The notes under the pieces: model-generated | What the model was told of the DNA's origin: nothing | Databases searched by the model: none | Seen by the model: the letters and a program-made list of their open reading frames with translations, nothing else | Shown here: positions 1-35,908 of the stretch, in pieces | Layout of the letters: each line of letters begins with the position of its first letter | How positions within the stretch are numbered: the first letter of the stretch is position 1 | IMG/VR virus record: IMGVR_UViG_3300031227_000191 | Span: 1-35,908 of that record | Reading direction: 5' to 3' (one strand) | From: a virus | Taxonomy: Duplodnaviria > Caudoviricetes | DNA: 35,908 bases | Position numbers and translations under genes: made by a program

Positions 1-849
1 ATCCCGACAGGCTTCCACTGCTTGCGTCACACTACCAAACGCATAGAAATCAGTATTGCCAGCGACATTAGTTGTTGCATATAATATCTCACCAAAAATC
101 GCCAGTGATCGAACCCATCCAGCCGTGGGAATTTCTGTGGCAAGAGGAGATGATGAAGCTGATGTGGCTGTAGAATATATTGGGCCAGAAGCAGTGCCTC
201 CAGTTTTTTCGACAAGATTTGTAACTCCTTCCTCAAACTGACCCAAGTTTATAGGCTGTGCTGAATTAGTTCCATCTCCAACTCTAATATCAGCACCTGT
301 CCAATTAAGTTGACCAGTATCATTCGTTAACGCCCTACGATCAATATCAGCTTGAAGGGCTGCTTGAGTTACATCAGCTTCAGCCTCTGTGTAAGCATCT
401 ATTAAACGGAATCCATAATTCAATATCTCGTTTTTCATGTTCTCTGATATTCGCGCTCCGGTTAGTGACGGTGACTGTGGGTAGCCGACATGGTTGGTTG
501 ACAACGTGCATATAGCACCGACACCAGCAGCCACACCCAATCTCGACGTGGAGCCTTGGGTATACTCAACATAGACGCTGATGTTTAGACTGCCCTGAGA
601 CACTATGTTTGTTACGCTCCAAGCATCCGTGTCACCCCAAGCATTTTCGGTAAAAATCAAGTCGTTAGTCTTCACGTCCTCACCATCAAATCCGGACGAG
701 CTCCAATCTGTTACCACACCCTCGACTAAATAAGACTGGTAGGCCACTACCTCTGTGCTGTTTGTTATGTCTATTTCAGCTTGGAACAACGGAACCGAGG
801 CAAAACCAGCGGTGACTATTAGAAGATAAACTGACGCAGATTTCCACAT
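1..849 (-). CDS. Putative tail/tail-fibre-like protein with N-terminal signal-peptide-like segment (partial, runs off window start)
   Basis: Not in ORF track (no stop in window). Manual translation from ATG at 849 is open to base 1: MWKSASVYLLIVTAGFASVPLFQAEIDITNSTEVV...; GGGGGA RBS upstream; directly follows the 763-aa fibre gene; Thr/Ser/Gly rich. Confidence 0.75.
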   Translation of the reverse strand, partial: MWKSASVYLLIVTAGFASVPLFQAEIDITNSTEVVAYQSYLVEGVVTDWSSSGFDGEDVKTNDLIFTENAWGDTDAWSVTNIVSQGSLNISVYVEYTQGSTSRLGVAAGVGAICTLSTNHVGYPQSPSLTGARISENMKNEILNYGFRLIDAYTEAEADVTQAALQADIDRRALTNDTGQLNWTGADIRVGDGTNSAQPINLGQFEEGVTNLVEKTGGTASGPIYSTATSASSSPLATEIPTAGWVRSLAIFGEILYATTNVAGNTDFYAFGSVTQAVEACRD

Positions 850-860
850 TCGTATCCCCC

Positions 861-3152
861 TTAAAAGAAACTTAACATAATATGGTTTATGCCGCCAGTC
901 CACAATCCAGACACCTTAACCTGTTCCGGATCCGTTAAATCAAGTCGTGACGGAGCCGTAACTATTTCAGCCCCCGAGTCTTCTCGGTAAACCGTGCACC
1001 CACTAACACCCCACCGGTCGGCAAGACCAGTGTTACCCATATCGTTCGAGCCCAGATTAACTGTTAAAATGCTGCCGCTTGAGCCGTTATACCGAATCCG
1101 GGTTCCCGCCAAAATGGTTCCTGCCGGGATCGTAAATGTTATCGTAGACCCACTCCGGGCCGCGGTTACGTTTGTAGACGAAGCCACAACCAGAATCTCT
1201 TCATCACCCGTAGCAAGAGCAGAATACCGATACAAAGCGGTTCGCGGTCCAAAAGTCACAATAACCTCCCGGTTTGAAACCGTTGCACTGTCATCTGCTC
1301 CAGACTGCCCATATGCATTAGTAACAGAGTCACCAGATGAGTCTGCGTAAATAGCGTAGTCAACCTTCCCGACCGCTCCGTTGGTGTTATACTCCGACTC
1401 CAGCATGTCACCGGCGCCAGCAGCCACGAGACCTAGTTGCCCGGTTTCCGCGTTGGTGTAGGCCAACACATAGCCTTCCGTGCTTCCCATAGGAAGGTAC
1501 ACAGCGCCAAATCGCCCCTCGGGGGCTACAAAAGCTTCTGCGGCATAAGCAGACCCGTTGGTGACCGCCCGCACAAATACGTTGCTCACATTCGCCTTGC
1601 TGCTGCCATCCCCGACTAAAGTCAAAGTCAAGCTCTTATTGGTCGTCAAGGCTACAAAGTAGTTTGAAGACATCCCCAATGTGGCCTGCGATACCGTGGC
1701 CCCGGCGATACTTAACGTCGACGTCCCGTAGCTATTTTCCTTGGAGAAACCCCAGACATAGGTGTGCCCAACAACAACCGCGGTTTCGGCGGTAAAGGCC
1801 ACCGAGGCCACAACACCGGTATACGTTCCCTGTGTCAATCCACTTATATTTGACGAAATAAGTGTGACATCTGCCGCGTAAATAGCATCAAACCGTGAGG
1901 CTTCAGCAGTAAGGTATCCGGCATCAGCGTGGTTCCCCCACAAATATGCAACATACCCTAGCGCCCATTGATTGGTCGGCCACGCTTCTACCGTGGTGAC
2001 ACGGCCACCTACCGCGGTAAGATCAACGTCATTAGAACTAATGGCCGCAAGGTTTATTGCAATATCCACGTCATTTGACCCAATGGCGGCTGTATTGGCA
2101 GCAATATCCACGTCATTCGACCCAATGGCGGCTGTATTGGCCGCAATATCCACATCGTTCGAACCGATGGCGGCAGCGTAGGTAACAACGTTTGTCTCAT
2201 TTGCCCCAACCCGAAGATCAACCGCAGCAATATCTACGTCGTTGGAACCGATGGCAGCAGTGTTGGCTGCGATATCAACATCATTTGATCCGATGGCGGC
2301 AGCGTAGGTAACAACGTTTGTCTCATTTGCCCCAACCCGAAGATCAACCGCAGCAATATCTACGTCGTTGGAACCGATGGCAGCAGTGTTGGCTGCGATA
2401 TCAACGTCATTCGACCCAATGGCGGCTGTATTGGCCGCGATATCAACATCATTCGATCCAATGGCGGCTGTATTGGCCGCAATATCCACATCGTTCGACC
2501 CAATGGCAACAGTGTTGGCCGCAATATCCACATCATTTGACCCAATGGCAACAGTGTTGGCCGCAATATCCACATCATTTGACCCAATGCTCGCCTCAAG
2601 TACATCAAAAAGAGTGTTTGTTGACAACCAACTAGTAAAATACGGGTCAGACTCAACAATGATCCCATCGATACTATATGAGATAGTGACCGGCGTCCAG
2701 GTTGCCGTGTTCGTAATTTCAAATAACGACCATTCTGTAGAAATTTTCCCCTTAGCTAGTGACCTGGTAGGGGACCCGTTTGTAGAAACTAAAAGGAACT
2801 CAGCGTAATATGTTCTGGGCGGAGGTATGTTTGAGACCGCAATAGGGACTGGTGTTGACCAGGACACCGTATTCCAGGTCTTTGAAAATGTACCATTCGC
2901 TACAGTCAAATAGGTGTAACCCCGTTCGGGATATGCCATCCTAAGCCAAATATTAGAACCGCCAGTTACACCCGAAAACGTCACACTTATGTTGCGGTCA
3001 GACCTAGTATCCCAATGCCATTCAAAATCTTGCCACTTGGATTCCCGGCTGCTCGCAGTGTTGGTGAACGTAGCTGTAGACGTGGCGTAATCGAAACCAA
3101 GCACATGAGACGCCAGCATCGCTACCATAAAGAATATGGAGGCTCTGCGCAT
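861..3152 (-). CDS. Tail fibre/adhesin-like protein with 14-aa coiled-coil repeats and signal-peptide-like N-terminus
   Basis: 763 aa ORF downstream of capsid genes; 12 SNDVD-containing repeats (IGSNDVDIAANTAA); AYLWGNHADAGYL motif resembles phage fibre linkers; N-terminus MRRASIFFMVAMLASHVLG. Confidence 0.75.
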   Translation of the reverse strand: MRRASIFFMVAMLASHVLGFDYATSTATFTNTASSRESKWQDFEWHWDTRSDRNISVTFSGVTGGSNIWLRMAYPERGYTYLTVANGTFSKTWNTVSWSTPVPIAVSNIPPPRTYYAEFLLVSTNGSPTRSLAKGKISTEWSLFEITNTATWTPVTISYSIDGIIVESDPYFTSWLSTNTLFDVLEASIGSNDVDIAANTVAIGSNDVDIAANTVAIGSNDVDIAANTAAIGSNDVDIAANTAAIGSNDVDIAANTAAIGSNDVDIAAVDLRVGANETNVVTYAAAIGSNDVDIAANTAAIGSNDVDIAAVDLRVGANETNVVTYAAAIGSNDVDIAANTAAIGSNDVDIAANTAAIGSNDVDIAINLAAISSNDVDLTAVGGRVTTVEAWPTNQWALGYVAYLWGNHADAGYLTAEASRFDAIYAADVTLISSNISGLTQGTYTGVVASVAFTAETAVVVGHTYVWGFSKENSYGTSTLSIAGATVSQATLGMSSNYFVALTTNKSLTLTLVGDGSSKANVSNVFVRAVTNGSAYAAEAFVAPEGRFGAVYLPMGSTEGYVLAYTNAETGQLGLVAAGAGDMLESEYNTNGAVGKVDYAIYADSSGDSVTNAYGQSGADDSATVSNREVIVTFGPRTALYRYSALATGDEEILVVASSTNVTAARSGSTITFTIPAGTILAGTRIRYNGSSGSILTVNLGSNDMGNTGLADRWGVSGCTVYREDSGAEIVTAPSRLDLTDPEQVKVSGLWTGGINHIMLSFF
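2020..2590 (-). repeat. 42-bp coding tandem repeat with a nested 126-bp higher-order duplication
   Basis: Repeated gcaatatc(c/a)ac(a/g)tc(a/g)tt(t/c)ga(c/t)cc(a/g)atggc units; the AVDLRVGANETNVVTYAAA insert occurs twice, 126 bp apart; boundaries approximate. Confidence 0.9.
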
Positions 3153-3153
3153 G

Positions 3154-3540
3154 TTAATCTCCCACGTAGTTTTTCATTATTATAACCGAATTGGTGGCAG
3201 CGTCCATGGTAACCGTTATTATATCACCGCGACTTATTTCGATGACCTCTGGCGCCGAATAGATGTAGTGCTCAAAATCCGCACTGCCCCCGGAACCCAG
3301 CGTAATTGTCACGTTTCCAGCATCAGTAGATTTAACCAGGTAAACCGCCGCCGTATTGGCCACAGTCTCGTGGGTTCCAACAGCAGCTATAATCGTACCA
3401 ATGTAAACCTTATTTTGGACATTAGTCCAAGAATACGAGGTGTTGGTAAATGTTTCTACAACCTGCGGCTCCGTATTATCAAAAGCAAAACTGACTGAGG
3501 CAAACAGTACAAAAGTCAAAGCCAAAACAAAATTTTTCAT
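3154..3540 (-). CDS. Hypothetical late protein with Sec-type signal peptide
   Basis: Likely start at ATG 3540 (MKNFVLALTFVLFASVSFA-FDNTEP) with GAAGG RBS; the longer ORF-track start lies across a hairpin. Confidence 0.75.
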   Translation of the reverse strand: MKNFVLALTFVLFASVSFAFDNTEPQVVETFTNTSYSWTNVQNKVYIGTIIAAVGTHETVANTAAVYLVKSTDAGNVTITLGSGGSADFEHYIYSAPEVIEISRGDIITVTMDAATNSVIIMKNYVGD

Positions 3541-3564
3541 AGGTACCTTCTTCTTGGTTAGTAA

Positions 3565-3600
3565 GTCCCCGGGCTCCCTGTTTCTGGGAGTCCGGGGGAC
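3565..3600 (-). terminator. GC-rich hairpin after capsid/decoration genes (terminator or attenuator)
   Basis: gtccccgggctccc-tgtttct-gggagtccgggggac inverted repeat; U-tract is weak. Confidence 0.55.
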
Positions 3601-3623
3601 ATTACCTTTCATTCTAACTCGTC

Positions 3624-4046
3624 TTAGCCTTCAGCGTCTCCGATATCGGCTATAATTGCCCATGCTCTCACAGTACCGGCCGCCCCAGCATTTCCGCTTA
3701 CGGCAAGATCCATGGTGTCGTCCGCGTCTATGATCACGTTGGCCAACAGATAGCCGCCCTCGTATATGGTGCCGGCAGCCGCGCTCACATCAACCTCAGC
3801 AAGAAACTCGGCTCCAGTGCCAAGTCCTAGTGTTGCGGTGATCGAGTTTGTTGCCGCCGTTACGACCGTCAGCCCAGCAGCAATTATCAGCGTGCTGGTC
3901 TCGAACTCGAATACCTGCACGACATCGTCCGCCTCATCCGTTACACCCCCGAGGGTGACATCAGCCTGGATAAACCCAACTTTGGGCCCAAGCGCCGGGA
4001 ACCCGCCGCGAGTGATCGCGACTGTTGCATCAGTAGTATCAGCCAT
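3624..4046 (-). CDS. Putative capsid decoration/minor structural protein
   Basis: 140 aa, Ala/Gly/Thr/Val rich, immediately after major capsid gene; AAGGA RBS. Confidence 0.6.
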   Translation of the reverse strand: MADTTDATVAITRGGFPALGPKVGFIQADVTLGGVTDEADDVVQVFEFETSTLIIAAGLTVVTAATNSITATLGLGTGAEFLAEVDVSAAAGTIYEGGYLLANVIIDADDTMDLAVSGNAGAAGTVRAWAIIADIGDAEG

Positions 4047-4063
4047 AACCTATTCCTTTCTAT

Positions 4064-4996
4064 TTACGAAACATCTACGGAAGCGTAAAGCACTCCGAGA
4101 GCCTCAGGTTTCACTACCTTGTACCCGAACACCTGGAGACCGCGATGCAACATTCCGAATCCATCCGGATTGTCCTGCACCTTGGAACTCACAAGCTGAG
4201 TAGCAAACGTAGTCGCATCCTTGTGACCAAACAAACAGTACGTCGCGGAATCCGCGGAGTACGTGGCCAGAAGGTTCGAATTGAATATAGTGAACCGGTC
4301 AATGGTACCCAGAACCGAAGTCCTCAGTATCGACTTGGAATCACCCGTCAACGAGCTGTCCTTGAGATCGGACGCCTTAATGAGACCCGCTATCCTCGGG
4401 GGCAGTATCATGTACCTGCCCATATCCGGAACGTTGAGCTCGTCAAGTGCTACGCCGGCGCCGAGAATATAGTCCAAAATATTGGACTTACTCAAGGAAA
4501 CCGGGGTGCCTGTCGTACCCAAAGGAATATTGCCGCTTCGATAGCCAGCGCTATTGCCGATGTTGTACGCACTGGCATCCGAGTAGATATCCTGCAGAAC
4601 AGTCGTATCCACCGTTATGCGCATCTGCTCCGAGCCATCCTTGACCCAGTCGTTGATGTACCCTTTAAGATCGGTTTGAACTTTATCCAGGTCCTCACTC
4701 ACAAACGACCAGTATTTACCCTTGTCGATAAGCAGCGAGACCGCCGTACTTTCCGGCTGATCATTAACCAGGGCCTGACCCTTGCGATAATCCCGGATAG
4801 TCATGTCCGGCGTGGCCCTGATATAGACCGTGTCGCCGTGTTTCTTGATTTCACCTTCGTAATCCGTGTTGGTTATCTGTGTCAACACCGAACTGTCATA
4901 ATACTTGACCAGCATTTTACCAGTATAGAGTACCGGTATATACCGCATCAGGTCGCTTCCAATGTTCCTCGTCCCAGCAGCAATAGGATATGCCAT
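4064..4996 (-). CDS. Major capsid protein (HK97 fold, P22-coat-like family)
   Basis: 310 aa; YIPVLYTGKML...NTDYEGEIKKHGDTVYI and C-terminal RGLQVFGYKVVKPEAL patterns typical of podovirus capsids; position after scaffold. Confidence 0.9.
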   Translation of the reverse strand: MAYPIAAGTRNIGSDLMRYIPVLYTGKMLVKYYDSSVLTQITNTDYEGEIKKHGDTVYIRATPDMTIRDYRKGQALVNDQPESTAVSLLIDKGKYWSFVSEDLDKVQTDLKGYINDWVKDGSEQMRITVDTTVLQDIYSDASAYNIGNSAGYRSGNIPLGTTGTPVSLSKSNILDYILGAGVALDELNVPDMGRYMILPPRIAGLIKASDLKDSSLTGDSKSILRTSVLGTIDRFTIFNSNLLATYSADSATYCLFGHKDATTFATQLVSSKVQDNPDGFGMLHRGLQVFGYKVVKPEALGVLYASVDVS

Positions 4997-5063
4997 GCTG
5001 AACTCCCTTCTTTTATTGTAAGCTTTGAGTGCTGCGGAACAGAACGAAGCAACCTAAAAATTA

Positions 5064-6035
5064 TTAGGAGACTCGACCCTCGACAACAGCGTCATCAATA
5101 GCTCTCTCTATGCGTTCCGCCTCTTTCTCCCTACCCAGGTACTTACCACGGGCAACATCTTTGAAGAACTTCTCCATAGACGCTTGGGAAATCGTAGGCT
5201 TTCCGCGTTCACTTTTACTTCTATCAGGTTCTCCCCGTGCTTTGACCGGTGCGACACCCGACTGGTTTGCATCAATCCCGGCATCCGGGACACTTACTGT
5301 AGGTTTGTACGTCTTATATATCTCCGCCAAACGTCCGACATCTCCAGCCGCAGCGGCAGAACCACCAAGATCTCTGTAAGTTAATCCACTTGCAGGATCC
5401 ACGGTACCCAGGAATCTAAACCATCCCGGATCGTTAGTGTTGGCTATCTTGGCTCCCGGGGCAACTCTATCCACCTTGTCCCACAATGAGTCAGTAGCCT
5501 GGCTCTCTTTCGCGTCTTCAACGAGTTTCAATCTGGCTTCGAGTGCACCATTTGACTTGGCAATAGCCTGTTGAGCCGTTGCAATCGCCGCTTCTGTAAC
5601 ACCCTTGGATACACGGTGTTGCGCGTCCAAGGTGTCCTTCCCAAAGTGCTCGACTTCTTCGGGCTGAATATACCTCAAGTACGCTGGTCTACCGTCATCC
5701 ACCGGCTTCTGAACCGTCAACTGCTCCACTTGGCCGGTCAGCGTCTTAACGGCGCCCTGCAGTGGTATGAGCTGAGAATCAACTCGACCCTGCAAACTGT
5801 TGTTACGATGCCTTTCAAACTCCAACTGGCGTTTAAGGTCCGCCGTTTCACCACTCGTAGAATCCACGTCAGGCTTTACTGCAGGCTTGCCGTCATCCGG
5901 AGGCACGCCAAGAGCCCCAAGGCCATCCACGCCCGGGTTCTCATCTGCCATGCCACCCATTTCCCGCTCAAGTTCTGCTAACAAAGCGTCTCCTTCACCA
6001 ACTTGTTTGTCCACTGCATCAGGTATATCAGCCAT
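5064..6035 (-). CDS. Putative capsid scaffolding protein
   Basis: 323 aa, acidic N-terminus, coiled-coil middle, C-terminal IERAIDDAVVEGRV; immediately upstream of capsid gene; GGAGG RBS. Confidence 0.75.
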   Translation of the reverse strand: MADIPDAVDKQVGEGDALLAELEREMGGMADENPGVDGLGALGVPPDDGKPAVKPDVDSTSGETADLKRQLEFERHRNNSLQGRVDSQLIPLQGAVKTLTGQVEQLTVQKPVDDGRPAYLRYIQPEEVEHFGKDTLDAQHRVSKGVTEAAIATAQQAIAKSNGALEARLKLVEDAKESQATDSLWDKVDRVAPGAKIANTNDPGWFRFLGTVDPASGLTYRDLGGSAAAAGDVGRLAEIYKTYKPTVSVPDAGIDANQSGVAPVKARGEPDRSKSERGKPTISQASMEKFFKDVARGKYLGREKEAERIERAIDDAVVEGRVS

Positions 6036-6157
6036 TTTATCCTCCGTACCCCGCGCTGGATGGCTCCAGAATGCGGCGTCTTACAGAAGGGCCATCGAAT
6101 GGGATCCTTCTGCGTCTATGTCTTATTGTGTCAAGTAACCCGGTTACCCGGACATAA

Positions 6158-6697
6158 TTACTCGACGTATTGAATCCAAACATCAACCACACCATTTGTT
6201 ACCCCGCCGACCGTGGTAACAGTCAACGCCAAGTCCGTAAGATTGGTATCACCAACCACTAACCAGGACGTCGGGTCGCCAAAATCAACCAGCGTAGCAT
6301 TCGTAGCAACCGTACCCAGCCCGGAAGAATCAGCAAGTGCCAAAATATCCGCTGCGCCATTAACACCAAAAGATACGGTACCGGTCGTAGACGAGGCCGT
6401 ACTAAACTTAAACGCAGCGTTCTGTAATATTGCGCCATACGGAAGCGTTACTCCCATAGACTCTGCCGACAAATCAGACGCAGCTGTAAAGTCATAGTGA
6501 CCCTTGGCAACTCGCATCAAACCGGTACCTGTATCGTCCAGGTTATCGTCGTCAAGCCGGTTTATCTCAGCTGCGGTCGGAGTGATCTGGGTTCCGTTTA
6601 CACGCCATACGGTCAGATTTACATCCTCCCGCGGAGCCGCATAAAGCGACGTGACCATCAAGGCCGCAACTATAATTCCTATACACAATTTCTTCAT
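6158..6697 (-). CDS. Hypothetical head-region protein with Sec-type signal peptide
   Basis: MKKLCIGIIVAALMVTSLYA-APRE N-terminus; ITPTAAEINRLD and GLMRVAKGHYDF segments resemble phage structural proteins. Confidence 0.75.
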   Translation of the reverse strand: MKKLCIGIIVAALMVTSLYAAPREDVNLTVWRVNGTQITPTAAEINRLDDDNLDDTGTGLMRVAKGHYDFTAASDLSAESMGVTLPYGAILQNAAFKFSTASSTTGTVSFGVNGAADILALADSSGLGTVATNATLVDFGDPTSWLVVGDTNLTDLALTVTTVGGVTNGVVDVWIQYVE

Positions 6698-6715
6698 TCA
6701 ACTATCTCCCTGTAG

Positions 6716-6937
6716 TTATTGCTCACGTTTAGGGTTGCCGTCTAAAGCTTCAAGAACATCTTCAAGCTCCATACAACCACCCTGATTTCTATACACCGGA
6801 GCACCGTCGAGCAGATACTTCCTCTGGTTCTCTAATAGACTAACCGAAAACCACTCCCGAATGCAAGCAAAAAGTTTCGGTCTGGTAATTTTTATTTCTT
6901 CCAACGCATCAATAAGGTCCTCAGATACCCGAATCAT
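6716..6937 (-). CDS. Small hypothetical protein downstream of portal
   Basis: 73 aa ORF overlapping portal stop; YRNQG motif reminiscent of small proteins that follow podovirus portals. Confidence 0.65.
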   Translation of the reverse strand: MIRVSEDLIDALEEIKITRPKLFACIREWFSVSLLENQRKYLLDGAPVYRNQGGCMELEDVLEALDGNPKREQ

Positions 6938-9194
6938 TCTCTACTCCATTCCCGCCAATAATAGTGTCCATGGTCTGTGCTTCCAGCATTCCGGCCTTCG
7001 CTCCGGTTTCAATGCCCTTCTGTGAAGCGAGCATGCCTTTGATCTTCAACTCCTCGCGCTTCAGCTGCATCTCACCCTCAGTCTTGGCCGCACTGATCTG
7101 GACCTTGGCATCCTCGCGCTGGTCACCCCGTTGCTGGGATTGAACGTCAGCCTGTTGCACTTGCTGTTCCATCTGCATCTGCATCTGAGCCTGTCGCTGT
7201 TGAGCCTGCTGAGACTCGCGCTCTTCCCGCTGACGTTCCTCAATGACTTCGTCACTCGGAATAATAGTGCTGCCGGAAATTTCCAGGGTCTTAACTATTT
7301 CGCGGTGTAAAGCAGCCCGGCCAGTGAGCCCTAAGATTTGTGAGTCAACAGGGTTCGCGGTATCCCTGAGGTAACTCAAACGTCGCTCAGCAACCTGTTC
7401 CTTGGCCATCAGAGCCACGACTCCTGTGCTGACGATGTTGACATCACCGACGATTGACATGTCGTTTTTCTTGCTGAAGTTCCAGTCAATCACACGGTCG
7501 ATCATGGGCTTGAATACCTTGCGGTCGATTGTAAGCACAACCTTTTTGATCCCCTTGGTGGCATTCGACATCAGCATAGACAGTCCACCAAATGTCCGTC
7601 CGGCACCAGCAACCTTCTCGTTGCCATACGTGTAAGCCGGTATTCCGGATATGTCATCCGCCGACTTGGTGAAGTAGCCCAAGACCTCCAGAAGCTCCCG
7701 CGCAATACTGCGAGGTTGTAGGAAGTCAAGCGGCGGCGCCGTAGAGGTTTGCTTATTTGTAAACTGCCAGACCTTGAACGGATAAATAGAAGTGACCCTC
7801 TCACCTTGAGCAAGCCGGCCGACATCAGAGAATATGGCTTGCGGTCCAGAGGCAATAGCCAGATTATTAACCAAAGCGCGCGCCGTAGCGTTGGCGGTGT
7901 CCTGGACGTCCTTCAAAACTTCAGGCAGCCCCTTGTACCAGAACGACCCTGAGATATGGCCAAAGCCGGCTTTGCTATAAGGCTTCCGGCCCAACAGGTC
8001 GGGTTCGTACCCTTTGTAAATTATCTGGTCTCCAACCAAAAGCACAACCACCTGAAACTGTGACAGCGGGTCTACTTCCTTCTTGGTCAAACCGTAGGTC
8101 ATGCACTGAGAGCCACTCATGCTGAGATGCGCTTCGTACCCCTCGACAGTAGACTTGTGAATTAAATTTGTGTTAGCGGTGTTATCATCCTCGTCGCCGG
8201 TGTCCCGTAAGTCTTCGAGTTCCTGATCCAAGTTCGTAGACAGCAACGTCGGCACCGAACCAAAGTTTATGAGCACCGAGTCAATCGCAGTGCTATCGTA
8301 GCCTTTGAAACCTTTCATCTTCTGCAGGTCGGCTTTGAAAAATTTGACCCGTTCAATGAAGTCTCCCTCGAAGTCTACAGTGGCGGGGTCGGGATACGCA
8401 TTGAACGGGTCTACTCGTTCAAAGATAGGCTGGACTTCTTTTTGCAGCTTTAAGTCGGGTACCCCGGTGGTGGGGTCAATGTCCCACCGCTTCCTGGTTA
8501 GGGTTTGCAGAACCGGACCCTTCAGGATTCCAGCTTTCATGGAAACCAGGTCGGAAACAAAGTCTTCGAAGATCTCCCACAGGTGGCCTTCAAGGAACTG
8601 GTCATTGACCCGCTCCTCCAGGTTGCTTGCTTTTTCAATCGCTATCTGCCTAATTCGTTGGTCGGCCGCAGTCCGCATCTCCTTCTGGATGCTCGCAATC
8701 TCGTCTGGCTTGAGCTCAACGCCCTCTTGCTGGGCTTGAGCCAGCCTACGCTGTGCGATGTCTTGTACCCCCATCATGGCTTGCTGTACGTCATACATCG
8801 ACACCGATGGCTCTGGAGTAGGCCTTAGGCCCCAGGGTTTGTCCTCTTCATTGCTAAAGATTTCCAGCAACCAGGCTACCGCGGCACGGTGCTTGAGTTC
8901 GGTGACTCCAATAAAAACTTCACTACCGCCAACGGAACCTTGGATGGCGTCCAACTTCGCTTGGGAGTATTCAGAATTGATTCGCCGCAAGTTGTCCAGC
9001 ATTTGGTCTTCGACACCAGACTCTCGACGGTTACGCTCAAACTCGGAGAACTTGTCCTTGACGTAAGCCGCCAGGGACATGTCTTCGATCTCAACCACAG
9101 CATCTTTTTGAACCGCCGCCTTGCGGGCTTCGTACAATCGTTCTGATGTAGCCTCCGCGGACTGGATGCCGGCAAAGTCAAACCTAGTTCCCAT
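6921..9194 (-). CDS. Portal protein
   Basis: About 757 aa from probable ATG 9194 (GAGGGG RBS); ERVDPFNAYPDP, NATARALVNNLAIASGP, GAGRTFGGLSMLM, Gln-rich C-terminal coiled coil; lies between terminase and scaffold. Confidence 0.88.
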   Translation of the reverse strand: MGTRFDFAGIQSAEATSERLYEARKAAVQKDAVVEIEDMSLAAYVKDKFSEFERNRRESGVEDQMLDNLRRINSEYSQAKLDAIQGSVGGSEVFIGVTELKHRAAVAWLLEIFSNEEDKPWGLRPTPEPSVSMYDVQQAMMGVQDIAQRRLAQAQQEGVELKPDEIASIQKEMRTAADQRIRQIAIEKASNLEERVNDQFLEGHLWEIFEDFVSDLVSMKAGILKGPVLQTLTRKRWDIDPTTGVPDLKLQKEVQPIFERVDPFNAYPDPATVDFEGDFIERVKFFKADLQKMKGFKGYDSTAIDSVLINFGSVPTLLSTNLDQELEDLRDTGDEDDNTANTNLIHKSTVEGYEAHLSMSGSQCMTYGLTKKEVDPLSQFQVVVLLVGDQIIYKGYEPDLLGRKPYSKAGFGHISGSFWYKGLPEVLKDVQDTANATARALVNNLAIASGPQAIFSDVGRLAQGERVTSIYPFKVWQFTNKQTSTAPPLDFLQPRSIARELLEVLGYFTKSADDISGIPAYTYGNEKVAGAGRTFGGLSMLMSNATKGIKKVVLTIDRKVFKPMIDRVIDWNFSKKNDMSIVGDVNIVSTGVVALMAKEQVAERRLSYLRDTANPVDSQILGLTGRAALHREIVKTLEISGSTIIPSDEVIEERQREERESQQAQQRQAQMQMQMEQQVQQADVQSQQRGDQREDAKVQISAAKTEGEMQLKREELKIKGMLASQKGIETGAKAGMLEAQTMDTIIGGNGVENDSGI

Positions 9195-9251
9195 ACATGG
9201 TCCCCTCGTGTCACGGTTACGATGCAAATCACATCTTGTTCTGTAGCTTAT

Positions 9252-9280
9252 ATTGTGGCATGGCCGCGTTAAGAAGTCAA
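9252..9280 (-). promoter_or_regulatory. sigma70-like promoter upstream of portal
   Basis: Minus strand reads TTGACT-17 bp-CACAAT with extended -10 TG. Confidence 0.5.
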
Positions 9281-9302
9281 CAACTATTTTCAGAACCTGG
9301 GA

Positions 9303-10856
9303 TTAAGTCCAACCAGAGGCGCTTAGTTTGTCAACAGGAAGTATGGGCTGATCCATGCCAAATATGTCAGCCCCGGTGTCCGAGTCGCCGGTTATTGAGG
9401 CGGTACGGGCCAGGAGACAGAGGTACTGCAAGGCGTCGTGAGGATGTGACCATTCATTTTTCTCCGGGCTGGCCTGGAACCGGTCAGAGCTTCCCGTCTT
9501 AATCTTTGCATACTGATACTTCCCCTGGAAGCCCTTGCGCAGCATGTCGGATTTATTGTCCAACTCAAAACCGGCAGCACCATCCACCATCCGGGTCAAG
9601 AAATAAACAACCGCCTCCCGGCGTGCTATGAAGCTGTTTGTCGGCGCCGGGTCGGTCGGAATGCCCTCGGCATGCAGGATTTGCATGCAAGTCACTTCGT
9701 CAGTCTGCGACCTGGCGGTACCCGCGGGGTCACCGCAGCTAAGCAGCCGCATCCCAGCATAACTATTCAACAACAGCGGCCTGACTACCTCCCGAATGAA
9801 CCTGGTGATGCCCATGTCCTCGCTGCAGCGCTCGTCAAGTATCCTAAGCTTGCCTTGCGGCGTTAGTTGGCCAAAGATACAGGCCGGAGTCAAACCAAAA
9901 TCCCAGCCTAAGAGCAGCGGGAGCCCTCGATACGGTGCCAATGGGGCTCCAGTGCAGTGCAAAGAGTCCGTATATTCCGGGTAAACCGGTCTCCCGGTCA
10001 TTAAAGTCCCATATTCGCCGGCAACGAAGACCTTAACCCAGGCATCCAGCTTACCGGGGATCATTCGTTCCCAATACTCAAACTCCTCGTCATAAAATCT
10101 AACGTAATCGGCAGCCGGATACCTGGGATCCTGGCCGCGATTAGGCTTGTAGACTATCTTTGTGGCCGAGATTCCGAGTTTCTTCTCGACATCGTCACAC
10201 TTGACGACCGTAGGGATCATCGCCGGCGGGTACCGAAAGAACTCAAAGCCTTCTGGCCTCTCAATTTCAGCTAATCTGTAGTACCAATGGTCGTCTGACG
10301 GAGGGTTGGTATCCATAATGATGCCCTTCCACAGCGAGCCACCCCACAATTTGCCGGGGAACCTAAGTCTCGTGGTGGAAATGTCAAAAATTGACTTGCG
10401 GATCTCCGACACCTCGTTCAAAAAGATCCCGGTCAGTTCCAAAGATTTCATCTTATGGACGTCATCATCCCGATCGAGAGCTAAAAACAAGATTTCAAGC
10501 TCTACCTTGGTGCCATCCTGAAGCTTAATATTAAGTCTCCCGGTGATCGGAGGGGACCTGGAGATAGGGCACAAGGCTTCCGGGACCCATTCCTGCCAGG
10601 TTTTCATGGTTGTGCTGATAAGTTCGGAGTATGTGTTCCGAACAAAGGCCCAGCGCGACCGGCGGACCCCGTTGAAAATGCGCTGTTCGCAGGCCCTACT
10701 CAAGACTTCCATGCAACAAGTGACCGTCTTACCGGTGCCAACCGGACCCATTATACCGCGGTAGGTCGCCGAGCTGGCATGGAATTGTTTTGCCACAAAG
10801 GCTGGGTCATAGTCAGGAAATTTAATCTCATGTAGAGCCTGCGATAACTGCGCCAT
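9303..10856 (-). CDS. terL: Terminase large subunit
   Basis: Walker A GPVGTGKT, Walker B IFLNE, coupling motif DTNP, RNase H-like nuclease LGWDFGLTP...GDPAG...HPHDALQY. Confidence 0.95.
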   Translation of the reverse strand: MAQLSQALHEIKFPDYDPAFVAKQFHASSATYRGIMGPVGTGKTVTCCMEVLSRACEQRIFNGVRRSRWAFVRNTYSELISTTMKTWQEWVPEALCPISRSPPITGRLNIKLQDGTKVELEILFLALDRDDDVHKMKSLELTGIFLNEVSEIRKSIFDISTTRLRFPGKLWGGSLWKGIIMDTNPPSDDHWYYRLAEIERPEGFEFFRYPPAMIPTVVKCDDVEKKLGISATKIVYKPNRGQDPRYPAADYVRFYDEEFEYWERMIPGKLDAWVKVFVAGEYGTLMTGRPVYPEYTDSLHCTGAPLAPYRGLPLLLGWDFGLTPACIFGQLTPQGKLRILDERCSEDMGITRFIREVVRPLLLNSYAGMRLLSCGDPAGTARSQTDEVTCMQILHAEGIPTDPAPTNSFIARREAVVYFLTRMVDGAAGFELDNKSDMLRKGFQGKYQYAKIKTGSSDRFQASPEKNEWSHPHDALQYLCLLARTASITGDSDTGADIFGMDQPILPVDKLSASGWT

Positions 10857-10858
10857 TT

Positions 10859-11467
10859 TTAATCCCTTTCGTCAACCGTCACCTTTACCGAAGTGACTTG
10901 CTCGGCTTTGATCGTAGCGTGTCTCACAATAACCTGAAACTCAGCGCCCGGGAACTGGGTAGCCAGGTCCCTAGCATTCCGGACAGCCTGGTCACGAAGC
11001 GTATAAGTCTGCAAGGTTCCGTCTTCCCCGGCAAGGTTAATCCAGCACAGAACGACAACATCATTCGGATTTGTTACCGAGATCCCCTGCTGTACCAGAT
11101 ACAGCTGGGAGGGCTTTCGCCTTCGCTTTGGCTCTTCGCTTACTTCTGGCGACTTGTCGCTTTTTTCGCTTTTCGGCGTCGCTGAGCACTGGAGCGGGGG
11201 CAGGTTCAAATTCGGGAGGTCTACTGAAGAGACAGGCTCCTTGAAGGGGGTTACCGGTTTGGACTTTGCTGCTGAATCTTTCACCTGCTTCGCGATTCCC
11301 GCCGCCGTTTTCGCCAGTGCACATTGGATCCTCGCTGCCTCCTGCAATGGGGTTTCCTTCGGGGTCTCCGATGCGTCTAGCTCCTGCTGCTTGGTTTCCG
11401 TCGGTGAAGGTATCCGGGAGTCCTGCGGTATCTTCTGATTCTGCTTCGGTGTAGGGTTCAAGTCCAT
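10859..11467 (-). CDS. Hypothetical protein between terS and terL
   Basis: 202 aa with strong GAAAGGAAG RBS; stop lies 2 bp before terL start; low-complexity N-half overlaps the terS frame. Confidence 0.7.
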   Translation of the reverse strand: MDLNPTPKQNQKIPQDSRIPSPTETKQQELDASETPKETPLQEAARIQCALAKTAAGIAKQVKDSAAKSKPVTPFKEPVSSVDLPNLNLPPLQCSATPKSEKSDKSPEVSEEPKRRRKPSQLYLVQQGISVTNPNDVVVLCWINLAGEDGTLQTYTLRDQAVRNARDLATQFPGAEFQVIVRHATIKAEQVTSVKVTVDERD

Positions 11468-12026
11468 CGGTCTTCCTTTCGGTTATTTCTTTTGGGTCTC
11501 GCACAATGTTCATATTCAAATTCAAAACTACTCCCTCGCCCTGGATGTTTGACAAGGACTGCCGGTCGTATTTGTCCGGGTTGTTGGCTTTGAGCTGCAA
11601 GGCCAGCAAAGAGTCAGAGTATTCCCTGATATGGCCAACTGTTTTTCCGCGCCAGAACACAGGCTTCTCGACGCCTTCAACCGCGCGCCGGTCGGCTTCA
11701 TCCTGCCTCACAAGAATCCAGTATTGCTTCTGGGCTTCTTCACATTCAAGATAAAAATCCCACAGAGGTCTGCAGCGCCGGTAGATTTGGTAGAACTGCA
11801 TCCAGGTCATGCCGGCGGCTTCGAGAGCGTGCCGGTGACGTAACCCGGAGGCCAGGCCTTTCAGAAAAATTATGATGGCAGCGTGGTGTGGTTTTATTGT
11901 GGGGAACTCTTTGATCGAAGGATGATCAAGGATACTGAAGTCTAGGATGCTTTCCACTTCAGGGTTCGGCGGAATTTTTTCCACACCGCTCCGGGTGCTG
12001 CGCTGCTTTGGTTTTGTTACTTTCAT
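11061..12026 (-). CDS. terS: Terminase small subunit with long C-terminal extension
   Basis: EADRRAVEGVEKPVFWRGKTVGHIREYSDSLLALQLKANNPDKY is a typical small-terminase motif; HTH-like N-region; probable ATG at 12026. Confidence 0.8.
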   Translation of the reverse strand: MKVTKPKQRSTRSGVEKIPPNPEVESILDFSILDHPSIKEFPTIKPHHAAIIIFLKGLASGLRHRHALEAAGMTWMQFYQIYRRCRPLWDFYLECEEAQKQYWILVRQDEADRRAVEGVEKPVFWRGKTVGHIREYSDSLLALQLKANNPDKYDRQSLSNIQGEGVVLNLNMNIVRDPKEITERKTDGLEPYTEAESEDTAGLPDTFTDGNQAAGARRIGDPEGNPIAGGSEDPMCTGENGGGNREAGERFSSKVQTGNPLQGACLFSRPPEFEPAPAPVLSDAEKRKKRQVARSKRRAKAKAKALPAVSGTAGDLGNKSE

Positions 12027-12034
12027 GTGGTGTA

Positions 12035-12063
12035 AAGGTAGCACTCTAAAGTTCAAAAGTCAA
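12035..12063 (-). promoter_or_regulatory. sigma70-like promoter for terS (near-leaderless transcript)
   Basis: Minus strand TTGACT-17 bp-TACCTT with extended TG and AT-rich upstream tract; ATG follows 8 nt after the -10 with no RBS. Confidence 0.55.
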
Positions 12064-12357
12064 ATAAAAAATAAAAAATATTTTGGAGAGCCCTCGTGTG
12101 CGGGTGCGAGGCTGAAAAATTTTATAGGAGTCTCGGCATCTTGGGATCTAGGCGTCTAGGCGTCTAGGTTACCGGGTGTGCAATTCACAAGTGACAAGGG
12201 GGTATATATAACAGCCCCAACCCCCATCAAGCCAATGTCCGGTATACCCCCCTAGCCACTCCTACCCAGATACAAGGCCTCCGTTTTCCAAAGCAGCCGT
12301 GTCACGAGCCATCATTGTCACCAGGCCACCGTGGTAGCTCGTGCATATATTGACCAT

Positions 12358-12465
12358 TGTGCGCCGAACAGAGGGACTGCAGGCTAGACGGATGCTAGCC
12401 GCATATCCCGCTCACAAGGACTGACTAATGCTCAGGACTAGTGAGCGCCTGTTCGTAAATGCACA
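12358..12465 (+). ncRNA. Candidate structured RNA (multi-stem junction)
   Basis: Nested pairings TGTGC/GCACA, CGAACAG/CTGTTCG, GGGA..TGC.GGCTAG/CTAGCC.GCA..TCCC, GCTCAC/GTGAGC in a non-coding region, followed by a terminator-like hairpin. Confidence 0.5.
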
Positions 12466-12466
12466 G

Positions 12467-12522
12467 CCCCTGCTTAGTGTTACTCAGCTGCCACTTATGT
12501 GGTATCTAAGTAGGGGTTTTTT
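12467..12522 (+). terminator. Intrinsic terminator-like hairpin
   Basis: CCCCTGCTTAG...CTAAGTAGGGG stem (one G-U on + strand) followed by TTTTTT. Confidence 0.65.
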
Positions 12523-12589
12523 CCGTTAAGCTTGGTTCCTGTGTTGTGTACAACGTACATACACAGCTTCACGGTATCTAAGCAGATCT

Positions 12590-12692
12590 TTTTAAGCTTC
12601 CCCTTACCCAGTTCTCGGGCCACTTGTGGTATTACGGTCTCTTTTAAGCTTCCCCTTACCCAGTTCTCGGGCCACTTGTGGTATTACGGTCT
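12590..12692. repeat. Perfect tandem duplication of 51 bp (period 52)
   Basis: ttttaagcttccccttacccagttctcgggccacttgtggtattacggtct at 12590-12640 and 12642-12692. Confidence 0.95.
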
Positions 12693-12927
12693 GGTATTCA
12701 GAGTCACCCAGTTACTAGTCAACAGCTTACGACTATCTAGGGTTCTGGGGATCTCGGTTGCCAAGTGGGCGAGGGAGAGGATAACATCAATCTTTCAGTT
12801 CTCGTGTGTACGTTATGTGTTTTGTTTTACTCAGTTGATCGTGCATACGTTGTTATTTGTGCGCTTTGCACGGAAGGGTCATTCTGATCCAGCCGGGAGC
12901 TAGAGCGCTAACCTAAAGAGGAGTACT

Positions 12928-13242
12928 ATGAAAATAGTTAAGCTTATAAAGATATGCAAACCATTCGAATCCAAAGCCGGCAACGTCATGGTTCCCACCT
13001 ACGTTCAAAATACAAACGGAGAGATTGAATCCTCCAACATCTGCATCGGCGAGGCTGTAGACAGTCCGTCCGACGTCTTCATCGATATCTGGGGCACCGG
13101 AAGCCCCAAAGAAGTCCTGACCGCCTTCATCGGCAAAGAGATGGAGGCAGAAACCATCTCCGAAACGGTCAACACCCCGGGTGAAAAGCCCAAGACCAAA
13201 AAGTATATTAACCTCAGACCAGTAAGATCCAGCTGGGAATAA
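12928..13242 (+). CDS. Hypothetical early protein (possible OB-fold-like)
   Basis: 104 aa, GAGGAG RBS, first gene of the + arm. Confidence 0.75.
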   Translation: MKIVKLIKICKPFESKAGNVMVPTYVQNTNGEIESSNICIGEAVDSPSDVFIDIWGTGSPKEVLTAFIGKEMEAETISETVNTPGEKPKTKKYINLRPVRSSWE

Positions 13243-13243
13243 G

Positions 13244-13306
13244 AATCAAGCCCACTCAGTTACTGTACAAACGGTAACTGAGTGGGACTTCTTATAAGGT
13301 ACCTTC
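13244..13306 (+). repeat. Intergenic hairpin repeat, copy 1
   Basis: aatcaagcccactcagttactgtacaaacggtaactgagtgggacttcttataaggtaccttc; 16-bp stem. Confidence 0.95.
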
Positions 13307-13401
13307 TATCTTATAAAAAACAACCAACTTCAATATCAAAACTATCCCCAGATCAACCGGAGAGAGGATAACCAAGTAACCTTGACAATTAGGAGTAGAA
13401 C

Positions 13402-13551
13402 ATGAAAATACCAGACACATCAACAAAAGCATTACAAGCCAACGCAACACGTAGGGCAAAATTCCACAAAGATAAACACGAAGCTTATATACGCGCCAAC
13501 CCAACACCAACACCAAACAAATTCACCAAAAACAACTCTAAAGCTCCATAA
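13402..13551 (+). CDS. Small basic hypothetical protein (49 aa)
   Basis: MKIPDTSTKALQANATRRAKFHKDKHEAY...; TAGGAGTAGAAC-ATGAAAAT leader nearly identical to that of the 13681 gene. Confidence 0.55.
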   Translation: MKIPDTSTKALQANATRRAKFHKDKHEAYIRANPTPTPNKFTKNNSKAP

Positions 13552-13601
13552 GACTTGACTCTGAGACAAGAGTGCTTATAGAGTCAAGCGGAGCCACGGA
13601 A

Positions 13602-13654
13602 AATCAAGCCCACTCAGTTACTGTGCAAACGGTAACTGAGTGGGACTTCTTATA
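13602..13654 (+). repeat. Intergenic hairpin repeat, copy 2
   Basis: Same as copy 1 with loop GCAA instead of ACAA. Confidence 0.95.
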
Positions 13655-13680
13655 TAGTACCATCTAACTAGGAGTAGAAG

Positions 13681-14196
13681 ATGAAAATCACGATTGAAAT
13701 AATGGGGGGCAAGAACATAGAGGGCAAAGCTTCCTGCTTCGCTGAGTTTGTTCAAAGACATAAATTTGAACTATCGAACGCAAATCTAAAACACACTGAC
13801 TTGTCCGGTGCTAAACTGACCTACGCGAATCTGAGGCACGCTGACCTGTCAGGCGCTGACCTGAGAGACGCGGATCTGTTAAACGCAGATCTGTCAAGTA
13901 CCAAACTGAAAGGCACTAATCTGGCAGGCGCCGACCTGTCAGACGCTAACATGAAACACGCCGACCTAAGAGGCGCAGATCTCGACTATGCATCAATGTT
14001 CACACTAAAGTGCGAGTCATTCGGCGCAACGCTGGACAAACGGCAAATGGCCCAACAGGCCTATCACTTTTGCCGTCACAAATGTGACGACCCAGAAGTC
14101 AGGGCAGCTCAAGAAGCCCTGATACCATTAGCGAATCAATTCCATCACGTAGATAAGTGCGGCAAAGTAACAACACACCCAGTCACCACAGCCTAA
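13681..14196 (+). CDS. Pentapeptide repeat protein (paralogue 1)
   Basis: A(D/N)LxxA(D/N)Lxx repeats; AGGAG RBS. Confidence 0.92.
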   Translation: MKITIEIMGGKNIEGKASCFAEFVQRHKFELSNANLKHTDLSGAKLTYANLRHADLSGADLRDADLLNADLSSTKLKGTNLAGADLSDANMKHADLRGADLDYASMFTLKCESFGATLDKRQMAQQAYHFCRHKCDDPEVRAAQEALIPLANQFHHVDKCGKVTTHPVTTA

Positions 14197-14197
14197 G

Positions 14198-14261
14198 AAT
14201 CAACCCCCACTCAGTTACTGTACAAACGGTAACTGAGTGGGACTTCTTATAAGGTACCTTC
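14198..14261 (+). repeat. Intergenic hairpin repeat, copy 3
   Basis: Near-identical to copy 1 including the aaggtaccttc tail. Confidence 0.95.
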
Positions 14262-14353
14262 GAGAACAAGTAAGATATATTGATATTAGTTTTTTTTCAC
14301 TTTTCACGAGAAATTCAAGCCCGACTAGTCAATCTGCTTGACCTAGACAATTT

Positions 14354-14467
14354 GCCCATAACGGAAACATGTTTGACACCAGTAAGACCACGCTTGGGGA
14401 ACTCTCGGGGTGTAACGTCTTAAACTCATGTACAAACACTGTGGTTCGACTCCATAGGTGGGCACCA
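14354..14467 (+). ncRNA. tRNA-like RNA 1 (acceptor + T arm + CCA; long hairpin replaces D/anticodon arms)
   Basis: GCCCAT/GTGGGC acceptor, A-CCA end, CTGTGG-TTCGACT-CCATAG T arm, internal ACATG/CATGT and TAAGAC/GTCTTA pairings. Confidence 0.7.
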
Positions 14468-14475
14468 ATTTTGAT

Positions 14476-14611
14476 ACTCCCAATAGAAAGGTGCGATGGT
14501 TGAAGGCCTTACAATGTGCAGGGGCAAGCTGACCTAACACACCTTCTTTGCCGTTCAATTAGCTGTTGATCGACAATGCATTTGCCGGTGCAATTCCGGC
14601 AGGGAGCACCA
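14476..14611 (+). ncRNA. tRNA-like RNA 2 (same architecture as RNA 1)
   Basis: (A)CTCCC/GGGAG(C) acceptor, A-CCA end, TGCCGG-TGCAATT-CCGGCA T arm, long internal stem TGGTTGAAGGC/GCCGTTCAATTA. Confidence 0.65.
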
Positions 14612-14623
14612 AGCTAACAATCA

Positions 14624-14800
14624 AAGAACACCGAAGTGTAGCTCAAAGGTAGAGCAGCCACTACAGTGGTGTGTTATGGGTTCGATTCCCAGCCCAAAAG
14701 TGTTCTTAGACCAAGGTGATAGACGATTGCGGCAGGCAGCAACAAAGTGTGCGAACCTACCGTAAAACGGAACAAGCCGACGGGCATGTGAAATCCACCT
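14624..14800 (+). ncRNA. Bipartite RNA A: anticodon-less tRNA-like domain plus conserved 3' domain
   Basis: D arm TAGCTCAAAGGTAGAGC, short hairpin GCCAC-TACA-GTGGT, T arm TGGG-TTCGATT-CCCA, closing stem AAGAACAC/GTGTTCTT; then AAGGTGATAGAC...GGAACAAGCC...ATGTGAAATCCACCT. Confidence 0.65.
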
Positions 14801-14814
14801 ATAGTTTCAATCTA

Positions 14815-15007
14815 TTGACCATAGAATGCTACTGTATAACTCAGCGATAGAGCAGCCGCGGAATAGCGGAAGACTGTGGGTTCAACTCCCACCTACATAA
14901 GATGTTCAAAGGTCAAGTAAGGTGATAGACCAATACAGACAGTAAGGAGACCGCTCCCAAGCTGTACGTATAAGGGAACACGCCAGCAAACATGTGAAAT
15001 CCACCTT
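14815..15007 (+). ncRNA. Bipartite RNA B: paralogue of RNA A
   Basis: D arm TAACTCAGCGATAGAGC, hairpin CCGC-GGAATA-GCGG, T arm GTGGG-TTCAACT-CCCAC, closing stem TTGACC/GGTCAA; then AAGGTGATAGAC...GGAACACGCC...ATGTGAAATCCACCT. Confidence 0.65.
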
Positions 15008-15038
15008 AACTTTGCAAACCCCACCAGCACCCAACCTA

Positions 15039-15177
15039 TATGTGTCCCGAATTGCTGACCCGCCCGACAGACTCTTAGTAATATGTGAGAGTCATCATAT
15101 GAACAGACAGGAAGTCAATGCGACTGACTCAAGCAAAAGGCAGGCTTCATGGTTGGACTCCATGAGCGGGACACGTA
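15039..15177 (+). ncRNA. tRNA-like RNA 5 (acceptor-like stem + T-like arm, no encoded CCA)
   Basis: TATGTGTCCCG/CGGGACACGTA terminal stem, TCATGG-TTGGACT-CCATGA arm, internal hairpins GACTCT/AGAGTC and AGTCA/TGACT. Confidence 0.5.
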
Positions 15178-15255
15178 CTTTAACAAAGGGACCTAGCGAC
15201 CCGGAATCCAGGACACCAAGATACCAAGAGCCGGACAACCGCCAGGTCTAAACTC

Positions 15256-15310
15256 GTCATGGCTGGAAATGTACTACTCCTACTCCGATACTACATTCTC
15301 CAGCCATGAC
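15256..15310 (+). terminator. Strong hairpin closing the RNA cluster
   Basis: gtcatggctgga...tccagccatgac perfect 12-bp stem; poor U-tract. Confidence 0.45.
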
Positions 15311-15321
15311 CCAATTTAGTC

Positions 15322-15761
15322 AAAATCCCACCCTCGGAAAAACCCACCCTCCCTAAAAAAGGGTGGGATCTGTAAGTCGTTGACTATCAACACATCGACT
15401 TTCAAATAAACCCACCCTTTTCGACCTAAAAAGAGGGTGGGTTTACACAACCAGCTTGCATACAACCACTTACAATTCCCAATCCCACCCTACCCACCCG
15501 TTTGACCCTATAAAGTATCGGGAGGCTGTAAAATCACCCTAAATACATATTCTACACACTTATATAGTATATAGTATTAAGAGGGTGGGATTACAATCAG
15601 GAATATTTGAATACCAACGACTTACGAAAACCCCTCACAGAACCCAAAAAATAAAGGGTGGGTAAGTCAGATTTTTAGTCCTTGAATACCAACACTTTAC
15701 CAATCCCACCCTCTATTTTGAAAAACACCAAAGGGTGGGATTTCGGAGAGGGTGGGATTTT
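15322..15761. repeat. Putative replication origin: 12 CCCACCC/GGGTGGG iterons around an AT-rich core
   Basis: Six CCCACCC (15327, 15343, 15411, 15484, 15493, 15705) and six GGGTGGG (15361, 15435, 15583, 15656, 15733, 15750); terminal inverted repeat aaaatcccaccctc/gagggtgggatttt; central tatatagtatatagtatta. Confidence 0.75.
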
Positions 15762-15806
15762 AACCCTGAAATCAAAACGGCCTAGAAACAAACGAGAACA
15801 ACTAAT

Positions 15807-17006
15807 ATGTACAAAATAAAATTAAAAGATATGAAAGTCCCAGCCTACATTTGGACTGAAGACGGAGCCATGGAGGCTGGAACTCTTAGACAGATACAAA
15901 ACCTAAGCATGCTGCGGTCAGCCTTCCACCACATAGTTCTTTGTCCAGATGGACACCAAGGCTACGGGATGCCCATTGGTGGTGTCCTAGCCACAAAGGG
16001 GACAATCATACCTAATGCAGTCGGAGTAGACATTGGCTGCGGCATGTGCGCAGTCAAAACGTCACTCACTGACATCTCCCGATCTGACCTGGAATCAATT
16101 AAAGCTAAAATCAGACTCAAAGTGCCGGTTGGATTCCACCACCACGAGCTGAGAACAATGTGGTCAGGATTCAAATTGGCCCCAACGAGCAGTCCGATAG
16201 TTCAACAAGAACTACAGGCCTCTCATTACCAGCTGGGAACCCTGGGTGGCGGAAACCACTTCATGGAGATCCAGCAAGACCAGGCAGACGGCCGTATTTG
16301 GCTGATGCTGCACTCCGGGTCTCGTAATTTTGGCTTGAAAATAGCCAAATACTACAACACCATCGCAAAAAAAGCCTGTGATATGTGGGACTCAGACATA
16401 CCAAACACAGACCTAGCCTTTCTCCCACTCGATTCTGAAGAAGGTATTGAGTACATAAATGCGATGGAATATGCATTGAAATTTGCTAAGGAATCAAGGA
16501 GACGGATGATGTTTAGTATGATAAACACTTTGAAGTGGTACTATCATGTTGAGCACAAGATTAAAGATCTGGTTGAGTGCGACACAATAATCGACGTCCA
16601 TCACAATTACGCCCGAATGGAAAATCATTTTGGACACAACGTGATGGTACACCGAAAGGGAGCCATATCAGCGCGTAAAGGCGAAACAGGCATCATACCA
16701 GGATCCCAGGGAACACTGTCGTACATCGTCGAGGGACTTGGCAACCCGGACTCTTTCATGTCCTGTAGCCATGGCGCCGGCAGACGGATGAGCAGAACCC
16801 AAGCACGAAAAGAGTTGGACTTCGTCGCCGAAGTAGCTAAACTCGAGGAGACTGGTACTGCCCACTGCCTTAAACACCCAAAGCAGCTCGACGAAGCACC
16901 GGGAGCTTACAAGGACATCGAAGATGTCATGGCAAACCAGAGTGACCTTGTCAAAATAGTAGCAGCCTTGAAACCACTGGCCACGATAAAAAGTGGACCT
17001 GAATAG
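15807..17006 (+). CDS. rtcB: RtcB-family RNA ligase
   Basis: PDGHQGYGMPIGGV, VGVDIGCGM, LGTLGGGNHFME, HSGSR, HHNY, HRKGA, SCSHGAGR, LDEAPGAYKDI motifs. Confidence 0.97.
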   Translation: MYKIKLKDMKVPAYIWTEDGAMEAGTLRQIQNLSMLRSAFHHIVLCPDGHQGYGMPIGGVLATKGTIIPNAVGVDIGCGMCAVKTSLTDISRSDLESIKAKIRLKVPVGFHHHELRTMWSGFKLAPTSSPIVQQELQASHYQLGTLGGGNHFMEIQQDQADGRIWLMLHSGSRNFGLKIAKYYNTIAKKACDMWDSDIPNTDLAFLPLDSEEGIEYINAMEYALKFAKESRRRMMFSMINTLKWYYHVEHKIKDLVECDTIIDVHHNYARMENHFGHNVMVHRKGAISARKGETGIIPGSQGTLSYIVEGLGNPDSFMSCSHGAGRRMSRTQARKELDFVAEVAKLEETGTAHCLKHPKQLDEAPGAYKDIEDVMANQSDLVKIVAALKPLATIKSGPE

Positions 17007-17016
17007 GAGTAAAAAC

Positions 17017-26115: not shown

Positions 26116-26295
26116 ATGACAGATAAAGAAAAACTAGCCGCCTTACTAACTGAGTTCGGGGTTGAGTTTGAAGAGGACGAGGATTCGATACTGTGTAGAG
26201 ATAAGTCAAAACACATCTTCGGGCGACGCGGATTCTTTACAAGCTTTGAGTTCACCACCGACGGAGCTTTTAGACTACTGGGAGTCTGGGGATGA
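26116..26295 (+). CDS. Small hypothetical protein (59 aa, absent from ORF track)
   Basis: MTDKEKLAALLTEFGVEFEE...GFFTSFEFTTDGAFRLLGVWG; AAAGGAG RBS; ATGA coupling to next gene. Confidence 0.75.
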   Translation: MTDKEKLAALLTEFGVEFEEDEDSILCRDKSKHIFGRRGFFTSFEFTTDGAFRLLGVWG

Positions 26296-26477
26296 AAACA
26301 AATGCATACCTGTATTGCTGCAAGAAATGTGGCACAAGAATGAGATCTGCTTCAGCGACCCCCACCTGTAGCGGCTGTAAATGTAGGGGATGTTTGACCT
26401 TGTTGCCGGAAACCCCGAAGCAATGGTCATCGAGAACTAAAATGGGAAGAACGGAGGCATATAATGTTACCTTATGA
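26292..26477 (+). CDS. Small zinc-ribbon protein
   Basis: CKKC...CSGC. Confidence 0.65.
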   Translation: MKTNAYLYCCKKCGTRMRSASATPTCSGCKCRGCLTLLPETPKQWSSRTKMGRTEAYNVTL

Positions 26478-26546
26478 TAACCTCGGTATAGAATTTATGG
26501 ATTGTACTGGAACCATAACAACGTACAAACACCCAAAGGAAAACAG

Positions 26547-26873
26547 ATGAGCGAAACAAAAACATGGAACCTAGCACCCAAGGATGACCTCCGCAATGTA
26601 ACCACGTTGCGGGGGGACACGTTAGAGGCAGCCTCGATAGTAGCATTAGAGAAGCTAGGCTACGTGGTTACCGAGGAAGTGCCGAACTACTATGTGACTG
26701 CACTGGAGCCGCTAGACAAAAGCGGATACCCAAGAATTCAAATATATACAACCGGCGCGACGACAAAATGGTTAGACCTCAACATGGAATCGGTTAAGAT
26801 TATAACCGACTGGATGTGGGACTGCGTTTGTTGGCACCAAAACCCAGAAAGAAAGGAAGACAATGCACCATAA
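26547..26873 (+). CDS. Hypothetical protein
   Basis: Probable ATG 26547 (MSETKTWNL) after AAAGGA RBS. Confidence 0.65.
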   Translation: MSETKTWNLAPKDDLRNVTTLRGDTLEAASIVALEKLGYVVTEEVPNYYVTALEPLDKSGYPRIQIYTTGATTKWLDLNMESVKIITDWMWDCVCWHQNPERKEDNAP

Positions 26874-28014
26874 ATACGGCCCATCAGGGCTTGAGAGCCT
26901 AGAGAAGTGCCCTAGATTTAGGAGCACAGGAACCTCGGAAGCCGCGGAATCAGGCAACCGGGTACATGAGATGGTAGCATGCGGAATCACCAAAGCTGAA
27001 TGCTATGGATCGACGGATGAAGAGGTAGAGTTGGCGGAGAAGTGTGAAGCCTTTGAACTCCGGTATTGTGAAGAACACCACATTGACAATACCAGATACC
27101 TCATCGGTAAAGAGGTAATACTCGGACAACACCTCAGCCATAGTGAGTACCAGCATCCATACGGAACAGCTGACTGGAGAGCAATACCAAACCCACTCAT
27201 CGAAGTTGTCTTGCCTTCCTATCTAATAGACTGGAAGACAGGAACCCAGAAACTTAGTGATGCTGTAGAGAACCTTCAGGTGCAATCCTACGCATGGCTG
27301 ATGTTTCTCGAAGATCCGAGGTGTCCTGAGGTTAATGTGGCTTTGTACTATCCAAGATACGACGAAGCTACGTATGCCAATTTCACAAGAGACGATTACT
27401 TCCAGGTAATCGAGAGTCGGGTTCACAAGGTAATAGAGAGATGTGAGAATCCGCATTCAGAACCATGCCCCGGTGAGATATGTCAGTGGTGTTCCGTTAA
27501 AGCTGGATGCCCAGCGATGATGGATACGGCGCTGACCATCAGCCGGAAACTAGGTCTCCCGATACCAGAGAACTTTGAACCCAAGTCTCCGGCGTCGATA
27601 AGAGATCGTGTGATTGCACAACTGCTGGCCTCGTACCTAGGTGACTGGTCGAAGCAGGTGAAAGCACTCAACACAAGAGCAGCCGTAGAAGACGGTGACG
27701 AGCTACCTGGCTTCTCGGTTAGGACCCGTAAAGGGAACCAAGTGGTTAACAATATGCCAGGCCTCTTTGAAGATATTTCAGAGGAATTTGAAATAGATGT
27801 TGACTTTTTTCTAAGGAGCTGTAATATATCCGTCGAACGATTGGCTGAGGATGTAGCAACCGAGAAAGGAGGCATAAAGAGCCACATACTAAAACGAATA
27901 AAGGAGATACAAGAAACCTATGCAACAAGAAACCCAGATATAACTTATCTGCAACGAACGAAGGGTACAGATGAAAAAAGACTTCTCGAAGAATGCCTCA
28001 GCAGAGACGAGTGA
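26863..28014 (+). CDS. PD-(D/E)xK Cas4-like nuclease (DUF2800-like)
   Basis: HHKYGPS...CP, GTAD, IDWKTG, NLQ..SYA, CQWC.....CP Fe-S-type cysteines. Confidence 0.85.
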   Translation: MHHKYGPSGLESLEKCPRFRSTGTSEAAESGNRVHEMVACGITKAECYGSTDEEVELAEKCEAFELRYCEEHHIDNTRYLIGKEVILGQHLSHSEYQHPYGTADWRAIPNPLIEVVLPSYLIDWKTGTQKLSDAVENLQVQSYAWLMFLEDPRCPEVNVALYYPRYDEATYANFTRDDYFQVIESRVHKVIERCENPHSEPCPGEICQWCSVKAGCPAMMDTALTISRKLGLPIPENFEPKSPASIRDRVIAQLLASYLGDWSKQVKALNTRAAVEDGDELPGFSVRTRKGNQVVNNMPGLFEDISEEFEIDVDFFLRSCNISVERLAEDVATEKGGIKSHILKRIKEIQETYATRNPDITYLQRTKGTDEKRLLEECLSRDE

Positions 28015-28780
28015 ACAAACACCGCAAGAACTACACGACGCTGAAAACGCTGCACCGGACAATGCCGAATTAGAGAGCATTGAGGGTACCAATCCCAGCG
28101 CAGTTGTGCAACGCGGTTCGATTGAAATCGGACAGATTACCGGAGAGATAGACGCTGGTGATTTGAGAATTCCTTATCTCAAAATCGCACAGCGAACCGG
28201 CGAACTGGCTGAGAACGGGTTCACTCCCGGCAGCTTGGTGCTTAATAGCGAGTACCTTGTAGCCGATGAAATGGCACCAGTGGTCATAACGATACTCTCA
28301 TTGGCTAAATGCTGGCGAGAACGGCTTCCCTATGATCCGAACGGTCCGATGCCGAGGACGTTCAAGACAACCCAGGAAGCCAAGGATGCCGGGTTGAGCT
28401 TCTTATGGAGCGGACCTGACAGCGCGAGAGTGCCACCAGGGGTCGATGAACAGGCGACCCTGAACATCCTGATAGAGAAACCAGAGGGCTTGGACTGTCC
28501 AGCCTTTAGTCTCTGCTATGAACAGGACGAAGCACCGCCTAGGTTCTACGCACCGGCACAGTGGATTGTTGCCAGAACGGCATATTTCTCAGTAGCAAAA
28601 CCCGTGCTGACGAAAGCCTTCATGCAGTTCAAAGAGCCGCCGGGACTCCCGCGAGCCTTGTGGGAAATCTCAGTGCATCCGAAAGAGAAGAACGGCTTCA
28701 AGTACAAACAGCCTACAATCAAACACATCGGTATGAATGAAGATGCGTTCATCGAGTGGATTAGGACGGTGATGACTTGA
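27971..28780 (+). CDS. Putative ssDNA-binding/recombination protein
   Basis: DLRIPYLKIAQ..G motif and position between Cas4-like nuclease and polymerase. Confidence 0.55.
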   Translation: MKKDFSKNASAETSEQTPQELHDAENAAPDNAELESIEGTNPSAVVQRGSIEIGQITGEIDAGDLRIPYLKIAQRTGELAENGFTPGSLVLNSEYLVADEMAPVVITILSLAKCWRERLPYDPNGPMPRTFKTTQEAKDAGLSFLWSGPDSARVPPGVDEQATLNILIEKPEGLDCPAFSLCYEQDEAPPRFYAPAQWIVARTAYFSVAKPVLTKAFMQFKEPPGLPRALWEISVHPKEKNGFKYKQPTIKHIGMNEDAFIEWIRTVMT

Positions 28781-29052
28781 ACGTCAAAGTCGAACAGTTC
28801 GTGAGTAAGAGCTCAGGCCGGGCAGTACCAAACCAGTTCATCCTAAGCATCGGCAAAGATGTCTACTTCCAAAGCGACGAGACAATCATAGCTAAGAAGT
28901 GTGACAACGGAGACGTTATCTTGGATATAAAAGACTGGGACTACTCAGCGATCACGGCAAGATATAGAAATGAGTTCCTCGGAAAAACAACCGCGCAAAT
29001 AAAAACGCGAATAAAATCCGGGGAATACAAGCTGGCGAACCTTAACAAATAG
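28777..29052 (+). CDS. Conserved phage hypothetical protein
   Basis: GRAVPNQFI...FQS...IIAK...WDYS.IT.RYRNEFLG; TTG start overlapping upstream stop. Confidence 0.7.
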   Translation: MNVKVEQFVSKSSGRAVPNQFILSIGKDVYFQSDETIIAKKCDNGDVILDIKDWDYSAITARYRNEFLGKTTAQIKTRIKSGEYKLANLNK

Positions 29053-29061
29053 GGTTAGCAT

Positions 29062-29098
29062 CGGACACGCAACGGGGGACACCTAGTCCCCCGTGTCC
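29062..29098 (+). terminator. GC-rich hairpin upstream of polymerase
   Basis: ggacac..cgggggac-accta-gtcccccg-tgtcc; no clear U-tract. Confidence 0.4.
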
Positions 29099-29115
29099 AG
29101 TTGACAAAGGATTTT

Positions 29116-30870
29116 ATGGAAATATATGCGATAGACTTTGAAACCTTCTACACCAAAGAATACAGCGTAAAAGTAATGGGGCCAGAGGCCTACGTTGCCG
29201 ACCCTAGGTTCGACCCGTACATGGTGTCAATAGTGGGAGAAAATCTTAAATACGTGGGCATTCTCGATGAGGCTCCGTGGAAGGACGTAACCAAACAACA
29301 TTGGGTAAGTCATAATGCCAGGTTCGACGAAACAGTGTTCCTTAGAGCCCAAGAACTTGGCCTCATACCACAAGGTATCGGGCCATCCTTGTGGGACTGC
29401 ACGGCTGACTTGTCGTGTTATATGAAAGCACCTAGGTTTCTTGCTGGTGCTGCTGAAGTAATCTTGGGTGTTAAGGTATCTAAGGATATTCGAAATAAGA
29501 TGCTCGGTCTTGACCTGGGCAAGATTATTGCCTGCGGCATGCTCGACGAAGTCTTGGAGTATGCCTTGCTAGATAGCCAGCTCTGTCTGGGCATCTGGAA
29601 CGAGTGCAGTCCTAACTGGCCCGAGCATGAGCGCCAGGTTTCGCGAGATAACCGGGTTGCCGGGCATCGGGGCATCATGGTCAACCGGAAACTTTTGGAT
29701 GACGGGTTACAAAAGATGCGAAAGGTTTTATTTGACACCGAAAAACTAATCCCCTGGGATTGGAGCAAATACAAAACCCCGTTAGCTCCGTCTCTTGTAC
29801 ATAAGTTTTGCGACCAGCATAGGATTAGGCGTCCGGCTTCCATGGCAAAGACCAGCCCGTTGTTTGACGTTTGGCTCGAGGACTATGGTGACCTGCACCC
29901 TTGGGCCCGAGCACTTGGTGTCTGGCGTAGTGCCAATATGTTTTACAAAAAACTCGTAACCCTCGAATCCAGGCTGACTGAAGAAGACGAGTTTTCGTTT
30001 GCGTTAAAATATTTTGGGGGACATACCGGAAGGTTCAGCGGAGACTCAGGATTCAACATGCAAAATCTGCCAGGCAAACCTTTGTTTGACGTCGACCTTC
30101 GAGGATGCCTTATACCAAGGGCCGGACATCGGTTTCTCATAGCCGATTACTCCCAGATCGAGGCCCGCATACTACTTTGGCTGGCACAAGACTGGGAAAC
30201 CATGGACATTGTGCGGAGTGGTGTTCATATCTATGAAGCCCACGCAAGGCGCACAATGGGTTGGGTGGATGGTATTCTTAAAGAAGAGAACCCTCAGATA
30301 TACAAGCTCGCCAAGGCCCGGGTGCTCGCTTGTGGTTATGGTGTAGGGGCAAAACAGTTCAAAGTTATGGCAAAGATTCTCGCAGACGTAGACGTAACCC
30401 CGGCCGAAGCGGCTTCAACTGTACGAGACTACCGTGGGAGCAACCCTAAAATTGTTGCGACTTGGCAGGGTGCCCAGCGCGAGATGGCTTGGTCTGCTTC
30501 CAGAAACGAGCCTTACGAGATAGTGCTACCGAGCGGCAGGTCACTGGAATACTTTGACATAACGTCACGAAGTGACGGGATGCAAGCTCGCCCGGTTCGC
30601 GGGATGCCTAAGAAATATTTCTATGGTGCGAAGGTAATAGAGAATGTCTGCCAAGCCATAGCACGAGATGTACTGGTCGAGGGTTGGCTTAGGCTCAAGC
30701 GAGCTGGCTTACCACAGATGTTCACTGTACACGATGAGTTCGTTATAGAAGCACAAGAGTCAGAGAACATAATTGAAGATGTCACAGAGATATTGTCTGC
30801 CGACGTAGCCTGGTTACCTGGATGCCCGATGGGTGTCGACGTTAAGCTAGTTGACCAGTACGAGAAGTAA
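29116..30870 (+). CDS. polA: DNA polymerase family A with 3'-5' exonuclease domain
   Basis: Exo I IDFET, Exo II HNARFD, TGRFSG, motif A IADYSQIEAR, motif B KARVLACGYG, motif C TVHDE; probable ATG 29116. Confidence 0.95.
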   Translation: MEIYAIDFETFYTKEYSVKVMGPEAYVADPRFDPYMVSIVGENLKYVGILDEAPWKDVTKQHWVSHNARFDETVFLRAQELGLIPQGIGPSLWDCTADLSCYMKAPRFLAGAAEVILGVKVSKDIRNKMLGLDLGKIIACGMLDEVLEYALLDSQLCLGIWNECSPNWPEHERQVSRDNRVAGHRGIMVNRKLLDDGLQKMRKVLFDTEKLIPWDWSKYKTPLAPSLVHKFCDQHRIRRPASMAKTSPLFDVWLEDYGDLHPWARALGVWRSANMFYKKLVTLESRLTEEDEFSFALKYFGGHTGRFSGDSGFNMQNLPGKPLFDVDLRGCLIPRAGHRFLIADYSQIEARILLWLAQDWETMDIVRSGVHIYEAHARRTMGWVDGILKEENPQIYKLAKARVLACGYGVGAKQFKVMAKILADVDVTPAEAASTVRDYRGSNPKIVATWQGAQREMAWSASRNEPYEIVLPSGRSLEYFDITSRSDGMQARPVRGMPKKYFYGAKVIENVCQAIARDVLVEGWLRLKRAGLPQMFTVHDEFVIEAQESENIIEDVTEILSADVAWLPGCPMGVDVKLVDQYEK

Positions 30871-30882
30871 TAGGAGAACATA

Positions 30883-33048
30883 ATGTTTTTTGCGATCCCT
30901 AACATCAGCAGCCACAAAGCAAGTGTGGTTGTCCCTTGGGACTTTGAGCCCCGAGTGCCAGCAGCGGCTCAACGTACTAAGGCAAAGTTCAAAGCTTGGT
31001 ACCGATTACCAACAACCCAGCACTGCCATTACTCTGCATTTGAAGGCTCGGATGCCCTGACCAGAGTCGATACATCAAACCCGCCGGTCTTTATCCATGG
31101 GATCGTTACAGACTATGATACATTCGTAGATGAACACAGCATCGAAGCAATTCACGAACGCACCGAACCGGAGCTTATGCCCAACTGGGCATCCAAGACT
31201 CATAGTAACGGCGCTAGGTTGATATGGCTCTTCGAGACTCCGCTGTCTCTCCCGGATACAGCCTTCACTAAAGAGTTCTTGAAAATAGTAAAGGCAAAAC
31301 TAGGGCTGACTAAGCTTCTGCCGGGATTCGACGAACCAGCGTACACACAACCAACTAAGTATTACGAAGTCGGCGTGGATTGGGAGCTGTTCAAGGAAGA
31401 GACGTTGCCGGAGACTTTGATACAAGCCTGGGCACACGAAGCAGGAACCAAAGTTGACTGGGAAGGACAAACAGGGATTCCTTTTGAAGACCTGTCCGCG
31501 GAACTGGATAAAAAGTATCCGGGTGTCTGGCCCGGTGGGTTCTCTTTGGGTGCAAGGGGTCCTTCATTCTGGGTACCGGGTGGCATAAACCCTACAGCGG
31601 CAATAGTCCGGGAAACCGGGATTCAAAGTTTCAGTTGTCATCCGGGCTTCGTAACATGGGAGACCTTGTTTGGTAAAAGGTTTGTTTCAAAATATACTGA
31701 GGCTAAGTCGGGCCAGGTGATAACCGAAACCTTGTACGATGGCTCTGATTACTGGCGTCGTCGCGAAGATGGCAAGTGGATGCGACACAGCAGAGAAGAC
31801 TTTAGGATGCTTCTGAAAGTGAAGTACGGGTTCTCCTCGACAGCTGGACGCAAGGAGACCAGTTCAGAAGTTGACCGGGTCATGGTTGACATTCACGAAC
31901 GCCGAAGAGTAGAGTGTGCATTGCCTTTCGTTCACTTCCCACGAGGCATCATGGAGTACGATGGCAAAACGTTTCTCAACACGTCAACGGCTACCCCGAT
32001 ACCACCAGCCCCAGAGGACGTAGTTAAGTGGGGAGACGGATTCCCGTGGCTCGGAGACTTCTTGATTAAGTTCTTTGACCCACACGATCAATTCGATTTC
32101 TTCTTGGCGTGGCTGAAACACTTTTACGAGGGCGCCTACTTCGAGCGTCCTAGGCTCGGGCAGTCCGTGTTCCTGGCTGGTGATGTGGGCATGGGGAAGA
32201 CCCTGCTGTCAACTGGTGTCGTTAGCCGCCTGGTGGGTGGCTTTGCTGATGCCAGCTCGTATCTCCTGGGCAACGAGCGGTTCACGGGGCACATCATAGA
32301 GAAGCCAGTCATGTCTGTTGATGATACCAGCCCGGCTACTGACAAAGAACACCACGCAAAGTATTCAGCTATGATAAAGAAGATTGCGGCTAACCGGCAC
32401 CAGCAGTTCGAAGAGAAATTCCGTAAGGCCGGGCAGGTGATTTGGCTCGGTCGCGTCTTTGTCACCTGTAACGCTGATCCTGAATCCATAAAACTCCTGC
32501 CAAACATGGAGCTGAGTCTCATGGATAAAATCATGCTGTTCAAAGCTGCCCACATACCAAAGAAGTTTCCTCCTGACCAAGTGCTAGAAGACCTGCTTAC
32601 CGAGGAGCTTCCATACTTTGCCAGGTGGCTTTTGAACTGGGAGATGCCGGCACACTGTGTTGGAGACTCTAGGTTTGGGGTCGAGGCGAAGCATGAAAAG
32701 TCTATGTTTCAAACGGCTATTCACTCTGGTTCTAGCGCGGCATTCCTCGAACTCCTGAAAATGTTTTTAGAAAACTACGAGCTTGGATTAGACAAGGATG
32801 CTTCGGGTACAACGGAAGTCTGGGTAGGCACAACAACAAAGTTGATTTCTGACATGCTTGCTGATGAGTCTATCCGTCCGATGGTGCAGAAGTATTCACC
32901 TACAGGGGTCTCCACAATCCTAGGCCAGTTGAAGGCTCGGGGGTATCCCTTCAACCGTGTAAGAGATAAAAAACGTAACCGAGCATGGGAAATACCCTTC
33001 ATAATAGAGGAGCCAGGAGATGCGGATGTTGATGAAAATGATGGATGA
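30883..33048 (+). CDS. Primase-helicase (primase-like N-terminus + P-loop NTPase)
   Basis: DYD and KTHSNGARL primase-like motifs; Walker A GDVGMGKT, Walker B SVDD, motif C VTCN. Confidence 0.85.
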   Translation: MFFAIPNISSHKASVVVPWDFEPRVPAAAQRTKAKFKAWYRLPTTQHCHYSAFEGSDALTRVDTSNPPVFIHGIVTDYDTFVDEHSIEAIHERTEPELMPNWASKTHSNGARLIWLFETPLSLPDTAFTKEFLKIVKAKLGLTKLLPGFDEPAYTQPTKYYEVGVDWELFKEETLPETLIQAWAHEAGTKVDWEGQTGIPFEDLSAELDKKYPGVWPGGFSLGARGPSFWVPGGINPTAAIVRETGIQSFSCHPGFVTWETLFGKRFVSKYTEAKSGQVITETLYDGSDYWRRREDGKWMRHSREDFRMLLKVKYGFSSTAGRKETSSEVDRVMVDIHERRRVECALPFVHFPRGIMEYDGKTFLNTSTATPIPPAPEDVVKWGDGFPWLGDFLIKFFDPHDQFDFFLAWLKHFYEGAYFERPRLGQSVFLAGDVGMGKTLLSTGVVSRLVGGFADASSYLLGNERFTGHIIEKPVMSVDDTSPATDKEHHAKYSAMIKKIAANRHQQFEEKFRKAGQVIWLGRVFVTCNADPESIKLLPNMELSLMDKIMLFKAAHIPKKFPPDQVLEDLLTEELPYFARWLLNWEMPAHCVGDSRFGVEAKHEKSMFQTAIHSGSSAAFLELLKMFLENYELGLDKDASGTTEVWVGTTTKLISDMLADESIRPMVQKYSPTGVSTILGQLKARGYPFNRVRDKKRNRAWEIPFIIEEPGDADVDENDG

Positions 33049-33298
33049 CCTTTTGGGTCGAGAAGATATTACGTTCGAGGAGTACATGTTAACTCGGATG
33101 CTGATGCGAAGCACAGTAAACCTGATTTCAAACGGGGAAGTAGGAACCCTTGAAATCTTAAACACAATAGCAGAGGAGTATTTCAAACGGAGAGGTCCAG
33201 GAGACCGACATAGAGCCCTGCTATCTGAATGTCAGGACTCCGACTACCCGGTCTTGAGTCAGAAGTTTGATTGGAAGTTTGAACCTGGAGGTGCGTGA
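33020..33298 (+). CDS. Hypothetical protein
   Basis: Up to 92 aa; several possible ATG starts; TGATG coupling to next gene. Confidence 0.6.
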   Translation: MRMLMKMMDDLLGREDITFEEYMLTRMLMRSTVNLISNGEVGTLEILNTIAEEYFKRRGPGDRHRALLSECQDSDYPVLSQKFDWKFEPGGA

Positions 33299-33888
33299 TG
33301 GCACTAAGTGAAGTGTACGGCCCAACAACAATTCAGAAAGTGTACACAAAGAAAATTGCGGCTCGGTACTACAGAAACCCGCACCTCTATTTTGATACAG
33401 CAGAAGGATTCGATAACAAAGGAGAAAAGATGCTAGATGGAAACCAAGAAGGCGACATATATGGGGCTACTCACGTGAGTATAACCCCGGATACTCAGCA
33501 GTACGACCCCACCGCTGTGGTACCAGCAGCGGAAGTAGTGGTAACAGTACCTGAGGTAGACGACCGGTATAAATGCGAACAACTTCACAGCACACCTAGG
33601 GCCGAAGTGCTTGAGGAAGCCAAGCAACATATCACGGGTGACCGGAATGCAAGTTACGGCCCACCAACGCAAGACTTCCAACGGACTGCAGACATGTGGA
33701 CTGCGTTGCTCCAGCTCAAACTGAAGCCCGGAGAACGGATACGTTCACAGGATGTAGCGTGGATGATGATAATGCTGAAAGCCAGTAGGGCCCAGCATTC
33801 CGGGAAACGAGATAACTATGTAGATGCAGCCGGGTATGCTGGTTGCGGGTGGGAATGTGAAATGGAAGAGGAGGAAAAAGATGGGTAA
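33298..33888 (+). CDS. DUF6378-like domain protein
   Basis: VLEEAKQHITGDRNASYGPP..DF.R.A.MW...DVA.MM..LK.SR...DNYVD.AGYA pattern; GGAGG RBS. Confidence 0.8.
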   Translation: MALSEVYGPTTIQKVYTKKIAARYYRNPHLYFDTAEGFDNKGEKMLDGNQEGDIYGATHVSITPDTQQYDPTAVVPAAEVVVTVPEVDDRYKCEQLHSTPRAEVLEEAKQHITGDRNASYGPPTQDFQRTADMWTALLQLKLKPGERIRSQDVAWMMIMLKASRAQHSGKRDNYVDAAGYAGCGWECEMEEEEKDG

Positions 33889-34099
33889 CTTAACAGCGTC
33901 AGAAGCATTATTTGGGTTTTGTGGGTGGTTAACGACACGGAAGGAGAAGACGGTTATGAGCAGTACAAATGACTGTGCTTCGATTGCCAGGCTAATAGAG
34001 ACCTTTTGTGCCGTGAACAAGCTGGAAACACCACGCGAACATTGGGAGCGTGAATTGATTCATCCTGGAGAACAACTGGGGGAGACTAAAGATGCGTAA
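33881..34099 (+). CDS. Hypothetical protein
   Basis: Probable ATG 33881 (MGNLTASEALFGFCGWLTTR) after GAGG RBS. Confidence 0.7.
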   Translation: MGNLTASEALFGFCGWLTTRKEKTVMSSTNDCASIARLIETFCAVNKLETPREHWERELIHPGEQLGETKDA

Positions 34100-34577
34100 A
34101 TTATCAACATGGAGAACAGGACTCATTGTAACCGTGGATCCTGGGGCCGGGGGAGCCTTTGCTATCCACCAACCGGAGACCCAAGAGACAGACGTGTTAA
34201 ACATGCCACCCTCAAAGGAAGAAATCTTTGACGCGTTCAAGACCTTCTCGGACATTTGTGCTGGAGCTGGAGTCCCGATGCACATCGTTTGTGAGAACGT
34301 CGGCGGGTACAGGCCCGGCAATTCCGGGCCGGCGGCAGTCAAGTTTGGCCGGCATTGTGGTCACCTGGATATGGCGTTCATCGCGCTAGGTCACAAGCCG
34401 ACCATGGTAGCCCCGGCAGTATGGATGCGGAAAGACCGGCCGACTCTATCCAAAGAGAAGTCTATACGCAAACGGACCATCAAAGATGAGATGGCTGATA
34501 AGCATCCTACTCTCCGGGTCACGCTCAAGAACGCGGATGCTTTGGGTATCTTGGATTACGCGTTGAAGTATTTGTAA
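34092..34577 (+). CDS. RuvC-like Holliday junction resolvase
   Basis: VTVDPGAGGAFA, VCENV, KFG...G, P.VW, ADALGI motifs. Confidence 0.85.
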   Translation: MRKLSTWRTGLIVTVDPGAGGAFAIHQPETQETDVLNMPPSKEEIFDAFKTFSDICAGAGVPMHIVCENVGGYRPGNSGPAAVKFGRHCGHLDMAFIALGHKPTMVAPAVWMRKDRPTLSKEKSIRKRTIKDEMADKHPTLRVTLKNADALGILDYALKYL

Positions 34578-34611
34578 AACAAACCCCCTGCCTGACGCCA
34601 TACGCTTGTAA

Positions 34612-34749
34612 TCAGGCCACAGACGCACGTATCCAAAATCGTGGGAGGCGCACCATAAATTTCCGGTGCATAAAGGCGGTGGGGTTTGTGGGATTGATAA
34701 TTACGAGACGTTGTGTATTCCTTGTCACGTTGTAGCTGGCAGGGGCTGA
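34612..34749 (+). pseudogene. HNH endonuclease C-terminal remnant
   Basis: Frame reads WEAHHKFPVHKGGGVCGIDNYETLCIPCH; bounded upstream by in-frame TAA (34609) with no start codon. Confidence 0.75.
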
Positions 34750-34765
34750 TTGAAAGGATAGGATT

Positions 34766-35047
34766 ATGAAATTCGATATAAGCAAGGCCAAGAAATTCAT
34801 GGTTGGTCATAGAACCTTTGAGATAAAGTGGCAGAGAGAACTTATAGAGGACAGGTATGTAGGGTTAATGGACAAAACCAGGCGCGTTGTCACGTTGCAA
34901 AGCGGTAGAGCCAAAGAGGAAGAGATCGAAACGTTCTTCCACGAGGTCATTCACTCCGCTGACTCCGTGCTTTGCGAAGGACTTAGCGAGCGACAGACCA
35001 TAAGATTGGGCTCGTTGGTCGCCCAGGCTATTATGACGTTGAAGTAA
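34766..35047 (+). CDS. Small HExxH zinc-metallopeptidase-like phage protein
   Basis: ETFFHEVIH...SE motif. Confidence 0.75.
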   Translation: MKFDISKAKKFMVGHRTFEIKWQRELIEDRYVGLMDKTRRVVTLQSGRAKEEEIETFFHEVIHSADSVLCEGLSERQTIRLGSLVAQAIMTLK

Positions 35048-35060
35048 CAAAGGACTAAAC

Positions 35061-35908
35061 ATGACAATCTTCACCTTCTTACTATTATGCCTGGCTGGCC
35101 AGCAACAAGCATTCGGAGTCCCCATGTTACTGGTTGGGGGCTCAGCGCTGGTGTGGAACCTACGTCGAGTGAACCTGCGTAGCTTTCAGACCTGGTGCTG
35201 GGTCATCTTCTTAACTATCGTAACTGTGCAGACCTTACGAATCTGTGCTGACGCTTCGATACTAGAGTTTGCCCCGCCACTAGTATTCTCGGTATCACGG
35301 CCACACTCAGTCATGGTACTGGGTGGCTGGGCTATCGTTGCCGCCCTGTGCCTTGGTGACCCGGTGACCCGGAACCAGGCGCTGTGGTGGGCTGGTGTCG
35401 TAGCGATCCTCGGGATAGCGCAGTTCCACACTGGAGCCTCGGGGTTCTACTGGGCTATCCCCTTCAAGACCAGGTTCTTTTCTGTGTTCAGCTACATCAA
35501 TAATTCTGGGTCGTTCTTTATACTGGCATCTGGGCTCGCTATGACATACAAACTAAGAGGGATCCCGCTCGTCATGCTCTTCTATTACTGTGCCTATCTG
35601 ACACAGTGTAGGTTTGCCTTGGCTGTCATTCCCATTTTGCCACTCTATGCCCTGCTGACGCGTCGCTGGAAGCGGTGGGGGCTACTAGGTATCGCGATTG
35701 CAGGGTTCGTGGCGCTGGCGTTGAAGCTGGACTACCTGCTGTCGTGCGGGAGATGGCAGGAGTATGAGGCTTTTTACCATTTCTTCCCACACTTCCCTTG
35801 GTTTGGGGCCGGTCCGTGGGGGTACCACTGGTTTGCCAACACATATGGACCTGAGTGGTTGCGCGCTTTATTTGTACGTAACCCTAACTGCCACAACAGT
35901 TACCTCAT
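35061..35908 (+). CDS. O-antigen ligase / O-oligosaccharyltransferase-like (Wzy_C) polytopic membrane protein (partial, runs off window end)
   Basis: Not in ORF track. Manual translation open to the end: many TM segments, FSVFSYINNSG, LTQCRFA, GRWQEY, PWFGAGPWGY, NCHNSYL, matching the F.Y.N / T.SR / P.FG.G.G / HN.YL motifs; AAAGGA RBS. Confidence 0.8.
   Translation, partial: MTIFTFLLLCLAGQQQAFGVPMLLVGGSALVWNLRRVNLRSFQTWCWVIFLTIVTVQTLRICADASILEFAPPLVFSVSRPHSVMVLGGWAIVAALCLGDPVTRNQALWWAGVVAILGIAQFHTGASGFYWAIPFKTRFFSVFSYINNSGSFFILASGLAMTYKLRGIPLVMLFYYCAYLTQCRFALAVIPILPLYALLTRRWKRWGLLGIAIAGFVALALKLDYLLSCGRWQEYEAFYHFFPHFPWFGAGPWGYHWFANTYGPEWLRALFVRNPNCHNSYL

Follow-up and report, generated by a model that had tools for sequence, protein, structure and literature searches.

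Why should four late proteins of a tailed phage, a kind of virus taught to assemble wholly in the cytoplasm, begin like exported proteins? The question is raised by a salt-lake phage, for which the window, that is, the whole stretch of DNA analysed, comprises 35,908 nucleotides. The four ORFs, all on the minus strand and all members of the late operon, encode protein A (179 aa, 6158..6697), the small, beta-rich protein B (128 aa, 3154..3540), protein C (763 aa, 861..3152) and protein D (at least 283 aa, 1..849, truncated by the contig end), and each ATG is preceded by a purine-rich SD-like site. On the same strand lie the genes of the terminase large subunit (9303..10856; phrog_2, E 1.5e-18), the portal (6921..9194, start codon uncertain; SU10_portal above cut-off), a probable scaffold (5064..6035; assigned from the portal-capsid interval and matching phrog_13678, of unknown function), the major capsid protein (4064..4996; phrog_267, E 1.6e-48) and a 140-aa capsid cement (3624..4046). 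PHROG and Pfam scans of A-D gave no credible family, and matches to PapC_N and pertactin fell below cut-off and were dropped. A promoter and terminator scan gave signal no better than chance.

As the original prediction held, all four ORFs start with a Sec-type leader comprising a basic n-region, an uncharged hydrophobic core and small residues at -3/-1, whereas the capsid, scaffold, portal and 140-aa cement lack one, as does the terminase. Leaders were called by an in-house n/h/c rule built on these three features. The predicted cuts fall after residue 20 in A (leader 6638..6697), residue 19 in B (3484-3540) and in C (3096-3152), and residue 17 in D (799-849). The leader of D is the weakest of the four; by the rule its cut falls at residue 24; its single homologue, P0141 (59%), favours 17, where the similarity between the two proteins begins. 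The rule flagged 0 of the 31 early plus-strand genes of the window. Nor did it flag any distinct core protein of related loci, whether portal (94), scaffold (92), capsid (139), terminase (34) or adaptor-type protein (55). In homologues, the kind of leader is kept but its letters are not: all 16 family-C sequences and all five other matches of family B carry leaders. For B, an alternative longer ORF starts at ATG 3612. In run X2 this upstream extension is shifted by a 1-base insertion behind 3597, while changes within the B leader in runs X1 and X2 preserve its basic and hydrophobic character, which makes ATG 3540 the probable start.

The leaders might still go unused for export, the virion form arising from an internal start or remaining as an uncleaved cytoplasmic form, and internal Met codons do occur within the leaders of A and C. 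We regard this as hardly credible, since no conserved Met lies near the cut among the 13 family-C leaders shown, the leader letters vary while the n/h/c properties and register are kept, and the Thr-Asn excess described below tracks the leader and not the fold. Judged from the predicted leaders, export and cleavage of A-D are very probable.

The leader trait marks a podophage clade: in a quick tree it was found at 30 of 35 loci inside the clade, versus 4 of 33 outside, with 5 of the 35 lacking any leader gene. The complete genome G001 has leaders on 8 of its 28 late-arm genes, including those for a tail-collar protein (PF07484, E 1e-11) and a LamG protein. It also keeps a leaderless fibre-like pair (120 aa and 283 aa), located after the nozzle, and therefore the exported set may be accessory. 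Small genes are present after the fibres in this genome. Additionally, a prophage of genome G322 (G322:C12), integrated beside a Kiritimatiellales-like HtpG gene (85%), bears a leader on its post-capsid cement homologue (E 3e-18); its capsid is distant from that of the window (E 1.8e-35). Prophages flanked by host genes were not found inside the window's own clade, and phages related to the window include temperate ones. Capsid relatives occur in 7 of 401 Verrucomicrobiota genomes, 8 of 401 genomes of G322's class and 1 of 351 Planctomycetota genomes.

What, then, would be exported? Protein A consists of the leader, a conserved N-terminal anchor peptide, a short stalk and a head with a predicted jelly-roll fold of the cement type. 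The modelled head (pLDDT 67 for the A model) superimposes on Pam1 cement 7eel_H with a Z of 11.4 and an rmsd of 2.6 over 111 aligned residues, and also resembles the cements of GP4 (Z 9.7) and KHP40 (Z 9.2). Profile comparisons identify the leaderless 140-aa cement as a paralogue of this head, with a probability of 92.9% between the two families, and match the 140-aa family to Pam1 cement (E 2e-8). The trimer prediction for A scored 0.91 versus 0.00 for the best control; the mark it cleared was also attained by 20 of 30 solved pairs and, among 23 single chains, by 1. Runs agree in at least 80% of their contacts and pLDDT is at least 77, though the trimer pass may stem from likeness to solved cements. 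By these predictions A would form a homotrimeric spike whose head is a jelly-roll of the cement type. Its gene sits between portal and scaffold, and the slot directly after the capsid gene is occupied by the 140-aa paralogue; A is a spike-like derivative. Known jelly-roll cements are taken to be cytoplasmic. Those of Pam1 (7EEL), Ralstonia phage GP4 (8H89), Helicobacter KHP30/KHP40 (7DN2, 7DOU) and Bordetella BPP-1 (3J4U) share the fold of A's head and the sequence profile of the 140-aa family; what sets A apart is its leader, anchor peptide and stalk, as well as its portal-scaffold slot beside a normal leaderless cement.

The leader of family A is a clean prefix to the anchor motif. In 16 leader-bearing members this motif starts at most one residue from the predicted cut, a register that is partly circular because nine seeds are included. 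Among leaderless homologues from sister phages, none of them seeds, five of seven start at the same anchor motif, which matches the start of mature A. Of 15 wider homologues read, ten had leaders and five had none. A word-index homologue search with A recovered only a near-copy, and a leaderless family member gave no match among cultured phages.

Protein C begins, behind its leader, with a BppU-like domain (approximate limits 2718..3095), followed by a likely fibre stalk of 42-bp (14-aa) tandem repeats (2022..2589), a beta-rich body and a C-terminal domain with weak likeness to the cement family (E 0.001). In the fold comparison, the first domain of mature C matched 4v96 (Z 8.7, rmsd 3.1, 121 aligned) and 3uh8 (Z 8.2), and all six rows at Z of at least 8 are phage virion parts. 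The predicted fold is thus that of the BppU N-terminal domain (TP901-1 ORF48, 4V96/3UH8; 80alpha, 6V8I; Sf14 neck, 9C39); unlike these, the domain of C is preceded by a cleavable leader and belongs to a podophage. At the sequence level C did not match BppU_N, and profile comparison with stand-alone BppU-like proteins gave a probability of 3%, so that the predicted BppU identity is one of fold. No leaderless members of family C were found, and its profile hit 0 of 301 genomes of G322's class in a scan run without a positive control. For B, the Atlas gave no match at 0.9 or above, only leads below 0.9. D has one segment in common with a 1397-aa family-C fibre; no viral locus with a D homologue was found.

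A-D are predicted to be outer virion parts, probably present on the particle: A as a trimeric spike of the cement type, C as a fibre docked through its BppU-like domain, and B and D as their companions. The original prediction had fibres and decorations exported and added late, which gains real support from the predicted fold and trimer of A, the predicted BppU-like fold of C, the register of the leaderless A homologues and the leader on the G322 cement. Its alternative, surface display on the infected cell, is weakened: a membrane anchor was found in 0 of 72 complete mature chains and a possible lipobox in 2 of 94 leader-bearing proteins, but G001 does keep a leaderless fibre-like module.

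That module, which could handle adsorption, together with the temperate lifestyle of related phages and a Thr-Asn signature matching the host's own exported proteins, would fit a broader form of cell retention, in which former virion parts work for the infected cell or lysogen as decoys, periplasmic or secreted, as receptor blockers or as surface adhesins. We consider this unlikely, since the mature N-terminus retains the docking elements (anchor peptide, BppU fold), membrane anchors and lipoboxes are as rare as stated, the A-D genes lie within the late operon, and in G322 the post-capsid cement itself has the leader.

In the reading that we favour as likely, A-D would be exported through Sec to the host periplasm, where their leaders would be cut and the chains folded and modified; the virion core, capsid included, would be built in the cytoplasm; and upon breakage of the inner membrane at lysis, mature A-D would join the cytoplasm-built particles. 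P22 tailspike, T4 Soc/Hoc and lambda gpD can add spontaneously to finished particles, which makes late attachment feasible; these parts are leaderless and are made and attached in the cytoplasm, whereas A-D have leaders. Dilution of parts and particles at lysis is a problem for this model. It would disappear if finished particles reached the periplasm, and the exported parts there, ahead of lysis, for instance by crossing the inner membrane of a PVC-type cell or by budding through it; PVC bacteria have large periplasms. Such a route seems quite improbable: the analysis recognised neither an envelope nor machinery for exporting particles, and we know of no tailed phage that crosses or buds through the inner membrane before lysis. 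Filamentous phage coat proteins (Ff pIII, pVIII) are likewise made with Sec-type leaders, but are membrane-anchored and assembled during extrusion, whereas A-D, whose virion role is predicted, lack a membrane helix in their mature chains and accompany a tailed-phage-type capsid. Among the openly accessible papers searched, no report of Sec-exported virion parts of tailed phages came up, nor of a Thr-Asn sequon. If late attachment holds, a lineage exporting cement and fibres would add an assembly step outside the cytoplasm.

As to the reason for export, disulphide folding is ruled out because the chains are cysteine-poor: A and B have no cysteine, C has one and the partial D two, and 58 of 92 leader-bearing proteins of the clade have none or one. 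The locus offers another reason, a Thr-Asn signature common with host exported proteins, which formed no part of the original prediction. Specifically, the 92 leader-bearing proteins contain 618 Thr-Asn versus 237 expected (2.6x), the most enriched dipeptide of the set (z 25; the next reaches z 6). After dereplication to 46 families with repeats masked, the excess was 2.2x, versus 0.92x in 100 outgroup families. Within family A it was 2.43x with leader and 0.87x without.

In six genomes of G322's order, within Kiritimatiellia, Thr-Asn reached 2.49x in exported and 1.03x in cytoplasmic proteins, and it stood at 0.82x in exported proteins of Planctomycetota. Expectation is exceeded by only half of the host exported proteins (29 of 58); the small exported sets of G584, G199 and G005 gave no excess, and the 'cytoplasmic' sets of G559 and G005 did. 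The shared signature suggests a Kiritimatiellia host, which we consider probable, and periplasmic modification, possibly glycosylation. Leaders and signature together make it likely that parts matured outside the cytoplasm, and maybe sugar-modified there, complete the particle.

The chance that Thr-Asn marks host glycosylation and explains the export is, in our view, somewhat below even. Late attachment could be real and Thr-Asn a folding or turn preference of the lineage's exported beta-proteins, export serving to keep sticky receptor-binding parts off assembling heads. This explanation is possible, though we lean against it. Thr-Asn also occupies a conserved loop in the leaderless cements, a family in which it is raised as well (24 vs 13 expected), and late proteins of the window that lack leaders show a rise too (8 vs 3.6). 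Consistent with a turn preference, N-x-S/T is not enriched (392 vs 376 expected, 1.04x), which also speaks against PglB/AglB-type N-glycosylation, and no transferase or other enzyme modifying Thr-Asn sites was identified in the genomes searched. Against it, the excess is spread over 46 unrelated families, T/S/N-rich outgroup proteins without leaders do not show it (0.93x), the reverse order Asn-Thr is not enriched (0.89x), proline is depleted after Thr-Asn (0.34x), and in the host the excess is compartment-specific. D-S/T-[AILVMT], which we take to be the Bacteroidota O-glycosylation motif, showed no excess either (121 vs 142 expected). STT3 is present in G005 and was above cut-off in 9 of 101 genomes, the genomes being incomplete; the match in G322 is a 464-aa protein with no WWD motif seen. 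An O-antigen-ligase-like gene of the window, considered as a phage transferase, was left unlinked because 0 of 4 related virus records matched it.

PMC11256854, citing Freeman 2023, describes the mycobacteriophage Che8, whose major capsid protein is glycosylated by phage-encoded glycosyltransferases. If the glycosylation reading of Thr-Asn holds, both phages would have sugar on the outside of a tailed particle; going by that account, Che8 modifies its capsid with its own enzymes, whereas the window phage would send accessory parts to a host periplasmic system. More tentatively still, as a conjecture we would not bet on, Kiritimatiellia tailed phages may share a two-compartment assembly, in which spikes, fibres and sometimes cement pass through Sec, an undescribed host periplasmic system decorates Thr-Asn, and the particle is coated at lysis with the parts so glycosylated; Thr-Asn would then define a new bacterial protein-modification sequon. 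The signature can be examined in the host alone, without phage, and provides a sequence-only handle for assigning hosts to such uncultured phages.

The window is a 35.9-kb piece of a short-tailed phage genome. Its left arm lies on the minus strand and encodes, in order, the small and large terminase, portal, a 73-aa gene, protein A (6158-6697), scaffold, capsid (phrog_267), a 140-aa gene (3624-4046) and proteins B (3154-3540), C (861-3152) and D (1-849); D, the last gene of the arm, is cut by the contig end. The four Sec-type leaders that the original prediction assigned to A-D are real and above chance: our own n/h/c rule, used for leader calling in place of SignalP, flagged 0/31 early genes. 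The core parts are leaderless, as had also been claimed: in the loci fetched, this rule flagged 0/414 core-protein sequences.

Relatives were collected by capsid (95 clusters at 90% identity; capsid fragments below 240 aa dropped), and a quick tree placed the window inside a 50-row clade (SH-aLRT 97). With 27 rows of less than 1.3 kb downstream of the capsid left out, at least one leader gene occurs in 30/35 loci inside this clade versus 4/33 outside it, and two or more occur in 25/35 versus 1/33. Near relatives carry in the same slot either leaderless modules (L012:7167-7433, L133:3946-4209) or leader-bearing ones (L138:2436-2774, L019:11953-12252), and such swaps between closely related phages are possibly host switches.

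Mature A starts with a conserved anchor peptide, whose bearers vary in the rest of the chain. The anchor motif begins at most one residue from the predicted cut in 16 leader-bearing family members, including nine seeds; in 5/7 leaderless members it directly follows Met or Met-Ala/Ser. Of 1.84 billion representatives searched, 20 matched; among the 15 read, ten have a leader and five do not, and homologues of A's C-terminal head are present in both groups. The modelled A (pLDDT 67) resembles in fold the solved capsid cements of Pam1 (Z 11.4), GP4 (Z 9.7) and KHP40 (Z 9.2). On sequence, the leaderless product of the 140-aa gene is itself a capsid cement, matching that of Pam1 (E 2e-8), and it compares with A's head as a paralogue (92.9%). 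Trimer modelling, as suggested in the original prediction, was carried out for A: three mature copies were predicted to trimerise, their N-termini intertwined in a stalk (0.91 versus 0.00 for the best control), with at least 80% of contacts agreeing between runs and pLDDT of at least 77. The pass mark is reached by 20/30 solved pairs and 1/23 single chains, and the pass may reflect the likeness of the model to solved cements.

In family C the leader is found in 16/16 sequences, of which the 13 displayed align at the cut. Similarity of D to its single homologue (829 aa, with a different leader) begins at the cut, and all five matches of B bear leaders; B has no assigned fold. That the leaders are present but unused is very improbable. 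The first domain of C has a predicted BppU-like fold, with six solved chains at Z of at least 8, all phage baseplate or neck parts, against Z of at most 6 for unrelated solved chains. Viral structure models agree with this fold; sequence comparison gave C no match to BppU. A stalk of 14-residue repeats follows the domain. It is unlikely that these proteins instead act as cell-associated decoys or adhesins, akin to the surface display offered in the original prediction.

Our preferred reading, that the proteins are exported, cleaved, matured in the periplasm and attached to particles at lysis, is probable; the rival reading that the particles themselves enter the periplasm is improbable. Late transcription would yield core parts in the cytoplasm together with leader-bearing parts, which would pass through Sec and be cut by signal peptidase. 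As soluble proteins of the periplasm they would then fold and assemble into oligomers, as predicted for A. Lysis would bring them to the particles: once the inner membrane gives way, with the outer membrane still holding everything together, they would bind via the anchor peptide or BppU domain. Tailspikes and decoration proteins are known to bind spontaneously at a late stage. The folds assigned here are already known; the new element would be the export route, which was absent for tailed-phage virion parts from the papers reached by a literature search.

In the complete relative G001, leaders occur in 8/28 late-arm genes of at least 90 aa. One of these occupies the A slot, and the other seven lie between the adaptors and the nozzle; among the seven, one encodes a tail-collar domain and another LamG. 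Its portal, capsid, cement, adaptors, nozzle and long internal proteins are all leaderless. A leaderless fibre-like pair (120 aa and 283 aa) is retained after the nozzle, which counts against a strong reading of the exported set.

Cysteines are scarce, with 0, 0, 1 and 2 in mature A, B, C and D. In mature leader-bearing proteins, N-x-S/T and D-S/T motifs occur about as often as chance predicts. Thr-Asn leads all dipeptides in enrichment by a wide margin across 92 mature proteins (618 observed versus 237 expected; 84/92 above expectation), and the window's A-D have 27 versus 9.9. After dereplication and repeat masking the excess is 2.2x over 46 families versus 0.92x in 100 outgroup families, and within family A it is 2.43x in leader-bearing versus 0.87x in leaderless members. 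By our own crude compartment rule, on sampled 20-kb stretches, G322, a Kiritimatiellia-like genome with a related prophage, gives 1.64x for exported versus 0.89x for cytoplasmic proteins; six genomes from the same order give 2.49x versus 1.03x, four others from the class 2.12x versus 1.08x, and nine Planctomycetota 0.82x versus 1.37x. Two hosts with leaderless prophages show no excess (0.65x, 0.83x). Contrary to this pattern, Thr-Asn is also high in the window's leaderless late proteins (8 versus 3.6) and leaderless cements (24 versus 13), exceeds expectation in only 29/58 host exported proteins, shows no excess in the small exported sets of G584, G199 and G005, and is in excess in the "cytoplasmic" sets of G559 and G005. 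Because it is confined to exported proteins, order-specific and avoids a following proline, Thr-Asn looks, from sequence, like a modification site; glycosylation there as a periplasmic step is conceivable but somewhat doubtful. Our search of host genomes identified no transferase for Thr-Asn modification. Separately, G005, of G322's class, encodes a PglB-like oligosaccharyltransferase with a WWD motif (L285:1342-3525), a patchy family above cut-off in 9/101 genomes of the class.

Capsid relatives were found in 7/401 Verrucomicrobiota genomes, 8/401 genomes of G322's class and 1/351 Planctomycetota genomes; the last, a 48-kb contig, is likely a binned phage, since the stretch matches G001 gene for gene. 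The G322 contig C12 holds an integrated prophage next to host genes, among them an HtpG whose best named relatives (85%) are Kiritimatiellales. Leaders are borne there by the portal-scaffold gene, the fibres and the post-capsid cement (L217:12878-13351, minus strand; cement homology E 3e-18). Prophages in G442, G142 and G334, of the same class, have none in the stretch read. As the G322 capsid is distant from that of the window, a Kiritimatiellia host for the window's phage is no more than probable.

Window sequence is contained in salt-lake metagenome runs, seven with at least half of its words; four runs each cover 28-30 of 30 bins of bases 1-7000, no one contig spanning the stretch. Three runs carry a D variant in which 235 bases at 177-413 are swapped for 310 others, and this is a variable stalk segment. 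Relatives have insertions within or beside capsid and terminase genes (L015:5320-6201, L184:9199-9939, L123:772-3213), possible introns, homing endonucleases or inteins. The remaining features are on the plus strand. A membrane protein with O-antigen-ligase features (35061-35906; Atlas 0.97, Wzy_C clusters), cut by the contig end, has no Pfam match and is matched in 0/4 related virus records. An RtcB RNA ligase lies at 15807-17006 (PF01139, E 4e-109), and a pentapeptide-repeat paralogue pair (13681-14196, 21408-22238) has near-identical N- and C-terminal caps. The cluster at 18852-24136 is possibly a phage ubiquitin-like module: it contains a ThiF/E1-like gene (20706-21395; PF00899, E 4.5e-10), a gene we take by eye to be E2-like (18852-19604) and one with a presumably JAB-like HxH motif, also labelled by eye (22982-24136).

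Follow-up and report, generated by a model that had tools for sequence, protein, structure and literature searches.

The phage DNA analysed here (the window, 35,908 nucleotides, a linear contig of about 60 % of the genome) encodes two neighbouring RNAs, RNA1 and RNA2, which we read as tRNA look-alikes devoid of an anticodon, likely matured by the host and likely acting, uncharged, as decoys for proteins that grip the top half of a tRNA. We give this reading a probability of roughly 45 %, slightly short of even odds. It is supported by a top half that is intact in two RNAs of unrelated sequence, by a D-loop/T-loop rule that both RNAs obey, by the precedents of T4 RnaC and mycobacteriophage DS6A, by rtcB as the next gene and by a contig without ordinary tRNA genes. 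Against it count the missing homologue and the weak fold of RNA2, whose lowest-energy form buries the D strand; resting on a single genome, the proposal carries limited weight.

The sequence of the window is contained in salt-lake metagenome runs. RNA1 was confirmed whole and without difference by contigs of three of the four runs compared, RNA2 whole by two of these, and one further partial contig likewise agrees without difference. No sequence variants were found inside RNA1 or RNA2 among the contigs of other runs; the DNA of the pair is no assembly artefact. RNA runs containing the stretch are not listed, which has no bearing on expression. Genes for head, portal and terminase proteins occupy the minus strand up to position 12056; those of the plus strand are of early type or encode RtcB, a helicase and a DNA polymerase of family A. 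Terminase relatives of the phage show at most 56 % identity, and many of them are located in Desulfovibrionaceae bins. ARAGORN revealed no ordinary tRNA gene on the contig, i.e., in about 60 % of the genome, and such genes could sit elsewhere. No Rfam family is present in the window at Rfam thresholds.

Two CCA-ending RNAs on a 6+6 stack

Each RNA possesses a 12-bp acceptor/T stack, a 7-nt T loop, A73 and an encoded CCA (Table 1; positions in the RNAs are numbered in tRNA style from the T loop). The sequence-only reading had proposed two CCA-ended RNAs of 114 and 136 nt, and its coordinates proved exact, both molecules ending in A-CCA. Its division of the stack into 6+6 instead of 7+5 could be confirmed as well: positions 49-53/61-65 are paired in both RNAs, the sixth pair 48-66 is C-G in RNA1 and U-A in RNA2, and position 7.66 is mismatched in both (A.G and A.A). 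Since 48-66 pairs and position 7 cannot pair with 66, the 6+6 register is better than 7+5. The terminal A-C mismatch noted earlier for one acceptor corresponds to A1.C72 in RNA2, and the alanine determinant G3-U70 is lacking, as stated, with C3-G70 in RNA1 and U3-A70 in RNA2. T arms followed by CCA 12 nt on occur twice in the window and in none of 300 dinucleotide shuffles.

Table 1. Positions of RNA1, RNA2 and the neighbouring features in the window.
Feature	Position	Strand	Description
Stem-loop cassette, third copy	14199-14266	+	68 nt, 16-bp hairpin; RNA cluster follows, no ORF/SD
RNA1	14354-14467	+	114 nt
RNA1 acceptor	14354-59/14458-63	+	6 bp
RNA1 stemless D strand	14360-69	+	positions 10-12 read GGA
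RNA1 long irregular hairpin	14370-14438	+	69 nt
RNA1 T stem	14439-44/14452-57	+	6 bp
RNA1 T loop	14445-51	+	UUCGACU, then A73, CCA
Spacer	14468-14475	+	8 nt, U-rich; RNA1 3' trailer and RNA2 5' leader, last base U-1
RNA2	14476-14611	+	136 nt
RNA2 acceptor	14476-81/14602-07	+	6 bp including A1.C72 mismatch
RNA2 stemless D strand	14482-89	+	positions 10-12 read AGA
RNA2 middle	14490-14582	+	alternative folds: two hairpins, or a single long stem
RNA2 T stem	14583-88/14596-601	+	6 bp
RNA2 T loop	14589-95	+	UGCAAUU, then A73, CCA
Y1	14625-14706	+	arms: D, anticodon (4-nt loop) and T; extended closing stem; CCA-less
X1	14714-14800	+	87-nt three-way-junction RNA, copy one of two
Y2	14815-14916	+	Y1-like; anticodon arm with 6-nt loop, long closing stem, no CCA
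X2	14920-15006	+	second copy of the 87-nt three-way-junction RNA
RNA7	15039-15177	+	11-bp closing stem on T arm, loop UUGGACU, no CCA; z -2.8
Two closing hairpins of the cluster	15189-15249, 15256-15310	+	strong, z -6.3
rtcB (RtcB RNA ligase)	15807-17006	+	PF01139, 366 bits, model 1-425 of 426

RNA1 folds into the acceptor, ten unpaired bases, one hairpin and the T arm (z -3.0; 0 of 200 shuffles), and nearly all of its middle is base-paired. The fold of RNA2 is weak (z -1.0; 26 of 200 shuffles). Its lowest-energy form exhibits two inner hairpins and a partly paired linker; 2.7 kcal must be spent to keep the linker free, and the alternative in which one long stem abuts the T arm is 4 kcal less favourable than the minimum. 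According to these models, the structure of the RNA2 middle is ambiguous. Neither a D stem nor a 7-nt anticodon loop appears in the folds of the two RNAs. Their middles are unrelated, with 934 of 1000 shuffles aligning equally well, and their top halves agree. The unpaired linker, the long irregular hairpin and the shared architecture in spite of differing sequence, all of them claimed before for both molecules, were confirmed, the middle of RNA2 being the one qualification.

An ORF on the minus strand at 14343-14558, overlapping RNA1 and RNA2, was rejected as a gene, being without a clear SD.

The D strand, the probable elbow and comparable RNAs

Judged by their sequence, the linker strands AACGGAAA and AAUAGAAA are D loops of tRNA without a D stem. 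The earlier reading had overlooked this D-loop nature of the linker and its covariation with the T loop, as well as the larger RNA cluster beside rtcB at whose head the pair stands. For comparison we used 678 distinct tRNAs called in the fetched loci, which are partly related, a kinship that inflates the statistics and not the rule. Among them, 625 of the 629 T loops with U55-C56 are accompanied by D-loop GG, and 20 of the 23 with G55-C56 by AG. RNA1, having GG at 10-11 together with U55-C56, and RNA2, having AG at 10-11 together with G55-C56, both obey this rule. At the same positions RNA7 carries GC opposite U55-G56; tRNAs with G56 do not occur in the set, and this third pairing would follow from Watson–Crick logic. 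For AG in RNA2 and GC in RNA7 to stand there by chance, the probability is about 0.004, a value computed post hoc. One natural tRNA-Arg (n=1) resembles RNA2 in having the D loop AAUAGAA together with a T loop that carries G55.

The contacts 18.55 and 19-56 form the elbow of tRNA (PMC4810234), and tmRNA builds the elbow with a stemless D loop (PMC3968760). By the sequence evidence both contacts are available in RNA1 and RNA2, which likely rebuild the tRNA elbow in the stemless manner of tmRNA. The three base combinations, all different and all within a single cluster, indicate that a tRNA elbow would be retainable on a 6+6 stack lacking the D stem.

An A directly following the 18-19 dinucleotide (A20) is found in 37 of 40 tRNA-Arg compared to 41 of 608 other tRNAs. 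The corresponding A at position 12 is present in RNA1, in RNA2 and in all six of six RnaC homologues, making A20 a feature common to the pair and RnaC. For ArgRS, A20 is the main determinant, together with C35 and A/G73 (PMC9976931). Since some tmRNA D strands likewise contain an A following GG or AG, this base may be structural rather than a signal for arginine.

The closest known plan is that of T4 RnaC (species 1 RNA, 139 nt, NC_000866 70908-71046), which has homologues in Tevenvirinae. Like the pair, RnaC is a phage RNA of similar size with acceptor stem and T arm, without D stem and anticodon loop, and with a short purine strand containing GG and then A, followed by a long irregular hairpin; its full order is acceptor, AGGA strand, long hairpin, second hairpin and T arm. 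It differs by a 7+5 stack, U73, a genomic ACA end, GG at positions 9-10 and a location among tRNA genes, whereas RNA1 and RNA2 show 6+6, A73, an encoded CCA and a cluster without tRNA genes. The 3' end of the RnaC gene reads U-ACA, and mature T4 RnaC presumably ends in CCA. Across six Tevenvirinae RnaC genes the fold is well supported: 24 of the 46 base pairs differ in both partners, a number reached by 0 of 500 shuffles, and the AGGA after the acceptor is invariant. A model of these six genes gave no match on RNA1 or RNA2 at E up to 10 with filters off. The minimum-energy fold of RNA2, itself weak, has the arm order of RnaC, and RNA1 has only one hairpin. One 10-mer is common to RNA2 and RnaC (9 of 1000 shuffles; one of three comparisons), at a different place. 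RnaC is expressed and has no known role (PMC3014915, PMC9697503, PMC12685909). Its gene is conserved in about 720 phage records with a covarying fold, yet has no Rfam family, and some records mis-annotate it as tRNA-Met or as a protein.

A second precedent is provided by mycobacteriophage DS6A, which has a TLD-only tmRNA; organellar tmRNAs without CDS exist, too (PMC4131195, PMC11915505). The DS6A TLD (83 nt) resembles RNA1 in its acceptor, its unpaired D strand, its one long irregular hairpin and its T arm. This is in accordance with the likeness to the TLD of tmRNA stated earlier, which was borne out by the tRNA-like top halves and the tmRNA-like stemless D strand. The further suggestion of a possibly new class could not be upheld: because T4 RnaC and the DS6A TLD-only tmRNA have the same plan, the pair constitutes a different build of a plan already known from phage RNAs. 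New in RNA1 and RNA2 are the 6/6 branch, the stemless D loop with its covarying elbow and the tRNA-free cluster beside rtcB.

Canonical tRNAs share with the pair the 12-bp acceptor/T stack, the T loop and N73-CCA, but here the stack is split 6+6; the tRNA family RF00005 gave no Rfam match on either RNA at E up to 10, and ARAGORN called none. Forms other than 7/5 are known as 8/4 and 9/3 allo-tRNAs and as 8/5 and 9/4 tRNA-Sec (Mukai et al., PMC5389517). They resemble the pair in an acceptor branch of 12 bp divided other than 7/5 and differ in being full cloverleaves with anticodons and longer acceptor stems; 6/6 is not among the forms named in the accessible part of PMC5389517. YrlA and Yrn1 are non-decoding mimics of the tRNA elbow, some of them in phages and often near rtcB, and one bacterial Y RNA is cut by RNase P and gains CCA (Chen et al., PMC4201824). 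YrlA is permuted, with the T arm ahead of the D arm, and carries a Ro60-binding stem (GNCGAAN(0-1)G), whereas RNA1 and RNA2 have normal arm order and free CCA ends. The Rfam YrlA family did not match, and Ro60 was not found among the proteins scanned of the genome, which is about 60 % complete. Taken together, RNA1 and RNA2 appear to work like members of the RnaC, tmRNA, YrlA or non-7/5 tRNA families without belonging to any of them.

A homology search with a custom covariance model, recommended by the sequence-only reading, yielded no homologue: RNA1-only and X models were run over 100 sources each and 32 records, and the RNA1-only model also over 151 genomes. The RNA1 model, built from one sequence, is weak and misses even RNA2, and many of the relatives searched are fragments. 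By blastn of the cluster, RNA1, RNA2, X1 and RNA7 against 50,697 phage records only matches of T-arm size were obtained. Pattern scans of the viral collection gave no homologue in 120 of about 630 loci and in 121 of about 380 loci, and a third scan, of which all 39 loci were examined, gave acceptor pairing in none. A descriptor scan of 197 loci of capsid, terminase and RtcB relatives returned 12 matches, none of them a homologue (two from the window's own record, one tRNA-Met, the remainder without CCA); the same scan of 80 genome loci returned no homologue either. Loci L030 and L066, once taken as analogues, were dropped because they are likely tRNA-Thr halves at att sites. The literature covered, which includes few subscription papers, contains no description of a phage RNA of the 6/6 stemless-D kind. 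This build has been found in one phage so far, and because no homologue was found, within-family covariation and a proof of selection are absent.

Several other small RNAs were noticed during these searches. Two of the T-arm-sized blastn matches were examined and are unannotated T-arm-bearing elements between tRNA genes, at L324 670-740 (phage Bongo) and L325 690-770 (phage Blueeyedbeauty). In L023 (T loops at 1442, 1876 and 1915, plus strand), L118 and L380 (minus strand), the anticodon loop of tRNA-Leu or tRNA-Glu genes harbours a tRNA-like RNA with a CCA end; in L118 and L380 this insert, 77 nt long, is itself D-armless and contains AACGGAAA. Further D-armless CCA-ending mini RNAs, missed by ARAGORN, are located in phage tRNA clusters of L096 and L133 (65 nt, minus strand) and L099 (71 nt, plus strand). 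The terminase relatives L020 (about 910-595, minus strand) and L022 (about 650-335, minus strand) share a conserved non-coding block of about 320 nt without Rfam match.

Proposed mode of action and competing readings

Substrates of RNase P are recognized by a 12-bp stack, a T loop, RCCA and U at -1. All of these are present in the sequence, and maturation of RNA1 and RNA2 by RNase P is a fair prediction. The cluster would be transcribed as a single plus-strand precursor, in which RNase P is predicted to cut at a distance of 12 bp from the T loop, with cleavage sites at 14354 for RNA1 and at 14476, or the base before it, for RNA2; the earlier cut in RNA2 is conceivable as U-1 can pair with A73 beside A1.C72. 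Trimming of the 3' ends should halt at the encoded CCA. The elbow would then be rebuilt by contacts of D strand and T loop in the absence of a D stem, and a long helix takes the place of D stem and anticodon arm, leaving RNAs that can neither decode nor present an anticodon loop to be cut. Without anticodon or G3.U70 they would remain mostly uncharged, and A20 together with A73 may give them a face similar to tRNA-Arg. In the last and weakest step, the RNAs would soak up tRNA-attacking defence enzymes, and the neighbouring RtcB would reseal those tRNAs that are still cut. Defence systems attacking tRNA include PARIS, retron Eco7 and toxSAS.

The position of rtcB as the first ORF downstream of the cluster, on the same strand, fits into this picture. 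However, its adjacency proves little because it is 1.2 kb away from RNA1 and RNA2 and 13 of 16 RtcB-bearing viral loci are without a nearby tRNA.

Non-decoding tRNA look-alikes of phages have been known since T4 RnaC and are still without a function; action as decoys against tRNA-targeting defence would be a hypothesis for the whole class. Such RNAs could also serve as host-processed scaffolds free of an anticodon.

The tRNA-like top might instead be a handle for processing or stability, with the inner helix doing the work as an antisense or protein-binding element, as in P1 C4, or with several handles serving to cut a polycistronic RNA. The agreement of the tops above unrelated middles is what such a handle would look like, the pair heads a 1-kb cluster of structured RNAs, and the phage RNAs C4 and M3 are processed by RNase P (PMC11143913). 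We nevertheless regard this as unlikely. No complement to the middles above chance was found in the transcripts of the window, i.e., in 60 % of the genome and no host, 112 and 175 of 200 shuffles being as good; the middle of RNA1 is almost wholly paired; and a rebuilt elbow with A20 would seem to exceed what cleavage needs.

Quite improbable in our view is charging of the RNAs by a host synthetase able to dispense with an anticodon arm (LeuRS, or ArgRS via A20/A73), with a role as sponges for EF-Tu or as amino-acid donors off the ribosome. Both RNAs contain A20 and A73, but ArgRS requires the anticodon base C35 as well (PMC9976931). For leucine, the first four pairs of RNA1 combined with A73 point towards tRNA-Leu, which accounts for 22 of the 35 tRNAs with that acceptor in a set enriched by the search pattern, and E. 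coli tRNA-Leu is active without anticodon and variable arms (PMC9976931); position 48, however, is engaged in the sixth T-stem pair, which makes the 15-48 pair needed by LeuRS unlikely. EF-Tu reads the 12-bp branch (PMC5389517). The A1.C72 mismatch of RNA2 speaks against charging.

Still less probable is an origin from tmRNAs cut down to the TLD; such remnants would bind to SmpB and attenuate trans-translation, in the manner of the TLD-only DS6A gene (83 nt). The three-way plan and the stemless D loop are the same (PMC3968760), although of the tmRNA trait of a stemless D loop with a long helix at the place of the variable arm only the RNA1 fold is a clear example, RNA2 being ambiguous. The site opposite to and upstream of the terminase genes is occupied by a tmRNA in the relatives L022 (Rfam 115 bits, 1009-1463) and L184 and by a tmRNA-like 3' end in L187; overall, ARAGORN detected any tRNA or tmRNA in 13 of 180 capsid and terminase loci, many of which are too short to include the site. 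In contrast, RNA1 and RNA2 lack what the phage tmRNAs compared have, namely G3.U70, a 7-bp acceptor, a D strand ending in (U)CGAC and an RGAC connector preceding the T arm. Even the reduced DS6A TLD keeps G3.U70, the 7-bp acceptor and the D strand UCGAC, with GCAC as connector. Standard and permuted tmRNA covariance models did not match at E up to 10, and neither a tag frame, whose absence had been claimed before, nor pseudoknots were found; the DS6A TLD itself is also missed by the tmRNA model at gathering score. With motifs and model match lacking alike, RNA1 and RNA2 were rejected as tmRNA.

Intron-containing tRNA genes whose exons RtcB joins, or decayed and dead ones, are very unlikely indeed: RtcB is a tRNA ligase, the RNAs are orphans and some internal deletions pass the ARAGORN threshold (1 of 1680 for RNA1, 5 of 1680 for RNA2), but the passing deletions give inconsistent isotypes (Glu; Ala, Cys), as expected from a fixed good top half, no intron family matches, no bulge-helix-bulge occurs in 49 and 2782 near-optimal folds, and the D stem is missing likewise in both RNAs with 6+6 and elbow kept by different bases, unlike decay. 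Matches to tmRNA or to intron-containing tRNAs, which the sequence-only reading had named as refuting its view, were thus looked for by models (E up to 10), deletions and the bulge-helix-bulge motif, and none was found.

The RNA cluster upstream of rtcB

RNA1 and RNA2 head about 960 bases (about 1 kb) of structured non-coding sequence upstream of rtcB. The cluster is preceded by a stem-loop cassette of 68 nt with a 16-bp hairpin, copies of which are located at 13244-13311, 13602-13669 and 14199-14266, each behind a short plus-strand ORF. These cassettes separate transcription blocks and are likely terminator or promoter cassettes.

Y1 scores 24.3 bits for the tRNA model, under the gathering score of 29, and Y2 likewise stays under the threshold with 20.1 bits. 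In the D loop of Y2, GA replaces GG. Both are closer to the arm order of (Deinococcus) Yrn1 than RNA1 and RNA2 are. The copies of element X, X1 and X2, each directly follow one of these CCA-less tRNA-like RNAs. Between the two copies 6 of 19 pairs differ on both sides, which is matched by 12 of 500 shuffles, the structure having been derived from the same two copies; the ends are invariant and the middle is compensatory. The element has a 3-nt bulge that may be succeeded by tandem G.A pairs, a pattern reminiscent of a kink-turn or k-junction. Element X has no Rfam match, and no homologue was found by blastn, by patterns in the viral and genome collections (0) or by covariance model. Ribozyme readings of the element were considered and have no Rfam support. 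RNA7 was detected by the RNA1-only covariance model at E 4.8. An ORF at 14994-15251 on the plus strand was rejected as a gene, having neither a clear SD nor a Pfam match.

Extending the decoy reading, the whole cluster might be an all-RNA module of counter-defence that neutralises tRNA-attacking host defences, a proposal we consider rather unlikely. RNA1 and RNA2 would be its 6/6 decoys, with a tRNA-Arg-like elbow, a free CCA and no cleavable anticodon loop, and would be made in bulk together with the CCA-less elbow mimics Y1, Y2 and RNA7, with X1/X2 and with the RtcB ligase. If this were true, T4 RnaC would represent an independent solution of the same kind, and a 50-year-old riddle would become testable likewise.

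The DNA separating the RNA cluster from rtcB (15319-15764) contains six or more CCCACCCT boxes arranged in inverted pairs, which may be an origin or an array of operators. An exact 51-nt tandem duplication is located at 12590-12692, in non-coding sequence where the gene blocks diverge. Further downstream, among uncharacterised ORFs of the plus strand (18852-24136), a ThiF-family gene (20706-21395) and a gene for a protein weakly like PRTRC protein A (22982-24136) possibly form a ubiquitin-like conjugation set.
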